Source: Cyanobacteria bacterium auto_48_18
GTDB taxonomy: Bacteria > Cyanobacteriota > Vampirovibrionia > Obscuribacterales > Obscuribacteraceae
DNA: 64,000 nt
Direction: 5' to 3'
Assembly (NCBI GenBank): GCA_036170915.1
Contig: JAVHQC010000036.1
Span: 1 to 64,000, forward strand
Shown here: piece by piece, positions 1 through 64,000 of the stretch
Layout: each line of letters opens with the position of its first letter
Numbering within the stretch: position 1 is the first letter of the stretch
The notes under the pieces: generated by a model
What the model was told of the DNA's origin: nothing
Seen by the model: the letters and a program-made list of their open reading frames with translations, nothing else
Database searches by the model: none
Made by a program: the position numbers and the translations under genes

Positions 1-1
1 C

Positions 2-832
2 GAGCCGATCATCGCCGCTACTGGTATCGGTAAGGCGCCCTTTGCTGTGGCCGGTGCTTTTGTGGTGGCAGCAATTTTTTGCGGTCAGATTACAGATAAC
101 AAGAAGGTCTCAAAAACCAATGATGTCTGGTGGGAAGAGCTGCGCTTCGGCATTGCCTACATAGCCAACAACAAAATGGTCTTTCGGGCGATCATGAAAA
201 TCACATTTCTCTTTTCCACCATTATTGCTCTCACTCCAATCTCAGTGGGATTGACCCAACAATTGCTTGATCTTGAAGCAGTCAAATTTGGTTATGTCAT
301 TGCTGCTGCAGGTGCTGGTATGGGCATCGGCAACTTTTTAGTGGGCCATTATTGCAGCAAAGTTTCACCGGCCTTACTGGCGTATCGAGGCTTCATTCTG
401 CTTGGTTTGTTTTTGACCATGCTTGGCTCACTGGGTTTCTTGCAAGATGCGATTATTCCGCTGCTCGGTTTTGGCATGGACAAAATTACTTTTCATGGGG
501 CGCTGATGGCAGTTCCTCTGCTAATTGTGGCCCTTCTGGGAGCTTCTTGCGCCTTGATTGCCGTGCCTACCCAGTCATTGTTGCAAGCAGCAGTACCTGA
601 GGAGCTGCGCGGAAAAGTTTTCGCCGCTCAGAATACTGCTATGTCGGCGGCGTCGACCATTCCGGCGGTATTAATTGGAGTTTCGGCCGACAAAATGCCA
701 GGCGGCGTATTCACGACACTATTTCTCATTGGCCTGCCCACTTTGCTGGTGGGCCTGCATCACCACAGTCAGACCAGTAAAGAAATTGCCTCCGGTGCAA
801 AGCTTGATGAAGCCGGCAACACACTGAGTTAA
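2..832 (+). CDS. MFS transporter, C-terminal part (5' end lies outside the window)
   Basis: The frame is open from position 2 (EPIIAATGIGKAPFAV...). Multiple hydrophobic helices and the MFS motif QSLLQAAVPEELRGKVFAAQN. Confidence 0.85.
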   Translation, partial: EPIIAATGIGKAPFAVAGAFVVAAIFCGQITDNKKVSKTNDVWWEELRFGIAYIANNKMVFRAIMKITFLFSTIIALTPISVGLTQQLLDLEAVKFGYVIAAAGAGMGIGNFLVGHYCSKVSPALLAYRGFILLGLFLTMLGSLGFLQDAIIPLLGFGMDKITFHGALMAVPLLIVALLGASCALIAVPTQSLLQAAVPEELRGKVFAAQNTAMSAASTIPAVLIGVSADKMPGGVFTTLFLIGLPTLLVGLHHHSQTSKEIASGAKLDEAGNTLS

Positions 833-1051
833 AGCTGACCCCGCGCCGTCCTGAGGCAATACTGCCAGCCGGTGGGCCTTGACCACCTTTATGTCTGCAA
901 AAGTGACGTTTCCTAATCTAAACATTTGATCAGGTGTTGCCTTAGCGGTTGCCATGTGGCGACATTCTTATAGACTATAGATAAGTCGGAGCTTCAGAAA
1001 GCGGGCGATAACAGCGTAGTCAGCAGCGGAATCAATTGCGGAAGACCATAA

Positions 1052-2389
1052 GTGCGTAATCGAATAGTACTGGTATTGATGGTTGTCGGCGTTTGGGTGG
1101 CTCTTAAGGCGATCGACAAGTTTTTTACTGGGCCTGAAGTACTGTTCATCTTATGTGGCGTATTGAGCATGATGATTGGACACACGATCTGGCTCTTTTC
1201 CGCCCAGGCTCGTCATCATAAGAAAGTATTGGATAGGCGCAAGCTTGGTTTGACCAGCTCGGAAGCATCTACTGTCTGGCATCCTTATGTAGATGTGGTG
1301 ATTTCGGCCAAAAACGAATCTCGTGTAATTGAAACTACGGTACGCAACCTCTTTCAACTCAACTATGACGCCTATTCAGTCTGGGTTATAGATGACTGCT
1401 CCACTGATAAGATGCCTGAGATTTTGAAAAATCTTCAGCTCGAGTTTCCTCGCTTGCGCGTGCTGAACCGCATCCCCGGCTCGTGCCCAGGCAAATCAGC
1501 AGCCTTGAATGAATTTTTGCCCCTTTGCAAAGGCGAAGTGGTTGCAGTTTTCGACGCAGATGCGAATGTCGATCCTGAATTTCTCAATACTATTTTGCCT
1601 ACTCTCGAGCCCGCTAACGTCGGGGCTGTGCAGGCTCAGAAGAAGATGTATGAAAACCAGAAGGGCCTTCTGGTGGAGTGCCAGGCTTCAGAGTATGCCG
1701 TTGACACATATTTTCAGGTTTCCCGTGACCTCATCGGCGGTGCCGTGGAATTGCGCGGCGATGGCCAGCTGGTGAAGCGTCAAGCACTGATTGATGTGGG
1801 CGGCTGGAATAACAAAGCGATTACAGACGATCTCGATTTGAGTATGCGTCTTTTGGTTAACAACTGGGATATCGGCTTCTGTCCAGAAGCGATTGTCTGG
1901 GAAGAAGCGGTCACCAGTCTGAAAGCTCTGATTCGGCAGCGACGCCGCTGGGCTGAGGGCAGCATTCGCCGCTATCTTGATTATATTTTCCCGTTAAATT
2001 CACCTACACGTTTATCGCTGGTAGAACGCCTTGATACGCTGGTTTTCACAGTTTATTTTGTGGTACCGGCTTTGATGACTCTGGAAATTGCTTCCGAAAT
2101 AGTGCACATCGCCACAGGAGTGCCCACATACGGCAAATTCCTGGCGCTAATTGCTATGGCTATCTTCGGCATCAGTCAAGTCAATTTCCTCATTGCCATG
2201 CGCATCTATCGCGCTCCCATGTCATTCCTTAAGGCCCTTGGTCGCAGCTTCTATGTCACCGCTTATGTCTATGGCCACTGGATGCCTGTAATTGTGGTTT
2301 CCTTCTGCCAGATTCTGTTCGGCAAGCAAGTCTCTACCTGGCATCGCACTGAGCATGTTGGCGTAGCTGATTCAGTATTGAAAGTCTAA
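1052..2389 (+). CDS. mgdA: Membrane GT2 glycosyltransferase, similar to cyanobacterial monoglucosyldiacylglycerol synthase
   Basis: GT2 motifs IDDCSTD, FDAD, TDDLDL and QRRRW; N- and C-terminal TM helices; the GGAVELRGDGQLV segment resembles cyanobacterial MgdA (from recall). Confidence 0.7.
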   Translation: MRNRIVLVLMVVGVWVALKAIDKFFTGPEVLFILCGVLSMMIGHTIWLFSAQARHHKKVLDRRKLGLTSSEASTVWHPYVDVVISAKNESRVIETTVRNLFQLNYDAYSVWVIDDCSTDKMPEILKNLQLEFPRLRVLNRIPGSCPGKSAALNEFLPLCKGEVVAVFDADANVDPEFLNTILPTLEPANVGAVQAQKKMYENQKGLLVECQASEYAVDTYFQVSRDLIGGAVELRGDGQLVKRQALIDVGGWNNKAITDDLDLSMRLLVNNWDIGFCPEAIVWEEAVTSLKALIRQRRRWAEGSIRRYLDYIFPLNSPTRLSLVERLDTLVFTVYFVVPALMTLEIASEIVHIATGVPTYGKFLALIAMAIFGISQVNFLIAMRIYRAPMSFLKALGRSFYVTAYVYGHWMPVIVVSFCQILFGKQVSTWHRTEHVGVADSVLKV

Positions 2390-2826
2390 ATTTTGAGCGA
2401 CAATTTTGGTCTTATAAGTGCTGACGCTTACTTGATAATGAGCTTCACCGCTTGGCATCGCATTTGGTGCCAACTTAACTTCTTGCGCGTTCAAAAATAG
2501 TTTTGCTGTAAGCAAGAACCGCTCACGAGCTTGACCTAGCTCTATATTCGTTTATATTGATCTTGTGTCGAAGCAGGCTTAAACAGATATACCGCTTGAA
2601 AAGTGGTGCTATTCCAACAAACTTTTTACAACTCATTTATGGCGTCGAAACGCCGTATATTGCTGAGTTGCAGCAGTCAAGGTGTAAAAACGGAGCGCAT
2701 TAAATATGGACCTTGAGGAATAAATGAGTAAAATGGTGATTGTCTCGGGCCGGGTTGGTCCAGGATTGGTCGAATCATTCGAAAAATGATTTTCTAAATT
2801 ACGATTGCTAAGAGTTGGAGATTTGC

Positions 2827-3219
2827 ATGCTTAAAAAGATAGCGTCCTCTTTAATACTAGCCTCAGCTTTGGTTGGCACTTTGGCCGCTCCTTCGTTCGC
2901 CGACGATGACAGCACATTCAAGACAATTTGTATGTTCCCTGTCAAAGTAGTCGGTTCAGGTGTCGGAATGGTTGTAGGTGTTCCACTGGGTGCTGTGAAA
3001 GATGGCACCAGAGGCGCCATCAAGTCCACCACTTGGGTTGCCGGAAAACTCGGTAACGAAGATGGCGGATACCAGAAAACGGCCGGTGCCATTGTGGGCG
3101 CTCCGTTTGGTATTGTCGGCGGTGCAGCTTATGGCTGTTTCGACGGCGCCGTTCATGGTGCTAAGAGCGGTTTCGATAAACCGTTCACCAAAGAAGCTTT
3201 CACCTTCAAAGAAGACTAA
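2827..3219 (+). CDS. Secreted glycine-zipper protein, paralog 1 of 4
   Basis: GGAG RBS before ATG 2827; signal peptide ending APSFA; GxxxG repeats; C-terminus GFDKPFTKEAFTFKED. Confidence 0.8.
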   Translation: MLKKIASSLILASALVGTLAAPSFADDDSTFKTICMFPVKVVGSGVGMVVGVPLGAVKDGTRGAIKSTTWVAGKLGNEDGGYQKTAGAIVGAPFGIVGGAAYGCFDGAVHGAKSGFDKPFTKEAFTFKED

Positions 3220-3295
3220 TTACTTGAGCTTCGCTCTTTTAAAAAGTCAACTGAGAAATCAGTGAATACTAGTTCAAAAAAAAGTAGACTGATGA

Positions 3296-3322
3296 GAGGG
3301 TGGCTCTCGGTGAGTCACCCTC
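3296..3322 (+). promoter_or_regulatory. Intercistronic stem-loop
   Basis: GAGGGTGGCTC-TCGGT-GAGTCACCCTC, 11-bp stem with no U-tract. Confidence 0.5.
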
Positions 3323-3375
3323 AATCAACAGATCGATTAGATCAGATGATTTTTTAGACCGGTGGTAAGGAAGAA

Positions 3376-3753
3376 ATGAAAAACAAAGCTTTAGCCTTAA
3401 TAGCTGCTGGCGTTTTGAGCCTCGGCACAGCACTCCCTTCATTGGCCGATGGCCCATTGAAAGGCGCTGCTGGTCTGGTAGGTTCAACGACAGCAGTAAT
3501 AATTGATACTCCAGAAGGCATCGTCGTCAATTCACTTTGGCGCACGCCTCACACAATGCAGCGCCAGCTTGCCAAACATTTTGGCGATGAGCATGGTCTG
3601 GGCCAAAATCTTGCAGGATTCATCATTGGATGGCCTGTTGGTATGGTCTGGGGCGTACCTTATGGTGCTGTAGTCGGTATGAGACACGGATACATTACTG
3701 GGTGGGAAAAACCATTCAGCATGGAATCCTATATCGTCAGCGAAGAAAAATAA
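3376..3753 (+). CDS. Secreted glycine-zipper protein, paralog 2 of 4
   Basis: Signal peptide ending LPSLA; AKHFGDEHGLGQ motif; C-terminus GWEKPFSMESYIVSEEK. Confidence 0.8.
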   Translation: MKNKALALIAAGVLSLGTALPSLADGPLKGAAGLVGSTTAVIIDTPEGIVVNSLWRTPHTMQRQLAKHFGDEHGLGQNLAGFIIGWPVGMVWGVPYGAVVGMRHGYITGWEKPFSMESYIVSEEK

Positions 3754-3768
3754 TCAGTAGTAATTGCT

Positions 3769-3798
3769 GCCCGGCATTCTAGCCAAGTAGTGCCGGGC
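3769..3798 (+). promoter_or_regulatory. Intercistronic stem-loop
   Basis: GCCCGGCATT...AGTGCCGGGC, 10-bp stem. Confidence 0.45.
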
Positions 3799-3822
3799 GT
3801 GCATTTAGAAACGGTGGATAAG

Positions 3823-4227
3823 ATGACAAATAAAATACTAGGTCAAGTTCTTATGTCGGCCGCTCTCATGGTCTCAGCTGTCGCTCCAGCGGTAGCTTTG
3901 GATTATGAAGCCAAGCCTGTTATGTGGGTTCTTCAAGCTCCTTTCCGTACAGTTGGAGCTGTAAGTGGCGCTGTGGTCAGTGGTCTGGTAAGCGGACCAA
4001 TCCAGGGTGGTTTCCACGGTGGTATCAAAGGCACCAACCACGTTGCCCAACATTTTGGTGACGATAAAGGTTTGGGACAGCGCGTAGCTGCAGTTCCATT
4101 AGGTGGATCGGTCGGCATGGTTGCCGGCGGAGTTCAGGAAGGCTATCACGGTATGGGTCATGGCTGGAAAAAAGGCTGGGAACACCCATTCAGCCGCTGG
4201 TCTTTCATCACCATGGAAGAAAAATAA
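3823..4227 (+). CDS. Secreted glycine-zipper protein, paralog 3 of 4
   Basis: Start MTNK at 3823; signal peptide ending APAVA; AQHFGDDKGLGQ motif; C-terminus GWEHPFSRWSFITMEEK. Confidence 0.8.
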   Translation: MTNKILGQVLMSAALMVSAVAPAVALDYEAKPVMWVLQAPFRTVGAVSGAVVSGLVSGPIQGGFHGGIKGTNHVAQHFGDDKGLGQRVAAVPLGGSVGMVAGGVQEGYHGMGHGWKKGWEHPFSRWSFITMEEK

Positions 4228-4282
4228 ATTCTATTTTGACAGTAGGCTGCGGATAATCTCCCAGTAGAAAAGGTTGAGGATA

Positions 4283-4732
4283 ATGCAAAAGAAAATTCTT
4301 ACGTCTTTGCTAGCAGCAGTAGGACTCGCAGTGGGTCTTTCAGCTCCTAGTATGGCTTACCCAGAGCGTCCGGAATCGGCTCGGGTAATCTATGAAATGT
4401 GGTACTTCCCATGCAGAGTTGTGTCTATGGTAGCCACAACAGCTTGGGACATACCAACCGCTGCCATGTCGGACGGCATCAAGGGCGCTATCGGCGGCAC
4501 CAAAATGGTTGCTCGCAATCTTGGTAAAGAAGATGGTGCTTATGAAATGGTTGCTGGTGCTATGACCGGTGGGCCTGTAGGCCTGGTGGCTGGTAGCGCT
4601 TATGGCATGATTCATGGTGCAGCTTACGGCATGCACCACGGCTTTGTTGGCTATCCAAGCCCCCACAGCGGCAGCCACAGCATGATATTCCAGGGTAAAG
4701 GTTTCGTTGTTCCTTACGACGATAACTACTAA
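4283..4732 (+). CDS. Secreted glycine-zipper protein, paralog 4 of 4
   Basis: GAGG RBS and start MQKK; signal peptide ending APSMA; ARNLGKEDGAYE motif; GxxxG repeats. Confidence 0.8.
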   Translation: MQKKILTSLLAAVGLAVGLSAPSMAYPERPESARVIYEMWYFPCRVVSMVATTAWDIPTAAMSDGIKGAIGGTKMVARNLGKEDGAYEMVAGAMTGGPVGLVAGSAYGMIHGAAYGMHHGFVGYPSPHSGSHSMIFQGKGFVVPYDDNY

Positions 4733-4799
4733 ATAACTGTCAATTTAGCTTTAGTGCTATTCATCGTTTTTTGACAGTTACCTAGAAAAACTTGGCTAC

Positions 4800-4842
4800 A
4801 AGAGCAGACACCCGCCAGAAATGAGCAGGTGTCTGTCTCTTT
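4800..4842 (+). terminator. Probable terminator hairpin after the glycine-zipper array
   Basis: AAGAG-CAGACACC...GGTGTCTG-TCTCTT followed by T-rich sequence. Confidence 0.5.
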
Positions 4843-5060
4843 GCTTGTGATTCATGGCAGTCTGCGAAATCGCTGCCAATAATGCTGCCAAATTGCTTAT
4901 AGAATATTTGTATGTACTACGGGTCTCACGTCCCTGCGTATGGCTTGCTCTTGCTAAACTAGTAATCTAGTAACCAGTAATCTGGGGGCCTGAGAGGGCC
5001 TGTGCAGACTTGAACTAGTCTGGCAGTTAGTTTGAATGTAGTTTTGACCCAGGGCGTAAA

Positions 5061-6353
5061 TTGGAAATCACTGGCCGGCGTTCAGCACCAAAGAGAATTG
5101 GCGAGCTTCTGGTAGCGGCCAATATCATCAGGCAGGAAGTTTTGCTCGAGGCGCTCAAAGTCTCGAAAAACTCGGCGACTCCGCTTGGTCGCGTGCTCAT
5201 GAGCATTGGCGAATTGTCTGAGTATGACGTTGAAGTTGCTCTTTACGTTCAATCATTGATACGTCAAAACACTATTTCGTCAGAGTTTGGCGTCAAGGCC
5301 ATCAATGTCTGCATTAAGGGGCGCATTCCGTTAGACGATGCGTTTAAGCGTCTAGGTTGGACTCCACCTGAGACTAGTGATGAGCAAAAAGCCTCGGCTG
5401 GAGAGCTTGGTGAACTCCTGGTGCAATCCGGATTGCTTGACCGCTCAATGCTCGAGCAAGCTCAATGGCAGGGGCAGGAAAATAATTTACCCCTGGGTCG
5501 TTGTCTGGTTTTAAATCGCATGATCACCTCAGTGATGTTGCAATCGGCGCTCACTGCTCAAGTTTTAATTAGAGACGGCAAAATTACCGAAGATCAGGCC
5601 ATCGCCGGTTTGAAAAAAGCGGCTACTAAACATCAAACTTTAGAGCAATCACTGGTTGATACCGGCGCTTTTCGCAATTCTGAAAAAGACAGCATCAAGT
5701 TAGGTGATCTGGTTACGCAAGCTGGTCTTGTCACTGAGGGCGATAAAATCTCCGCCATCGAAATTGGCCTGGCCGAGAATCAGAAAATCGGTGAAGTCTT
5801 TATTCAAACCGGCATGATTACAGCCGATGTTGTAGACGACAGCTTGCGTTTGCAAGTGATGGTTACCAAAGGCACCCTAAGCGGTTTGCAAGCCGCCGAC
5901 ATTTTGCGCCAGGCCCATGCTCGCCATGTATCTATTGACGCCATTATCGAAGAACGAGCTTCACGGCAAGACGAAATCGCTAAAGTCACCACCGTGCTAG
6001 AAATTCTTCTGCAGTCTGGTGCGCTTTCTGGTGACAATTTCAATCGCGCTCAATCGCTGGCCAGGCAGCTCAACGTTTCGATGGCCGAGATCATTGTCAC
6101 TAAAGAAATGATCGATAAACGTTTGATCAACGCTGCCTTGCAAGCACAAACTCTGGTGGCTGAAGGAATGCTCAAACCAACAGAATGTGCGGTAGCCGTA
6201 AAAATGTGCCAGCAAACTGGTCGCGAATTGCATGAAGTTCTAAAAGATTTACCTGCCGAAAGCGCCGCGCCTCCAGCTGCTCCCCCTAAGGACGAAGCTG
6301 AGAAAAAAGGGTGGATTGGCAATATTTGGAATAAAGTGACTAAAAAAGACTAG
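5061..6353 (+). CDS. Multi-MshEN/GSPII_N repeat protein (putative c-di-GMP receptor)
   Basis: Repeated (R/K/P)(L/I)GxxL...Q motifs: RIGELLV, PLGRVLM, ELGELLV, PLGRCLV, KLGDLVT, KIGEVFI. No ATPase domain. Confidence 0.7.
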   Translation: MEITGRRSAPKRIGELLVAANIIRQEVLLEALKVSKNSATPLGRVLMSIGELSEYDVEVALYVQSLIRQNTISSEFGVKAINVCIKGRIPLDDAFKRLGWTPPETSDEQKASAGELGELLVQSGLLDRSMLEQAQWQGQENNLPLGRCLVLNRMITSVMLQSALTAQVLIRDGKITEDQAIAGLKKAATKHQTLEQSLVDTGAFRNSEKDSIKLGDLVTQAGLVTEGDKISAIEIGLAENQKIGEVFIQTGMITADVVDDSLRLQVMVTKGTLSGLQAADILRQAHARHVSIDAIIEERASRQDEIAKVTTVLEILLQSGALSGDNFNRAQSLARQLNVSMAEIIVTKEMIDKRLINAALQAQTLVAEGMLKPTECAVAVKMCQQTGRELHEVLKDLPAESAAPPAAPPKDEAEKKGWIGNIWNKVTKKD

Positions 6354-6381
6354 CTGATCGCAAGCAGCATGCTTAAGGTGA

Positions 6382-7773
6382 TTGATCTTGGCCTTATTTA
6401 CCATTGAGGAAATTCTTACTCTTGATGGTGCCCAGTTGCATGGCTCTCCACCAGCCAATAGTGAGTTCAAATTTGGTGTCTCCACCGATAGTCGCTCTAT
6501 TGTTGCCGACCAAGATTTATACCTGGCTCTTAAGGGCGAAAATTTTGATGGTCACAATTTTGTTTTAAAGGCTTTCGAAAGCGGCGCCTGCCTGGCTTTG
6601 ATTAATCATGACAGCCTGTCGAAAGTGCTGGCCACTCTGCCTGCCGCCTGTGCCGCCTCACTGCCCGTGGTGGCGGTGCCGGACACTCTAGCTGCCTATC
6701 AGGGTCTGGCGAGGCTTCATCTGCGCCGCGTTAATCCGAAGGTAATTGCCATTACAGGCTCTTCTGGCAAGACCACTACTAAAGAAATGACTGCTGCTAC
6801 CCTAAGTTCGCGGCGGCTCCATAAATCAGCAGCCAATGAGAATAACGAAATTGGTGTACCAAAAACTATCTTGGCTATGGACGAGCAAACTGAAATTTTG
6901 ATCTTAGAGATGGGTATGCGCGGACTGGGACAGATTGCCCAATTAGCTGCCTGCGGTCAACCCGACGTAGGAGTAATAACCTGCGCCGGCACTGCTCATA
7001 TTGAGCTACTTGGCTCTCAAGAGAATATTGCCAGAGCGAAATGTGAACTGCTGGCCGCACTCGACCAAGAACAAGGTTTGGCCATATTGGGGCGTGCTAG
7101 CGAGCTTCTGCTGCAGTCTGCTCAGGCAGTCTATCAGGGACGCATAGAATGCTGCCCTGAGCTCGTCTTCGTCAAAGTAGATGATACCGGCACCACATTT
7201 AAAATTCCTGGTAGTGAGGTGGAATTTTTTGTCAGTGCTCACGGTACATTTTTAATCGAAGACGCATGGTGCGCGCTAGCTGCCGCCAGGGCAGTGGGTC
7301 TTAGTGACAAAGAAGCCAGCAACGGACTGGCTAAATTTAAGGCTGTTGAGGGGCGAGGCAACGCTCTTGTATCTTCACATGGCGCAGTTGTAGTGGATGA
7401 ATCGTACAACGCTAATCCTGATTCGGTCCGCTGTGCGGTGGAAGCCATACTTTCTCGCGCTTATCCACAGAGCGACAAAATCGTAGTATTGGGCGCCATG
7501 GCTGAGCTAGGTGACTATACTGACCAACTACACCTCGATCTTGGCCGCTGGCTAAAAGACAAGCCGCTCAGTCTTTTGGTGACGGTGGGAGAGGTGGCGG
7601 CCTTAATCGCCGATGGTGCCAGAGCCGCTGGGGGAAGTTTTGAGATTAAGGCGGTGGCTAATCAGGAAGATGCCCTGGCGACTTTGCAAGAGCGATTGGG
7701 CACAAATACTTGTGTCATGGTTAAGGGTTCGCACAGCACTAACTTAGATAGGCTAGTGGAAAAAATACTCTGA
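6382..7773 (+). CDS. murF: UDP-N-acetylmuramoyl-tripeptide--D-Ala-D-Ala ligase
   Basis: TDSR, GENFDGH, ITGSSGKTTTKE, NNEIGVP, EMGM, DESYNANP and VKGS motifs. Start codon uncertain. Confidence 0.95.
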   Translation: MILALFTIEEILTLDGAQLHGSPPANSEFKFGVSTDSRSIVADQDLYLALKGENFDGHNFVLKAFESGACLALINHDSLSKVLATLPAACAASLPVVAVPDTLAAYQGLARLHLRRVNPKVIAITGSSGKTTTKEMTAATLSSRRLHKSAANENNEIGVPKTILAMDEQTEILILEMGMRGLGQIAQLAACGQPDVGVITCAGTAHIELLGSQENIARAKCELLAALDQEQGLAILGRASELLLQSAQAVYQGRIECCPELVFVKVDDTGTTFKIPGSEVEFFVSAHGTFLIEDAWCALAAARAVGLSDKEASNGLAKFKAVEGRGNALVSSHGAVVVDESYNANPDSVRCAVEAILSRAYPQSDKIVVLGAMAELGDYTDQLHLDLGRWLKDKPLSLLVTVGEVAALIADGARAAGGSFEIKAVANQEDALATLQERLGTNTCVMVKGSHSTNLDRLVEKIL

Positions 7774-7790
7774 TACGTCAAAGGATTTGC

Positions 7791-8054
7791 ATGCTGCTCA
7801 GAAAAGCTTTAATTTTGACTGCCATCTGGTATGTACTGATGCCCAGCCCCGCATACGCTTATTTCGACCTGAATTTCACCACCTATATAATTCAGATGCT
7901 CCTTGGCGTAGCTGCTGCAGGCTGGTTGATGTTCAAAGACTCATGGCGAAGATTTATCGTCAATCCTTTTAACAAGAACAAAAACAAAAAAGTTGATCCA
8001 CCAGCAGAATCAATAGCAGAAGAGCAGAAAGTGCCACGAGAGCATGAAGATTAA
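7791..8054 (+). CDS. Small membrane protein
   Basis: Signal-like N-terminus (PSPAYAY), second TM segment and charged tail. Loosely resembles YxDPGTGS-type small proteins found beside envelope-modification clusters. Confidence 0.6.
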   Translation: MLLRKALILTAIWYVLMPSPAYAYFDLNFTTYIIQMLLGVAAAGWLMFKDSWRRFIVNPFNKNKNKKVDPPAESIAEEQKVPREHED

Positions 8055-9256
8055 CTGCCACACTTACGCAGAATGTGTTCAGCGCCGGTCTTGGCTGCCG
8101 ATTGCCAGTTAGCCACGAGAGAGCTGCGAATTTCAGGCACCTTTTTAGCAAAGTCTTCCTGCTGTGCCAACAAGGTTTCAATGGTTGAGGCAATTTGATC
8201 AATGCGATCGGGTGGAAGGCGAAAGCCCATCTGGCCGCGAAAAGCATTTTCCACTGGCTCCATGCCGACGTTTTTAAAATCTGCATTGCCCACATGCAAA
8301 GGCGTGTCGATGAACAACACCGGACGTTCTGTAGCAATGAAAAAATCCATGGCAATGGTGGAATGATCAGTGACTAGAATGTCTGCCTCATGCAAAACCT
8401 GCATGGAGGACAATTCGGTTTTTAGAGTGACATTGTTGCTTGAAGCGAGCCTGCGGCCAATCTCGTCAACGCGCTTGCTATAGCGTTTTAAATACTCCGG
8501 GTGCGGTCTGAGCCACACATCCCAGTCTCGTCCATCCACACATTTGATGATTTGATCGATGCAATTTTCCATGATCGAAGATTCGGGAGAAATCCACCAC
8601 CAGCTCGGTGCAATCAGGCACACAGGTCTTTGACGCTGGGCACCATCTTTATTGTGTGCAAGTTCGGCTTTATACTGCTGATGCTCACGATAGAGCCGCT
8701 CTACAAGCGGGTATCCAGTTAGTATAAGTTCCTTGGCCGGCAATTCGTAAATTGATTCTGTTTTTCTCAACTCATCAATTTGATACTGACCAATACACAA
8801 AATGCTGTCGTAATTATTGAAAGCGGCAGGGCGATAATATTGATGTGTACTGGAAATACCATGGAAGGCATAAACATGATGCACCGGGGCTGGTGCGCGC
8901 TTAATACTTATACCAGCCCCTGTTGAACCCAGATCAGGGGCGGTCATGACCAGAACTTTCGCATCAAGTTTGGCCAGGGCACCCGGCAGCAGATTTTTTA
9001 TAAAGAAGGGTTTGATTCTAGAATCATGGTTGGCAAATATCTTGTCGGCAGGATCAGATGTGATATAGCAAATCTCAAAATTCGAATTACTAAGGATATA
9101 TTCTATATAGTCTTGATAATAGCGAAAATAAATGCTGCTCTCAGCATAGAAAACAAGGCGTCGCAGCTCTTTATTTTCAGGCGAAAACAGCCGCTCGAAT
9201 TCGCTGAACTCGCGTCCAAGTGCCTTTAATTGACTGAAGAACTGATTTACTGCCAT
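8051..9256 (-). CDS. CDP-glycerol glycerophosphotransferase family protein (TagB/TagF-like)
   Basis: YAFHG, TGYP, LIAPSW, LRPHP and ADILVTDHSTIAMDF motifs. Confidence 0.8.
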   Translation of the reverse strand: MAVNQFFSQLKALGREFSEFERLFSPENKELRRLVFYAESSIYFRYYQDYIEYILSNSNFEICYITSDPADKIFANHDSRIKPFFIKNLLPGALAKLDAKVLVMTAPDLGSTGAGISIKRAPAPVHHVYAFHGISSTHQYYRPAAFNNYDSILCIGQYQIDELRKTESIYELPAKELILTGYPLVERLYREHQQYKAELAHNKDGAQRQRPVCLIAPSWWWISPESSIMENCIDQIIKCVDGRDWDVWLRPHPEYLKRYSKRVDEIGRRLASSNNVTLKTELSSMQVLHEADILVTDHSTIAMDFFIATERPVLFIDTPLHVGNADFKNVGMEPVENAFRGQMGFRLPPDRIDQIASTIETLLAQQEDFAKKVPEIRSSLVANWQSAAKTGAEHILRKCGS

Positions 9257-9296
9257 TTTCTCCTGGTATGATTATATTAGTATTTCGGAGAGTAGC

Positions 9297-9908
9297 ATGG
9301 CAAAATTAACGCCTGAAGCCAAGCAGATTTTAGTTGATAACTACAGAAATTTGTTGTTTGAGCACGGTACAGGGCCGCAAGTGGCACACTATACCACTGT
9401 GGAAAGTCAGTTTATGCGCTTCGAGGAACTGGTCAAAATCGGTGATCTTTCCGGGGCTAAAGTTTTGGAAGTTGGTTGTGGCATTGGCGATTTTTATGGC
9501 TTTCTCAACTCCAAATTTAGTGACCTCCAATATACGGGTATTGATATCGTTCCTGAAATAATCGATGTCGCAAAAAAACGTTTTCCCGAAATTAGCTTTG
9601 AATGTCGCGACGTTCTCGCCGAACCGCTTACTGAAGATTATGACTATGTCTTGATTTCAGGAGTGTTCAATAACGCCATTCCCCAGCACACCGAGTTTCT
9701 ACAAGCGTTGACGGAAGAAAGTTTTAAACACTGCAAAATTGCCTTAGGTTTTAACTTCATTTCCACCTATGTGAATTTTAGCGAAAGTGCATTTGCTTAT
9801 CACAACCCTATGGAAGTGCTGCAATATTGCATCGATAATTTGAGTAAGAAAGTCAGTCTGTTCCACCATTACAAGCGCACAGACGTTTGTGTCTTCGTCT
9901 ACAAATGA
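9297..9908 (+). CDS. Class I SAM-dependent methyltransferase
   Basis: VLEVGCGIG, YTGIDI and YDYVLISGVFN motifs. Confidence 0.85.
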   Translation: MAKLTPEAKQILVDNYRNLLFEHGTGPQVAHYTTVESQFMRFEELVKIGDLSGAKVLEVGCGIGDFYGFLNSKFSDLQYTGIDIVPEIIDVAKKRFPEISFECRDVLAEPLTEDYDYVLISGVFNNAIPQHTEFLQALTEESFKHCKIALGFNFISTYVNFSESAFAYHNPMEVLQYCIDNLSKKVSLFHHYKRTDVCVFVYK

Positions 9909-10882
9909 CTTTGTCCATTGATATTTGCACTGATGTTGAGTTGTGGGACAGCTTCGTGTCTGCATCTCCGCAGGGAAATATTTTTTGCTCTTCACCTTTT
10001 TTAGAATCCTTGCAAGAATCTTTTGTTTGCTACATGGTCTGCGAGGACGACAAACCCTGTTTAGCAATTCCTGTTAACGAGTCAACGCCTGAGTTTATCC
10101 CGTTTGGGCACTACACAACTTTTCGTTTCGCCATTTATCAGGGCCCTATGTTTGCCAAAGAAGTTGAAGAGCTGCCCATTCACAGTGGCGCCGCTCTCAA
10201 ATTAAAACTTATGGATTTTGCTCTGGGTGAGCTTACCGCTCGGCACAAACAACTGCGATTCACTCTGCATCCGCAATTTAGTGATGTGCGCTCCTTTCAA
10301 TGGCACAACTACCACAATGAGGCCGGCGGTAGATTTGATATCAATTTGCGCTACACAGGACTGCTTGATTTACAAAGTTCTAGTCAGGAGAATCTTCTTA
10401 GCGAAGTAAGAACCTTACGCAAACGGGAGTTTCAACGGTCGCAAAAAGAGGGTGTAATTTGCGAGGTCAGCGAAGATTTAGACATTTTAGATCGGCTGGA
10501 CGATCTAGTATTTGAACGTCAAGAACTGGCTCGAGACTTAACTGATCAAGAGGCTCGACGCAGTATAGCAGCGAGCGCACTGGGTCATGGTTACGGCCGT
10601 CTGCTAGTTGCCAAATTATCTACTGGTGAAGTGGCCTCTGCGTACCTTTGTCTGTTCGACCATCGCTGCGCCTATTATCTATTTGCCGGCAATCATCCAG
10701 ACACGCGAAAATCAGGGGCTTCAACTTATTTGATGTTTAATGCCCTGGAAAAGTTTAGACAGGAAGGCAAACATAGTTTTGACTTTATCGGTTTAAACTC
10801 ACCTTTGCGCGGCGACTTTAAGACTAGCTTCAATGCCGCACCAAAAGCGCATTATCTAGTGCAGTGGCAGAGACCAAATTAA
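9905..10882 (+). CDS. GNAT/FemAB-like acyltransferase
   Basis: ATGA overlap with the upstream stop; WDSFVSASPQGNIF, AYYLFAG and FDFIGLNSP...FKTSF motifs. Confidence 0.7.
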   Translation: MTLSIDICTDVELWDSFVSASPQGNIFCSSPFLESLQESFVCYMVCEDDKPCLAIPVNESTPEFIPFGHYTTFRFAIYQGPMFAKEVEELPIHSGAALKLKLMDFALGELTARHKQLRFTLHPQFSDVRSFQWHNYHNEAGGRFDINLRYTGLLDLQSSSQENLLSEVRTLRKREFQRSQKEGVICEVSEDLDILDRLDDLVFERQELARDLTDQEARRSIAASALGHGYGRLLVAKLSTGEVASAYLCLFDHRCAYYLFAGNHPDTRKSGASTYLMFNALEKFRQEGKHSFDFIGLNSPLRGDFKTSFNAAPKAHYLVQWQRPN

Positions 10883-10883
10883 A

Positions 10884-13205
10884 CTATCGATGCTGCAGCA
10901 TCGGGCCCAGATAATATTCAGTTAGCGGATGCCAATCTTCGTTAATTCGTTCAGTCTGTACTTTAGTGCGTATGTCTTTGCCGGTGAAAAGCAACCTCAT
11001 GTCCACAGCCACAATATCGTCTCGCTCTTGTTGATTAAAAGTACTGAGCAAAATATTGCTCGTTTGCGCATTGTTTTTCAATGGCTGACGGGAGGCCAGG
11101 CAGAAGAAGTTGTAAACCTCAATGTGAGGAAAAACAGCGTTAATCGTATTCGGCAGAATGTCAAAATTATCGAGCCAGACGAGCGCTACTCCTTCAGGTT
11201 TTAAATGCTCTTTCAGTAATTGCATAAACTGTTTAGAGTAAATATTATTGCTGTAAGCTTCTGTCGTCCTCAGCGGATCTATCAAGATCAAGTCATAGTC
11301 TGCCTTGCTTGTCTGCAGATAGCGCCGGCCGTCTTCGACAACAATTTTCAATCTTGGGTCTGAGAGAGTTTTCTTAATTGATTCAATTTTGCCAAGATTA
11401 TCCAGATTGGTTTTGCAAATTTCTACCAGGGTAATATCTTTCACCCGTTGATCATGCAATAAGGTCTCGAGCGTAGCCCCAGCACCGAAGCCGATAATTA
11501 GCACTTTCTCTGGGTTCTCGGTGCGAGCCAAAGCCTCTATTGTTTCTCTCTGAAACATAAAGGTGCTGCCACGGGCACCGTGGGTAAGACCATTAATATA
11601 ATTGCGTAAATAGGTGCCATTATCGAGTGCACACACCACCGCATCAATGCCTTCTTGGATGTAACAACGCCACTTAGCTCGATCGGCAGGCGGAGTAGTG
11701 CTTGTATGAATCGTGTACCAGAGATCACCCTTGCCTGGAAAAACAAAAATACATAGTGCTGCTGCAGAAATAAATATGGCACTCCGCACGGCCATATTTA
11801 GCTTGCGTTTGGCAAATGAAGAGACAAAAAATATCATAGCTACGCCAGTCAGGCTGAATACCATGAGTGTACGCTCGGTTCCGAGGTAAGTTAAGAGCAG
11901 AAAACCAGTAACTACTCCACCAAGAACGTTGCCCACAGTATTCATAAAATAAATGGTGCCAATTGTTTTACCTTGCTCATCTTTATTAGAGAGCGACAAA
12001 TAGCTCAGCAAAGGAAACGTGCCGCCCATCAAGATGGTGGCCGGCAAAACAAAGATAAAGGGCCAGATAATGAAGTCATATTTAGTAAACAGCGGCATCC
12101 AGGGGAACTTTAACAACCAGGCATCAAGCAATGCTGCTTCATCGGCACGTAGACCCTGATAGCGGCTAAATGTCCAGGCTGTGAAAGCGGCAAAATCAGT
12201 ATTGGTAGTCAGCCAGTAATAGATACTGAGCGACGCCATTGCGTAGGCTCCGACCAGCACCTGTAGTGTAAAGAATGCCGAACGTCGGTCGATATCTGGT
12301 CTTTTTTGCAGAAGGGTATTCATGGCATAGCTACCCAGTCCGATACCAGCTAAGTAGACAGCGAGAATGGTGGAAAACGTATAGGCCGACGATTTCATCA
12401 AGACCTGTAAGAAGCGAAACCAGACTATTTCATAACCAATTGCTAAAAATCCGGTGAGCAGAATCACATAGGCTGTCCAGTTGTGGCTTGTTGGTTGCTG
12501 TTTTTGCTCAAGAGCTGGGGCACTCGCTGAGGCACTTTTTGAGGCACTATCAGTAGTATTACTAAGTAAGCCGTGTCTGCGACCAAAGCTAAAAATCAGT
12601 AGCGCTAGAACGGCATCAATGGCTGAGGCGATGTAGACTGCCCAATCAAGGCCTAAAAACGAAATCACCACATAACTGCACAAAAGGCAGCCTACCGTGG
12701 CACCAATGGTATTGATGGCATAGAGGAAAGAAATTGAATTGAGGAAGTTTTCAGTTTCGGGACGGTCAAAGATTTTCACAGCCAGGGGCAAAGTCATACC
12801 CATGGCCATGGTGGGAAGACAGAGAAAAACGCACATGCACAGAAGCGATATCCACATATTCGCCGCGGCGGTATGTTCACCTAAAAATTGTAGAAACCAC
12901 AGACTGAATGCACCAAAGGCTGCCAGGCTAAGCTCTACCAGCGTATAAATGCGAACACGCTGTGGGCTTGCGTCAGCAATGCGGCCTCCCACCAGAGCGC
13001 CTAGACCAAGGCCAATCATATAAATGCTGACAATGAGGGTAATGGAGACAGAGCCGACACCATAATAAAGGGTCAAAAGACGCTGCCAGGCCACTTGAAA
13101 AAATAGTGCCGAAACTCCAGACCAGAAAAATATACGCGGCAGCATCGACTCAGCTGACCAGAAGAGGTCAGCGCTACTAAGGTGTCCGGCTTTATCAGTT
13201 TTCAT
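10884..13205 (-). CDS. Fused multi-TM / spermidine-synthase-like protein
   Basis: About 13 TM helices in two repeats (SGVSALFFQVAWQR, TGFLAIGYEIVWFR); C-terminal VLIIGFGAG, VEI, EDGR and YDLILID motifs. Confidence 0.8.
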   Translation of the reverse strand: MKTDKAGHLSSADLFWSAESMLPRIFFWSGVSALFFQVAWQRLLTLYYGVGSVSITLIVSIYMIGLGLGALVGGRIADASPQRVRIYTLVELSLAAFGAFSLWFLQFLGEHTAAANMWISLLCMCVFLCLPTMAMGMTLPLAVKIFDRPETENFLNSISFLYAINTIGATVGCLLCSYVVISFLGLDWAVYIASAIDAVLALLIFSFGRRHGLLSNTTDSASKSASASAPALEQKQQPTSHNWTAYVILLTGFLAIGYEIVWFRFLQVLMKSSAYTFSTILAVYLAGIGLGSYAMNTLLQKRPDIDRRSAFFTLQVLVGAYAMASLSIYYWLTTNTDFAAFTAWTFSRYQGLRADEAALLDAWLLKFPWMPLFTKYDFIIWPFIFVLPATILMGGTFPLLSYLSLSNKDEQGKTIGTIYFMNTVGNVLGGVVTGFLLLTYLGTERTLMVFSLTGVAMIFFVSSFAKRKLNMAVRSAIFISAAALCIFVFPGKGDLWYTIHTSTTPPADRAKWRCYIQEGIDAVVCALDNGTYLRNYINGLTHGARGSTFMFQRETIEALARTENPEKVLIIGFGAGATLETLLHDQRVKDITLVEICKTNLDNLGKIESIKKTLSDPRLKIVVEDGRRYLQTSKADYDLILIDPLRTTEAYSNNIYSKQFMQLLKEHLKPEGVALVWLDNFDILPNTINAVFPHIEVYNFFCLASRQPLKNNAQTSNILLSTFNQQERDDIVAVDMRLLFTGKDIRTKVQTERINEDWHPLTEYYLGPMLQHR

Positions 13206-14793
13206 TTAAATTTGTTTTGGGTTCGGTGGCGTTAAACTGCAGTTCTGGATGCACGTCCCGCCAGTGATATGGATTGACGCGGATGGGCGAACAAAAAGAG
13301 CGATCAGGCAAAATTTTGAAATTGGCACCAAAGTAATCGTTGAACAAAACGCGAAAACTGTTTACTGGTGTGATGCTTTTGTAAAGGCCATTTGCTTTCA
13401 TATCAGGGAAATAATAAGCGTTCAAAATGCGCATTACTTCATTGAAGTAAGCGCGCTCATTAGGCATTGGATCATAAGGGCCGTGGTCAGATTGAATGAT
13501 AATAATCGGTTTGTCGCCTGGCCGACTCAATAATTCACCAACCCATTTTTGTATCAGTGTCTCGGCATATTTTAATTGCTCCACATAAACCGAAAATGGA
13601 AACTGGCTGTTCATAAGGGTTTTAGGCAGAGGCAGCTTGTTACCCTGGGCGTCGAATACCGCGGGTGAGTGAGTAATTTGTGTGTGTACCAGGACAAATT
13701 TTGGTCCCGGCATGTTTGCTACTTTTTCTAACTCTGCACCAACATAGGTATGACGATTGGCGAATTGATCACGTAACAGCGGAAAATAGTTTTCAGTTCC
13801 CCACAGTGGAGTCATAGTCAATAAGGCAGTGCTGAAGAAGTTTCCCCAGTCAGCTCGCAGGTTTAGGTCTGCTGTTGCCATAGAATCTGTCGCAAACGCA
13901 CCGGAAGATATATTGACGAACTTGTAGCCGAGCTTTTTAAATGTGCGCACCACTGTGCTATCTTGCACCAGCCTTGAGTAAATGGTCTCGCCGGGATATT
14001 CAGTGCCAAGAGTATCTGGAATAGCATTGATATATTGCATATTCATTGATGAAGATATAGAAAGCGATGTGCGGTCGTAATTGCTTGCCGCTTCTGGTAC
14101 CACATAGAAGCCTTTATTCTTTAGAAAGTCTGTGAACTGATGATTGTCGTATTTGCCGAGATCCTTCAAAGTTTCTGGATTGGCACAGGCATCGACAATG
14201 AAATAATAGACGTCTGGCTTTTTGGCAATTGGCTCTTTGAAGGTGGTCGGTCCTAATTCTTTGGCAAAATGGTCAATCCATTTTTGCCCAGCCATATAGT
14301 CTTGAACTTCATAAATTGTCAGGGGAACAAAATTGAAAGCGAAGAGAATCAGAGAGACGAAATTCAGGACAGAGTTCATTTTGATCGTATCGACAGCGAT
14401 AGAGTGTTTGCCGAAATTCCACGTTGTTTTGAGCACGGCGCCAACAGCAGCTAAACCAATCAGCAGCACTAAAGATAGTGGCACCCAAGCTGGTACTGGC
14501 AGGCCTAGTTTTGTAAAAACAGCTTCGAAGCCGGTGTACGAAAAAGCGATGAGCAAGATGGTAAAACTGACAAAACCAGCTCTGATACTATCTTTCAGTA
14601 TGAGCCATGCCAGAAGAAAACAGAGAGCAACAAAGCATTCCACCATCACAAGCATGGGTAAGGCGTGCTCGGGTAAAATTTGCGCCTTTGCTTGATCAAG
14701 CCCTATAACAACAGGTATGGTAGCGAATACGAATGGATGAAAAACCAAATGCTTGAGCCGGTGCATTTTGCCCCTTTTGTTTACGACAGTCAC
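13195..14793 (-). CDS. Membrane-anchored sulfatase-fold protein (LtaS-like phosphotransferase)
   Basis: N-terminal TM helices, then KPDVYYFIVD, SNYDRT, HSP and IIIQSDHG motifs. The start may be 14766. Confidence 0.75.
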   Translation of the reverse strand: MTVVNKRGKMHRLKHLVFHPFVFATIPVVIGLDQAKAQILPEHALPMLVMVECFVALCFLLAWLILKDSIRAGFVSFTILLIAFSYTGFEAVFTKLGLPVPAWVPLSLVLLIGLAAVGAVLKTTWNFGKHSIAVDTIKMNSVLNFVSLILFAFNFVPLTIYEVQDYMAGQKWIDHFAKELGPTTFKEPIAKKPDVYYFIVDACANPETLKDLGKYDNHQFTDFLKNKGFYVVPEAASNYDRTSLSISSSMNMQYINAIPDTLGTEYPGETIYSRLVQDSTVVRTFKKLGYKFVNISSGAFATDSMATADLNLRADWGNFFSTALLTMTPLWGTENYFPLLRDQFANRHTYVGAELEKVANMPGPKFVLVHTQITHSPAVFDAQGNKLPLPKTLMNSQFPFSVYVEQLKYAETLIQKWVGELLSRPGDKPIIIIQSDHGPYDPMPNERAYFNEVMRILNAYYFPDMKANGLYKSITPVNSFRVLFNDYFGANFKILPDRSFCSPIRVNPYHWRDVHPELQFNATEPKTNLNEN

Positions 14794-14915
14794 AACAGCA
14801 AGGCCTAGTTAGCTATTATAGAAGATGCTGCCTCAAATAGGCGACGCTGTCAGTGGACGCGGCCTCTTGGTAACTTTTGCCGTTAATTCTTACCAATAGC
14901 CTTAAAGGAGTACAA

Positions 14916-16274
14916 ATGAAGCGGGTCTTTGTCGATATGTCGGTTTGCATTCTTCATTACGGACATATTCGATTGCTTGAGCAAGCTCGCGCACTCGGGC
15001 CTGATGTCAGGGTTATAGTTGTTTTGACCACAGATGAAGAAGTGCTCAAGCACAAAGGTCATCATTCTGAGCTTACCTTCGACCAGCGCAAAGAAATGCT
15101 CATGGCACTTAAATCTGTTGATGAAGTCTTGCCTGGTCCTTGGCAAATCACAGACGCCTACTTGAAGTCTCACGGTGCTGATGCTCTGGTGCACTCCGGC
15201 CCGAACTTCAACGACGTAGTGGAAATTCCTATGATTAATCTGGAGCGCACAGAGGGTGTATCAAGCGAAGAAATTCGCGCTCGCAGCATATTTTCAATAG
15301 TTGAAAAACGCAATTCCATGAAATGTTTGCTTACACCTGGGCCTACTAATTTACATCCCGAGAATCTTCTCGATCTTAGCCCAGTCTTTTCCCGCGGCGA
15401 CGACCACTACACTAGTGTGACAAATCGCGTACTGGAGGCAATTCGAATGCGGGCCGGTCAGTCATCAATTGTAGCCATGCAAGGATCTGCCACCACAGCA
15501 ATTGAAGTGGCTACGAGCAATTTTCTCACTGGCACAGTAGTGGTGGTGTTATCTGGCTATTATTCTCAACGCATGCTCTCCATGATTCAAATCAAGCAAG
15601 AGCGGCTTGGGCTGCGTAAAGCAGTTGGTATCGAATACAATGAACTGATCAAGAATGGCAAAAGTGAGAACAAGTTTGACTGGCTGGTGGCTTCATATAC
15701 AGAGACTGCTGATGCGTTTTTAGCAGATATTCGAGCGCTTAAAAGTATTGCTGATCACCACGGTGCCAGACTGATGATGGACGCCACCGGGTCAATTAAC
15801 CTTGAAGATGGTCACGAACTGGCTGATGTAAATATGTTCAGTTCTTGCAAGGGCCTGGGCGGACTGACTGGTGCTGGTTTTATCAGTTTTAATCGCGAGC
15901 TGCTCTCTGAACTGAATGGCACACCAAAAGAATTTATTCTTGACCTTGAGACCTTCATCGAAAAAAAGACCACGTCACCAGCGCACACACTTTTGTCGCT
16001 TGATTCTGTTTCTGATAAATTTGCCGCTAACGGTGAGCGGGTGCGTCAGGGCAAAGTCGCATTCTTAGAGCAGTATCGACACAAACTTTTTCGGAAAGAT
16101 TTGAAAACACAGCCGAACTTGTGCACAAAAGTTCAAAATGCAGGGCTAAAGATCCCTGCTGGCATGGTTGGCTATTCACCTCGGACGGAAACTCCAGGCT
16201 GCCAGGTAATCTGCCACCTTTTCGAACAGTTTCCCTCCAACCGTGAAATTGGCGCAGTTTACAAGCAATTATAA
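14916..16274 (+). CDS. Fusion of TagD-type cytidylyltransferase and class V PLP aminotransferase (2-aminoethylphosphonate transaminase-like)
   Basis: AAGGAG RBS; N-terminal LHYGH and RTEGVSS; then [21 protein letters not shown] and SSCKGL (PLP lysine). Directly upstream of aepX and aepY. Confidence 0.75.
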
Positions 16275-16323
16275 AAGACTGAAAATAGGTTTTGACTTAC
16301 TGACACTCTGGTATGAGTTAATT

Positions 16324-17628
16324 ATGCCCAAAAAAGTATACGTTGCCATGGCCGCTGACCTGGTTCATCCTGGTCACTTAAATATCATCAAGCATGCCAG
16401 AGAACTCGGAGACGTTGTGATCGGATTACTTTCCGACAAAGCAGTGTCAGATTTTCATCGCCTTCCGTTTCTTACTTTCGACCAACGCAAATTGGTGGTG
16501 GAGAGCCTCAAAGGTGTTGAGAGCGTTGTTGAACAAAAGACTCTCGATTACACTGAAAATTTGCGCGCGCTAAAACCTGACTATGTGGTGCACGGCGATG
16601 ACTGGCGCGAAGGCCCACAAAAAGAAACGCGTACAAAGGTAATTGAAGTTCTAAAAGAATGGCAGGGAGAGCTGGTTGAGGTGCCTTACACCAGAAGTAT
16701 TTCTTCTCTCACACTGAACGAGCAGTTACGGGCTATAGGAACCACACCCGGCAATCGCATGGAACGTTTTCGCAGACTCTTGCAGGCGAAATGTCCGGTA
16801 CGCATTATGGAAGCGCACAGTGGTTTGACTGCTCATATTATCGAGAATATGTCATTTGATACCGACGAGGCTCACCTGGAGTATGACGGTGTGTGGCTCT
16901 CAAGTCTTACTGATTCAACAGCCAAGGGAAAACCAGATACAGAATATGTTGATAAGACTTCGCGCATGGCCACCATTTCGGATATCTTAGAAAGCACCAC
17001 TAAACCAATTATTTTTGATGGTGACAGTGGTGGGCTTACCGAACACTTCGTTTTCACCATCAGGTCACTAGAGCGGCTCGGCGTCTCCGCGGTAGTGATT
17101 GAAGACAAAGTTGGAGCTAAACGCAATTCACTCTTCGATCCGGCAGACAACAACGAAGCGGTGCAAGACGACATACCGAATTTTTGTCATAAGATTTCTT
17201 CTGCGAAAAAAGCTCAAGTGACCAAAGATTTTATGATCATTGCTCGAGTGGAAAGCCTGGTTCTAAATAAAGGCATGGATGACGCCATGTCTCGGGCAGA
17301 GGCCTATCTTGCTGCTGGAGCCGATGGCATTATGATTCATAGTCGCAATAAAGATGGCAGCGAAATCTTGGATTTTTGTCGGTTGTTTAGAAAGTTGGGT
17401 CACACCGCACCGCTGGTGGTGGTACCGACAACTTATAATCACATTCCTGACAAAGAGCTGGCAGAAGCTGGCGCCAATATCATTATTTATGCAAACCACA
17501 TGTTGAGGAGTGCTTATCCGGCTATGGTGCGCACTGCCGAGACAATACTAAGAGCCGGTTGCAGCAAAGATGTAGAGAAAGATTTGATGCCGGTGAAAGA
17601 CTTGCTCAGCTTGATCGAGAACGCCTGA
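16324..17628 (+). CDS. aepX: Phosphoenolpyruvate mutase with N-terminal cytidylyltransferase domain
   Basis: PEP mutase signature EDKxxxKxNS ([10 protein letters not shown]), WLSSL, DGDSG, IARVES and VPTTY; N-terminal HPGH and HGDDW. Confidence 0.95.
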
Positions 17629-17667
17629 AGTTGTGAGAGCGAAAATTGGCAAAAAAATAATAATAAT

Positions 17668-18798
17668 ATGATTGATCCGCAAGACTTTTTAAACGCTCTG
17701 AAACTAGCTGGCATCGACTTTGCCTGTGGTGTGCCCGATTCGCTGCTGAAAGAGTTTCTGGTAACGTTGCAAACGAGCGATCAGATAGAACACCATATTA
17801 CCGCTAACGAAGGCGCCGCTATTGCTCTGGCTGCCGGCCACCAGATGGCCAGTGGTAAGCTGCCTTTAGTATATATGCAAAATTCTGGCCTGGGTAACGC
17901 TGTCAGCCCGCTGATGTCACTGGCTCACAGAAGAGTCTATGCAATTCCCATGTTGCTTTTAATCGGTCATCGGGGCGAGGCTGGTAAACACGATGAGCCA
18001 CAGCATCTGGCCATGGGTGAAGTGACGATACCTTTGTTGGCAGATATGGGTGTCGACATTTTTTCACTCAATCAAAACTCAGACATTGGCAATATTGTGC
18101 AGGAAGCAGCCGCCATGGCCCGTGAACAATCGGGCCCGGTTGCAATTGTAGTCAGCAGCGGAACTTTTTTAGCTTTAGCAAGTGGTGCGAAATTAAGGAG
18201 CCAGAGCGATTTAAGTTTGACTCGTGAACTGGTACTAAATACAGTGCTCGATTATTTAGATGGATCTGAAATAATTTGCTCTACCACCGGTTTTACTTCC
18301 AGAGAACTGAACGAGTTACGCCTCGAACGAGGAACAGCTGCTGCCGATTTTTTCAATGTCGGGGCCATGGGCCACGTGGGGCAGATTGCTCTCGGTGTAG
18401 CTCTGGCAAAGCCAGACAAGAGAGTTATAGCGATTGATGGTGATGGCTCCCTGATTATGCACATGGGCTCAATGGCCTCAAGTGGGAGTAGCGGCGCATC
18501 CAATTTTCTACACCTGCTGATTAATAATGGCATGCACGAATCGGTTGGTGGTCAGCCCACAGTCGGTCTTGAAATTGATTTTTGCGCTATAGCTCGCGCT
18601 TGCAACTTCAAGCATGTTCAGGCAGCGGACGATTTAAACTCCTTCACTAAAGCTTTGACCACTGGCCTCAAGACTGCCAGCGCCGGTCCGACTTTCATAG
18701 AAGTAAAAATCAAACCAGGCGCTAAAGAGAAATTGGGCCGCCCATCAGACGATTTGCGCGCAGCCAAAAAGGCATTCAGCGCCCATATTGCAAGGTGA
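17668..18798 (+). CDS. aepY: Phosphonopyruvate decarboxylase
   Basis: GVPDSLL, NEGAAI, YMQNSGLGN, DEPQH, STTG, GAMGH, DGDGS and NNGMHESVGGQ motifs. Confidence 0.95.
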   Translation: MIDPQDFLNALKLAGIDFACGVPDSLLKEFLVTLQTSDQIEHHITANEGAAIALAAGHQMASGKLPLVYMQNSGLGNAVSPLMSLAHRRVYAIPMLLLIGHRGEAGKHDEPQHLAMGEVTIPLLADMGVDIFSLNQNSDIGNIVQEAAAMAREQSGPVAIVVSSGTFLALASGAKLRSQSDLSLTRELVLNTVLDYLDGSEIICSTTGFTSRELNELRLERGTAAADFFNVGAMGHVGQIALGVALAKPDKRVIAIDGDGSLIMHMGSMASSGSSGASNFLHLLINNGMHESVGGQPTVGLEIDFCAIARACNFKHVQAADDLNSFTKALTTGLKTASAGPTFIEVKIKPGAKEKLGRPSDDLRAAKKAFSAHIAR

Positions 18799-18812
18799 GT
18801 TGTTAAGACTGA

Positions 18813-19040
18813 TTATTTGCCGGAAGAATCGTGTTTACCCAAGCATGCCTCAGTGCAGACATGATGCCCATCGGTTTCTTGGAATGCTTGCTTCGAAACC
18901 GGCTTTTTCCACTCTTCTTTGTTAATTGCTTTTTGCTCAGGCGTGGGGGCAGGCTTGCCCTCAGGGTGGCAATAATCTATTTTGTCTGGATCTTTTGCAT
19001 CGCTTTTGATTTCGCCGTCCGGTTTTATTTCAATATCCAT
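18813..19040 (-). CDS. Small hypothetical protein with Cys/His-rich C-terminus
   Basis: 75-aa ATG ORF with AAAGG upstream; ends DGHHVCTEACLGKH. Confidence 0.5.
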   Translation of the reverse strand: MDIEIKPDGEIKSDAKDPDKIDYCHPEGKPAPTPEQKAINKEEWKKPVSKQAFQETDGHHVCTEACLGKHDSSGK

Positions 19041-19168
19041 TAATAACGACCTTTGGGTGCCTTTAAAATTCGGTTAGGGTAATGACCACTATTGGCCAGA
19101 TAAGTTCCATCCAACTCCATAAGGCTGTCAAACGGGTAAATAACTGATCAGTTACAAGAGGCCTGAGA

Positions 19169-20872
19169 TTGCTCCTGTTGCTTGTCATTACCGCTGGCTG
19201 GGCACTACTACTGGGTCTTTATACCTTGTTGGTGCTCCGCCCTGGGGGCGCTTTACCTAGCGCTGAAAGGATAGAATCTTTCTACCGCAATTTTTGGCAA
19301 ATCAGCGGTGCAATCAGTCGGCCGGCAGTATGTATGATTGCCATTGGCGTTGCAGCAATCGGCTTGCGCTTGCTGGCGCTGCCGGTTCTCCCTGTTCCTG
19401 AACCGCGTGTACACGACGAGTTTAGCTACCTGCTGGCTGGCGAAACCTTCGCATCGGGCCGCATGACGAACGCACAGCACTTGCTCTGGCCCTGTTTCGA
19501 GTTCGAGCATATTCTTGTTAGGCCCACCTACATGTCTAAGTATCCGCCAGCACAGGGGCTCTTGTTGGCTCTAGGAATGCTTATGGGGCACAGCTGGATT
19601 GCAGTACTTCTTAGTTATGGATTTATGTGTGCTGCCATTTTCTGGATGGCACGGGCCTTTCAGCCAACCCGGTGGGCCATTCTGGCTGCCCTTTTGCCGC
19701 TGATTCATCCAGGAATTGCTTCTTACTGGTGCAATTCATACTGGGGCGGCACTGTGGCGGCTAGCGCCGCCGCTCTTGTTTTCGGAGCCTGCGCTCGCTT
19801 AAGCCGAGCGTACTCATTGAGCTCAAGCCTCTTGCTGGCCGCTGGTTTAATTATTTTGTTTAATAGCAGACCTTTTGAAGGTCTGGTGGCAGTGGTGGTG
19901 CCGGTGGCATATCTGCTGTATTCATGGTCCAGAAAGAGTTCATCAACTAGCGTAAAGACGCTTGTAGCGCGACTTTTGGCGCCACTTTGCCTCTTGCTTA
20001 TCGCTTTGGCATCCATGCTTTACTACAACCGTTGCGTCACCGGAGACGCCTTGCAATTGCCTTATCAATGCTATCACCGCCAGTACTCGCGCATTCCGCT
20101 CTGGCTCTTTGCCCCAGCAAATTCGCAGCCACTAACGTTCAACAATATTCAACTACAGGCTTTTGCCATAGGCGAAGCAGCTAAGTTCAATAACCTGCGC
20201 AGAGTACCAGGATGGCTTAATTGCCTGATTAACGAGCGCCTGGTAGCAGTGTTCAATTTCTTTGTCGGTATCTGGTTCGTGCCGCTAGTAGCAGCTTCAT
20301 TGCTTAGTTTGCCAGACAGGCGTGTGCGCGTGCTCTGGCTTTCTATAACGGCTTTGACTGCGGCTCTAGCAAGCGAAGTATATTTTCAGCGGCACTATCT
20401 GGCACCAGTGACGGCACCATTTTATATTTTGTTGGTGCAGGGCCTACGCCATCTGCGTTTGGTCAAAATCAATAATCTTCCACTTGGTCTGAAGTTCTCA
20501 CGCTTGATTATGGCGACAATGTTAATCGGTTTTTTCTATAGTCTAATTTCTCTGCCGGAGATCGGTAGAAAAAATATAGCTGACCTTGAGGCCTTCCCTG
20601 GTCCGCGACAGAAGGTGATGACGACGCTTTTAAAACTGCCAGGAAAACATCTGGTAATTGTGCGCTACGCAAGAGGTCATGATACAGGCGCTGAATATGT
20701 CTATAACAGCGCCGATATAGACCATAGTAAGGTTGTTTGGGCTCGCGATCTCGGTGAAAACACTAATCGACAGTTGCTTAGCTATTATCACGATCGAAAG
20801 ATCTGGCTGTTTGAGCCTGACGCAATTGAACCACTGCTCAGTGATTTTGAGGCGACTTCGCCAGGTCATTAG
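19169..20872 (+). CDS. Polytopic membrane protein, GT-C-like glycosyltransferase
   Basis: HDEFSY acidic motif in the first loop, SKYPP, about 11 TM helices; convergent with a polyprenol-phosphate GT2. Confidence 0.6.
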   Translation: MLLLLVITAGWALLLGLYTLLVLRPGGALPSAERIESFYRNFWQISGAISRPAVCMIAIGVAAIGLRLLALPVLPVPEPRVHDEFSYLLAGETFASGRMTNAQHLLWPCFEFEHILVRPTYMSKYPPAQGLLLALGMLMGHSWIAVLLSYGFMCAAIFWMARAFQPTRWAILAALLPLIHPGIASYWCNSYWGGTVAASAAALVFGACARLSRAYSLSSSLLLAAGLIILFNSRPFEGLVAVVVPVAYLLYSWSRKSSSTSVKTLVARLLAPLCLLLIALASMLYYNRCVTGDALQLPYQCYHRQYSRIPLWLFAPANSQPLTFNNIQLQAFAIGEAAKFNNLRRVPGWLNCLINERLVAVFNFFVGIWFVPLVAASLLSLPDRRVRVLWLSITALTAALASEVYFQRHYLAPVTAPFYILLVQGLRHLRLVKINNLPLGLKFSRLIMATMLIGFFYSLISLPEIGRKNIADLEAFPGPRQKVMTTLLKLPGKHLVIVRYARGHDTGAEYVYNSADIDHSKVVWARDLGENTNRQLLSYYHDRKIWLFEPDAIEPLLSDFEATSPGH

Positions 20873-22058
20873 CATCTTTAGGCCGAGACCTAGATAGAAC
20901 TGCCCCAATAGTTGATGACATCACAATATCTAGCCCGGCCAAAATCAAGGAGGCCGACAGTGAGCAAATTGCAAGTTGCGGTAGTTGGGGAGGCAGTTGG
21001 GGAAGCAAATGAGACATATTCGACAAAACCAGACTCACGCCTGCCGCTGTTAAGGAAGCACCAAGGGTGACACCAGTTTTAAAACTAAAAGTGGCTGCTA
21101 ACCAACCACCTATACCCTTTTGATTGAGAAATCTTCGACTCCACGAATGACTGCGAGCCAGCATCCCCAGGGCAATAGCCTGGCAGGCCACCACAGTTAG
21201 CACCGGTGCAGCAAAGCCCAGAGTTTTCAAAACATTTTGATCAGCGGTAATGGAATCATTGAAATTTAAGAACAACAAGGCGTGCAGCACTAAACCAGAA
21301 GCGAGTATCAAAACGGCGGGATAGAGAAAAAGCTTATCAGGACAGTAAAATAACATCAGAAGCAGGCTGCGCCATCCGTCCACAAAAGTATTGAGCTTAG
21401 ATACACCCTGCCGCGGGCCAAGCCTGGTCGGTATTTCACACACCGACATTTGAGCCAGACCGGCATTTATGGCCAGCTCCAGATTGAACTCCATACCTGT
21501 GCTGACTGGTGCAATGCGATTATATGTGCTGCGGGAAAACGCTCGTAACCCACAACAAACGTCACTGTATTTGGTGCCAAAGAAAAAGTTGAGTAGCCAG
21601 GTCAGCACTGGATTACCAACATATCGGTGGAGAAACTTGATATTGGCTCCGCCGTCAGCGAGAAAGCGGCTGCCAGTAACAAACTCTTTGCCTTCAAACT
21701 CTAGCTTCTGCAGCAAGACTGGTATCAAATTGAAGTCATATGTGTCATCGGCATCGCCCATGACGATAAACTTGCCAGTACTGAAGCCAATGCCGCATAT
21801 GTAGGCGTTGCCATAGCCTGCTGCCGGCTGATGCACTACTTTCACTCCTAGAGTCTCTGCTATCTGCACCGAGCGGTCAGTAGAGCCATTGTCGCAAACA
21901 ATAATTTCGCCTTGAATATTCTCAGTGGCAAATACACGCTGAATTTTTTCTATGCAAGATCCAATGGTTGCTTCTTCATTGAGGCATGGCATCACAACCG
22001 ATACTAGGGGCGCCTGAGTTGTTACCAATTCAGAGAGTCTCTCCAGTAACAGTACCAA
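20838..22058 (-). CDS. GT2 polyprenol-phosphate glycosyltransferase (DPM1-like) with C-terminal TM helices
   Basis: VSVVMPCLNEE, DNGSTD, GYGNA, MGDADDTY and SKLNTFVDGWR motifs. True start is probably near 22028. Confidence 0.85.
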   Translation of the reverse strand: MVLLLERLSELVTTQAPLVSVVMPCLNEEATIGSCIEKIQRVFATENIQGEIIVCDNGSTDRSVQIAETLGVKVVHQPAAGYGNAYICGIGFSTGKFIVMGDADDTYDFNLIPVLLQKLEFEGKEFVTGSRFLADGGANIKFLHRYVGNPVLTWLLNFFFGTKYSDVCCGLRAFSRSTYNRIAPVSTGMEFNLELAINAGLAQMSVCEIPTRLGPRQGVSKLNTFVDGWRSLLLMLFYCPDKLFLYPAVLILASGLVLHALLFLNFNDSITADQNVLKTLGFAAPVLTVVACQAIALGMLARSHSWSRRFLNQKGIGGWLAATFSFKTGVTLGASLTAAGVSLVLSNMSHLLPQLPPQLPQLAICSLSASLILAGLDIVMSSTIGAVLSRSRPKDANDLAKSPQNH

Positions 22059-22476
22059 CCACCTTTTTTAAGTGGTCACACAAATAATCTGCACAAATTT
22101 TCGGCTTAATATCTTGAATAGTGCATTGATGATTTTCTAAGAATTGGCATGGATAAAGCTTGTCAGGCTCCATAAGTACTCTTAAGGCTGGGAAATGTGC
22201 AGGGTTTTGCCAACAGGCTCTCTCTGGAAAGAGTTTATGACCTTCCGGATATTCCACAAAAACTTCGTTATATTTGTACTTTTTGTTGAAGCGCGCATTC
22301 AGTCTTTCCAGAAACTCTCTGGCGTCAGTAATTGGACCCATAATCCAATCCCTGTCGCCTAAAGTGCAACAAATTCCGGCCTGGCCTTTGACTCCATAAC
22401 AATTGCGCTGGCAAGTGTAATAGATGATGCTGTCGCGGATAGCCTCATCTGTTGGGGCCTCACTCATATTAATCAC
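22030..22476 (-). CDS. YkgJ-family cysteine-cluster protein
   Basis: CxxxC...CC, then PCQFL...CTI...KPKICADYLC. Confidence 0.75.
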   Translation of the reverse strand: MINMSEAPTDEAIRDSIIYYTCQRNCYGVKGQAGICCTLGDRDWIMGPITDAREFLERLNARFNKKYKYNEVFVEYPEGHKLFPERACWQNPAHFPALRVLMEPDKLYPCQFLENHQCTIQDIKPKICADYLCDHLKKVVGTVTGETL

Positions 22477-22555
22477 CGCTTGATTTAGCTGAAGTAGTCA
22501 TTATTTAAATACCCAAATTGATGCCCTTCCATTTGCATAATTATTTATCGCCAGC

Positions 22556-23731
22556 TTAGCGACCGATAATGCCTGCCGCTTTCATGGCCAGTATTTGCTC
22601 ATCAGTCAGGCCAATCGATTTCAGCACCACTTCCGTCTCAGCCACAGCCTCTTTATTGCTGCAAGACCAGTCGTTGCCACTTACTGGCTCTTGATTGCGC
22701 CTGATGGGGTTGGTTAGCTGCGGCACGGGGCCCAGCGTGCTGTGATCCATGCGGGTAACTATATGGCATTGACCCTCAGGTAGAAAATTGACGGCTTCGC
22801 TGACTTTATTCACAGGCGACACACAGCAATTGGCGTCCTGAAAGACTGCCACCCATTCAGCCATTGTTTTTGTCTGAATGACCGCGGCAATTTCGTCGGT
22901 AATAAAAAGGCGATCCTTGAGAAGGTCTCTTTTAAGCAGATCGGTGCGATTAATCAACGTCAGGAATTTGATCCAGAACTCAGATTCCACAGGCGCTACG
23001 GCCAGGTATCGGCCATCCTGACAGAGGTAAACGCGATGGTTTGGCAATGCGTCAGGATATTTGGTGTGAATCTCTGATGGATCAAGATTGAGGTAGAGAC
23101 TCATGGTGCCTTTAACTCCCAGTGCAGAGAGTGCACTTTCAAACATGCTGATCTCTAGCTTCTTACCCTTGCCATTTTGCTCTCGCTCGAATAAGGCAGC
23201 GACAATCGCAAGTGCAGCATAGGTGCCAGACATATAATCAGAGACGAAAACTGCCGGCATTATGGGCACGCCGTTTTGATCTTGCGTTTCATACAAAATG
23301 CCGGTTTCGGCAACAAAATTGAGGTCGTGCCCGGGCCGCGCACTCCACTCAGACTGTGAGCCGTACCCGCTAATTGAACAATAAACCAGTCTGTTGTTGA
23401 TCTTCTGCAGAGCATCCGCACCGAGGCCCAATCTTTCCATCACAGCTGGGCGGAAATTCTCAATTACAACATCAGCGCTCTCTACCAGCTTGTGTACAGC
23501 CCTGATACCGGCCGCGCTTTTTAAATCTATTTTGATGCGACGCTTATTGCGATGCAGACTCCAGAAATAAAGACTTTCACCGTCAACAATTGGTGGTAGA
23601 CGCTCATTTAAAGTCGGTTCCTGGCGCTCTATTCGCAATACTTCTGCACCCATGTCACCCAGTAAGGTAGACGCTATTTCACCAGGCAGTAGATGGGTAA
23701 AGTCGAGCACTTTAATATGAGCAAGTGACAT
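22556..23731 (-). CDS. CaiB/BaiF family III CoA-transferase
   Basis: GGAGG RBS; VLDFTHLLPG, LGDMGAEV, RNKR, ENFRP, SISGYG and GHDLNF motifs. Confidence 0.9.
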   Translation of the reverse strand: MSLAHIKVLDFTHLLPGEIASTLLGDMGAEVLRIERQEPTLNERLPPIVDGESLYFWSLHRNKRRIKIDLKSAAGIRAVHKLVESADVVIENFRPAVMERLGLGADALQKINNRLVYCSISGYGSQSEWSARPGHDLNFVAETGILYETQDQNGVPIMPAVFVSDYMSGTYAALAIVAALFEREQNGKGKKLEISMFESALSALGVKGTMSLYLNLDPSEIHTKYPDALPNHRVYLCQDGRYLAVAPVESEFWIKFLTLINRTDLLKRDLLKDRLFITDEIAAVIQTKTMAEWVAVFQDANCCVSPVNKVSEAVNFLPEGQCHIVTRMDHSTLGPVPQLTNPIRRNQEPVSGNDWSCSNKEAVAETEVVLKSIGLTDEQILAMKAAGIIGR

Positions 23732-23759
23732 TGAGCCTCCTGAATGCATCAAATCAAAC

Positions 23760-23797
23760 AAAAGGGCGCAGAAATCGTTAGATTGCCTGCGCCCTTT
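23760..23797 (-). terminator. Intrinsic terminator after icd
   Basis: AAAGGGCGCAG...CTGCGCCCTTT inverted repeat with a T-run on the minus strand. Confidence 0.7.
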
Positions 23798-23826
23798 AGA
23801 TGAGCGGTTCTAGAATACCGGTGAAA

Positions 23827-25083
23827 TTAGCCCATGTTCTCGATCAGAGCATTGGCAAATTCACTGGTTTTGAGTTTAGTGGCACCAGTCATCAAACGCT
23901 CAAGGTCGTAAGTGACTTTTTTCTGCATGATGGTCTTGCTGACAGATTCGGTAATCAAATCGGCAGCTTCTGTCCAGCCCATGAACTCAAGCATCATCGC
24001 GCCGGAAAGAATAACGGAACCAGGGTTGATCACGTCTTTGTCGGCATACTTCGGTGCAGTACCGTGGGTAGCTTCGAAGATAGCGCAATCATCGCCAATG
24101 TTGGCTCCAGGAGCCAGACCCAAACCACCTACCTGTGCGGCACAGGCATCAGAGAGGTAGTCGCCGTTCAAGTTAGTTGTGGCCAATACTGAATATTCAT
24201 CAGGTCTGAGCAATACTTGCTGGAACATGGAGTCGGCAATTCTGTCTTGCAACAAAATTTTGCCTGCTGGCAATTTACCGTCATGCTCAGCCCACATTTT
24301 CTCTTCAGAAATGACTTCTTTGGCAAATTCTTTTTCGCCTACCTGGTAGCCCCAGTCTCTGAAAGCGCCTTCAGTGAATTTCTGAATATTGCCTTTGTGC
24401 ACCATAGTTACTGATTTCTTACCGCGAGCGATTGCGTATTCAATTGCTCGTCTAACCAGACGGTCTGAACCAAATTTAGATATTGGTTTGATGCCGATAC
24501 CTGATTCAGGACGAACTGTTTTGCCGTGTTTGGCACAGAGGTCAATGAACTCTTGAGCTTCAGGTGAGCCGGCGACAAATTCGATTCCGGCATAAACGTC
24601 TTCAGTGTTTTCGCGGAAAATAACGACGTCGAGCTTCTCTGGTGATACTACTGGTGATGGCACGCCTTTAAAGTGGCGCACTGGGCGAACACAGCAATAC
24701 AGATCAAAGATTTGACGCAGAGCAACGTTCAAGCTGCGAATACCACCGCCAACTGGAGTGGTCAATGGCCCTTTAATGGCCACGCCGAATTCTTTCAAGG
24801 CGGCAATAGTGTCTTCAGTCAACCACTCGTCAAAATTGTCTTTAGCTTTTTGTCCGGCGAAAACTTCGAACCAGGCAATCTGGCGTTCGCCGCCATAAGC
24901 TTTTGCCACGGCCGCATCAATCACTCGAACGCTGGCCTTCCAGATGTCACGACCTGTTCCATCGCCTTCGATAAAAGGGATGATTGGCTTGTTTGGTACA
25001 ACGGGTTTACCGTCTTTGAAGGTAATTTTTTCGCCTTGTGGAACGGTCACGCCGTTATAGGTCTTGTCTATCACTTGTCCCAT
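23827..25083 (-). CDS. icd: NADP-dependent isocitrate dehydrogenase
   Basis: [44 protein letters not shown] and [11 protein letters not shown] motifs; AGGAG RBS. Confidence 0.97.
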
Positions 25084-25335
25084 GTTTCTCCTTCGCCATA
25101 TACCTGGTCTCGCATCTGCCAAAAGACTAACAGCAGACTGGCAATAGGCTTAAAACGATCAACATTTACTAATTGTCGCTGGTACATCAGTTCATAATAG
25201 GAACTTTAAAGGTGGAAGGGTTGCCAGTAGCCGGCCAAATATTTGGCGTTCAAAATTAGTTTTGGGCTGAGGTCTTGGCTATTTGCAATGATTTGCGTAT
25301 ACTCTATAGCCAGTAGTAGCGCCGTCTAATAAGGT

Positions 25336-26796
25336 ATGACCGTGATTGAAAACACACCGGCAACTCCTGTTGGCTATAAGACATGTCGACTAAAAGCAGC
25401 GCTTCTTCTATCTAGTTTATGCATTACCTTATATGCATCAGCGGTGATGCCCGCTGTCGCTCAAACGAAAGCGAAAGCGCCTGAGGCCAAATCGCGTGAA
25501 GAAAAACCCCCAGCGCCTGCTGGCAAGGATAAGAAGGCCGCTGCACCAGCTAGTGCTTCTGCCGATATAGTTTTAATATCGAAGGCGAGGCGGGCGGAAA
25601 GCGACGATCGTTATGACCTGGCTTGCGATTATTTATCTCAGGCCATTACTGCTAATCCTAAAAATGCCGATGCCCACTATTTGCTCGCCTTATTTAAGGG
25701 GCGGCAGAACAATTATGACGTTTCTATTGATCAAGCAAAAAGGTGTCTGGCGCTCAGGCCAGGCTATGCACCCGCTTATTCTGTTCTAGGTCGTGCTCTG
25801 GCAGGTAAACGCAATTTGCCTGCAGCAGCCGCAGCGCTTGGCCAAGCCGTCAGGCTTGACCCGACCAATGCTACATCATATTCAAATTTAGCTGCCGTTA
25901 AAGGGATGCAGGGGGAATACCAAAAATCTGCTGAACTATACAGACAGGCCTTAAAATTTGCTCCGACCAACCTGACCGCCCACCTTGGCCTGGCATCGGC
26001 ACTGGGTAAATTGAATGACAAAGCCGGACAGATAGAAGCCTGTCGCAACGCCGTAAAAGTAGCGCCAAAGAGTTCAATTGCACATGGCCGGTTAGGTTAC
26101 GCCTTAACCCAGAATGGTGATACTGCTGGTGGTGTCTCAGAAGTAGTCAAATCGAACTTCCTCAGGGTGCAAGAGTCGTGGAATGATTTTCTTGGCATGT
26201 TCCTCACTGCCTGGGCTTCCGTCTTTCTCGCCTTCGCTGCCATTTTCGCCGTTTTGTTTGCCGGGTCACGTTTTAAACCGCAAGAAGGCGAAGTGGTTTT
26301 AAAATCATTCTTCCTGACTTTCTACAAGGATAAGCCAGGCCGATTTGTGGTCACTGATACTCGAATCGTCTTTGTGCCAGAATCTTTTTCAGCGTGGTTC
26401 GGCGCTACCAGAGTCAGTATTCAAAGACCCCAAATCGAGTCGATTAATTATCTCAGCACTGTTGGTGGTGGCACTGTATCGATATTGACTCGTGACCAAA
26501 GTGTGCACCAGTTCCGCATGCCTTTGTTGGTTTTAGATCCCGTTCGCAGCCTACTTGTCAGTCAGGGCTTGACAGCGCCTGACCCACTGGAAGCCGCGGC
26601 CGCAGCCAGTGCGGCCACAAGCTCAGCGACTAGTACAGTTTCTAATACAGTATCTAATACAGGTTCGAGTGCAGTCGCTAGCGCCGAGCTGCCTGTAAGC
26701 GAAGAGAAAAAAAACGAGACCGAAGAGAAGATTGAGGCTGAAAAGGCCAAAGAAGAAGCCAAAGAAGAACAGAAAGACGACAGCGAGAGAACTTAG
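25336..26796 (+). CDS. TPR-repeat membrane protein with C-terminal GRAM/PH-like domain
   Basis: Signal peptide, about 6 TPR repeats, one TM segment, then a GRFVVTDTRIVF PH/GRAM-like strand pattern and an acidic tail. Confidence 0.65.
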   Translation: MTVIENTPATPVGYKTCRLKAALLLSSLCITLYASAVMPAVAQTKAKAPEAKSREEKPPAPAGKDKKAAAPASASADIVLISKARRAESDDRYDLACDYLSQAITANPKNADAHYLLALFKGRQNNYDVSIDQAKRCLALRPGYAPAYSVLGRALAGKRNLPAAAAALGQAVRLDPTNATSYSNLAAVKGMQGEYQKSAELYRQALKFAPTNLTAHLGLASALGKLNDKAGQIEACRNAVKVAPKSSIAHGRLGYALTQNGDTAGGVSEVVKSNFLRVQESWNDFLGMFLTAWASVFLAFAAIFAVLFAGSRFKPQEGEVVLKSFFLTFYKDKPGRFVVTDTRIVFVPESFSAWFGATRVSIQRPQIESINYLSTVGGGTVSILTRDQSVHQFRMPLLVLDPVRSLLVSQGLTAPDPLEAAAAASAATSSATSTVSNTVSNTGSSAVASAELPVSEEKKNETEEKIEAEKAKEEAKEEQKDDSERT

Positions 26797-27177
26797 ATGA
26801 GTGTGATAAAAAATGTGCTCGGCACTAATTTAGAGCCGTGCTGTCACAATCCAGTGACTGGATTTTTTCGCGATGGGTATTGTTCAACCAGCCCTGAAGA
26901 TCAAGGCGTGCACACAGTCTGCGTGATTATTACAGATGAGTTTCTTCAGTATTCAAAATCGAAGGGTAACGACCTGTCTACACCAAATGAGCTTTATGGT
27001 TTTCCTGGCTTAAAGGCAGGCGATGCGTGGTGCCTTTGTGCCGCACGTTGGGCAGAAGCGCTAGAAGATGGCATGGCACCTCAAGTTGTCTTAGCCTCTA
27101 CCCACGCTGAGACGCTTCAGTTTGTCAGTTTAGAACAGCTCAAAGCTTACGCTGTGGAATTGCCCAAGAAGAAATAG
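26797..27177 (+). CDS. DUF2237 family protein
   Basis: NVLG...PVTGFFRDGYC, HTVC, GNDLSTP and FPGLKAGDAWCLCA motifs. Confidence 0.9.
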   Translation: MSVIKNVLGTNLEPCCHNPVTGFFRDGYCSTSPEDQGVHTVCVIITDEFLQYSKSKGNDLSTPNELYGFPGLKAGDAWCLCAARWAEALEDGMAPQVVLASTHAETLQFVSLEQLKAYAVELPKKK

Positions 27178-27366
27178 TTTTTCAAAAGAATAACTGTGTC
27201 GCAGGTGGGAGAATTATTCTCGGCTGATCTTGGCCGATAATTCGAATATCATTATTGTCGAGTATAAGAATTGTAGACCATTGCACAATACGCCTTATAG
27301 TCTCGTCGAATTAACGTCAAGTAATATCGTCGTATTGTCGACGAGTGTAATTGTCTTAAGCGGTAA

Positions 27367-28359
27367 TTGAAGTTGGAGCAAAAAATGGCAGCGCTGGTGC
27401 AACTGGATAAATTGGTCGTAGACGTTCTCGTCGATAACCAGAGTGATAGCTATTCAAGTAAACCTGCCCATGTCTCTCCTGAGTTCAATAATGTCATTAG
27501 TGCTGGTGCCAACGAAATATCCGGCAAAACGCTTTGCTGTGCCCAGCTGGGCTTTTCAGTAATGTTGACAGCCTTTGTGAGTGAAAGACAGCACAAGCTT
27601 CTATTTGATGTTGGCCCTGAAGCAGAGATATTTTTACGCAATTGTGAAAATTTGGGCGTGGCATTGAATGACGTAGAAGAAGTGGCAATCTCTCATGGGC
27701 ACTGGGATCACATGGGTGCGCTGCTTGGAGCTATGGATAAGGTTACTGGTGGCAAGCGCCAGGTCAATTGCCACGTTAACCCTGGTATGTTTCTCGAGCG
27801 AGCAGTGCAGTTGACTGATGGGCGCATCGTGCCGTTCGAGTTGGTGCCTTCCGCTAAAGCATTAAGCGAACATGGTGCCCTCGTAATCAGCGAGGCCAAA
27901 GAGCGCACATTGCTCGATGACTACTTTTATCTCAGTGGCGAAATTGCGCGAGTAACCGACTTTGAACTTGGTCGGCAAGATCACTTGGGCCGCACCTCAG
28001 TGTCGGAACCGTGGGTGCCCGACCCTCTTTTATTGGACGAGCGTTACCTAGCTGTGCATATCAGAAACAAGGGGCTCTTGGTTTTCAGCTCGTGTTCTCA
28101 TGCCGGCATTATCAATGTGCTGCTCGATTTGCAAAGCAGATTTGCCGACATTCCTATTTATGGATTAGTCGGCGGGTTGCATCTAGTTGGCACGCTGGAA
28201 GCAATTATTCCCCAGACCATTGAGCATCTCAAAACCTTTGATCTCAAGCAGATAGTGCCTGCCCATTGCACTGGCTGGCGAGCACAACATGCTCTACTTG
28301 AAGCATTTGGTGAAGATGTAGTGATACCGTCGGCGGTAGGTAGTCGCTTTCACTTTTAA
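27367..28359 (+). CDS. MBL-fold metallohydrolase (COG1237-like)
   Basis: LLFDVG, SHGHWDH, CSHAG, GGLHL and PAHCTG motifs. The start may be 27385. Confidence 0.85.
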   Translation: MKLEQKMAALVQLDKLVVDVLVDNQSDSYSSKPAHVSPEFNNVISAGANEISGKTLCCAQLGFSVMLTAFVSERQHKLLFDVGPEAEIFLRNCENLGVALNDVEEVAISHGHWDHMGALLGAMDKVTGGKRQVNCHVNPGMFLERAVQLTDGRIVPFELVPSAKALSEHGALVISEAKERTLLDDYFYLSGEIARVTDFELGRQDHLGRTSVSEPWVPDPLLLDERYLAVHIRNKGLLVFSSCSHAGIINVLLDLQSRFADIPIYGLVGGLHLVGTLEAIIPQTIEHLKTFDLKQIVPAHCTGWRAQHALLEAFGEDVVIPSAVGSRFHF

Positions 28360-28401
28360 AGCGCTAGCAATCAGAGTAATTTTGCTCGGCGAAACCGGTC
28401 T

Positions 28402-30325
28402 ATCGCGGTAGGGAGGAGGGTTGCCCCTCCCCACCCCGCACAGATCCGGACTAGCGGCTTTCCCGCATCCGGCTCCTACCTTAGGTCTTGACGCGAAAGC
28501 GCTCCAGCGGATAGGGATGAGTAATATGACCCCATGGTAGCCAGCGGTCAGACATTGCGTACATTCGCTCCCACGTGAAGTGGTCATTCTGACTTCGGTC
28601 GCGTAGCGCTTTCAGCCAGAAACCCACCACTCGAAATCGGAACGTGTTCAACGCCCTCAGGTTTGTCGGTACTCCATAATAGTTGAAGTGTCCCGTCACC
28701 ACTGATTTTAGCCACCGACACTGATGGAGTAATGGGAAATGTTTGCGGCTTTGAAGTTCGAGTTTTATCTCAGTTATCTTTGCTCGCAGCCTCTTCTTTT
28801 CCGTCTGTCGAAGTACCACAAACATGCTATTTTTCTTGGCCCCACATATGTGAGTGAATCCCAAGAAGTTGAATGTTTCTGGCTTTCCGCCGCCACCACG
28901 CTTTTTGAAGTTGTCGATTGCGAATCGACCAAATTCAATTAATCGAGTTTTGTCGGGGTGCAGTTCAAGTTTGAACTTTTGAAGTCTCTCCTTGAGTTCA
29001 CGCAAGAACCGCTCGGCATCCGATTTATATTGGAACGTCACAATGAAGTCGTCGGCATACCGCACCATTAGAATTTCTCCGCGTGCGTTCGTCCGACGCC
29101 ATTTGTGCGCCCAGAGGTCAAACACATAGTGGAGGTAGATATTCGCAAGTAATGGGCTAACACTGCCCCCTTGTACGGTCCCGACCTCGCTATGAGTCAC
29201 CTTCCCGCCCTCAAGCACGCCGGCCTTCAACCATTTCTGGATGAGGTGCACAACGCGCTTGTCAGCTATTCGGTGCTCGATGAATTTGATTAGCCATTCG
29301 TGGTCTAAGGCATCAAAGAAGCCATGAATGTCTGCATCGAGCACCCAGCTCACCTTCTTCGTCTGAAGTCCGACGTAGAGGGCATCCAGCGCATTGTGCT
29401 GGCTGCGTCCTGGTCGGAACCCATATGAAAATCCGAGAAAGTCTGTTTCATAGATGGCATTCAAAACCAGCACCATTGCCTTTTGGACTATCTTGTCTTC
29501 TAAGGTTGGTACGCCGAGCGGTCGCTGCCGACCATCAGGCTTGGCAATGTATACCCTCTTAACAGGCTTGGCTCGGTATGCTCCTCGCTTGAGCCTTTCG
29601 GAGAGGTCTATCAGATTCTCTTCTAGGCACTCTCCGTAGTGCTCCCATGTCTCATTATCGACCCCGGCGGCGGCCTCTCGATTGATGCCGAGATATGCCT
29701 CCCACAAAGTTTCGATGTTGTAGACGTGGTGCAGAAGCGCGGTGAACCGCATCTTCTTGTTTCCTTTTGCTGCTTTGCGTATCGTCTCCAGCTCATTTTG
29801 CACACTATCCCGGCGCTGTGTCCGGAGCATGTTTTGCTCAGACGAATTCCCTTTGGTCAGGTCCCTTCCCTCCATTTGCTCCGCGGCCGTCGAATTAGGT
29901 CCGACTTTGTTCGCAAACTTCGCAGGTACTACGGACCTGTCTGACTTCCCATCCTCGTGCATCACCGTCGTACTCCGTTAGCAGTTTCCCGGTGCGGACC
30001 AGAATTGCCAGCTCTGGCCGAGTATGGGATCTCCCGTTTTCCGCTCAAGAGGTTTCCATGCGTGCAAGTGGTCTCAGACCACGTGGGGCTCAACGACAAC
30101 TCGCGAAAGCGCTGTCGTTGATGTTGCCTTCCGCACATTATCACTGCGTCGGCGTCCCAGACTAAATTTTTCGAGGCTCAATACACTGCCCGCATGTGCC
30201 CCTGTCAACACTTCGTGCATACCTCGCGGTATTGGTCACGCATGACTCGGGGTCGTTGTGATTCGCTATTTCTTCAACGTGCAACTCTTACATTTGCTGC
30301 CTCCTGCCGACTTTTAACGGCGTCC
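28402..30325 (-). mobile_element. Complete group II intron (class E-like, En-minus), inserted in a dif-like site
   Basis: Minus strand: domain V GAGCCGGATGCGGGAAAGCCGCTAGTCCGGATCT (28442-28475); domain VI with bulged A ending CCTACCGCGAT (3' end 28402); EBS1 loop GTGATAATG (30136-30144) complementary to exon IBS1 CATTATC (30326-30332), which places the 5' end at 30325 (GGACG). Confidence 0.9.
28481..29965 (-). CDS. ltrA: Group II intron reverse transcriptase/maturase without endonuclease domain
   Basis: RT0 AAAGVD, RPLGVPTLEDK, SYGFRPGR, DADI, GTVQGGSVSPLLANIYLH, YADD, FNFLGF and maturase X domain. The first ~45 codons overlap RNA domains II-III, so the real start may be later. Confidence 0.95.
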   Translation of the reverse strand: MMHEDGKSDRSVVPAKFANKVGPNSTAAEQMEGRDLTKGNSSEQNMLRTQRRDSVQNELETIRKAAKGNKKMRFTALLHHVYNIETLWEAYLGINREAAAGVDNETWEHYGECLEENLIDLSERLKRGAYRAKPVKRVYIAKPDGRQRPLGVPTLEDKIVQKAMVLVLNAIYETDFLGFSYGFRPGRSQHNALDALYVGLQTKKVSWVLDADIHGFFDALDHEWLIKFIEHRIADKRVVHLIQKWLKAGVLEGGKVTHSEVGTVQGGSVSPLLANIYLHYVFDLWAHKWRRTNARGEILMVRYADDFIVTFQYKSDAERFLRELKERLQKFKLELHPDKTRLIEFGRFAIDNFKKRGGGGKPETFNFLGFTHICGAKKNSMFVVLRQTEKKRLRAKITEIKLELQSRKHFPLLHQCRWLKSVVTGHFNYYGVPTNLRALNTFRFRVVGFWLKALRDRSQNDHFTWERMYAMSDRWLPWGHITHPYPLERFRVKT

Positions 30326-30347
30326 GATAATGTATATTATGTTTCAT
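30320..30347 (+). other. dif-like XerC/XerD recombination site
   Basis: GCGTCCGATAA-TGTATA-TTATGTTTCAT versus E. coli dif GGTGCGCATAA-TGTATA-TTATGTTAAAT: 17 contiguous identical nt (ATAATGTATATTATGTT), located between convergent genes. Confidence 0.75.
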
Positions 30348-30450
30348 CGCCAATGTCGCGTCCCGAAAAGCTTATCTGGCTTGGGTTTTCGACACTGAAT
30401 TTTAAAGGCTTTTTCAGGCCGATTTGTTTTTACCTACGGATGATCCGACC

Positions 30451-31050
30451 TTACTTAGCGGTCAAGGCTTGAATAATTTCCGGCTCTATCCATTTGCGTC
30501 TGATCAAAACCTCGCCCACCGAAGAAAAGGCAAATCTTTGTTCGAGTAGGGCTATCATCATTAGATCTTCTGATACCAAACCAATCGCCATCAGCTGTAG
30601 TGCCAACAGATCGCTCACCTCTTCTTCGGGGGCAATTAAGTCTTGGCCAATTAGAAGCCCGTCCAACTCTTCTTGCGAAATAAATTGCTTTTCTAAGAAG
30701 ATTTCGCCTAACTGCCTGTCGCTTCTCAGCTGCTCTTTAACAGCCTCTTCGAGTTGCTCGAGGGTAATCATGCCAGCCGCCAGGCAAAGCTGGCCTAAAC
30801 GAAGCCGTGAGTGAAATAAGGTTTTTTCAGCGACTAAATTATTATCGGCAGAATGACTATATTCTTCGTAAGCGCGTCGAATTGAAGCGGCAGCAATCTC
30901 TGCCTGCTCATTTGCTCTGATACTTTTAAATTCTTGCGAAAGGTTCGCGATCAGCCGCAAAGCAGTAGCATCAACTTCCGCAGCGCTGGCTGAAGTTGGT
31001 AATGCTAAAGCGGATAAATGATTGCCCATCTTCAACCTTATAAGCGTCAC
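30451..31050 (-). CDS. MshEN-domain protein (putative c-di-GMP receptor)
   Basis: RLGQLCLAAGMITLEQLEEAVKEQ...QLGEIFLEKQFISQEELDGLLIGQ tandem motif plus a degenerate second pair. Confidence 0.7.
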   Translation of the reverse strand: MTLIRLKMGNHLSALALPTSASAAEVDATALRLIANLSQEFKSIRANEQAEIAAASIRRAYEEYSHSADNNLVAEKTLFHSRLRLGQLCLAAGMITLEQLEEAVKEQLRSDRQLGEIFLEKQFISQEELDGLLIGQDLIAPEEEVSDLLALQLMAIGLVSEDLMMIALLEQRFAFSSVGEVLIRRKWIEPEIIQALTAK

Positions 31051-31276
31051 CGAAGGCTTTATATATTACTATCGATTACTTGCAAGAACCGCATTCGACA
31101 ATACGACCATTGGTATCTACGTATCGTTGTAAATTGGTACCGATTACTAGTCGACTATTTAACCAGTTCACGGTTTGACCAGTTTAATGATTAACAATAG
31201 TACGGTTCTACTGTTCTACCTGTGTACTGTATGCAGCTGACAATCAGCGAAAATCGCATCTCAGCCACTTCTGCTT

Positions 31277-33829
31277 ATGGTACCCATGACATCAAGCATC
31301 TCAAACACACCACCAGCAGCCACCCCGCCGTCTGACAAACGCTTGGCCTTTGACACCCAATATTTGATCAAAGAATGGCGTGCCATGTTCAATCCCTCCA
31401 CCATGGGTAGAGATTGTCTGGCGGGCCTAACTGTGGCCATGGTGGCTCTGCCGCTTAATTTAGCCCTGGCGGTAGCTTCAGGCGTACCACCAATTTTAGG
31501 CATTGTCTCCGGTATCGTTGCTGGTATCATTGCCGCACTATTTGGCGGGCAACGTTACGCTATTACCGGCCCGGCAGCAGCAATGGCCGTGGTGTTGATT
31601 GAGGTAGCTCACAACTTTGGTATGGGCGGCATCTTCTTTGTCGGCTTAGTGGGCGGTCTTCTTCAGATCATTGCAGGTTTACTGAAACTCGGCCGTGTCA
31701 TTTCCTTTTTACCAATGCCTGTGATTGTAGGCTTTGCTAATGCCATCGGCATGCTGATCATCTTCAATACAGTTGATGACTTTTTCGGCCTGCCTGTTAA
31801 GGCAATTCGGAGCGCTGTAGCGGAATCGGGCGTGCTCACTGCGCCTTTTGTTCCTGAATTTATTAAAGATATCAATGAACTGGTGCAGCGAATTGTTATT
31901 CATCAAGAAGGTAATTTCAAGGCCATCATTATTGGGGTTCTGGTAATCGCGGTTTCAGTGATAGTGCCACGCTTCACCAGAGCCATTCCTGGGCAGTTAA
32001 TAGCCATTGTGGTGGCATCTCTGGTGGCAAACCTGCTGCATTTCGATATTCCTAAAATTATTGATCTAGCGCCTTTGTCTAATCTCAATTTGATGCCTCA
32101 TTGGCCTGAAATGCCTCATGGCATCCGTAGTTTTCAGCAGTATCAGGCACTGACCCTGTACGCAATTACTGTCTTTATGTTGGGTTCTATCGAATCGCTG
32201 CTTTCGGCTACCGTAGCCGATGGTATGTCTATGCGTTCAAAACACAGGCCAGACCAGGAGCTGATTGGCCAGGGCCTGGCGAACTTTTTCATGCCTTTCT
32301 TCGGCGGCATTCCAGTCACTGGTGTAATTGCCCGCACGGCCGTTAATATTACATCTGGTGCCCGTACCAGGCTCGCGGCAATTGTGCATTCTGTTGTAAT
32401 GCTGTTGCTTACAATCGTTCTGGCTCACTGGGCCGAGCAAATACCCTTAGCTGCTCTGGCAGGTGTACTGGTCTTAACCGGGTACCGCTTGATTGAATGG
32501 GACGAAGTACGCGAAATTTGGCGTGGCTCCCGCACTGAAGGTTGGATTGTTATCACCACCACACTAGCGTCGGTTTGTATAGATTTGACCGCTGGTGTTT
32601 TGACTGGTCTACTGCTTACTTGCGTTCTGTTTGTTCACAAGATGAGCTCACTCAGTGTTGTTAGTGAAGTGGCTGAGGATGACGACCGAATTGATTCGGC
32701 ACAACTTATTCCTAGTTGCAAATTCACCCGTACGTATCTTGTTGATGGCCCGCTCTTTTTTGGCGCTGCAGAGAGATTTACGGAAAGCATTTTGCTCGCC
32801 CAGGATTTAAAAGCTCTGATTTTGCACATGCGCTCGCTCAATATGATGGATGTTACTGGCGTTGAAACGCTTATGGCCATTCGCTCTCAGCTCAAGCGAA
32901 AAAATATTCGACTGGTGGTGGCTGAACTACTTGGCCAACCTCTAGAGATGATGAAAAAGACAGGCGGCTACGACAAAATTGGAGCGGAAAACATTTTTTC
33001 TGACTACAAAGAGGCACTTCTCGACGTCAACGAGAAGTTACTCATGAACGAGTGCCAGGGGTGCTCAGCTGCTCTTAATCCTGATTTGAAAAACAAACTG
33101 TCAGGCCCGCGCGATTGCAAACTTCGCAGTGCACTATTGATGGACAACAGTCGCATGACTAAGACATTAAAAGCGCGTATGGACCGTACGCAAAAGATTA
33201 AAACCGGTACGTTTCAGGCCCTCAGCCCTGACATAGCCAGATTGGTGCGAATAACCACCACAGAAGACATACCAAAGTTTTTGCGTGACACCCCCATCGA
33301 AACTCTACTTAAATGTCAGAACATGGGTCAGGTTGATGCCAATCAATCTGACGATCCAGACCTGGTTATCGGTATGTGCATCGACTACCGCAAATCATTG
33401 GCTTTGCCGCAAAACTGCGCCTACGTAATCAGGCGGACTGGAGCCAACATGGATGGTTCCGAATTTTCAATAGCTCTGGCTTTGTCTGGTGGCATTGAAT
33501 ATATGGCTTTGATTTGCCACAACCACTGCGTTATGTCAGATCCGCACGTAAAGCGAGGGGCTTTTGTTTCGGCTCTAACAGTCAATCACGGATGGAGTGA
33601 TGATCAAGCCTTGAGCTTCTTTGACCAGCATGCTTCCAGTCGGGAAATAAGTGACGCCATTGATTTTTCTATTAAGGAAGCGCGGCGGTTAAAGAATCTA
33701 TTCCGCGGCCTCAAAGTAGTGCCTATGCTGTTTATGTTAGAAGACAATTTGATCTACTTGGTCAAAGACTGGGTGAGAGAAAATGACGAGAATCAGACTG
33801 ACGATGAAGATTCGTATTTCGCCGACTGA
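31277..33829 (+). CDS. SulP/SLC26 anion transporter with STAS and C-terminal beta-carbonic-anhydrase-like domain
   Basis: DCLAGLTVAMVALP, GPAAAMA, ELIGQGLAN and TGVIARTAVN; STAS GPLFFGAA...MDVTG; C-terminal CIDYR and HNHC zinc-ligand motifs. Confidence 0.85.
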   Translation: MVPMTSSISNTPPAATPPSDKRLAFDTQYLIKEWRAMFNPSTMGRDCLAGLTVAMVALPLNLALAVASGVPPILGIVSGIVAGIIAALFGGQRYAITGPAAAMAVVLIEVAHNFGMGGIFFVGLVGGLLQIIAGLLKLGRVISFLPMPVIVGFANAIGMLIIFNTVDDFFGLPVKAIRSAVAESGVLTAPFVPEFIKDINELVQRIVIHQEGNFKAIIIGVLVIAVSVIVPRFTRAIPGQLIAIVVASLVANLLHFDIPKIIDLAPLSNLNLMPHWPEMPHGIRSFQQYQALTLYAITVFMLGSIESLLSATVADGMSMRSKHRPDQELIGQGLANFFMPFFGGIPVTGVIARTAVNITSGARTRLAAIVHSVVMLLLTIVLAHWAEQIPLAALAGVLVLTGYRLIEWDEVREIWRGSRTEGWIVITTTLASVCIDLTAGVLTGLLLTCVLFVHKMSSLSVVSEVAEDDDRIDSAQLIPSCKFTRTYLVDGPLFFGAAERFTESILLAQDLKALILHMRSLNMMDVTGVETLMAIRSQLKRKNIRLVVAELLGQPLEMMKKTGGYDKIGAENIFSDYKEALLDVNEKLLMNECQGCSAALNPDLKNKLSGPRDCKLRSALLMDNSRMTKTLKARMDRTQKIKTGTFQALSPDIARLVRITTTEDIPKFLRDTPIETLLKCQNMGQVDANQSDDPDLVIGMCIDYRKSLALPQNCAYVIRRTGANMDGSEFSIALALSGGIEYMALICHNHCVMSDPHVKRGAFVSALTVNHGWSDDQALSFFDQHASSREISDAIDFSIKEARRLKNLFRGLKVVPMLFMLEDNLIYLVKDWVRENDENQTDDEDSYFAD

Positions 33830-33936
33830 CCATATCAAGTGCTCCCGGTAATTCCTAGATTCCCGTAGCTTGGTGTAGTTTCAATACAAATGGTGATGTA
33901 GCAAAGAAGCCCTCGGCTCAAGGCGCCAAAAGGTGG

Positions 33937-33945
33937 TGCTAAAAT
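33937..33945 (+). promoter_or_regulatory. Extended -10 promoter element for the tRNA
   Basis: TGcTAAAAT ending 10 nt upstream of the tRNA. Confidence 0.55.
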
Positions 33946-33955
33946 AGCTTTTCGC

Positions 33956-34039
33956 GCCCTTGTGTCGGAACTGGTATACGAGACGCACTTAAAATGCGTT
34001 GCCCGTAAGGGATTGAGGGTTCGACTCCCTCCGAGGGCA
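33956..34039 (+). tRNA. trnL: tRNA-Leu(UAA), intronless, CCA not encoded
   Basis: Acceptor stem GCCCTTG/CGAGGGC; anticodon arm ACGCA-CTTAAAA-TGCGT; long variable arm; GAGGG-TTCGACT-CCCTC T-arm; discriminator A. Confidence 0.95.
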
Positions 34040-34165
34040 AATTTTTCAAGCAATGCTCGGCCCTTTGTCGTCATAATGCGGTAGCTGCGGTTTTGTGATA
34101 GAAACGCATCTGGCCAGGAAACCTGTTATTCAGTTTCGGTAGTCAGCAAAGAGAGTGTTTAAATC

Positions 34166-34723
34166 ATGAGTATAGTTGTTGCGTGTGTGAAGGCAAGCGC
34201 AGGCTTGTTTCTTGCTGTTTGCTTAGCTTTTCCTTCTGCCCTGGCCGAAGACATGACCCGTGCGCAAATGGTCAAGAACCTGCGTGCCGCTAACGAAGTT
34301 GCAAAGGAAATGAAGAAATTCGGACACCATCCATTTGGTGCTGTACTTGTAGCACCAGATAATGACCAGATCCTCATGCATCAAGGTAACGTAAATGTGG
34401 TGCGTCACGCCGAGACGGAACTGTCTCGGCGGGCTTTTGAAGCTTACCCAGCGGAATATCTGGCTAACTGTACGCTCGTTACCACTATGGAGCCCTGTGT
34501 CATGTGTGCCGGCAACGTTTACTTTGCCAATATCGGAAAAGTAGTGTTTGGAGGCACTGAAGCTACTCTTAGAAAGCTCACTGGCACTAGTTCTGCGAAC
34601 CCAACAATGAATTTACCCTGCAAACAGGTATTCGATTCTGGACAGAAAACAATTAAGGTGGATGGTCCGATTGCAGAAATGGATGACGAACTTACCGAAC
34701 CACACAAAGGTTTCTGGCACTAA
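34166..34723 (+). CDS. Zn-dependent nucleoside/guanine deaminase family protein with predicted signal peptide
   Basis: PFGAVLV, HAE and EPCVMC motifs; N-terminus ...LFLAVCLAFPSALA-ED. Confidence 0.85.
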   Translation: MSIVVACVKASAGLFLAVCLAFPSALAEDMTRAQMVKNLRAANEVAKEMKKFGHHPFGAVLVAPDNDQILMHQGNVNVVRHAETELSRRAFEAYPAEYLANCTLVTTMEPCVMCAGNVYFANIGKVVFGGTEATLRKLTGTSSANPTMNLPCKQVFDSGQKTIKVDGPIAEMDDELTEPHKGFWH

Positions 34724-34724
34724 G

Positions 34725-35123
34725 TTATTTGCTGACCATCGAGAAAATCGAGTAAAGATTTCCGTCTAGATCGTAGAAGTTTGTGCTCATGCCCACTTTG
34801 TCGTCGTATTCGCAGACCACTTCGCATTCACTTTTAAAAGTTACACCGCGCTCAACCAGCTCAGCTCGTGTCTCGTGCACATTGTCCACAGTAAACACAA
34901 CAATTGGTTGTGCTGTGGCTTTACCTGGATGTTTTTCACCGGGCTTCATGCCGTGGAGAGCTAAAGTGGTGCTGCCTGTTTCAAATTCAACCCAGCCACT
35001 TTCTTCGCTCTTGAGTTTCATGCCCAGAATGTCGCGGTAGAAAGGCACTGACTTTTCTGTATCTTGTACATAAACAATGACGTAGCTTAAAGTTGATAAT
35101 TTGACTTCTGCTTTTACTGCCAT
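34725..35123 (-). CDS. VOC/glyoxalase family protein
   Basis: VIVYV...FYRDILG...FTVDNV...FYDLDGN pattern. Confidence 0.85.
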   Translation of the reverse strand: MAVKAEVKLSTLSYVIVYVQDTEKSVPFYRDILGMKLKSEESGWVEFETGSTTLALHGMKPGEKHPGKATAQPIVVFTVDNVHETRAELVERGVTFKSECEVVCEYDDKVGMSTNFYDLDGNLYSIFSMVSK

Positions 35124-35164
35124 TTTAACTTTTCCTTCTAGAATTTCTAACTCTATTTCTGAGC

Positions 35165-36004
35165 TTATTTTACGGATGCCAGTTCTTTGATGCGCACTCG
35201 GTTTTCCAGCAAGCCAATACCGGCCACTTCCATTTTGACTACGTCACCGTCTTGTAGCCAGGGATAAACAGCTGGAGTAAGCTCGGCACCAGTTGCATCA
35301 TAAGTAGCCATAAACTCTGCGATGCAGCCATTACCCACGGTGCCTGAGCCAAACAAATAGCCGGGTTGAATGGCAATATTTTGCTGACCTAACCAGGCGA
35401 AAATGCGGGGGAAACTCCAGGCGCTCTTCTGCCCGGTGGCTGGATGAGTATGATAAAGCGTATTGTAATTACTGCGTGATCTCTCCTGACCATTGATGGT
35501 CAAAATCATCTCCATGTCAAAGACACCGTGGTCGTCCATTTTTAGATCGGACGCTTTAACCAGCTTGGGGCCAATGCTTTTACCGATGACAAATTTGCTG
35601 TTGGTAGGGCCCAATCCTTCCATGTCTTTCTTTTGAATGTCTCGAGCAGACCAGTCATTGAGAATGGTGAAATAGCAATTTTCTTTGATAAATTCTAAAG
35701 CAGCCTTCTCATCGGTCAGCAGCGCCGATTTAGTCGTCAGGCAGCCGATTTCAAATTCATAATCTGGAGCTTTGACTATGGCTGGAATGTTTACTTCTTC
35801 GCCGGTGGCGAACATTTTGTCGGCTGGAATATCGACGACATAGTAGGCAGCATGGTCATACCAGGTGGGTGAAACTTCTACACCACGCTTAGCGCGAATT
35901 TGTCTGATGTGAGTTTCGAAACCGAGAAAATCTAGCAATACTTTTGGTTCAGGCACTGTCACACCAAAAAGCTCGACAGTGTTAGTTGAATTTTTATAGA
36001 GCAT
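35165..36004 (-). CDS. Fumarylacetoacetate hydrolase family protein
   Basis: DYEFEIG, NDWSARDIQ, GSGTVG and GDVVKMEVAGIGLLENRV motifs. Confidence 0.9.
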   Translation of the reverse strand: MLYKNSTNTVELFGVTVPEPKVLLDFLGFETHIRQIRAKRGVEVSPTWYDHAAYYVVDIPADKMFATGEEVNIPAIVKAPDYEFEIGCLTTKSALLTDEKAALEFIKENCYFTILNDWSARDIQKKDMEGLGPTNSKFVIGKSIGPKLVKASDLKMDDHGVFDMEMILTINGQERSRSNYNTLYHTHPATGQKSAWSFPRIFAWLGQQNIAIQPGYLFGSGTVGNGCIAEFMATYDATGAELTPAVYPWLQDGDVVKMEVAGIGLLENRVRIKELASVK

Positions 36005-36174
36005 CTTGCTGGCCTCTTATTCGGTTGAAGCCTTGATTATCCCATGGGGTGGCTTTTCAGCTCTAAATCTCAAGCTTGCCCTTATAAAGCGGATGTCATG
36101 AGGCGCGGGTGTCGAAAGTTATAAGGCTATTGTCGTAGACTGTGAGCCGCTACCTTTAGGAAGGAAGACCATAA

Positions 36175-36546
36175 ATGATTCACTCGCAAGAATTTGAAGA
36201 TCTGGTGGCACAAATTAAGCCGCGCATTAAAGAAGTTAGCATCGACGACGTACTCGACTTTCAAAAAGAGAACAAAGACTTTTTGCTTGTGGACGTGCGT
36301 GAAGATCGCGAGTGGGCTGAAGGTCATGCTCCAGGCGCAATTCACTTAGGTCGGGGAATTATCGAACGGGATATCATCAAGACCGAACCGAACAAAGATC
36401 GAGCAATCGTTCTCTATTGTGGTGGTGGCTATCGCTCAGCCATGTCGGCGGATAATTTACAGAAGATGGGTTATACGAACATATTATCGATGGCCGGTGG
36501 CATGCGTGCCTGGCGCGAACGCAGTCTGCCTGAGGAGAAACCATGA
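36175..36546 (+). CDS. Single-domain rhodanese (sulfurtransferase)
   Basis: DVRE, GHAPGA, YCGGGYRS and GGMRAW motifs. Confidence 0.9.
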   Translation: MIHSQEFEDLVAQIKPRIKEVSIDDVLDFQKENKDFLLVDVREDREWAEGHAPGAIHLGRGIIERDIIKTEPNKDRAIVLYCGGGYRSAMSADNLQKMGYTNILSMAGGMRAWRERSLPEEKP

Positions 36547-36707
36547 ACGACTGGTTTCGTGAATTCTTAGAGCTGCAGACAAAAGATCCGCAGGCATTTT
36601 ATTTAATGGTCGGGTGCATCGGTCTTTTAGTTTTTCTTTCACTCACCATCTTTGGTGGCTTTATTTGGTACCTGTATCGTGGTGACAAATCGGGCAAATC
36701 TGACTGA
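36543..36707 (+). CDS. 54-aa single-TM protein missing from the ORF track
   Basis: ATGA overlap with the rhodanese stop and upstream GAGGAG; MNDWFREFLELQTKDPQAFYLMVGCIGLLVFLSLTIFGGFIWYLYRGDKSGKSD. Confidence 0.65.
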   Translation: MNDWFREFLELQTKDPQAFYLMVGCIGLLVFLSLTIFGGFIWYLYRGDKSGKSD

Positions 36708-36809
36708 TAAAGTGGTGACTTTTGCCGCCAGGCGCCATTTTGTGAAGTCAAGAGTTGCCCTTCGTATTGATACTGCCCATAATATCGATATCCGATCTAG
36801 GGGTGTTAT

Positions 36810-37226
36810 ATGGCTGAATCATTACGACAACTAAAATTAATTGGCGATCCGCTCAATTTAGAAGGCCTAGAGCCGCTGCTCGAGCTGGGTCATGTCGAAC
36901 TGGTAGAAGACAATACCATTGCTCCTGGTGCCCTGCTAGATACCACCCCTGGTGCAATATCAGAAACCAGACTGATACTAGATTTGATGACACAAGTTGA
37001 GCTTGTTAATGAATTAGTCTTAGAGACGAGCTTCAAGCTGCAAAAAGCGCACGAATCGCTGCTGGTAATGGAAAAAGAGATTTTTGCACAAGACCTTCGC
37101 CTAGAGCGCATGAAAGATCTCGAAAGCAAAATTGTGGAATTGGAGACCTGGTTAGATGCGGCTGTAGCTGAGAATACCCTGCTCAAGCGCCCGTGGTACA
37201 AAAAGTTGTTTAACTGGAGATATTGA
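36810..37226 (+). CDS. Hypothetical coiled-coil protein
   Basis: AGGGG RBS; heptad-rich C-terminal half ending KRPWYKKLF. Confidence 0.6.
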   Translation: MAESLRQLKLIGDPLNLEGLEPLLELGHVELVEDNTIAPGALLDTTPGAISETRLILDLMTQVELVNELVLETSFKLQKAHESLLVMEKEIFAQDLRLERMKDLESKIVELETWLDAAVAENTLLKRPWYKKLFNWRY

Positions 37227-37246
37227 TCTCATTTATTTGGATTGAT

Positions 37247-37279
37247 AAAAAAGAGAGCGCTCATGCGCTCTCTTTTTTT
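37247..37279. terminator. Bidirectional intrinsic terminator
   Basis: AAAAAAGAGAGCGC-TCAT-GCGCTCTCTTTTTTT between convergent genes. Confidence 0.85.
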
Positions 37280-37303
37280 CTCGTAGCATGCGAGCATAAT
37301 GCG

Positions 37304-38716
37304 CTACTTACTACAAGCCTTACCAGCCGCTTCCAGCTTTATGGGCAACTCCGCTTTTTGCCAGGCCTGAGTGCCACCAATAACGTTAATCAGCTGGTCT
37401 CTACCATGCCTTTTAAGCAAGCTTATGGCCATACTTGAGCGATAACCAGCCGCGCAGATTACAGCGGTCTTCACGCCAGGCTCAACCGCCTCTAATCGCC
37501 TTTCGAGTTCGGTTAACGAAACGTTCTTAGCCTGTGGTACATGACCGGAGTCAAATTCGGCTGGTCTGCGCACGTCTAAAACTTTTAAATCAGGCTCTGT
37601 GTTCAGCAAATCAGCCAACTCGTGTACCGAAATCTGCTCGACGGTCTCAACAGCCTGACCAGCTTCTTGCCAGGCTTTCATACCACCTTCAAGGTATCCG
37701 CACACGTTTTCTAATCCAGCGCGAGCCAATCGTAGAACAGCCTCGTCAACTTGATTGTCTTCTGTCAAAACCAAAATAATGGCATGCTCTGCACCAAGGA
37801 CAGTGCCGCACCATGAAGCAAACTGGCCGCCTAAACCGACATTGTAAGCACCTTTTATGTGCCCTTCGCCAAATTCCGCGGGAGTACGCGTGTCCAAAAT
37901 AATCAGATCTGATTGACTATCCAATTTCGTTTTGAGTTGTGCCGGGCTCATTTTTGCAGTAGCCGACATATCGCCAAGCGAACTTGCTCCTGCGCGATTG
38001 GCCGCCACTGCACGTGAGAAATAAGCTGGTACTTCCATTAATTCAGCCGTAAGCATGGTGACAAATTCGTCTTTAGTCATCGGTTGCAACGCATAGTTAA
38101 ACTTCTTTTGGGCGGCAATTGTGGACGACCGATCACTAGAAATATTTTTACCGCACATTGAGCCCGCGCCATGGGCCGGGAAAACTTCTGTCTGCTCGGG
38201 CAAAGTCAAAATTTTCTGATGCAAGCTGTCATAAAGCAAAGCGGCCATATCGGCTGGCCCGGAGCCAGGCTTACCCACCAGATCAGGTCGCCCGACATCA
38301 CCAATGAAGAGCGTATCACCGGTCAAAAGTCTCATGGGCTCATCGCTATTTTTCTCTTGCAATAAAAGGCAAATACTGTCTGGTGTGTGCCCGGGCGTGG
38401 CCAGCACCTTAATGGTCATGTCTCCCAATTCAATAACACTGCCGTCTACAACCGGACGATGGTCAAAACCGGCCTCCGCCTTATCGCTGCATAAAATGAT
38501 TGCTCCAGTCAGCTCTGCCAATTCTTTGTGGCCACTGACAAAATCTGCATGGACGTGAGTCTCGAAAATGTATTTGATCTTGAGGCCATTTTTGTCAGCT
38601 TCTTCAATATACTGAGCCACATCGCGCTGTGGATCTACCACGGCGGCCTCACCCTTAGAACCGACCAAATAAGAGGCATGGGCCAGGCACCCGAGATAAA
38701 ACTGCTTGAAGAACAC
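37304..38716 (-). CDS. Persulfide-dioxygenase-like MBL hydrolase fused to two rhodanese domains
   Basis: ETHVHADF, TPGHT, TGDTLFIGDVGRPD and PAHGAGS; rhodanese domains with GHIKGA and ICAAGYRS; GGAG RBS before GTG 38716. Confidence 0.9.
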   Translation of the reverse strand: MFFKQFYLGCLAHASYLVGSKGEAAVVDPQRDVAQYIEEADKNGLKIKYIFETHVHADFVSGHKELAELTGAIILCSDKAEAGFDHRPVVDGSVIELGDMTIKVLATPGHTPDSICLLLQEKNSDEPMRLLTGDTLFIGDVGRPDLVGKPGSGPADMAALLYDSLHQKILTLPEQTEVFPAHGAGSMCGKNISSDRSSTIAAQKKFNYALQPMTKDEFVTMLTAELMEVPAYFSRAVAANRAGASSLGDMSATAKMSPAQLKTKLDSQSDLIILDTRTPAEFGEGHIKGAYNVGLGGQFASWCGTVLGAEHAIILVLTEDNQVDEAVLRLARAGLENVCGYLEGGMKAWQEAGQAVETVEQISVHELADLLNTEPDLKVLDVRRPAEFDSGHVPQAKNVSLTELERRLEAVEPGVKTAVICAAGYRSSMAISLLKRHGRDQLINVIGGTQAWQKAELPIKLEAAGKACSK

Positions 38717-38974
38717 GATTAACACTCCAAAACGGCAATTTAGTATACCGACAAATTGATCTTACACTTATGGAAAAAGGAGCGCCGTCGGCCTGCCTTA
38801 TGTTGTGTACTATATAGGCACTCTAGGATCTGGCGATAAGGGGCCCAAACGCATCTTCTCTTAGCGGAGATAGCCAGGTCGAATTTTATTTTTCCGCGTG
38901 TCCGCCCTGATAGGACGCCCTCGATATGAGGCTTCAGTGTAAAGTAAAAAAAGTGCCCTTGCTGGAGCGATTCT

Positions 38975-40636
38975 ATGACAGCGACAAAATCAGCACCGCC
39001 CAGTGGCTGGATTACCGCCGGGAGCCATCCCGATAGCTACGAGATGAGCCTTTTCACCGATTTCTGCTACTCAGGCACCAAGTGCGCTCGGCTGTGCTCG
39101 ACGATGGACGCCATCGACGGCTTCGGCACCCTAATGCAGTCAGTCAAGGCCAATGTCTATCGGGGCCAACGCGTTAAATTAACCGCGTTTATTAAATCAG
39201 AATCCGTCTACCATTGGGCCGGTCTATGGATGCGTGTCGACGCCGGGCGAGAGGTCGTCAGCTTCGACAATATGCAAAATCGCCCCATAAAAGACGACAC
39301 CGACTGGACCCAGTATCATGTCGTGCTCGATGTGCCCGAAAATAGCACGAGCATTTCTTTTGGCGTATTGCTCAGCGGTGCGGGTTCACTCTGGCTGGAT
39401 GACTTCGAGCTGGAGGTTGTTGGCCTTGACGTCGAATCGACTGACACGACGTGGGACGGCCGTTCCTGCGGCATCCAGTATCAAAATCTGCGGCCGATCA
39501 ACATGGACTTTTCGCAGGGGCTTCGCGACGACAGCAAAGAGTTTCCCATTGACGCTACCCCCGTCGGCTGGTTCAAACAAAAGTACGGCGAAGGTGATGT
39601 GGAAATCGGTTTGTCTAAATCATCACGCAAGGGCTCTCCGGTATCTGCTTTTGTAAAGGTCGATGGTGCCGTATGGGGATCACTTTTGCAGGCAGTGGGC
39701 GCGGATAGCTATGTCGGCAAGCGCGTTAAGCTCTCCAGCTCCGTTAAAACTGAATCGCTTGCGGGCAACGCCACGTTATTCTTCCGCACCGATGCTGGGC
39801 GCGAGCTGACCGTCTGTCATGACTACATGGAGGGACGCGAGCTGAAAGGCACCAACGACTGGACCGAATGTCAATGCGTGATCGACATCCCCGAAGGATG
39901 CGACAACATTTATATCGGCGGCGTGGTCAATGGCGATGGCACCGCGTGGTTTAAAGATTTCGCCTTGACTGCGGTTTCTGCCGATATTGCCACCACAGGC
40001 AAACATGGCAAGGCTAAGAAAAATAAAAAGCCCACGACCGCCGCCAGTAAAAAGAGTTTGCCTGCCGAACCACTCAATCTCGATTTTGAAGATGGCGAAT
40101 ATGGCAGCAAGAGTGGTGCTCATCGCTTGCCCATCGGGTGGATGGCTAGCGGTAGCCATCCCGATAGCTATAAGATGTGCGTGGATGACACGACCAAGTT
40201 TGCTGATAGCAGGTGCGCACTGATTGAATCGCGTCGCCATCCTCAAAGTGGATTCGGCACGCTGATGCAAAAGGTACATGCCGATTTTTGCCTGGGCAAA
40301 AAGATGCGTTTGAGTACACAGATCAAAAGCGAAGAGGTCGGTTGGGCCGCTCTGTGGATGCGCATTGATGGAGAGGATGGTGAAATCCTTGGCTTCGACA
40401 ACATGCAGAAAAATCCAATTAAAGGCACCACTGATTGGAATTATTACGAGTGCGTGCTTGATGTGCCATCGGGGGCTAAGGCCGTAGCATTTGGCGTGCT
40501 CCTGAGCGGCAACGGCAAAGTGTGGTTTTCCAAAGTGGCATTAGAGCCAGCGTCGGATGATGTCGAGGTTACGGATACCAAAAAGGATATGATTCAGGCG
40601 AGACAGCAGCCGGTGAACATGTGCTTTGAGGAATGA
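38975..40636 (+). CDS. Protein with three tandem copies of a beta-sandwich (CBM-like) domain
   Basis: Three repeats of GW...(F/W)G(T/S)L(M/L)Q...G(Q/K)(R/K)(V/M)(K/R)L...LW/FxRxD...DxM...TxDW...GxxW; copies 1 and 3 share AGSHPDSY/SGSHPDSY. Confidence 0.75.
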   Translation: MTATKSAPPSGWITAGSHPDSYEMSLFTDFCYSGTKCARLCSTMDAIDGFGTLMQSVKANVYRGQRVKLTAFIKSESVYHWAGLWMRVDAGREVVSFDNMQNRPIKDDTDWTQYHVVLDVPENSTSISFGVLLSGAGSLWLDDFELEVVGLDVESTDTTWDGRSCGIQYQNLRPINMDFSQGLRDDSKEFPIDATPVGWFKQKYGEGDVEIGLSKSSRKGSPVSAFVKVDGAVWGSLLQAVGADSYVGKRVKLSSSVKTESLAGNATLFFRTDAGRELTVCHDYMEGRELKGTNDWTECQCVIDIPEGCDNIYIGGVVNGDGTAWFKDFALTAVSADIATTGKHGKAKKNKKPTTAASKKSLPAEPLNLDFEDGEYGSKSGAHRLPIGWMASGSHPDSYKMCVDDTTKFADSRCALIESRRHPQSGFGTLMQKVHADFCLGKKMRLSTQIKSEEVGWAALWMRIDGEDGEILGFDNMQKNPIKGTTDWNYYECVLDVPSGAKAVAFGVLLSGNGKVWFSKVALEPASDDVEVTDTKKDMIQARQQPVNMCFEE

Positions 40637-40752
40637 TGAGTTAAAGGAAACCACCCTAGGCAGCAGTCCTCCTAGGCACCAATCACATTAAGGGACGTAA
40701 TCCTTGCAGGAACTTTCCTTGTGAGTAGGTTGAACGGTCATTTCATAAATGC

Positions 40753-40782
40753 TTGCGTACCTGATTTATAAAGAGCTATAAT
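40753..40782 (+). promoter_or_regulatory. Sigma70-like promoter pointing toward the 3' end of the DUF3800 gene
   Basis: TTGCGT (40753-58), 18-nt spacer, TATAAT (40777-82); no plus-strand CDS follows. Confidence 0.6.
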
Positions 40783-40787
40783 TTTAT

Positions 40788-40826
40788 TGCAGGTCCGATC
40801 CAGCCACTGCTGGGGTAGGTTCTGCA
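40788..40826 (+). ncRNA. Candidate DUF3800-associated small structured RNA
   Basis: Nested hairpin TGCAGG-T-CC..TCCAGC-CACT-GCTGGG..GG-T-TCTGCA beginning 6 nt after TATAAT and ending 3 nt before the DUF3800 stop. Confidence 0.5.
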
Positions 40827-40829
40827 TTA

Positions 40830-41549
40830 CTATCTAATAATTCCATATGGATCACGCCTATGTGCCGCCTTAAAGCATATAGGTTCGAGTAATTCGAAGG
40901 TTTTATCTAACCCAAGGAGGACCTTTGCCGGCATAGGTCTTTCCTTTTGCATAAGTGCGTATGCGCAAAAATCTACCAGCTGGATGAAATACGATGCTTT
41001 CGAATCGCGGAAAAAAGGATCCTCGACAATACAGCCTAGTGGAATATTTTTCGCAGCCACTCCAGGAGACCACGCTCCAAACCGACTCGGAATATAGTTA
41101 AATTGCCGCATTCGTCTTATCATACGCGTAATAGCGCCCTCCTCACCTTCATCAAAAATTAGAACTGCATAGGTTTGGTGCTGTTGGGCAGTTCGGTTTA
41201 TGCGATTCAAGAGACGTTCTAATGCCCAATCGATGTTGCTATTTACCGAGTTTAACAGCAGCGTACCGGGTAAAGTGGACGCCATTGTTAGATACTCGCT
41301 GAATATTTCAATTCGACGATGCTTGCTTACGAAATGAGGGGGAGGGCAAATTTGTCCACGTCCTGAAGTAAATTTCCAAGCGTGCAGTTCTTTGCGAACG
41401 TAGATGTTGTCAGTCCTTTTAAGAAGTCTTCTATAGTCAAGAAGAGCTTTATAGACATTTAGCCACTGATCATCTTCGATCATCGCTGCCGAGAAGATGA
41501 AAGTATTCGTGATGGGATCTTTCGACTCATCGATGTAAGTGATATACAT
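40830..41549 (-). CDS. DUF3800 family protein (RNase H-like fold)
   Basis: N-terminal YIDES, ELHA, IFDEG and DSKASYFIQLVDFCAY motifs. Confidence 0.85.
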   Translation of the reverse strand: MYITYIDESKDPITNTFIFSAAMIEDDQWLNVYKALLDYRRLLKRTDNIYVRKELHAWKFTSGRGQICPPPHFVSKHRRIEIFSEYLTMASTLPGTLLLNSVNSNIDWALERLLNRINRTAQQHQTYAVLIFDEGEEGAITRMIRRMRQFNYIPSRFGAWSPGVAAKNIPLGCIVEDPFFRDSKASYFIQLVDFCAYALMQKERPMPAKVLLGLDKTFELLEPICFKAAHRRDPYGIIR

Positions 41550-41786
41550 TCGCCACCATTTTGTAGTTACCTCGATGTACCACAGTCCGCTCTTAGATCC
41601 TTAAGTCTGGCGATGAAATGTAGATTGCGCTATTCTGCAAACGGTTCTTTTGCCGGTTCAAAAATCACAGACTCCGCGCTAGAGACCCCGTCAAAGCTGA
41701 TGCTGAATTGTCATGCCCGATACGGTTTTTCACAACTACTTATCAAGCAATTAAAATGTAGTCTTACTCTTCCTGGGGAGCCGCAA

Positions 41787-44474
41787 ATGGCTTTTAAATT
41801 CTTTTTGGGCACTCGGTCCAAATTAAACTTGTCGTTGGCTCTAATCGCGGCCCTGCTGTCGGCATCCACGACTTGTCCAGCGATGGCCGAAAATACTGTG
41901 ACCGCGAAGAGTAAAATCGAATATCAGCGCTTACCGGCAAATTGCCGCCCCGAGCGTTACGACCTCTATTTTGAACCAGACCTGGAAACTGCAGAATTTG
42001 AAGGCACAGAAACCCTCTTCTTCACCCTTGACCGCGCAAGTAATGAAATTGTCCTCAATGCCGCAGATTTGAGCGTGTTTGAAGCTAGCATTGCGCAAAC
42101 AAAGCCAACTCACGGCGACTGGATCAAAGCCGAAATTGTAAAAGACGCACCTGGTGAGAAAGTCATACTGAAATTACCAAAGGCTCTTAAATCCGGCCAG
42201 TACGAGCTGTCCCTCAAGTTCAACGGCCGATTGTCTAAAAAGATGGAAGGTTTTTACCTCTCCACGTTTAAAGATAAAGACGGCAAAGAATTGCGCATTG
42301 CCACCACTCAGATGGAACCCACCGACGCCAGACGCATGTTTCCATGTTTCGACGAACCAGCTTACAAAGCGGCTTTCAAAGTAACCGTGGCAATTGATCC
42401 GACACTCTCTGCAATTTCCAACGCTGGTGTCGAGTTTGAAAAAGTTGACCAGCGTAAGAACAAAAAAGTAGTCACTTTTAAGGCTACTCCTCGCATGTCT
42501 ACTTATCTATTTGCTTTGATTGTAGGCCCATTCCAGTCTACTGAAGCGGCCGTGGTCAATGGTAAGAAAATTCGCGTCTGGTATACGGCGGGCAAAGAAT
42601 TGCTGGCACCATATGCGCTCTCTGCGGCCGCCAAACTTTTGCCTTACTACGAAAATTATTTTGGTCAGCCTTATCCATTAGACAAGCTTGATCTGATCGC
42701 AATTCCCGACTTTTCCGCCGGAGCCATGGAGAACCTTGGCGCTATCACCTTTAGAGAGAGTGCGCTGTTGGTAGACGAAAAGAATTCGGCACTCAGCTCT
42801 CGCATGCGGGTGGTCAATATAGTCGCGCACGAAATGGCACATCTCTGGTTTGGCGATCTGGTGACTATGAAATGGTGGGATGATCTATGGCTCAACGAAG
42901 CATTTGCCACATGGATGGCCGACAAAGCGGAAGACTTCTTGCGCCCCGATTGGCGCATATGGGACGACTTTGCCGTTGAGAGAGTAGGTACTCTAGACTC
43001 GGATGCCATTACGGCGACGCGCTCTGTGCAATCGCCCGTCAATTCTCCTAATGATGCTTTAGAGATGTTTGACGAAATCACTTATAGCAAAGGTGCTGCG
43101 CTGCTGCGCATGCTCGAGACTTATTTGGGCGAAGACAAATTTCAAAAAGGCATTCAAGCCTATATGAAGGCGCATGCTTTCAACAATGCATCTACCGAAG
43201 ATCTCTGGAACTCGCTATCAAGTGCTACCGACGGCAAAATCAATGTAGCCAAGCTTATGGATACCTGGGTGCATTCGCCAGGCTGCCCGCTGGTCTCTTT
43301 TGACGCAAAGACTCCCACAAACCTAGTTGTAACTCAGACCCGTTTCTTTTTAAATTCTGACGAGAAGGTCAAGCCGGCCCAGCCATGGCAGGTTCCACTG
43401 ATGCTTAAAAATGAGAAGAGTTCGGAGGCAGCTTTGCTTTCCAGCCAGCAGGCCAAACTAACAGTCAAATTCAAAGCTGCGCTTATTAACGGCACCGGCA
43501 ACGGTTATTTCCGCACCGGCTATAGTGCCTCTCAGCTTGAGCTTTTGCATGACCAGGCTCTGCTAAAGCAGCTTAACGTCAGCGAGCGTGTCTCGGTCTT
43601 GAGTGATGTGATGGCCCTGGCTGTTGCCGGCAAGCTGCCGCTGAATGACTACTTGTCGCTGACTCAGGTCTTTGCCCAAGACCAAGACCCTTATGTACTT
43701 GGTGTTCTCATTGGTCAACTCGGTCAGTTGGACGCAATGGTGGATGAACCAAGCCGCATGGCATTTCAGACCTATGTGCGCAAAGTGCTCAAGCCCCAGC
43801 TGGAGCGGCTCACGTATTTAAGGAAAGACTCAGACGACGATTTGACCGCTGAGGTCAGAGCCAGACTGATTAGGACACTTGGCACTATAGGTGGTGATCC
43901 TGAAGTTATCGCATTTTGTCGAGAAAAATTTGAGACTTACCTCAGCAATGTCAAATCTTTAGACGGCGATATGCTCTCGCCTATCGTGCAAGTAGTAGCG
44001 TACAACGGTGGCAGCACTGAATTTGCGCGCATTGAAGAGGCCTGGAGAAAATCAGTTACGCCAGAAGAGCGCAATCGCAATCTATTTGCTCTGGCGGCGT
44101 TTAGAGACCAATCTTGCATCGATAAAGCTCTCAATTTGAGTCTCGACAAAGATGTCAGAGCTCAAGATGCACCGCATTTTATGGGTCGCATAATTTCAGC
44201 ACAAGCCAGTCAACAACAGGGTTTTAAATTTTTAGGTGAGCACTGGCAAGAACTCTACGATAAAGTTGGTGAGAGAAAAATGCCAGATATTGTCGAGGCC
44301 TGTAGTTCTTTCAACAAACCAGGGCAACTTGCAACATTAAAGCAGTTCATCGATAGCCACCCTATGCCTTCAGGTCGTCGCAGTGCGGCCAAGACCATAG
44401 AATTTGCCACTATCGGCACGAACTTCAGGGCCAAACAAGGGAATACTTTAGCTCAATTCTTTGCCGGTAAATAG
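41787..44474 (+). CDS. pepN: Secreted M1 family aminopeptidase with ERAP1-like C-terminal domain
   Basis: GGGGAG RBS; signal peptide; ARRMFPCFDEP, GAMEN, HEMAH...NEAFA and YSKG motifs. Confidence 0.92.
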   Translation: MAFKFFLGTRSKLNLSLALIAALLSASTTCPAMAENTVTAKSKIEYQRLPANCRPERYDLYFEPDLETAEFEGTETLFFTLDRASNEIVLNAADLSVFEASIAQTKPTHGDWIKAEIVKDAPGEKVILKLPKALKSGQYELSLKFNGRLSKKMEGFYLSTFKDKDGKELRIATTQMEPTDARRMFPCFDEPAYKAAFKVTVAIDPTLSAISNAGVEFEKVDQRKNKKVVTFKATPRMSTYLFALIVGPFQSTEAAVVNGKKIRVWYTAGKELLAPYALSAAAKLLPYYENYFGQPYPLDKLDLIAIPDFSAGAMENLGAITFRESALLVDEKNSALSSRMRVVNIVAHEMAHLWFGDLVTMKWWDDLWLNEAFATWMADKAEDFLRPDWRIWDDFAVERVGTLDSDAITATRSVQSPVNSPNDALEMFDEITYSKGAALLRMLETYLGEDKFQKGIQAYMKAHAFNNASTEDLWNSLSSATDGKINVAKLMDTWVHSPGCPLVSFDAKTPTNLVVTQTRFFLNSDEKVKPAQPWQVPLMLKNEKSSEAALLSSQQAKLTVKFKAALINGTGNGYFRTGYSASQLELLHDQALLKQLNVSERVSVLSDVMALAVAGKLPLNDYLSLTQVFAQDQDPYVLGVLIGQLGQLDAMVDEPSRMAFQTYVRKVLKPQLERLTYLRKDSDDDLTAEVRARLIRTLGTIGGDPEVIAFCREKFETYLSNVKSLDGDMLSPIVQVVAYNGGSTEFARIEEAWRKSVTPEERNRNLFALAAFRDQSCIDKALNLSLDKDVRAQDAPHFMGRIISAQASQQQGFKFLGEHWQELYDKVGERKMPDIVEACSSFNKPGQLATLKQFIDSHPMPSGRRSAAKTIEFATIGTNFRAKQGNTLAQFFAGK

Positions 44475-45298
44475 TGCGCCACTACGTTTCTAGATTAGCA
44501 TCAGCCATAGTAGCTCTGGTTTACGCCAGTACCAGCGGGGTTTCTGCCTTTGAAACTCCGATACCACGGGTAATGCTCTGGTCTTGGCAGAAAATAGAAG
44601 ATTTGCGCTCGGTTGATGGTAAAAATGTCGGGGTAGCTTTTTTAGTGGGCCGTTTCACTGTGGACGGCCATAAGGTAAATTGCCAGCCGCGTCTGTCACG
44701 ACTGCAGCTGCCTGTCGGCTGTTACCGTGAAGCAGTCGCCCGTGTGGAGGTGAAATCACTACCACCAGAAGAAAAACAGTCCGAGGTCAGCGCAGAGCTG
44801 TCTGAAAAAATTGCTGATCTGGCAATGCGAAGTAAAGTCAATGCTGTGCAAATTGATTTTGATGCCAGACAAAATCAGCGGCAGTTCTATTTGCACTTAC
44901 TGCGAGACTTACAAAAGGCGCTGCCACAAGGCATGACACTTTCTACCACCGCTTTAGCCTCGTGGAGTCAGGGTGATACCTGGCTCAAAGATGCTGTAGA
45001 TCAAAAGCAAAATATCAATATTGATCATGTGGTGCCCATGTTTTTTACCATGGGTGCAGGTCACAGCAAAGCTTTGCAACTTTTGAAATCTCAGCTGCCG
45101 CTCACCTTTAACAACAAGCTAGCTATTGGGCTATCGCTTACAGATTCTGCAGCAATCGGCGTAGTTGCTCAAAGATTGAGCAGATTCAATCACATTTATT
45201 TGTTTTGCTCTCCCGGCTGGAGTCGCGAGAGCCTCAATGAAGCCGGCAAATTGATAGACATTAAACTGACTGAGGAGAACAAAATTGGCCATATTTAG
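44474..45298 (+). CDS. DUF3142-like secreted protein (GH18-like barrel)
   Basis: MLWSWQ, QIDFDA, LSTTALASW and VPMFF motifs; signal peptide. Confidence 0.65.
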   Translation: MRHYVSRLASAIVALVYASTSGVSAFETPIPRVMLWSWQKIEDLRSVDGKNVGVAFLVGRFTVDGHKVNCQPRLSRLQLPVGCYREAVARVEVKSLPPEEKQSEVSAELSEKIADLAMRSKVNAVQIDFDARQNQRQFYLHLLRDLQKALPQGMTLSTTALASWSQGDTWLKDAVDQKQNINIDHVVPMFFTMGAGHSKALQLLKSQLPLTFNNKLAIGLSLTDSAAIGVVAQRLSRFNHIYLFCSPGWSRESLNEAGKLIDIKLTEENKIGHI

Positions 45299-47591
45299 CT
45301 TGAATAGAGTATTCAAAAAGAGTCTGGTAGCTGCTTTGGCCTGCCAATTGGGCCTTTTTTCAATGGTTCCAGCGTCAGCATGTGGGCCGTTTTATGATGA
45401 TGCAATTTATTCATATAGTCTGCATCCAGACCTGCCGCTTCAGTTTTTTGCCGAGGGCAATTTAGGGCTTGTTGAGCCGACATTCGCTCGTTCCTATCTC
45501 TTTGTCGCTTACCGCTATCTTAATGGTAAACCCCTGACCAATACTGAGCGTGAGCAAGCACTTAGTCTCTGGCGTTTTCGCCTTGGCACAGGTAGCAGCG
45601 ATGACAACTCGGCCAGCGAACTCTGGCTCAAGGCCCGCAATAAGGCAGCCGCTGGCTTAACAGGCATCGCTAAGTTAGACGATATCAACAAATATCGGCA
45701 AGCAGGTGGAGACGATGATTACAATCCCTATCTAAATTGTACTGCTGACGCCTTCACGCAGGCAACCAAAACTCTGCAAGACAAAATCACCAGATATGGT
45801 GCAGGCAGCAGTGAGGTCAAAGAATGGCTGGCAGCTCAAGACAAAGTCTTTTGCCATTGCGGTGGAAGAACATATGATTATTCTAAAAAGGTCACATCGC
45901 CTGAGCCTCCTTTCCCTGAGCCCGCTCCAGCTTCGGCAAGCGTAGAAGTTAAGCAAGAACGCGCCTATCAAATAGCAGCGGCCAATTTTTATGCCAAAAA
46001 TTTCGACGAAGCTGCTAAACAGTTTGGCTTAATTGCCCTTGATACCACTTCTCCTTATAAAAAGATTTCGGCTTATTTGGTGGCACGGTGCTTGATTCGC
46101 AAAGCTACACTGAGTACCAATAAGGGTGTTGATCAAGTGGCGTTGCTAGCCGCTCGCAATAAGCTGGTGGAGCTGCAAAATGATCCGGCATTGGAATCTT
46201 TAAAAGAAGGCGTGACCTCTTTATTGAGGTTTGTCGGTGTCAGACTTGATCCGGCAGTCGCATTGACCGACATAAGTAAACGCTTGATTTCAGGCAATGA
46301 TGCCACTTTTTATGACGATCTGGAAGGCTATGTTTATTTGCTCGACAATGCCTTTCAGGAAGACTCGGAAGAGTCTTCTACCACGCACAAAGTGGACGAT
46401 AGTAAGCTTGCTGCCGCTATGCGCGCCGATGATATGACCGATTGGATCTGGACATTCTCGAGCGATGACAAACAATCTACTGATCATGCAATAGAGCGCT
46501 TTCAGAAAGACAAAAGTCTGGCCTGGTTGATTTGCGCCGCTGCTAAGCTAAAAGGCAATGAGCCATTAGCTCCTGAAATTCTTGGTGCATTAGCCGCGGT
46601 GCCTAAGACCAGCGCGGCCTATGTCACAGCCGGCTATCAACAAGCGCGCATTCTATCGGCCCGCAGTGCCGACACAGAAGCAAGAGCCGTAATTGACACT
46701 ACCCTTAAGGCGACCAAAGCGCCGTCTGCCGTAAACAAATTGAATTTGCTCAAACTAAATCTAGCCAAGTCTTTAGACGAGATGCTGGCCCTTTCATATT
46801 GCTCACCGGCGCTTGTGGTCGGTGAAGCTGAAGGTGCCGTTCTGGCAGAGCAGTGGGCTGAAGACGACAAGAAGAAAGTTGTTGCCTATAAGACTCTTGC
46901 GCCTCTGCTGAGGCCCGAAGCGGCAGCGGTGCTCAATCAAAAATTGCCCCTGGCACAGTTTTTATTAGCTGCCGAATCAGAGCGTATTCCTAGAGGTCTG
47001 CGGTCTGATTTTGCTCAAGCAGCTTTTTGTCGCTCAGTGCTCTTGCACGATTCAGCCAGTGCTAGTAAAGCCGGCTTACTGCTGCGTAAGTCTATGCCTT
47101 CTTTGACCAGTTCTCTGACAAATTATGATCAGGCAGCACCAGACAGTAAAGACTTTAGCGCAGCATTTATGATGTTGAAAAATCCAGGGTCAAGACCTTA
47201 CATCACAGCAGGGGTGGCACGCACAACTGCTTTTAATCACCTTGATGATTATCAAGACAACTGGTGGGATGCCATTAAAGCTGATACTGCTGTGAAATAT
47301 CCTGGGCAGAGTTTCATCAAAGCAGCCGAGCTTGCCAAAGCAAAAGCTGAGCTGACTGTTGTAAACAGCGCCTCGCCAGCAGCGAACTATCTGGGTAAGG
47401 TTGTCACCGACTATGCCAAAACCCACAAGAGCGATCCAAGGGTGCCTGAGGCCCTGCATATGGTTGTTAGAGCCACCAAGCTTGGTGCTACCAATAGTGG
47501 TACCAGTGCCATGTCTAAATTAGCCTTCCAGTTGCTGCACCAGAATTACAAAGGTAATGCCTGGACACTAAAGACACCATACTTCTACTAA
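45285..47591 (+). CDS. Large secreted alpha-helical/TPR-like protein, partner of the DUF3142 gene
   Basis: GAGGAG RBS; signal peptide followed by ACGP; YLFVAYR, YQIAAANFY and PEALH motifs; C-terminal WTLKTPYFY. Confidence 0.7.
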   Translation: MAIFSLNRVFKKSLVAALACQLGLFSMVPASACGPFYDDAIYSYSLHPDLPLQFFAEGNLGLVEPTFARSYLFVAYRYLNGKPLTNTEREQALSLWRFRLGTGSSDDNSASELWLKARNKAAAGLTGIAKLDDINKYRQAGGDDDYNPYLNCTADAFTQATKTLQDKITRYGAGSSEVKEWLAAQDKVFCHCGGRTYDYSKKVTSPEPPFPEPAPASASVEVKQERAYQIAAANFYAKNFDEAAKQFGLIALDTTSPYKKISAYLVARCLIRKATLSTNKGVDQVALLAARNKLVELQNDPALESLKEGVTSLLRFVGVRLDPAVALTDISKRLISGNDATFYDDLEGYVYLLDNAFQEDSEESSTTHKVDDSKLAAAMRADDMTDWIWTFSSDDKQSTDHAIERFQKDKSLAWLICAAAKLKGNEPLAPEILGALAAVPKTSAAYVTAGYQQARILSARSADTEARAVIDTTLKATKAPSAVNKLNLLKLNLAKSLDEMLALSYCSPALVVGEAEGAVLAEQWAEDDKKKVVAYKTLAPLLRPEAAAVLNQKLPLAQFLLAAESERIPRGLRSDFAQAAFCRSVLLHDSASASKAGLLLRKSMPSLTSSLTNYDQAAPDSKDFSAAFMMLKNPGSRPYITAGVARTTAFNHLDDYQDNWWDAIKADTAVKYPGQSFIKAAELAKAKAELTVVNSASPAANYLGKVVTDYAKTHKSDPRVPEALHMVVRATKLGATNSGTSAMSKLAFQLLHQNYKGNAWTLKTPYFY

Positions 47592-47605
47592 ACTACAAAA
47601 GTTTT

Positions 47606-48643
47606 TTAGTGTTTCTTTTGCTGGGCTTCCCAGGCTCTCAATTTTTGCACGCCCACCTCAAAGTCTTGCGGCCGGCTATAAAAATTGTGTTTGCCATTGT
47701 TGAAAGCAGGGTCGCGTACATAATAGATATAACCGCTCTCAACCGGGTTTAAGGCCGCGTGGATTGAATTCTGACCCGGCGAACCCACCGGCCCTGGTGG
47801 CAGCCCGTAATATTTTCGAGTGTTGTAAGGAGACTTCAGATCGAGATCACTTTGGTACACGATACCGTTGCCCTTCCATTTTCCAATCATTTTTGAAGCG
47901 TAAACAATGGTAGAGTCCATTGCCAGGGGCATTTTGCGGGCGATGCGATTGTTGATTACCGATGCCACTATTGGCCGCTCCTGCTCAAGCTTTGCTTCTG
48001 TTTCGATAATCGATGCCATGGTTATTGCTTTATGGGCAGTCAAAGCATATGGATTTCTTTCCTTTTCCCACACTGTGCGAAAACGTTGCACCATAGCAGC
48101 AATGAGCTCTTGTGGCTTAGTATCAGACTGCACAAAATAGGTGTCAGGAAAAAGGTAACCCTCCAGATTGCTGACAATCGGATCAATGTCTGCAATCAAA
48201 CTAACTTTATTCATCAGCGCAAGAGCACCCTTGCGATCAATTTTCAGGCTTTTAATTTTGGCCATAGCATCGGCGATTTCAAATCGTGTCCAGCCCTCAA
48301 TCACAGTTAGCTTGTTGAGCTCAATGCCTCCAGCTTCTAACGTGCTCAGCGCTTCCAGAGGGGTTATTGGCGACTTGAAGCGATAATCACCAGCCTTTAT
48401 GACGGGGTTTGCACCAGTAGAGCGAATATACAGTTTCAAATAAAGTGCTTTATCAATAATGTTCTTTTTTTCAAGCTTGCTTAAAATCTCGTCTAGAGAC
48501 ATGCCGCGCGTCACTGCAATCAAATCATTCTGACCGTCGTGATTGTGGCTCTCTTTCAACTTTTCATTTAGAAGATATCCAGCAGCAGTCAGAGCCGCCC
48601 CGATGAGCACCACGAAGGCAAGCAAGAATTTTAATGCACGCAT
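47606..48643 (-). CDS. mltG: Endolytic transglycosylase
   Basis: IKAGDY, LEGYLFPDTY, ASIIETE, NR...MDST and SPYNTR...GLPPGP motifs. Confidence 0.95.
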   Translation of the reverse strand: MRALKFLLAFVVLIGAALTAAGYLLNEKLKESHNHDGQNDLIAVTRGMSLDEILSKLEKKNIIDKALYLKLYIRSTGANPVIKAGDYRFKSPITPLEALSTLEAGGIELNKLTVIEGWTRFEIADAMAKIKSLKIDRKGALALMNKVSLIADIDPIVSNLEGYLFPDTYFVQSDTKPQELIAAMVQRFRTVWEKERNPYALTAHKAITMASIIETEAKLEQERPIVASVINNRIARKMPLAMDSTIVYASKMIGKWKGNGIVYQSDLDLKSPYNTRKYYGLPPGPVGSPGQNSIHAALNPVESGYIYYVRDPAFNNGKHNFYSRPQDFEVGVQKLRAWEAQQKKH

Positions 48644-48661
48644 AGGGTCACGGTTTGAGCA

Positions 48662-49594
48662 TCAGGCGTTGGGAGGCAGCGACAAAGACCATTCATTGTT
48701 GCCGTCCTGGCTGTTTTGTTTAAAGTAGAGGAAGTAGCGCACGATTTTTTCTTTGCTTTTGGCTTTGGCTGTCTGACTCTGAGTCTTGCCTTTGCCCTGC
48801 ACTTCCACCATTACCGGATCGCTTTGAACGTCGACTTCATTACTCACCAGCAGCGGCTTTTTATCTTCCCTATAGAGCTTAACTCTGTCCCCCTCGATCT
48901 TAAAACTAAGACCAGCAGTATCAAGTGGCTCTAATTTGATTGCAGGATTGCGCAAAACTGAAGCCTCGCGCACCAGAATTTTGTCAAAGAAACTGGCGCT
49001 CTCAGGGCAGAGCTTGCGCTCGTCATCGAGGGAATCTTTGTAGATTGCCTTTAATTTGTCTCCCTTATGTTCATTGAGCGCATTCCAGTAATTTTGAAAT
49101 TCTCGCTCGATGGCCTTCTTGTCATCATCACTCAAGCTTTCAATTTTGCTAGTAGCCTGATCCGAAGGCAAACTAAAGGAAATTTTCTGCGTCGTCATGG
49201 CTCGTGATAATTGGTCTGCCGGCAATACCAGTTTGGCCAACTCTTCTTTTTTAGGCCCTGCGGTGCGTTTTTCCACCAGCAAATTCATGGGCGTTTTGGT
49301 ATCGCTGATGTATTCCACAGCAAGTTCATTCAGTCCAGGACGAACAAAACCCGAAATATTGACCGGTAACGTCAGTGTAATAATTGGCGCGGTTAGTATG
49401 CCTGCGCCGTTAATAGTGGCTTGTTTGACTGGCATAGCACGACCATTGAAAGTAAGAAAATAACCAGTCAATTCGCGCTTTTCTGCAGCACTGATTTCGG
49501 TAGATTTAGCAACTTGGGCTATGGCCGGCGCTTGAAATCCCAACCAGAGTAGATTGAGGCAAACAATTGGAGCTATTGCAGCTTTTGCAAACAT
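48662..49594 (-). CDS. Hypothetical secreted protein
   Basis: 310-aa ORF with signal peptide ending PAIA. Confidence 0.65.
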   Translation of the reverse strand: MFAKAAIAPIVCLNLLWLGFQAPAIAQVAKSTEISAAEKRELTGYFLTFNGRAMPVKQATINGAGILTAPIITLTLPVNISGFVRPGLNELAVEYISDTKTPMNLLVEKRTAGPKKEELAKLVLPADQLSRAMTTQKISFSLPSDQATSKIESLSDDDKKAIEREFQNYWNALNEHKGDKLKAIYKDSLDDERKLCPESASFFDKILVREASVLRNPAIKLEPLDTAGLSFKIEGDRVKLYREDKKPLLVSNEVDVQSDPVMVEVQGKGKTQSQTAKAKSKEKIVRYFLYFKQNSQDGNNEWSLSLPPNA

Positions 49595-49749
49595 AATTGA
49601 TCCTGACTCACTTAATGACGAATTAGCACTAACGGCGCCAATTTTAGCATCTCCAATTTGCCAAATTAACGCTGTTCTAGACCTGAGTTGAGTGCCTTAT
49701 CGGAACAGTGAGGTGATACTGCCGTCCTTAATTTATACTAAGAGCGTTT

Positions 49750-50802
49750 TTGAGAGTTGCTTTGCAAAAAAATCGTCTACTCACATTACCAGAACTTACC
49801 ACTACAGCTCTCGTGCCTCTGGCGCTGATCATGGCTTTAGTTGTGGTTGGAAGCCCAGCTGCGCAGGCTGATGCACCTCTTTTGGCACCACCAATAGGTC
49901 AAGCGCACGCCAAGCAGTCTTTGCAGGCCTTGCAGGGAAATGTCACTTCGGTAGACGCAGCTCAAGATATGGCCGGCCAAACCAGAGTAAATCTCAATGC
50001 CGCCCACGCCATTGCTAACTTTATTGATTTACCGCCGGTTACAGGAAAAGCACAGAGCGCAAGGGTAGATCCGTTGGTCTTCAGAGCGTGGCTGTCGAAG
50101 GCTCATCCTGACTTTGTCCTGAGCGGTTCAGCCAGCGATGCAAGCGCTGTGGTAGAAGTGGCTGGACAGTGGGATAAAGCTGACAAAACGCTTTCAAAAT
50201 TACAAATTCCTTACCAGCATGTTAAAGCCGGTCAACTTACGCCTGAAATGCTTGCTGGTACGAAGGTTCTCATTATTAACTGTGCAGGACAAATAAAAAG
50301 AGACAGGCTGCAGACGGTACGTGATTTTGTCAAAAACGGTGGTTACTTGCTAACTACTGACTGGGCTTTAGACAACATGGTGGCGCAAACTTTTCCCGGT
50401 TATATCAGCTGGAACAAAGGTGTAAATAAAAAAGACATTTATGATGCTGAATATCTCTCACCAGACCCGGTGCTTGCCATTAACACAGTACGTAGCGCCT
50501 TTTGGAAACTTGATGCGGCATCGCATCTGATACGCATTCTTAAACCGGATGCGGTGCGCGTGTTAATAACAAGTCGGCAGTTAGCAGGAGAAGATCCAGA
50601 CAAAGCAGGTGTACTTGCTGTAATCTTTCCCTTTGGTCGCGGTTACGTTTTGCATATGGTTGGACATTTTGATAACAATGCCAAAATAGCAGTGGGCAAT
50701 TTCTTGCCTGATTCATCACCGGCAATCGGTATCAGTCTCAGGCAGGCGATAGCTACAAACTTCATTGTTGCAGGAATGACAGGAAAAAGGCTGCCTTATT
50801 GA
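49750..50802 (+). CDS. Hypothetical secreted protein with class I glutamine-amidotransferase-like fold
   Basis: Signal peptide; VLIINC and VRDFVKNGGYLLTTDW motifs. Confidence 0.55.
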   Translation: MRVALQKNRLLTLPELTTTALVPLALIMALVVVGSPAAQADAPLLAPPIGQAHAKQSLQALQGNVTSVDAAQDMAGQTRVNLNAAHAIANFIDLPPVTGKAQSARVDPLVFRAWLSKAHPDFVLSGSASDASAVVEVAGQWDKADKTLSKLQIPYQHVKAGQLTPEMLAGTKVLIINCAGQIKRDRLQTVRDFVKNGGYLLTTDWALDNMVAQTFPGYISWNKGVNKKDIYDAEYLSPDPVLAINTVRSAFWKLDAASHLIRILKPDAVRVLITSRQLAGEDPDKAGVLAVIFPFGRGYVLHMVGHFDNNAKIAVGNFLPDSSPAIGISLRQAIATNFIVAGMTGKRLPY

Positions 50803-52103
50803 TGTCCACTATTCTATTTGAAGTTGTGATCATTTTTCTTCTGATAATTTTAAACGGCGCTCTCGCCATGTCAGAGATTGCCATTATCTCGGCAAGAAAG
50901 ACTAAACTGCAACATTGGGCTGAGAACGGCGATCTGGGCGCGCGCACCGCACTCAAAATTGCAGCCTCACCAAACGATTTTCTCTCCACTATTCAAATTG
51001 GCATCACCACTATTGGTATTTTTGCTGGTGCCTATGGTGGCGCTAATATAACAGATGAATTAACTCTGCTGTTTAAGCCATACCCAGAGCTGGAGAGGCA
51101 TGCGGCAGGCCTGTCTATTGCTGTTGTTGTAGTTACCACTACATATTTTTCATTGATTTTAGGCGAGTTAGTTCCAAAGCGTCTAGCATTGCACGCACCA
51201 GAATTGGTGGCAAAATATGTGGCAAAACCCATGAGCGTGCTTTCAAGCTTTGCCAGGCCTCTGGTGCATTTACTGAGCGGTTCTACCAACTTAATTTTAA
51301 AGGCAATGGGAATTAAAGAATATAGCGAGACTCCGGTCAGTCAGGCTGAAATTCATGTGATGATTGAACAGGCTGCTGAAGCCGGTATCGTCGAAGAAGC
51401 GGAGCAGGAAATGGTGGCGGAAGTGCTTCGCCTCAGCGACCGCAAAGTTACAGCACTGATGACGCCACGCCCTGATATCACCTGGCTTGACGGTAATCAA
51501 AGTCTTGAAGCAGTATTGAAAGAAGTTGCCGAAGCTACCCATTCAAAATTTTTAGTATGTGACGGTACCGTTGACGAAGTCTTGGGCGTGGTAGAAACTA
51601 AAACCATTCTGCTCACCGCCCTCGACCAAAAACATTTGTTAGTGCGCGATTTGGTGGTGCAGCCGCTTTACGTGCCGCAAAACACTAACGCCTTACAGCT
51701 GCTTGAGCGTTTTCGCGACGCCCAACAGCAGATTGCTCTGGTCTTAGACGAGTACGGTGGTTTGCAAGGTCTGGTGACCAGTGATGATATTTTTCACGCC
51801 ATCGTAGGCGAATTACCTGGCCATGGAGATATTCCTAAATGGAACACAATAGAGCTCTCAGCCGGAGTTTGGTTACTTGATGGTCACATGCCCATAGAAG
51901 AATTTTTGGATCGCTTCGAACTGCAACGAGACCTTGATGATGGTGGCACATACCAGACATTGGCCGGATTCATCATTGCTCGAATGAAAAAAATTCCAGC
52001 AGTAGGTGAGCGTTTTGATTGGCATGAGCTAACGTTTGAAGTGATAGAACTAGATCGTCAGCGCATCGACAAAATTAAGGTGTATAAAGCCGTTAGCAGC
52101 TAA
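50799..52103 (+). CDS. HlyC/CorC family protein (CNNM + 2 CBS + CorC)
   Basis: SEIAIISAR, FLSTIQIGIT, GELVPK, MTPR, DEYGG and YQTLAG motifs. Confidence 0.92.
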   Translation: MMSTILFEVVIIFLLIILNGALAMSEIAIISARKTKLQHWAENGDLGARTALKIAASPNDFLSTIQIGITTIGIFAGAYGGANITDELTLLFKPYPELERHAAGLSIAVVVVTTTYFSLILGELVPKRLALHAPELVAKYVAKPMSVLSSFARPLVHLLSGSTNLILKAMGIKEYSETPVSQAEIHVMIEQAAEAGIVEEAEQEMVAEVLRLSDRKVTALMTPRPDITWLDGNQSLEAVLKEVAEATHSKFLVCDGTVDEVLGVVETKTILLTALDQKHLLVRDLVVQPLYVPQNTNALQLLERFRDAQQQIALVLDEYGGLQGLVTSDDIFHAIVGELPGHGDIPKWNTIELSAGVWLLDGHMPIEEFLDRFELQRDLDDGGTYQTLAGFIIARMKKIPAVGERFDWHELTFEVIELDRQRIDKIKVYKAVSS

Positions 52104-52104
52104 T

Positions 52105-52797
52105 TTAGGACTTAACGTTCGCGTAATCACTTAAGAGTAGAAATTTGGTATCTGCATCCTCTTCAATGGTGCGGGGCGGGCAACCGTGAATGAAACAGTT
52201 GTCTACCGCATCATCGTTAAGCGAGCTGACTTCCCCTACCAGCACAGCATTATCTCTGGCGCAACCACAAAATTGATGGCAAAGCATGGGTGGAATGCTG
52301 ACACTTTCGCCTGGTTCGAGAATGAGCTTTTCGCCCACATTTAATTTTCTTGAAATGCCGTCAACTTCAACTATTACCGGCCTGTCAGCCAGGCTCTTCT
52401 CGTCTTTGGCGGCCCAACCCAGTTCAACCTCTAATCTACCGCCACCACGATTGAGCAAATCTTCAGTTTTTTTCCAATGAAAGTGCCATGGCGTCACCTG
52501 GCCTGGTCGCACCATCATTGCTTTTTCCGCATAGGTTTTACTGGTCTGCGGTTTGTCATTTAATAGCAAGCCGTTTCGAATGATAAAGAGCAAGAGCCCA
52601 CGCTCAGCAAACCGATTTGAGCCAAAATCGGTGACGTTCCAACCTAAACCATGGGTGCGTACTTCGTCGGCTTCAGAGCCAACCTGGCGCCACTGGTCGG
52701 AGGTCCAGGTAGACCATTTCGGCAGTTTAAAGCTATGTTTGTCAAAGAAATCGATTGCTTCTTCGATAATTTTATTGATCTCACTTCTTTTCATCAC
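52105..52797 (-). CDS. D-lyxose/D-mannose family sugar isomerase
   Basis: MKRSEIN, GWNVTDFG, YAEK, PWHFHWKKTED and GEVSSLNDDAVDN motifs. Confidence 0.9.
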   Translation of the reverse strand: MMKRSEINKIIEEAIDFFDKHSFKLPKWSTWTSDQWRQVGSEADEVRTHGLGWNVTDFGSNRFAERGLLLFIIRNGLLLNDKPQTSKTYAEKAMMVRPGQVTPWHFHWKKTEDLLNRGGGRLEVELGWAAKDEKSLADRPVIVEVDGISRKLNVGEKLILEPGESVSIPPMLCHQFCGCARDNAVLVGEVSSLNDDAVDNCFIHGCPPRTIEEDADTKFLLLSDYANVKS

Positions 52798-52846
52798 CTG
52801 ATTATAAGGCTTTGACAGCCTGGTTCTACAACTAGCAATTTAAAAT

Positions 52847-53755
52847 ATGCGATTACGAGCTCTTGAATTTTTCTCCGGTATTGGCGCCTTTGCACAGGCG
52901 GCTGCTGATCACAATATTGAAGTGCTTGCCGCTTACGATCAAAGCCAGTGGGCAAACTTGGCTTATGAGAAAAATTATGGTGTCAAACCGATATCACGCA
53001 ATCTCGATAATATCGCTGTGGCATCACTTCCAGAAGCTGATATCTGGTGGTTGTCACCCCCGTGCACGCCCTACACAAGGCGTGGTCTGCAGCGTGACAT
53101 AGCGGACCAGCGTGCTAAGTCTTTATTGCATTTGATTAGTTGCATGCTTGCAAAAAGACCACCTGTAATCATCGTTGAAAATGTTGAAGCTTTCCTTCAA
53201 TCAAAAATGCGCAGTATTTTAGAAGATGCACTGGTGGAAGCAGGCTATTACTTCAGTGTCATTCATCTAGACTCAAGAATGTTTGGCGTACCAGTGGCCA
53301 GGCCGAGAGTGTTTGTAGTAGCTACCCTCAAGCCTCACGCATTGAGTGCACCTCCCATAGTCGCCACTCAATCTCTAAGTGACATCATTTCAACAAGCAA
53401 GGACAGTGCATACGATCTATTTCTTGATCAAAATGTAGTAAGCAGATATGAAAAGGTTTTGAATGTTGTAGCTGCCGAAGCTTTGAATGATTCCGGCACC
53501 ACCTTGATCTGTTTCACCAGTGGATACTATCAATGTCGCAAAGCCAGCGGCTCCCTGCTTCGCTTATCGAATGGGCTCACGAGATACTTCTCTCCTGCTG
53601 AGATTTTGGCCTTGTTGGGCTTCGACTCAAGTTATAGTTTGCCCGATCATTTTAGCTTGCCTATCTGCTATCGTCTTGTAGGCAACAGCGTTGATGTACG
53701 AGCAATCAGCTATTTGCTCGATAATTTAGTGGGGGCAGATGAGACGCGAGCCTGA
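52847..53755 (+). CDS. C5-cytosine methyltransferase of the Dnmt2/TRDMT1 type
   Basis: FSGIG, SPPC, ENV and RxR motifs, plus Dnmt2-type CFTSGY, RYFSPAEI..LLGF and YRLVGNSV. Confidence 0.75.
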   Translation: MRLRALEFFSGIGAFAQAAADHNIEVLAAYDQSQWANLAYEKNYGVKPISRNLDNIAVASLPEADIWWLSPPCTPYTRRGLQRDIADQRAKSLLHLISCMLAKRPPVIIVENVEAFLQSKMRSILEDALVEAGYYFSVIHLDSRMFGVPVARPRVFVVATLKPHALSAPPIVATQSLSDIISTSKDSAYDLFLDQNVVSRYEKVLNVVAAEALNDSGTTLICFTSGYYQCRKASGSLLRLSNGLTRYFSPAEILALLGFDSSYSLPDHFSLPICYRLVGNSVDVRAISYLLDNLVGADETRA

Positions 53756-54386
53756 TAGAAAACGCAATAGTTTTGAGCCGCGGCGCCCGAGACAATTTTT
53801 CCCTCATGTCGACCGTTCGTATATTGCATTCTACAAACCCTATGAAGTGCTTAATCAATTCACTGCTGATGGTAGCGATAAGCAGACTCTAGCACCATTT
53901 GGTTTTCCAAAAGACTGTTATCCGGTGGGTCGGCTCGATTATGATTCAGAAGGGCTTTTGATTTTAAGCAATGACGGGCGGCTCACCACTGCTCTGTTCG
54001 ACCAGTCTGACCCGCACCCGCGGACGTATCTAGTGCAAATCGAAAAAGAACCAACAAATGAGAGTTTAAAGCAGCTGGAAGATGGTCTCATGATCGAAGG
54101 CCGTCGCACTAAACCAGCAGAAGTTTATTTAATCGAAGGTGAGCCGGAATTACCTGAGCGATCGAAGCCGATTCGCTTTAGAAAGACCGTGCCGACATGT
54201 TGGCTCGAACTAACTCTTTGGGAAGGTCGCAATCGGCAGGTGAGAAAAATGACTGCCAGCATAGGTCACCCAACCTTGCGATTAGCTCGTGTAGCCATTG
54301 GTTCACTCAGCCTTTTCGAGCTTGGACTGAAGCCAGGTGAGTGGCGCGCTTTAACCGAAGCTGAGGTTTTGAAACTCTTTGCTTAA
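53739..54386 (+). CDS. rluE: rRNA pseudouridine synthase (RsuA/RluE family)
   Basis: FYKP, GRLDYDSEGL and EGRNRQVRKMTA..GHPTLRL motifs; no S4 domain. Confidence 0.8.
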   Translation: MRREPDRKRNSFEPRRPRQFFPHVDRSYIAFYKPYEVLNQFTADGSDKQTLAPFGFPKDCYPVGRLDYDSEGLLILSNDGRLTTALFDQSDPHPRTYLVQIEKEPTNESLKQLEDGLMIEGRRTKPAEVYLIEGEPELPERSKPIRFRKTVPTCWLELTLWEGRNRQVRKMTASIGHPTLRLARVAIGSLSLFELGLKPGEWRALTEAEVLKLFA

Positions 54387-54422
54387 GGTATAAAGAAAGT
54401 CTAGATTGAGCCGCACGAGCGC

Positions 54423-56984
54423 TTGCTTATGTCAAATCGAGACAACGACTTTCACAAAAAGCGTGAGCAAGGCGAGCATAATTCGTCTCAAGAAAGCTTG
54501 ACTCTCAATATCAAAAATAGTTTTGAGAAAGCAGCGCACCAGGTTAGCGATGTACTAGGTCAGGCACAAAACGAAATCATTTTGCGGGTAACGGGCGCGC
54601 CTGTAGCAACACAATATGTAGCCAGCATTTCACCGGCTCTTGCCTCGCAGTACGCGCGCGGTCGTGAGATAGTCTTGGCCAGAGAAAGCAATGGAAAATC
54701 CACTGTTGATTTAACAGATCTCAATGCCACGCAGCGTAAGGCGGTTGAAACATACCAGAGGCTGCATAGCGATTTGCCGTCAAAAATACCTTTTTACAAC
54801 AAAGAAATTTTAGCCCGCGATCTTGATCGCGACATTGTACGCAAAGCCTCATCGCAAAACGTCTCAGTTAAAACTGACACGGCGGCACCACCAGGCGCTA
54901 GCGAAAAAGTAAGCAGTACACATGCCGCTGTAGCAAAGGCTAAATTTGTACCTGAATCAGCTACCGAGAAAAGTCATAGCCAGCTGGCTAGCCATTCAAA
55001 TAACGGCCAACACGCACAAGCGACCAAAAACGATAAACATTTGGACAGTGTGCGACCAGCTTCGCCAGTACCAACTATTCAAAGCGAAACCAGAATTGCC
55101 AGTAAAGCTGCTAGTAAAACTAATAGTGGTATTGAAAGAAATGACAATGCTAGCCGCAGCACTGAACCAGTGAAATCTTCGGCTAAAGCTGCAGACACGA
55201 TCCCAGCAATAAATGTGCCCAAGGAAAATCTAGTCAAGGCCAGAGACTTGAGTGCGCCTGGCAATGCTTTGATATCGGCTTTAGAGTCAAAACCAGTGGA
55301 AAGACTGGCTAAAAACAGTAGCATTAACAGTTTTAGTTTGAGTTCTAGTTTGGTACAGACAAGTGAAAGTCCAGCTGTTGAACAAAGACGCCCGGAGCAA
55401 ATTGCCGGCAAAACAATTTCTATTAACACAAACAACGAGCAGCCCTATGAGCAGCCTGCTAAAAGTGCGAAGGGCATTGAGCTCACTAAACAGGAAAAAT
55501 TGAGGGCAATGGAAGCACCATATAAGGTGCTCAATATTGACAGCGAAAAATTGGCTAATATCACTGCGAAGATTGCAGATCCATCGCCAAGGGAGGCAAA
55601 AGATCCAAAAGTTCCAAATGAACCAACAGATCCAAAAGAAGTTAAAGATATAACCAGCCCAAATAAGCCGCAATTTGCTACCGCTGATAAAAACGATGCG
55701 CTGCCACCAATTGATTGTGCCGACCGCGGCTTCTCAGCCCCTGAGGTGGGCAAGCGAGATTTGAATTTGCGTCCAATATTGGCCAGCCAATCAAAAATCA
55801 TTGATGCTATCGAGCTAGAATCTGTGAAAGTGCGCCGCACTATCGATCAGGATTTAAGAGCGACTACTGCATGTATCAAAGTAAGATTGCAACCGGAGCT
55901 AGCCAGTTTCCTGCGCACTCAAAGCCTGCAAAGCCGAGATTCAGTAGTTGAGGCGGTAGAAAAAGAGAAAGCGACAAAGACAATAGAAAATGTAAAGGCA
56001 ATAATTGAGCAGAAAGAATTTAGAAGGTCATTAACTGATAAGAGCGGAGATTTCTCAAAGTCGGCGACGACAAGCAATCCCCGCGCATCTACTAAAGCTG
56101 AGAGCGCGCACAAATCAAGTGCAGAGAGTAAATCAAAAGCAGATAAAAACGCTGGCAAAACTTACGTTGCGGTGGTTCGGTTTGACCATAACCACGGCTT
56201 CAAAGCCATCGACAGACAACACCACAAAGCGGATGGACTGCCGCTGAAACCCGGCTCGGCTGCCAATCAACTTATTGGTGACAACACAATAAAAGCAGCA
56301 GGCGAGACAAAAGTTTCAAGCCGAGAATATAAATTTACCTGCAGCGATAAAAATCAAAAATATCTTAGTGGGCCAGAAATCGCCCTGGCCGCCATTATTG
56401 CACTAGCTGGTACAGCCAAGCTGCGCCCTGAAGCCAGCGCTTTGCAAAATGAATCAGTGGCCGTAATTCAGAATTACAATCTCGATTTTATAGGCGACGA
56501 GCCAAACTTGTCAGACTGCAAAATCAAGACTCAGGGAAAACATGGTGCATCAACTGATGCGACAGAGCCGAATAAGGGCACTAAATCTGAGAAAACCGCG
56601 GTGCTTATGCGGCCGAAAGTTTTAATTGGTGCAGACGATACACTGGTTGATATTGCCGAACAACTATTCAATGATGCTGGTATCGGCTGGCTTATTCTCA
56701 ACATCAACGACGACCTCGAATCTTTGGTTCTTGAAGGAAAAACCATAGTTAGATTGCGCAGCCGGCAAGAAATTTTCATTCCGGTCTATCAAGACATTAT
56801 TGATTTTCAGAAAGTACGCACAAAAGAGATGACTGGTCAGAATTTGATTACCATTGTGGAAGAAAATCAGATCGATCGCGAAATTTTAAACATAATCATG
56901 GCACCGCTGGCAGGTGCGAGCGAAAATAGTGATCCGCTGCAGAATTGGCAAATTGCATTGCCACAGAGTCGCGAACGCGAATAA
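54423..56984 (+). CDS. Large low-complexity protein with C-terminal LysM-like module
   Basis: 853-aa ORF with a disordered S/K/A-rich middle; C-terminal RPKVLIGADDTLVDIAEQLFNDAGIGWLILNIN resembles LysM. Confidence 0.55.
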   Translation: MLMSNRDNDFHKKREQGEHNSSQESLTLNIKNSFEKAAHQVSDVLGQAQNEIILRVTGAPVATQYVASISPALASQYARGREIVLARESNGKSTVDLTDLNATQRKAVETYQRLHSDLPSKIPFYNKEILARDLDRDIVRKASSQNVSVKTDTAAPPGASEKVSSTHAAVAKAKFVPESATEKSHSQLASHSNNGQHAQATKNDKHLDSVRPASPVPTIQSETRIASKAASKTNSGIERNDNASRSTEPVKSSAKAADTIPAINVPKENLVKARDLSAPGNALISALESKPVERLAKNSSINSFSLSSSLVQTSESPAVEQRRPEQIAGKTISINTNNEQPYEQPAKSAKGIELTKQEKLRAMEAPYKVLNIDSEKLANITAKIADPSPREAKDPKVPNEPTDPKEVKDITSPNKPQFATADKNDALPPIDCADRGFSAPEVGKRDLNLRPILASQSKIIDAIELESVKVRRTIDQDLRATTACIKVRLQPELASFLRTQSLQSRDSVVEAVEKEKATKTIENVKAIIEQKEFRRSLTDKSGDFSKSATTSNPRASTKAESAHKSSAESKSKADKNAGKTYVAVVRFDHNHGFKAIDRQHHKADGLPLKPGSAANQLIGDNTIKAAGETKVSSREYKFTCSDKNQKYLSGPEIALAAIIALAGTAKLRPEASALQNESVAVIQNYNLDFIGDEPNLSDCKIKTQGKHGASTDATEPNKGTKSEKTAVLMRPKVLIGADDTLVDIAEQLFNDAGIGWLILNINDDLESLVLEGKTIVRLRSRQEIFIPVYQDIIDFQKVRTKEMTGQNLITIVEENQIDREILNIIMAPLAGASENSDPLQNWQIALPQSRERE

Positions 56985-57122
56985 GATTAAACATGCCTGA
57001 GACTTCGCAGAGCTGGAACATTGACGTTCTGGCTGCTTTCGAGGTAAAACGTCTACGCTCTAGTTTCGCAAAGTGGAACCGGATGCATTCATAATTGGCG
57101 CGCGCAACAGGGAGCTCAGTCC

Positions 57123-58148
57123 ATGGAATTTAGACAGTTGGGCAATTCAGGGTTGAAAGTACCTGTATTAAGTTTTGGCACCGGAACATTCGGTGGCAAT
57201 AATGAGTTTTTCAAATCGTGGGGAGGATCGGATGTCAAAGAGGCAACAAGGCTTGTTGACCTTTGCCTCGATGCTGGAGTTAACTTTTTCGATACCGCAG
57301 ACATTTATTCAAATGGATTGGCTGAAGAAATTCTAGGCAAGGCCGTTGGCAAACGTCGCGACAAAGTTCTAATTTCTACCAAAGCAACATTCAGATTTGA
57401 CGAAGGTGAGAACAGCGTAGGCTCTTCCAGGCATCACTTGATTGCTTCTTGTGATGCCAGCTTGAAGCGCATGAACACAGACTACATCGATATTTACTTT
57501 ATGCATGGTTTTGATGCGTTAACGCCCATTGAAGAGACCATGAGTACTCTTGATGGGCTGGTTAAAAGCGGTAAGGTTCGCTATGTGGGCTGTTCGAATT
57601 TTTCAGGCTGGCACTTGATGAAGTCGCTAGCCATCTGCGAAAAATATGGTTGGGCTAAGCATATTTCGCATCAGGCCTACTACTCGCTAATCAGTCGTGA
57701 GTTTGAATGGGAACTTATGCCTTTAGGACTTGATCAAAAAATTGGCACTATGGTCTGGAGCCCACTTGGTTGGGGTCGGTTGACCGGAAAACTGAGACGG
57801 GGCGCTCCCCTGCCTGAAACCAGTCGTTTGCATAAAACGTCTGAGCAAGGACCACCTGTAGATGATGAACATCTGTATAGAGTTGTGGACGCACTAGATG
57901 TGGTGGCGGCAGAAACAGGAAAGTCTGTTGCTCAAATTGCTCTTAACTGGCTGTTGCAAAGGCCCACCGTAGACAACGTAGTTGTTGGCGCACGCAACGA
58001 AGAGCAACTGAAGCAGAATCTGGCTGCAGTGGGCTGGAATTTGACTGACAGCCAAATAGCAAAGCTCGATGCCGCCAGCGATATACAAACTATCTATCCT
58101 TACTGGCACCAGAGGCAGTTTCAGGAGAGAAATCCACTACCTGTTTGA
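57123..58148 (+). CDS. Aldo/keto reductase
   Basis: LGNSGLKV, DTADIYS, ISTK, DYIDIY..H, GCSN and WSPL motifs. Confidence 0.93.
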   Translation: MEFRQLGNSGLKVPVLSFGTGTFGGNNEFFKSWGGSDVKEATRLVDLCLDAGVNFFDTADIYSNGLAEEILGKAVGKRRDKVLISTKATFRFDEGENSVGSSRHHLIASCDASLKRMNTDYIDIYFMHGFDALTPIEETMSTLDGLVKSGKVRYVGCSNFSGWHLMKSLAICEKYGWAKHISHQAYYSLISREFEWELMPLGLDQKIGTMVWSPLGWGRLTGKLRRGAPLPETSRLHKTSEQGPPVDDEHLYRVVDALDVVAAETGKSVAQIALNWLLQRPTVDNVVVGARNEEQLKQNLAAVGWNLTDSQIAKLDAASDIQTIYPYWHQRQFQERNPLPV

Positions 58149-58161
58149 AAGGACAGATTGG

Positions 58162-58944
58162 TCATTCGTAACCAAACTCGCTGAATAACCAGTCTTTCTG
58201 TTCTTTGTTCTGGCTTTCCAGATCTTCGCGAGTTAAAAGTCCGCGCATAAAGGCTTCATAAATAAGCCTTGTGCGTGGATTATAAATTTCCAGCCCGGCA
58301 CTCTCTTTTAGATAGCTTTCTTCCCCTTTGAGCAATTTGTTCAACAAGTTTGAAAGGCGATTCTGAGCGCCGCGATATGAAATGTGCTCTTTTCTGGCGA
58401 TGGCCTTATCTGTTAGGCCAATAGCAATATCCATTAACGTCTCGTATTCAAGATCGCTTATAGCACTGGTTTTGTCGCGTAAACGGTGGCGAACCTCTTC
58501 GACTAGAGATGTGACGTACGGCAGATCATGAATGAGAATTTGCTCAATGGCGTCAGCTAACACAGAATCGTTTTCACTTTTTAGAATGTAGCCATGAATC
58601 GCTTCATCAGGCACTATCTTGCCGAGCTCGCGTATGTAGGCTTCATGGTGAAACTGTGACCAGAACAAAATCTTCAGCGATGGCTGCTCTTTCCAAATTT
58701 CGGCTGCAGCCTTGATGCCGTTAAGTTCTGGCATAGCAACATCCATGAGGACAAAGTCAGGTTTCATCAGCCTGGCTTGACGCACGGCCTCCAGCCCGTC
58801 GGACGCTTCTTCAATACCTGTAACAGAGAGACTATGTTTATCGGCAACCAGGGTGATCAAGGTTTTCCCATGCTGGCGCAAAGTAGGTAAGTCTTCTGCA
58901 ATGAGTATTGTGAGCGCTTTCTTTTTTGATAACTCAGACTGCAT
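58162..58944 (-). CDS. NarL/LuxR-type response regulator
   Basis: IAED, MDVAMP and GYILK receiver motifs; C-terminal GLTDKAIA HTH. Confidence 0.85.
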   Translation of the reverse strand: MQSELSKKKALTILIAEDLPTLRQHGKTLITLVADKHSLSVTGIEEASDGLEAVRQARLMKPDFVLMDVAMPELNGIKAAAEIWKEQPSLKILFWSQFHHEAYIRELGKIVPDEAIHGYILKSENDSVLADAIEQILIHDLPYVTSLVEEVRHRLRDKTSAISDLEYETLMDIAIGLTDKAIARKEHISYRGAQNRLSNLLNKLLKGEESYLKESAGLEIYNPRTRLIYEAFMRGLLTREDLESQNKEQKDWLFSEFGYE

Positions 58945-60028
58945 GTTGATCCTTTTTGATTGCAGGTAAATCGATGGTGACAGTCGTACCGTTCGGTGAA
59001 TTGTTTTTCCAGCTGATTAACGCTCCGACAAGATCAGCGCGCAATCGCATATAGCGCAGCCCCCGGGAATCACCCCGTTCCTTTACCTGAAAACCAATGC
59101 CATCATCTGTGATGCTCAAGCGAATGCGATCATCAATCGATTCAAGAGATATTCTTACCGTTTTCGCTTGTGAATGCTTTATTACATTATTGAGGGCTTC
59201 CTGGGTCAGGCGAAACAGCAATAGCTGCTCTGTTTTGTTAAGCGATTCAAGCATTGTTTCGTCAATGCCCTTGATAAATCGCCCCTGTAAACCGGCTTTG
59301 TGCACCATGTCGCGAGTTAACTGGTCTAAGGCTGCGCAGAGTCCTAAATTCTCCAGTACCGACGGAAATAGACTTTCCATCACCTCTCGAATGTGAGAGA
59401 CAGTGGTATCAAGAGATTTCTCCACCACCTGCAGATGTAGATTTCCATCGTTGGGCAGGCACTGGGACAATTGTGACTTAATCGTCTTAATTTCATTGAG
59501 TACCTGATCATGCAAGTCAGATGCCAGGATGCGCCGATCAGCCTCATCCTGTTTAAGCAATGCCAGACGGGTTTGATTTAGTTCGTCATTTTTAATAGCC
59601 AGCTCAAAGTAACGGCTTGTTTGCTTTTCTTCTGCATTCTTAAACGAACGTGCCAAAAGACCAAGTGCAAAGCTCAATGCAGTGGCGATAATTGCGCTAA
59701 GTAAACTGAAGCGCCCCGTCCATTGCCAGGTTAGCCATGCCAGGAAAGTGGCTATGGCGTAGACTTGAACAAATACAATGGGCAAGTAATTTGAGCGCAC
59801 TCGCAAAGCTGCCTCGCTAGCAAGAAAAGCCGTAAGCACCACTGCTGGTATCACTCGCCAAGCGTCAAGTTTGCCTGCGACTTGCGGTCTAAGGCCAATG
59901 GTTTCAAACATCTTTTGGTCGAAGGAAACAAACTGAGAGGCGGCAAGAACGGCTACGATCGCTGCGAGTGCCGGAAATATCAGGCGCAATAGATCTGTTA
60001 GGCTGCGAGTGGATAGAGCACTAAGCAA
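58934..60028 (-). CDS. HisKA_3 membrane sensor histidine kinase
   Basis: Four TM helices; LASDLHD, QEALNNVIKHS, DDGIGF and RGL..M motifs. Confidence 0.9.
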   Translation of the reverse strand: MLSALSTRSLTDLLRLIFPALAAIVAVLAASQFVSFDQKMFETIGLRPQVAGKLDAWRVIPAVVLTAFLASEAALRVRSNYLPIVFVQVYAIATFLAWLTWQWTGRFSLLSAIIATALSFALGLLARSFKNAEEKQTSRYFELAIKNDELNQTRLALLKQDEADRRILASDLHDQVLNEIKTIKSQLSQCLPNDGNLHLQVVEKSLDTTVSHIREVMESLFPSVLENLGLCAALDQLTRDMVHKAGLQGRFIKGIDETMLESLNKTEQLLLFRLTQEALNNVIKHSQAKTVRISLESIDDRIRLSITDDGIGFQVKERGDSRGLRYMRLRADLVGALISWKNNSPNGTTVTIDLPAIKKDQHAV

Positions 60029-60031
60029 AAT

Positions 60032-60952
60032 TTATTTCCGTAAAGCGCTGGGTTTCTTCTCTATTTTTTGATTCCCTGTACTCGGTTTATTCAATTCTTT
60101 TTGAAACTCAGATTTGGGTTTCATTTTCTCCAGATAATGCTTGGCCAGCCAATACTCCACAGAGTTAACTACGCCGTGGTTGCTGACAAACGAGAGCTTG
60201 TTTTGAGCTGTGGACAAATCTCCTTTTCCATAGGCATCAAGACCAAGAAATGCCTGACATTGCGCAAGATCGTAGGTGCTGTCTTCGGCTACTGATAAAA
60301 GTTTTTCCTGATCAATTTTGCCTTGCCAGTATTTCAAAAGTGGATATGGCCACAGTAGGCGGTCGAGCTTTTTTATGCCTTGAGCGCTTAATGCTTCCAA
60401 CTGTTTGTCATCGTGTGACATGCGAAATGCCAGGCAAGACAACACGGTGGCATGGGTGGCAAAGTCTGATTTCCACCCGGTGCGCTCAAGCCAACTTAAA
60501 GTATTTTTTGCTAACTGTCCTGGATTGTCACTGATTAGATAGGCACCGGCTCGATTGACTATGGCGTATTTATCCTTAGGGTCGATGGCTAGGGCCGCGT
60601 CAAAGTCTTTTATAGCCAGTTGTGGTCGATTGCTGCGAAAATAAACCACACCTCTGATGGTATAGGCCAGGCCATTTTTGGAATCAATGGAGATTGCCTT
60701 GGTCAGGTCGTTCAAGGCCGCCTGATAATTTTTCAATTCACTATATGCGGTGCCTCGGTCAACCAAAGCCGTGGCAGAATTTGCGTGCTTCAAGGCGGCG
60801 CTAAACTCGGTAATGGCTAGTTTGTACTGCTCCCGCTGCAAGAAATCTTTGCCTACTTCGTAATGTCTGTCGAATTCAGCAGAAGCACTGGCTCCTGGCA
60901 ACAATGTAGTCAGGCATACGCCTAGGCCGATGGCCAATTTTCGAACGTTCAT
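60032..60952 (-). CDS. Secreted TPR protein (NlpI-like)
   Basis: Signal peptide, TPR repeats, WPYPL and VEY..A motifs; 3 nt upstream of the kinase. Confidence 0.7.
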   Translation of the reverse strand: MNVRKLAIGLGVCLTTLLPGASASAEFDRHYEVGKDFLQREQYKLAITEFSAALKHANSATALVDRGTAYSELKNYQAALNDLTKAISIDSKNGLAYTIRGVVYFRSNRPQLAIKDFDAALAIDPKDKYAIVNRAGAYLISDNPGQLAKNTLSWLERTGWKSDFATHATVLSCLAFRMSHDDKQLEALSAQGIKKLDRLLWPYPLLKYWQGKIDQEKLLSVAEDSTYDLAQCQAFLGLDAYGKGDLSTAQNKLSFVSNHGVVNSVEYWLAKHYLEKMKPKSEFQKELNKPSTGNQKIEKKPSALRK

Positions 60953-61144
60953 AAATCCATTCCTGATGATCCCTGGGCAATTTTAGATCTCCAGCCGCCT
61001 CTAAGGCACCTTTATGAACCATATTTCTATAGAGCTATTGTTACTGGTACTTTACAAGCAGCTAAGAGATTTAAGAGCTGTGCTTCATTACCGCCGGGCT
61101 GGGTATGAAATTTATGGCGTTTAATTTTCCTTTGAGGTTGGACA

Positions 61145-63412
61145 GTGCAAGGTGGTGGTTGGTCTAACGCGGATAGTGACTGGCAGTTAAAGAGGCTGCA
61201 GCACGATTCGGTTAAAACTGTTGATAAAGTCGTGCAAACTGTTCGTACAGTCCTGCAGGAAGAAATTGTCGCCCATGGTCAGGAATACGAGAAGATGTTC
61301 GGTAAGTCTTCTGCGCAGTACAGTGAATACGTCAACATGATCATGGAAAAGCTTGAGCAGCTGGGAGTTGCCCCTCAAGCCGTGATGGAATGGCTTGATA
61401 AGACTGCTGCTGACGGCTCAATGCCTGATAATAAATTGACTTTGTCTATGCGCGATGCCCAGTCAGAAACTATTCCGCAAATTCGACTAGCAATTCCCTT
61501 AAGTGAGCAACTACAGCCACAACAAGATTTTGGCGATGTGCCAGCACCCGCGCCTCTAGTGAATGCCGGTAGTTTACCTTTTTCAGCTTTTCCGTCGGCC
61601 CAGGTGCCGACTCCTCTCGCTGCACCCGCCTCGTTTCCGCCTGCGGTCACTAACTGGCACGCTGCGCCAGACATGGATATTACTGTTCCTCACCACCAGG
61701 CTGCAATCGCAGATACGGTGACGAGTCCGTGGGGTGTACCGGCACCAAATGCCCAACCACCGGTGGCTGCGTCTCAACCATCAGGATGGAATGTGCCCTC
61801 ACCAGCCAAAACTGGACAGAACTTTGCCATGGTTGAGCCAGTAAAATCCACGGCCTCATTGATTGCCTCTAGCTGGGACAATGACTCATCGTCTGCACAG
61901 GCTCCCGCCGCACCAGCTGCTGTTCAAAGTGGATCTACGTGGATTCCTAATGCTGCCACAACAGCTCCCGTGCAACCTATTGCTTCGTCCAGTCATAATC
62001 CTGCAGGCGGCAACGCCTTCTCGTCTCACAGTGCTTCGGCTTGGGCCTCACCTCAACCTTCGTCAGTCGGCACTAATACCCCTAATTCCTTACCGGCCTG
62101 GCCGGTTAATCCGGTAGCATCGTCTCCAACTCCTGCTTCTCCGCCTACGCCTACTCCTGCGCCTGCTCCGACTCCTACTCCTGCGCCTGCTCCTGCGCCT
62201 GCTCCAACTCCTCCACCTGCATCCATTCCTCCGCCTGCACCTCAACCCGCTCCGCCGGTGCATGTGCCTGCCCCTGTAACAGCCTGGACACCGACTGCGG
62301 TGGAGGCAGCACCGGTCATCGAGTCACAGTGGGCTGCTCCTCAAATTCCTATTCCGTCACCGACACTCGGACCAAGAAGTTCTCCCTCCATCATGACTGC
62401 TGGACCGGTTCCCGCGCAGCAGGCGGTGCCGACTACGCCACCAGCTACGATGCCAGCGGCATCTGCACCGACACCAGCTGTGATGCCATCATCACAGGTC
62501 TTTGCCGCCATGCCTACGCCAGCTCAATTGGCTCCGAAGCCTTTGACCCAGCAGGGCCTGCCGCAACTGAACCCACAAGGGCAGCCACTTCCCCATCAGT
62601 CTCAGCCGATTCAGCAACAACAACAACAGCAACAACAACAGCCAGTACAGCAGGTGCAGGCGCCACCACAACCAGTGCACGCCGTGCCCCAAAATCCGTT
62701 CAATCAGAGACCAACCACTCAACCTGGCCTACCAAAGCCATTCCCAGTTCAGCAGCCAGTTCAGCAGCCAGTTCAGCAACAACAAGCTAGTCAGCCTCTT
62801 CAGGAAGTGGCAGAATCTCGCCCATCACGCCCAGCTACTGGTGGTTGGCCAGCAGGTCCACCACCAAATCCTTACGCTGCGCAAGACAGCGCTAGTCTTA
62901 CACAAATTACACAGACACCACAGACACCACAAACACCTCAGAGACCGCAGGCACCACAGGCGATGCCGCAGGTCCCTCCTCAGCAAGTTGCGCAACTACA
63001 ACCACAACAACAACAACAGCGAATGCCGGTGCAGCAGCAATGGGTGCCGCAACAGCCACAACCACCTGCCCCTCAGCAAGCCCCCGTTCAAAATCAGTGG
63101 CCCCAGCAGGCACAACCAAATCCACAGCAGCAGCCGCCGAATCAATGGCAGCCGGCTCCACAACCGCAAGCACCGAGACAGTCAGCAGCACCGATGCCGG
63201 TGCAAGCTCAATGGCAGGCGACACCCGCACCACAGGCCCCACCTGCACCAGCTCATTTCGTCAACATTCCTAGCGTTGCCTTGAATAGCAATGGCAACGG
63301 CAACAATGGTGGCAATGGCAATGGTGCTCCAGGAAACGGGATGGCATACCAAATGCAAGGTAGTGAAAGAGATGAGGCAGAGAAATACGATCCGGCTACG
63401 GCCTGGGATTAG
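61145..63412 (+). CDS. Pro/Gln/Ala-rich intrinsically disordered protein
   Basis: GAGG RBS before GTG; about 110-aa helical N-domain followed by about 640 aa of low complexity. Confidence 0.65.
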   Translation: MQGGGWSNADSDWQLKRLQHDSVKTVDKVVQTVRTVLQEEIVAHGQEYEKMFGKSSAQYSEYVNMIMEKLEQLGVAPQAVMEWLDKTAADGSMPDNKLTLSMRDAQSETIPQIRLAIPLSEQLQPQQDFGDVPAPAPLVNAGSLPFSAFPSAQVPTPLAAPASFPPAVTNWHAAPDMDITVPHHQAAIADTVTSPWGVPAPNAQPPVAASQPSGWNVPSPAKTGQNFAMVEPVKSTASLIASSWDNDSSSAQAPAAPAAVQSGSTWIPNAATTAPVQPIASSSHNPAGGNAFSSHSASAWASPQPSSVGTNTPNSLPAWPVNPVASSPTPASPPTPTPAPAPTPTPAPAPAPAPTPPPASIPPPAPQPAPPVHVPAPVTAWTPTAVEAAPVIESQWAAPQIPIPSPTLGPRSSPSIMTAGPVPAQQAVPTTPPATMPAASAPTPAVMPSSQVFAAMPTPAQLAPKPLTQQGLPQLNPQGQPLPHQSQPIQQQQQQQQQQPVQQVQAPPQPVHAVPQNPFNQRPTTQPGLPKPFPVQQPVQQPVQQQQASQPLQEVAESRPSRPATGGWPAGPPPNPYAAQDSASLTQITQTPQTPQTPQRPQAPQAMPQVPPQQVAQLQPQQQQQRMPVQQQWVPQQPQPPAPQQAPVQNQWPQQAQPNPQQQPPNQWQPAPQPQAPRQSAAPMPVQAQWQATPAPQAPPAPAHFVNIPSVALNSNGNGNNGGNGNGAPGNGMAYQMQGSERDEAEKYDPATAWD
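62744..62779 (+). repeat. Coding tandem repeat (CCAGTTCAGCAR) x3 encoding PVQQ
   Basis: Read directly. Related coding repeats at about 62140-62225 (PTPAP), 62613-62640 (CAA) and 62910-62940 (TPQ). Confidence 0.8.
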
Positions 63413-63442
63413 TCAGGGCACTAATGGTAATTTCAAATTGCT

Positions 63443-63931
63443 CTAGTGGCTTTCGCTGCTGTTTGCTTCGAACTGAGGTCGCGACGCAATTGAGCGGTGG
63501 TTTGGCGTTTCAACCCATGATTTGAGATTTTCGAGGCGACGGCGAATATCCTTTAAAATCGATGAACACGCCACTTGATTGGCAAAAGGCAAAAAGGTTT
63601 TCGGCTCACTAAAGGTATTCAACGTCACTTCGGTACGCTCACCGTTACCGATAGGAGTCAGTATCCATGAGCCTTCAAACGATTTCAATTTTTCAGATGT
63701 AACCATTGAAAAGTCAATGCGTTTGTAAGGTGTTTCGACTTCTTTATAGGTGCAACAAGCACTGCCTATCAAAGGCAATTCACTAAAATGTTCCTCAATC
63801 AAAGCTACATTTTCATGATGAGAAACCAGCTTTCTTCTGTGAGGCTCTTTAATGCGAGATTCCTGAATTGCTTCAAAAACAGCCTGAGGTGAGCCTTCAA
63901 TTACGACCGAAGATTCAGCGCCATGATGCAC
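63443..63931 (-). CDS. SRPBCC / polyketide cyclase-like protein
   Basis: SVVIEGSPQAVFE...RIDFSMV...SFEGSWIL pattern with a C-terminal helix. Confidence 0.75.
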   Translation of the reverse strand: MHHGAESSVVIEGSPQAVFEAIQESRIKEPHRRKLVSHHENVALIEEHFSELPLIGSACCTYKEVETPYKRIDFSMVTSEKLKSFEGSWILTPIGNGERTEVTLNTFSEPKTFLPFANQVACSSILKDIRRRLENLKSWVETPNHRSIASRPQFEANSSESH

Positions 63932-64000
63932 CCTATGATTTGCGAGGGCCTCACTGTTCCAATTAGCGCCGAAAAAAGTAGAAAAAAGGCATGCCGAAGC

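What the first reader, a model, noticed from the sequence alone, without database searches (positions are those of the whole stretch)
28396..30347. Group II intron that appears programmed to target a dif-like XerC/XerD site
Seen: the 5' exon next to the intron is GATAA-TGTATA-TTATGTTTCAT (30326-30347), which shares 17 contiguous nt with E. coli dif. The EBS1 loop (minus strand GUGAUAAUG, 30136-30144, closed by a CGCA/UGCG stem) is perfectly complementary to the last exon bases CATTATC, i.e. the inner XerC arm and spacer edge. Removing the intron gives an empty 28-bp site CGGTCTGATAA-TGTATA-TTATGTTTCAT between convergent genes. Established: EBS1-IBS1 pairing sets the retrohoming target; En-minus introns rely on replication forks or ssDNA; IIC introns target terminators or attC sites; the known dif-exploiting elements (IMEX phages, pdif modules) use Xer recombination rather than reverse splicing. 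Inference: this is a retroelement homing to the conserved chromosome-dimer resolution site, where forks converge. I do not know of this being described, but I could not search the literature.
Basis: partly seen in the sequence, partly recalled or inferred. Interest (0 to 1): 0.92.

Follow-up and report, generated by a model that had tools for sequence, protein, structure and literature searches.

The report
Group II intron that homes to dif
A mobile self-splicing intron sits inside the site where this bacterium's chromosome dimers are resolved; close relatives occupy the same spot in other genomes, and its first bases rebuild the half-site it splits, a target choice I did not find described.

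Summary
Window 28402-30325 (minus strand) is a complete group II intron: Rfam D1-D4 and D5/D6 hits, a reverse transcriptase/maturase, no endonuclease domain.

It lies 5 nt inside the XerC-type arm of the genome's only dif-like site, between convergent genes in a GC-skew switch zone. The EBS1 loop GUGAUAAUG pairs 7/7 with the last exon bases.

- The 20-mer GATAATGTATATTATGTTTC is the near-single-copy dif of this order. It lies in the terminus skew switch of a 7-Mb relative.
- In the same genus the orthologous site is empty in 11 genomes and filled in 3. Introns are 99.9% identical while flanks are 75-80% identical.
- Every junction recovered for this sublineage (at least 81% protein identity) lies at the same position of a dif or dif-like site. 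There are 8 distinct sites. The XerD arm and TTATC are conserved, the spacer is free, and EBS1 changes compensate.
- More distant relatives have unrelated exons.

New here: the non-canonical 5' end GGACG (not GUGCG) recreates the conserved XerC outer arm. The intron-derived hexamer scores 4.86 bits; a canonical end would score -9.09. Several genomes keep only an intron 5' scar at dif.

Four literature searches found no description. Xer binding and splicing are untested.

The parts
28402..30325 (-). Complete group II intron, 1924 nt (5' GGACG ... CGAU 3')
   Evidence: Rfam hits. 5' end aligned to relatives. Copies of 1923 nt with the same ends in L003 and L004.
30069..30288 (-). Ribozyme domains D1-D4 region (Rfam RF02005)
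   Evidence: 171.5 bits against a gathering score of 49, model positions 1-225 of 225.
30136..30144 (-). EBS1 loop GUGAUAAUG, closed by stem CGCA (30148-30145) / UGCG (30135-30132)
   Evidence: Read. RNAduplex finds the same loop position pairing with the 5' exon in 11 relatives.
28481..29965 (-). Intron-encoded reverse transcriptase/maturase, 494 aa, YADD present, no endonuclease domain detected
   Evidence: TIGR04416 369.8 bits against a cut-off of 300. Pfam finds RVT_1 only. pN/pS is 0.10 and 0.07 against L094 and L004.
28402..28477 (-). Domains V and VI (AGC triad, unpaired A in D6, 3' AU)
   Evidence: RF00029 41.3 bits against a gathering score of 40, model positions 1-77 of 77.
30326..30347 (+). 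dif remainder: inner XerC arm GATAA (30326-30330), spacer TGTATA (30331-30336), XerD arm TTATGTTTCAT (30337-30347). On the minus strand this is the intron's 5' exon, with IBS1 = CAUUAUC.
30320..30325 (+). First six intron bases read on the + strand (GCGTCC). They now occupy the outer half of the XerC arm.
   Evidence: The position weight matrix (PWM) built from 71 native sites gives 4.86 bits. That is in the top 0.68% of hexamers and above 21% of native sites. A canonical GUGCGC end would score -9.09.
28396..28401 (+). Displaced native outer XerC half-arm CGGTCT (3' exon AGACCG on the minus strand)
   Evidence: Same-genus empty sites read TGGTCT|GATAA or CGGTCT|GATAA.
27367..28359 (+). Flanking gene converging on the site (weak metallo-beta-lactamase-fold match)
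30451..31050 (-). Flanking gene converging on the site, same strand as the intron. Orthologous at 75-80% in same-genus genomes.

Best explanation
An active group II intron without an endonuclease domain has made the Xer recombination site its homing site. It belongs to a sublineage found so far only in genomes and metagenome contigs whose nearest named records are Candidatus Obscuribacterales.

Shown:
- The intron RNA pairs its EBS1 loop with the 7 nt CAUUAUC, which span the spacer edge and the inner XerC arm.
- It is inserted on the strand that reads XerD arm, then spacer, then XerC arm.
- The insertion point is exactly 5 nt into the XerC arm of dif, or of secondary dif-like sites with other spacers.

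Inferred:
- EBS1 alone cannot give this specificity, because CATTATC occurs 586 times in this genome. A further determinant must read the XerD-arm region at -12 to -22. The IEP is the likely reader, since no RNA complement to that arm was found.
- Reverse transcription is primed from replication intermediates, as in other introns that lack the endonuclease.
- The unusual first bases GGAC replace the displaced outer XerC half-arm ((A/G)GAC in native sites). The filled site would then remain a usable dif, and the insertion would be tolerated at an essential, conserved, near-single-copy site that offers the same target across the order.
For: Intron and its state:
- The intron is real and complete.
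- The IEP is under purifying selection, pN/pS 0.07-0.10.

The site is the order's dif:
- The pattern GRTAA-N6-TTATGTTTC occurs in 91 of 107 order genomes, with almost no hits to the reversed control.
- The canonical version was seen in 79 genomes: 71 native, 4 with the intron, 4 with scars.
- It occurs once in this genome.
- It lies at 3.058 Mb in a 7.02-Mb contig whose GC skew turns from plus to minus between 2.4 and 3.4 Mb.
- It lies in the skew plateau of this contig.
- Two Xer-like recombinase genes are present.

Mobility:
- In genus g1 the site is filled in 3 genomes (G000, G025, G029), empty in 11, and not found in 1.
- The intron is 99.9% identical to L003, 98.6% to L004 and 94% to L094. 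Orthologous flanks are 75-80% identical.

Target specificity:
- There are 8 distinct occupied sites.
- Across them, positions -22 to -12 and -5 to -1 are conserved and -11 to -6 are free.
- G100 carries three copies, all in dif or dif-like sites.
- EBS1 changes match the targets: GAUAUGG with CCGUAUC in L136, GAUAACG with a G at -6 in L092, GGUAAUG with CGUUAUC in L091.

Arm mimicry:
- Native outer-arm positions are -2 C in 71 of 71, -3 T in 55 and G in 16, -4 G in 55.
- The intron-derived GCGTCC scores 4.86 bits. A canonical GUGCGC end would give GCGCAC at -9.09 bits, below every native site.
- In the roughly 30 relatives examined, the intron 5' end does not resemble the start of the 3' exon.
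- Genomes with a filled or scarred canonical dif show no second canonical dif.
- Scars keep the intron's 5' end next to dif: L115 and L175 about 100 nt (nhmmer E 1e-7), L148, L132, and possibly L110.
Against: - No experiment supports the model. Xer binding and recombination at the filled site are untested.
- No spliced junction was seen.
- GGACG departs from the conserved GUGYG at two positions, which could impair splicing.
- The determinant that reads the XerD arm was not found. The best RNA duplex with the arm is matched by 438 of 500 shuffles.
- The L059/L134 variant (GGGCG) gives an arm scoring -1.93 bits. The L115 scar has a C at -3, which no native site has.
- All data come from metagenome assemblies. 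A 1.9-kb repeat invites chimeric contigs (L004 may be one). Many copies are cut by contig ends.
- Genomes of one order are not independent samples.
- The skew evidence for this contig is a broad plateau with only 30 kb on one side.
Confidence: 0.8

Rival explanations
1. The intron homes to dif by sequence, but the likeness of its first four bases to the XerC outer arm is coincidental or has another cause. The filled dif is either impaired or tolerated because XerC needs little of its outer arm.
For: - XerC outer arms vary among native sites; 26 different hexamers were seen.
- The GGGCG variant and one scar fit the arm poorly.
- Position 2 of the intron is variable across the wider family (GUG, GAG, AAG, AUG), so a non-U at position 2 needs no special explanation.
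Against: - The two bases that depart from GUGCG are exactly those that give C at -2 (71 of 71 native sites) and T at -3 (55 of 71).
- Only 0.68% of hexamers score as well.
- No relative shows such a likeness to its own 3' exon.
- Scars retain this end.
Confidence: 0.3
2. A single ancient insertion at dif was inherited vertically, and there is no active targeting.
For: Orthologous scars in two genomes of genus g18 (L132 and L148 share downstream sequence) show that some insertions are old and inherited.
Against: - The intron is 99.9% identical between genomes whose orthologous flanks are 75-80% identical.
- In one genus, 3 sites are filled and 11 empty.
- Eight distinct sites are occupied, with different spacers.
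- EBS1 co-varies with the target.
- The IEP is under purifying selection.
Confidence: 0.03
3. The element entered dif as an IMEX-like circle by Xer recombination rather than by reverse splicing.
For: - Location in dif.
- The L004 contig joins a chromosomal XerC-side flank (97.5% to the empty L118) to an unrelated XerD side.
Against: - There is only one dif-like site in the genome, and no dif-like sequence at the intron's 3' end.
- The inserted segment begins and ends exactly at the ribozyme ends.
- The break is inside the XerC arm, 5 nt from the spacer where Xer exchanges strands.
- EBS1-IBS1 pairing is 7 of 7.
- L004 may be an assembly chimera across the repeat.
Confidence: 0.03
4. The intron inserts promiscuously wherever EBS1 finds a match, and only insertions in dif-like sites survive because they are harmless.
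For: - EBS1 gives only 7 bp of specificity.
- No EBS2 partner was found.
Against: - CATTATC occurs 586 times in this genome, yet there is one copy.
- All three copies in G100, and every junction found in metagenomes, are dif-like.
- Other intergenic insertions should be equally harmless but none was seen.
- Degenerate occupied sites keep 8-9 of 11 XerD-arm bases.
Confidence: 0.08

Closest known systems
Bacterial group II introns without an endonuclease domain that retrohome to a specific site (for example RmInt1 of Sinorhizobium meliloti; properties recalled and from review PMC4424553, passages read)
   Same: - Ribozyme plus RT/maturase, with no endonuclease domain.
- EBS1-IBS1 sets the insertion point.
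- The primer is expected to come from replication intermediates.
- Full-length and truncated copies occur.
   Different: - The homing site is the host's chromosome dimer resolution site and its look-alikes, not an IS element or a gene.
- The 5' end is GGACG.
- No EBS2-IBS2 pairing was found.
- The best plasmid-borne IEPs are only 54-57% identical.
- The phylogenetic class was not assigned here.
Group IIC-attC introns (for example S.ma.I2), which insert into integron attC sites (review PMC4424553)
   Same: A group II intron whose target is the recombination site of a tyrosine recombinase. That site is an imperfect inverted repeat conserved across many genomes.
   Different: - IIC introns read a DNA stem-loop plus a short IBS1, and they lack EBS2.
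- This intron has a 7-nt EBS1, an AGC triad in D5 and a different D1 (Rfam D1D4-6).
- The site is dif, used by XerC/XerD, not attC, used by IntI.
- Whether a hairpin form of dif matters is unknown.
IMEX elements (CTX-phi, TLC-phi, the gonococcal island) and pdif modules
   Same: - They exploit dif as a conserved, near-single-copy entry point.
- Integration leaves a functional dif on one side.
   Different: - They use Xer strand exchange within the spacer and end up flanked by two dif-like sites.
- Here entry is by reverse splicing inside the XerC arm, with one site only. The regenerated half-arm is the ribozyme's own 5' end.
Retroelements specialised on conserved host sequences (R2 in 28S rDNA; recalled)
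   Same: A safe-haven strategy: a target that is invariant and present in every genome.
   Different: - Unrelated mechanism and host domain.
- The target here is a protein-binding site, not a multicopy gene.

Membership tests
Mobile bacterial group II intron | Domain I-IV ribozyme structure | tested here: met
   RF02005 171.5 bits against a gathering score of 49, full model length.
Mobile bacterial group II intron | Domain V with catalytic triad, domain VI with unpaired A, 3' end AY | tested here: met
   RF00029 41.3 bits against a gathering score of 40. AGC is present, UA is unpaired in D6, and the intron ends in AU.
Mobile bacterial group II intron | Intron-encoded RT/maturase in domain IV | tested here: met
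   TIGR04416 equivalog 369.8 bits against 300. RVT_1. YADD seen.
Mobile bacterial group II intron | 5' consensus GUGYG | tested here: not met
   The intron starts GGACG, matching 3 of 5 positions. It aligns to the GUGCG of relatives. The wider family also shows GAGCG, AAGCG and AUGCG.
Mobile bacterial group II intron | EBS1-IBS1 pairing at the 5' junction | tested here: met
   7 of 7 Watson-Crick pairs. The same loop pairs in 11 relatives. Co-variation is seen in L136, L092 and L091.
Mobile bacterial group II intron | EBS2-IBS2 pairing | tested here: inconclusive
   No consistent partner was found in relatives. There is no complement to the XerD arm.
Mobile bacterial group II intron | Splicing and retrohoming activity | not testable with these tools
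   Indirect support only: near-identical copies in diverged genomes and purifying selection. No joint was seen in the RNA-library contigs.
Intron subgroup lacking the endonuclease domain | No D/En (HNH) domain after domain X | tested here: met
   No HNH family in Pfam. The TIGR04416 match ends at residue 447 of 494.
Group IIC (terminator or attC targeting) | Target is a stem-loop motif with a short IBS1 | tested here: not met
   The 7-nt EBS1 and the sequence-conserved arms show a sequence-specific target. IIC features are recalled and taken.
dif (XerC/XerD chromosome dimer resolution site) | 28 bp: two 11-bp arms around a 6-bp spacer, similar to known dif | tested here: met
   17 contiguous nt identical to E. 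coli dif. The arm-spacer-arm conservation pattern holds across 107 genomes.
dif (XerC/XerD chromosome dimer resolution site) | About one copy per chromosome | tested here: met
   One in this genome. One canonical site per genome across the order.
dif (XerC/XerD chromosome dimer resolution site) | Located at the replication terminus | tested here: met
   Relative G076: the site is inside the plus-to-minus skew switch. Own contig: it lies within the 18-56 kb plateau of cumulative skew, which is less precise.
dif (XerC/XerD chromosome dimer resolution site) | XerC and XerD encoded in the genome | tested here: inconclusive
   Two strong Xer-like genes (311 bits; 173+134 bits), both below the curated cut-offs of 330-335 bits.
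dif (XerC/XerD chromosome dimer resolution site) | Bound and recombined by Xer, FtsK-dependent | not testable with these tools
IMEX | Integrated by Xer recombination and flanked by two dif-like sites | tested here: not met
   Single site in the genome. The intron's 3' junction has no dif-like sequence.

The most novel reading that the evidence does not exclude
The first nucleotides of a ribozyme are under dual selection, serving both as a 5' splice site and as the outer half of the XerC binding arm. The intron can therefore occupy the one essential recombination site of the chromosome without destroying it. It uses chromosomal dif together with the dif-like sites of other replicons or Xer-exploiting elements as a universal landing pad across a bacterial order. 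Decayed copies leave behind intron-derived DNA that now forms part of the host's working dif.
Probability: 0.5. Interest if true: 0.88.

Novelty: new variant of a known kind. Interest (0 to 1): 0.8.

Why it matters
A 2015 review lists three target specificities for bacterial group II introns: ordinary homing sites, terminators and attC sites (PMC4424553). All described elements that exploit dif use Xer recombination itself.

A retroelement that enters dif by reverse splicing would be a new way to parasitise the chromosome dimer resolution site, and a second case, after attC, of an intron aimed at a tyrosine-recombinase site.

The apparent rebuilding of the XerC arm by the intron's 5' end gives a directly testable example of one short sequence serving both an RNA catalytic role and a DNA protein-binding role.

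It also raises practical points:
- A natural intron aimed at a site conserved across genomes could be a template for broad-host targetrons.
- dif annotation in these genomes must allow for a 1.9-kb interruption.
- The data define a proteobacterial-type dif for a lineage allied to Cyanobacteria, a phylum in which an earlier survey predicted none (0 of 5 genomes, PMC3025954).

Tried and rejected
- EBS2. RNAduplex of exon positions -19 to -7 against D1 in 42 relatives gave no consistent position. No G-U-tolerant complement of 6 nt or more to the XerD arm exists in the first 420 nt, and 438 of 500 shuffled arms pair as well. The GUGUAUU stretch that pairs with the canonical spacer is invariant in copies whose spacers differ, so I rejected it as EBS2.
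- Epsilon-epsilon' co-variation with A3. No convincing partner column was found by eye.
- RNA evidence. Contigs from four metatranscriptome libraries of four studies cover the intron at 95-99% likeness. They show no exon-exon joint, and they may contain DNA, so this says nothing either way about splicing.
- Scan of viral contigs for the intron's 5' 26-mer: 0 hits.
- Plasmid collection: only distant relatives, none covering the junction.
- Class assignment (D, E, F or g1-g4). Not achieved from passages of PMC3552965 and PMC3753933. Their supplements were not opened.
- Promoter and terminator scan around the intron: counts at shuffle level.
- Pfam on ORFs beside the secondary-site copies L094, L059 and L004: uninformative.
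- Earlier notes of this scan: nothing.
- My first guess of the E. coli dif coordinates was wrong. The site was then found by pattern.
- A hairpin next to dif in genus g34 looked like a possible scar, but nhmmer found no similarity to the intron.
- L005 (81% IEP identity) is a 5'-truncated copy with no dif-like site nearby. It neither supports nor contradicts the targeting.
Full report
WHAT IS THERE

The minus strand of window 28402-30325 is a complete group II intron.
- Rfam finds the D1-D4 region (RF02005, 171.5 bits, gathering score 49, full model) at 30069-30288. It finds D5/D6 (RF00029, 41.3 bits, gathering score 40) at 28402-28477.
- The ORF 28481-29965 encodes a 494-aa protein. It passes NCBIfam's equivalog model for group II RT/maturases (369.8 bits, cut-off 300), carries YADD, and has only RVT_1 in Pfam with no HNH endonuclease domain.
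- The 5' boundary is fixed by alignment. The second, 68%-identical intron of this genome (G000:C33, L002) and about 45 relatives begin GUGCGCCG. The window copy has GGACGCCG at the same columns.
- The 3' end ...CCGCGAU is the last position of the Rfam model.
GAUAAUG is the perfect complement of the last seven exon bases.

THE TARGET IS THE DIF OF THIS LINEAGE

The exon reads GATAA-TGTATA-TTATGTTTCAT on the + strand.
- Its 17-mer ATAATGTATATTATGTT occurs once in E. coli K-12, within GGTGCGCATAATGTATATTATGTTAAAT. Kono et al. 2011 list that sequence as the experimentally confirmed E. coli dif (PMC3025954, passage read).
- In the 4.94-Mb assembly the core motif occurs once.
- In the 107 genomes that the tool places in the same order, GRTAA-N6-TTATGTTTC occurs in 91. 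The reversed control pattern almost never matches. The nearest named public records are titled Candidatus Obscuribacterales.
- After fetching the sites, I counted the canonical form with spacer TGTATA in 79 genomes, one per genome.
- In relative G076, whose 7.02-Mb contig I sampled in twenty 20-kb windows, GC skew is positive from 0.1 to 2.0 Mb, near zero from 2.4 to 3.2 Mb, negative from 3.4 to 6.1 Mb, and positive again at 6.6 Mb. The site lies at 3.058 Mb, inside the terminus-type switch.
- In the window's own contig the skew is positive over 1-20 kb, flat over 20-60 kb and negative beyond. The site at 30.3 kb therefore lies in the switch zone, but the contig gives only 30 kb on one side.
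- The genome encodes two strong Xer-like recombinases, both below NCBI's curated XerC/XerD cut-offs.
- The site lies between convergent ORFs.

THE INTRON LINEAGE IS AIMED AT THIS SITE

A genome-collection search with the IEP returned 80 loci. Of these, 49 contained a recognisable intron 5' region.
- The three with at least 82% IEP identity that keep their 5' end (L003, L004, L059) all follow a dif-like exon.
- The other 46 have unrelated exons. They comprise the relatives at 62% identity or less, one 5'-truncated copy at 81% (L005), and the C33 copy L002.
- A metagenome scan for the lineage's 5' 26-mer gave 7 contigs, all with a dif-like exon.
- An order-wide scan for the 5' 19-mer found it in 7 of 107 genomes at 9 places, again all next to dif or dif-like sequence.

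Counting loci that share flanks only once, there are 8 distinct occupied sites:
- the canonical dif, in four different genomes (G000, G025, G029, G100);
- seven others, written in intron sense: ACGAAACATCA-TATGAA-TTATC, ATGAAACATAA-GGGGCG-TTACC, ACGAAACATAA-CACTCG-TTATC, TCAAAACATAA-TCACAG-TTACC, ATGAACCATTT-TGTTTC-TTGTC, ATTGAGCATAA-TGTACC-CTATC, and AAGAAATATAA with a 7-nt spacer before GTATC.

Across these eight, positions -22 to -12 and -5 to -1 are conserved and -11 to -6 are free. That is the pattern of a recombinase site with two arms and a spacer.

EBS1 follows the target:
- GAUAUGG with CCGUAUC in L136, with two changed pairs restored;
- GAUAACG where -6 is G in L092;
- GGUAAUG with CGUUAUC in L091, all seven positions paired, two of them wobbles.

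A ninth case is suggested by an RNA-library contig. Its 3' exon is homologous to the XerC-side flank of an empty secondary site (L124/L122), but its 5' exon was not seen.

IT MOVED RECENTLY

Within the window's genus the canonical site is filled in 3 genomes, empty in 11 and not found in 1.
- The empty sites read TGGTCT|GATAA or CGGTCT|GATAA, which is exactly the window's two exons joined.
- The gene on the 5'-exon side is orthologous among these genomes at 75-80% nucleotide identity. The intron is 99.9% identical to L003, 98.6% to L004 and 94% to L094.
- IEP differences are mostly synonymous, with pN/pS of 0.10 and 0.07.

This excludes a single inherited insertion and indicates an active element.

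The insertion is not Xer-mediated:
- there is no second dif-like site;
- the inserted segment is exactly the ribozyme;
- the break is within the XerC arm, not in the spacer.

I built a position matrix from the outer XerC half-arm of 71 native canonical sites. Seven filled or scarred rows were left out beforehand.
- It shows C at -2 in 71 of 71, T (55) or G (16) at -3, G at -4 in 55, and G at -5 in 54.
- The intron's first six bases, read on the dif strand, give GCGTCC. This scores 4.86 bits. Only 0.68% of all hexamers score as well, and 21% of native arms score lower.
- A canonical GUGCGC end would give GCGCAC at -9.09 bits, below every native site.
- The two bases that depart from the group II consensus (G2, A3) are the two that supply C at -2 and T at -3.
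- In the roughly 30 relatives whose ends could be placed, the intron start does not resemble the start of the 3' exon. This is therefore not a general property of the family.

Genomes with a filled canonical dif have no other canonical dif.

Several genomes keep only the intron's 5' end beside dif:
- about 100 nt in L115 and L175 (nhmmer E about 1e-7);
- shorter orthologous remnants in L148 and L132;
- possibly L110.

These are not the 5'-truncated products of aborted reverse transcription. They are later deletions that spared the end adjoining dif.

I infer, but cannot show, that the filled site is still a working dif and that the intron's 5' end is selected for this.

HOW IT PROBABLY WORKS

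Shown:
- EBS1-IBS1 pairing defines the junction.
- The U that precedes EBS1 could pair with the A or G at +1.

Inferred:
- CATTATC occurs 586 times in the genome, yet there is one copy. A further determinant must therefore read the XerD-arm region.
- No RNA complement to the arm exists. The IEP is the likely reader, as distal 5'-exon positions are read by the protein in other introns (recalled).
- Lacking an endonuclease, the intron should depend on nascent strands at replication forks for priming (review PMC4424553, passage). Whether fork convergence at the terminus, or Xer/FtsK activity, helps access is open.
- dif has opposite orientations relative to the skew in G000 and G076. The target strand therefore has no fixed relation to the replichores.

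COMPARISON AND NOVELTY

The review by Zimmerly and Semper lists three target specificities for bacterial introns: homing sites, terminators and attC.

Four full-text searches found no paper describing an intron at dif. They combined group II intron or retrohoming with dif, XerC, XerD, dimer resolution, terminus or insertion site.
- The papers that contained both terms mention them separately (passages read).
- A survey of intron neighbourhoods does not mention Xer or the terminus.
- The library lacks most subscription journals, so absence there is not proof.

The closest parallels are:
- IIC-attC introns, which also target a tyrosine-recombinase site but read a hairpin;
- IMEX elements, which also exploit dif and regenerate it but by Xer recombination.

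I file this as a new variant of a known kind.

LIMITS

- Everything rests on metagenome-assembled genomes.
- The intron is a repeat that breaks or may mis-join contigs. L004 is either a chimera or a real hybrid site.
- The genomes are related, so counts are not independent.
- No binding, recombination, splicing or mobility was measured.
- The intron's phylogenetic class was not assigned.

Noticed in passing
G000:C33:87089-88562 (L002): A second, 68%-identical group II intron in the same genome. It has a canonical GUGCG end, and its EBS1 CCCUAA pairs with the exon TTAGGG. It sits about 8 nt after a terminator-like hairpin plus T-run (ATACAACT...AGTTGTATTTTTT).
   Followed up: partly
Order genomes, (e.g. 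G027:C31, G028:C1, G030:C10, G032:C614; G026:C32, G027:C180, G034:C10): Secondary dif-like sites with the same arms but other spacers recur in several genomes of the genus, up to 7 per genome. GATAATGCTCCTTATGTTTC occurs in four genomes and GGTAATATCAGTTATGTTTC in three. They may belong to plasmids or Xer-exploiting elements. Some are intron targets.
   Followed up: partly
L004 (whole 3655-nt contig): The XerC-side flank is 97.5% identical to the empty canonical dif locus L118. The spacer, the XerD arm and the DNA beyond are unrelated. This is either an element integrated at dif by Xer recombination or an assembly chimera across two intron copies.
   Followed up: partly
L176-L184, L190 (genus g34 dif loci): A perfect 10-bp palindrome (GCCTCCACCG/CGGTGGAGGC) lies directly beside the XerC arm of dif in about ten genomes. 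It has no similarity to the intron.
   Followed up: partly
window 30326-30347 and order-wide: This lineage, allied to Cyanobacteria, has a proteobacterial-type dif. Kono et al. 2011 could predict no dif in Cyanobacteria (0 of 5 genomes).
   Followed up: partly
window 62001-64000: A sharp local GC-skew dip (-0.185 in one 2-kb bin) at the end of the skew plateau.
   Followed up: no
window 33956-34039 (+): A tRNA gene (Rfam RF00005, 54 bits), 3.6 kb from dif.
   Followed up: no
plasmid collection: About 3,000 Klebsiella plasmid records share 80-90% identity with part of this intron's domain I. Related introns are therefore very common on enterobacterial plasmids. None covers the dif junction.
   Followed up: no

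What the first reader, a model, noticed from the sequence alone, without database searches (positions are those of the whole stretch)
30210..30330. Non-canonical intron 5' end (GGACG) with compensatory epsilon-prime change rebuilds the XerC arm
Seen: the intron starts GGACGCCG rather than GUGCG. The domain I loop that usually reads AAGC reads AAGU here (minus strand 30213-30210), so intron nt 3-4 (AC) can still form the epsilon/epsilon-prime pair with GU. That covariation argues the odd end is functional rather than decayed. Intron nt 2-4 (GAC) are identical to nt 2-4 of the displaced 3' exon (AGAC). The left arm after insertion (GCGTCCGATAA) therefore keeps 8 of 11 bases of the original (CGGTCTGATAA), whereas a canonical end would give GCGCACGATAA. 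Inference: the ribozyme terminus has been reshaped to mimic its target at DNA level, so a working dif survives insertion. Splicing alone could not repair a DNA-level site. IBS1 is also retained, which could allow tandem re-insertion.
Basis: partly seen in the sequence, partly recalled or inferred. Interest (0 to 1): 0.85.

Follow-up and report, generated by a model that had tools for sequence, protein, structure and literature searches.

The report
Intron end rebuilds chromosome-separation site
A mobile self-splicing intron has landed inside the single short DNA site that this bacterium appears to use to separate its chromosome copies, and the intron's unusual first letters supply the bases it displaced, so the site probably still works.

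Summary
Observation confirmed; interpretation partly supported. A 1,924-nt group II intron (30325-28402, minus strand) sits in the XerC arm of the chromosomal dif. The motif is unique in the genome, present in 96 of 107 genomes of the order, and at the GC-skew switch. The intron starts GGACG; its epsilon-prime loop is AAGU. All 14 related 5' junctions found are dif-like.

The A3/AAGU pair is real but not dif-specific: 78 of 110 readable AAGU introns from metagenomes have A3 and non-dif targets. The dif-linked change is G2. It supplies XerC-arm position 5, which is C in 89 of 89 native sites; canonical GUGCG would put A there. GGACG occurred only at dif-like targets (11 of 11). All 8 intron-derived chromosomal difs keep G2, including decayed relics that are the only canonical dif in 3 assemblies. 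This suggests the rebuilt arm works.

Selection on G2 rests on about one origin; Xer activity and splicing are untested. No tandem copies were seen. No paper found; the scan noted this target type before in another genome (e1-7161894).

The parts
28402..30325 (-). Group II intron, 1,924 nt, IIB-type, no endonuclease domain
   Evidence: Rfam RF02005 and RF00029; boundaries from the empty allele in G006 and from other insertions
30321..30325 (-). Non-canonical 5' end GGACG. On the + strand its nt 1-6 form the outer 6 bp of the XerC arm (nt 2 = arm C5, nt 3 = arm T4)
30210..30213 (-). Epsilon-prime loop AAGU, pairs with A3-C4
   Evidence: alignment; covariation table
30136..30142 (-). EBS1 (GAUAAUG)
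   Evidence: 7 of 7 pairs with IBS1; changes with the target in G015 and G024:C168
30326..30332 (-). IBS1: inner XerC arm plus 2 nt of spacer
30159..30167 (-). Position of EBS2 in this lineage; here only a weak possible match to the inner XerD arm
   Evidence: own-exon pairing in the top 10% for 19 of 46 non-dif clusters but 0 of 10 dif-clade rows
30076..30076 (-). EBS3 (U), pairs with 3' exon nt 1 (A)
   Evidence: pairs in 9 of 9 full-length introns where the script found both ends
30320..30347 (+). Filled chromosomal dif: XerC arm 30320-30330 (outer 6 bp from the intron), spacer 30331-30336, XerD arm 30337-30347
   Evidence: unique in G000; motif in 96 of 107 genomes of the order; at the GC-skew switch in single-contig G003
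28396..28401 (+). Displaced outer 6 bp of the original XerC arm (start of the 3' exon)
28481..29965 (-). Intact RT/maturase ORF, 494 aa, YADD motif
   Evidence: TIGR04416 above cut-off, 369.8 vs 300; only RVT_1 in Pfam, no HNH
28402..28477 (-). Domains V-VI; the domain V bulge reads UA instead of the usual AC

Best explanation
This is a recently mobile, endonuclease-less group IIB intron from a small clade that homes into dif and dif-like Xer sites of Obscuribacterales. It reverse-splices 5 nt into the XerC arm; EBS1 reads the inner XerC arm and spacer end, and EBS3 reads the A at +1. How it reads the XerD arm is open. Insertion pushes the outer 6 bp of the XerC arm 1.9 kb away, and the intron's first 6 nt replace them in the DNA. 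The lineage tolerates free variation at nt 1-2 and a recurrent G3/AAGC to A3/AAGU swap. In the dif clade the variants that rebuild a usable arm prevailed: G2 gives the invariant C5 and A3 gives the majority T4. Insertion into the one essential chromosomal dif is then close to harmless, and the intron gains a conserved, single-copy, non-coding haven. Shown: target, boundaries, covariation, consensus fit, clade distribution. Inferred: splicing at 30325, Xer activity of the filled site, and selection as the cause of G2.
For: (1) Site identity: unique in G000; at the + to - skew switch in G003 and within the switch zone of C36; two XerC/D-like recombinases in G000. (2) 14 of 14 clade 5' junctions carry a XerD-like arm 11-12 nt upstream, although they were found by intron sequence, not by target. 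(3) Arm position 5 is C in 89 of 89 native best sites; position 4 is T 70, G 18, C 1, A 0 (hand count). A direct search for non-C5 sites hit 1 of 107 genomes, a secondary site. (4) GGACG in 11 of 11 cases at dif-like targets, and in 0 of 108 readable non-dif metagenome loci and 0 of 6 Acidobacteriota matches. (5) All 4 intact and 4 relic chromosomal insertions have G2. The GUACG copies in G015, which break C5, sit at secondary sites while that genome's canonical dif is intact. (6) In G074, G077 and G105 a decayed intron stub supplies the arm of the only canonical dif in the assembly. Stub match: 1 of 200, 1 of 200 and 0 of 200 shuffles reach the score. (7) The intron is 99.95% identical between G000 and G005 while their flanks are 73-80% identical, so the GGACG form is mobile.
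Against: G2 arose about once, so selection cannot be separated statistically from luck. The 4 intact chromosomal copies are one near-identical element, and G027/G105 look like one event. One non-dif, apparently decayed intron also has G2 (GGGCG, L148). Three clade copies have GUACG or GGGCG and still inserted into dif-like sites. The relics drifted at arm position 4 (T to G in G077, T to C in G027/G105), and keeping G2 in 3 relic events is not significant alone. G027 has a second dif-like copy. The assemblies are incomplete (G000 86%), so another dif could be missing. The order of changes is unsettled: GGGCG is nested on the RNA tree and unresolved on the protein tree.
Confidence: 0.7

Rival explanations
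1. Lucky fit, no selection. The intron targets dif, but its 5' end drifted to GGACG within the freedom this lineage has at nt 1-3. The XerC outer arm is tolerant enough, or dif dispensable enough, that any start would do.
For: 5' ends in the lineage include GUGCG, GAGCG, AAGCG, UAGCG, GUACG, GAACG, AAACG and AAUCG. A3/AAGU arose several times away from dif. The XerC arm is the more variable arm in all phyla (PMC3025954, passages). G2 has about one origin.
Against: C5 is invariant in 89 of 89 native sites, which argues the arm is not tolerant there. G2 is rare outside the clade (1 of 108 non-dif loci). All 8 chromosomal insertions have it, and the U2 copies are off the chromosomal site.
Confidence: 0.2
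2. Mechanistic copying. Intron nt 2-4 were overwritten from the target (AGAC) by template switching or gene conversion at the 5' junction during integration, so the likeness is a by-product of homing.
For: Intron nt 2-4 equal 3' exon nt 2-4. In G103 and G015 the 3' exon AGACGC matches GGACGC at nt 2-6.
Against: Nt 1 stays G although every genomic target has A. The start does not track the local target: copies in AGACCG, AGACCA and AGACGC sites all read GGACGC, and G015 reads GUACG in AGACGC/AGACGG sites. A3 needs the distant loop change. Copying could still be the source of the mutation that selection then kept.
Confidence: 0.07
3. The filled site is inactive; these hosts tolerate a damaged dif or use an unassembled second copy.
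For: Incomplete genomes; G027 has two canonical-looking copies; no assay exists.
Against: The filled site differs from the native consensus at no constrained position. XerD arm and spacer are perfect in all 8 filled or relic chromosomal sites, even where the intron has decayed.
Confidence: 0.08

Closest known systems
Group IIC-attC introns of integrons, and terminator-targeting IIC introns (review PMC4424553, passages)
   Same: A group II intron without endonuclease that inserts into a recombinase site in non-coding DNA.
   Different: This one is IIB-type with a 7-bp EBS1 and targets dif. The review lists only homing sites, terminators and attC as bacterial targets. Rebuilding of the site by the intron's end is not described in the passages read.
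IS1202-family 'dif site hunters' such as ISAjo2 and ISAba71 (PMC10132070, abstract and passages)
   Same: Targets both chromosomal dif and pdif/secondary sites on the XerC side, in a fixed orientation.
   Different: Those are DDE transposons that insert 5 bp outside the XerC arm and leave it whole. This retroelement inserts inside the arm and supplies the displaced bases.
IMEXs (CTX-phi, TLC and kin), and phages or ICEs that restore their target through attP (recalled, no call)
   Same: Integration at dif leaves a working dif built partly from element DNA.
   Different: They use site-specific recombination with an att copy. Here the replacement bases are also the catalytic 5' end of a ribozyme, and entry is by reverse splicing.
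En-less bacterial group II introns, classes D/E/F and g1-g4 (PMC3552965, parts 1-3 of 4 read)
   Same: RT-maturase without En, IIB fold, EBS1/EBS3 recognition.
   Different: Exact class not tested; no reference proteins were in the trees. Start GGACG and domain V bulge UA.

Membership tests
Group II intron | Domain I-IV and V-VI ribozyme structure | tested here: met
   RF02005 171.5 bits and RF00029 41.3 bits, both above gathering score
Group II intron | RT/maturase in domain IV | tested here: met
   TIGR04416 over cut-off
Group II intron | 5' GUGYG and 3' AY ends | tested here: not met
   3' AU met; 5' is GGACG. Non-GUGYG starts are common in this lineage, so this marks a variant, not exclusion
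Group II intron | Epsilon/epsilon-prime pairing | tested here: met
   A3 with AAGU in 33 clusters, never with AAGC (0 of 20)
Group IIB | EBS1-IBS1 and EBS3-IBS3 pairing | tested here: met
   7 of 7 pairs here; EBS3 pairs in 9 of 9
Group IIB | EBS2-IBS2 pairing | tested here: inconclusive
   Evident in non-dif relatives (19 of 46 in the top 10%), not in the dif clade (0 of 10); AT-rich duplexes are penalised by the energy ranking
Group II intron | Self-splicing at the predicted junction | not testable with these tools
   Only contigs were available; no spliced joint seen in 4 runs laid
IEP class E or F/g1-g4 | Placement among reference IEPs | not tested
   No reference proteins in the trees
Chromosomal dif | 28 bp, two 11-bp arms around a 6-bp spacer, conserved XerD arm | tested here: met
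Chromosomal dif | Single copy at the replication terminus | tested here: met
   One strong site in G000; skew turns from + to - between 5.86 and 5.90 Mb in G003, site at 5.864 Mb (20 sampled windows)
Chromosomal dif | Host encodes XerC and XerD | tested here: inconclusive
   Two full-length recombinases match the XerD model strongly (E 1.8e-90; 1.5e-50 + 1e-38) but under its cut-off; which is XerC was not determined
Chromosomal dif | Recombined by XerCD/FtsK | not testable with these tools
   needs an assay
Group IIC-attC introns | Class C RNA, insertion at an attC hairpin | tested here: not met
   7-bp EBS1 and a dif target

The most novel reading that the evidence does not exclude
A ribozyme's catalytic 5' end has been co-opted as half of a host recombinase binding site. 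The intron rebuilds a working dif at DNA level, has done so repeatedly, leaves its first six bases as the host's permanent XerC arm after it decays, and may ride Xer recombination between chromosomal dif and pdif-like modules. Hints for the last step: the hybrid site in L002 and paired dif-like sites in G103, G127 and G025.
Probability: 0.4. Interest if true: 0.85.

Novelty: new variant of a known kind. Interest (0 to 1): 0.72.

Why it matters
Introns make insertions harmless by splicing, which cannot repair a site that works as DNA. This clade appears to solve that by carrying the missing bases in its own end, giving one stretch two jobs: ribozyme start and XerC binding site. It adds a target type to the three listed for bacterial group II introns. 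It yields a one-base prediction (G2 versus U2) testable in a plasmid assay. It shows that the GUGYG start is far more plastic than usually stated. As a by-product it identifies dif across an order within a phylum where earlier prediction failed (PMC3025954, passages).

Tried and rejected
Covariation as proof of mimicry: rejected, A3/AAGU is common off dif.

Tandem re-insertion: none in 6 full-length copies; EBS3 is U. One RNA-library contig continues into a 3' flank starting with G, so G at +1 may be tolerated; its EBS3 base was not shown.

EBS2 reading of the XerD arm: not demonstrated. A first script parsed only 11 rows; the second gave 0 of 10.

Single-sequence folding of the 5' region: uninformative, z -1.04. 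Promoter and terminator scan: at chance level.

Viral contigs: 0 hits for two patterns. Phylum sample: 0 of 400 other genomes carry the clade motif. Plasmid search: hits at about 57% or less in the rows shown; class not resolved.

Possible relics at G025:C49 and G028:C228: not significant, 23 and 89 of 200 shuffles; G025 was counted as native.

Read laying: contigs only. X1 may be the source of the window. X2 and X9 carry the intron at another host's dif. No spliced joint.

Dropped rows: the clustering used 115 loci; 20 mis-parsed loci were excluded beforehand. All 121 metagenome loci were then recounted: 89 automatic, 32 read by eye, of which 11 lack a 5' end, leaving 110. An early call of L217 as G2 was wrong; it is GAACG.

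Literature: no paper on group II introns in dif from searches; none on GUACG starts from searches (listings only). Supplement tables of PMC3552965 had no hit for GTACG, GGACG or GUACG. Subscription papers and bioRxiv supplements were not visible and may bear on novelty.

Full report
What is there. The minus strand holds a complete group II intron from 30325 to 28402 (1,924 nt): Rfam domain I-IV and V-VI matches and an intact 494-aa RT/maturase without an endonuclease domain. It starts GGACGCCG, ends GCGAT, and the loop that the Rfam consensus writes AAGC reads AAGU at 30213-30210. Removing it gives CGGTCTGATAA-TGTATA-TTATGTTTCAT, which stands uninterrupted in relative G006 between flanks 84-86% identical to this window. 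The boundaries are therefore exact. The best protein matches are titled Obscuribacterales.

The site is the chromosomal dif. The core was found in 33 of 36 family genomes and 96 of 107 genomes of the order, mostly once. In single-contig G003, GC skew is positive in all 11 sampled windows from 2.7 Mb up to the site at 5.864 Mb and negative in the three from 5.90 Mb on. On the window's own contig the cumulative skew plateaus at about 20-61 kb and then falls. A matrix from 24 native sites scores the filled site 34.9 and the next genomic site 11.0. G000 encodes two Xer-like recombinases. In Acinetobacter dif tables the same arm position 5 is also C (PMC10132070, passages).

A dif-homing clade. Searching with intron sequence gave 14 intact 5' junctions, duplicates counted once: G000, G005, G009, G024 x3, G103, G025, G127, G015 x2, L002, L149, L209. 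All have a XerD-like arm 11-12 nt upstream. Four are the canonical chromosomal site and ten are dif-like sites with other spacers. Eleven start GGACG with AAGU, two GUACG with AAGU, one GGGCG with AAGC. The clade is monophyletic (100/100 on the RNA tree built without nt 1-5; 100/99 on the protein tree). Its likely sister is a non-dif GUGCG/AAGCG pair that includes a second intron in this genome (support 90/84). EBS1 follows the target in G015 and G024:C168. EBS3 is U, and all 7 genomic 3' junctions start with A. The G000 and G005 introns are 99.95% identical while their flanks are 73-80% identical. Two further DNA runs carry it at another host's dif. The GGACG form is thus recently mobile.

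Testing the covariation. Of 110 with a readable 5' end, 80 have A3 (GUACG 65, GAACG 11, GGACG 2, AAACG 1, AUACG 1), 25 have G3 and 5 have U3 (21 of the 110 read by eye). Only the two GGACG loci have dif-like exons. Across 65 clusters A3 goes with AAGU 33 times and with AAGC never; G3 goes with AAGC 20 and AAGU 12 times. In a sample not chosen by loop type, 6 matches in 401 Acidobacteriota genomes were 5 GUGCG/AAGC and 1 GUACG/AAGU. But the swap is a recurrent feature of the lineage and says nothing about dif by itself.

Which base matters. Intron nt 1-6 become arm positions 6-1. In 89 native best sites position 5 is always C, and position 4 is T 70, G 18, C 1, A 0 (hand count). A direct search for a non-C at position 5 hit 1 of 107 genomes, at a secondary site. 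A GUGCG start would give C4-A5, GUACG T4-A5, GGGCG C4-C5, and GGACG T4-C5, the consensus. G2 is the dif-linked change; outside the clade it was seen once in 108 non-dif loci (GGGCG, L148). All four intact chromosomal insertions are GGACG. The two GUACG copies lie at secondary sites in a genome whose canonical dif is intact.

Relics. In G074, G077 and G027/G105 the canonical dif's outer arm is the stub of a decayed intron, about 20-130 nt long (1, 1 and 0 of 200 shuffles reach the score). In G074, G077 and G105 no other canonical dif was found. All keep G2/C5 with a perfect spacer and XerD arm; position 4 drifted in two of three events. This is the best indirect sign that an intron-built arm can serve long term. 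It is limited by incomplete assemblies and small numbers.

Mechanism, shown and inferred. Shown: target, insertion point, EBS1 and EBS3 pairing, covariation, consensus fit, distribution. Inferred from known IIB biology (PMC4424553, passages): reverse splicing into DNA and replication-primed cDNA synthesis. Inferred here: that the filled site recombines, and that host-level selection fixed G2. The recognition of the XerD arm is unexplained; an EBS2 is evident in non-dif relatives but weak in this clade. Tandem re-insertion has no support.

Comparison and novelty. The review read lists homing sites, terminators and attC as bacterial intron targets. IS1202-family elements hunt dif but insert 5 bp outside it. 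IMEXs restore dif by recombination (recalled). Searches found no report of introns in dif or of such 5' ends, within a library that lacks most subscription papers.

Verdict: a real, apparently undescribed variant of group II intron; the mimicry reading is likely (about 0.7) but hinges on G2, not on the epsilon pair.

Noticed in passing
G000:C33:87086-89000 (L127): A second full group II intron in this genome (63% protein identity), GUGCG/AAGC, inserted just after a hairpin; likely sister group of the dif clade.
   Followed up: partly
L282 (G103), L292 (G127), L287 (G025), L130 (G024:C43): Secondary dif-like sites with other spacers occur in pairs (inverted 6 kb apart in G103, direct about 1.85 kb apart in G127); one lies beside a PIN/Phd toxin-antitoxin pair. 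This resembles pdif modules in Obscuribacterales.
   Followed up: partly
L002:170-2160: Hybrid filled site: the 3' flank matches the chromosomal dif flank of the window's genus, but spacer and XerD arm are foreign, as after Xer-mediated integration. The record title names a different phylum, so it may be misbinned.
   Followed up: partly
window 28452-28453 (-): Domain V bulge is UA in GGACG copies and AA in G015; AC in 30 of 63 distinct domain V sequences parsed.
   Followed up: partly
L137, L138, L141, L144 and kin: A large GUACG/AAGU lineage inserts at one conserved motif that looks like an IS end (IS3 likeness recalled, untested) with clear EBS2 pairing; another GUACG lineage targets a short CGCTTA motif.
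   Followed up: no
loci: 5' ends in this intron lineage are very plastic: AAGCG, UAGCG, GAGCG, GAACG, AAACG, AAUCG.
   Followed up: partly
L299:5039-5233 (G025:C49): The 3' end of another group II intron lies 2.1 kb from that genome's dif on the XerD side.
   Followed up: no
window 33956-34039 (+): tRNA gene (Rfam), 3.6 kb from dif.
   Followed up: no
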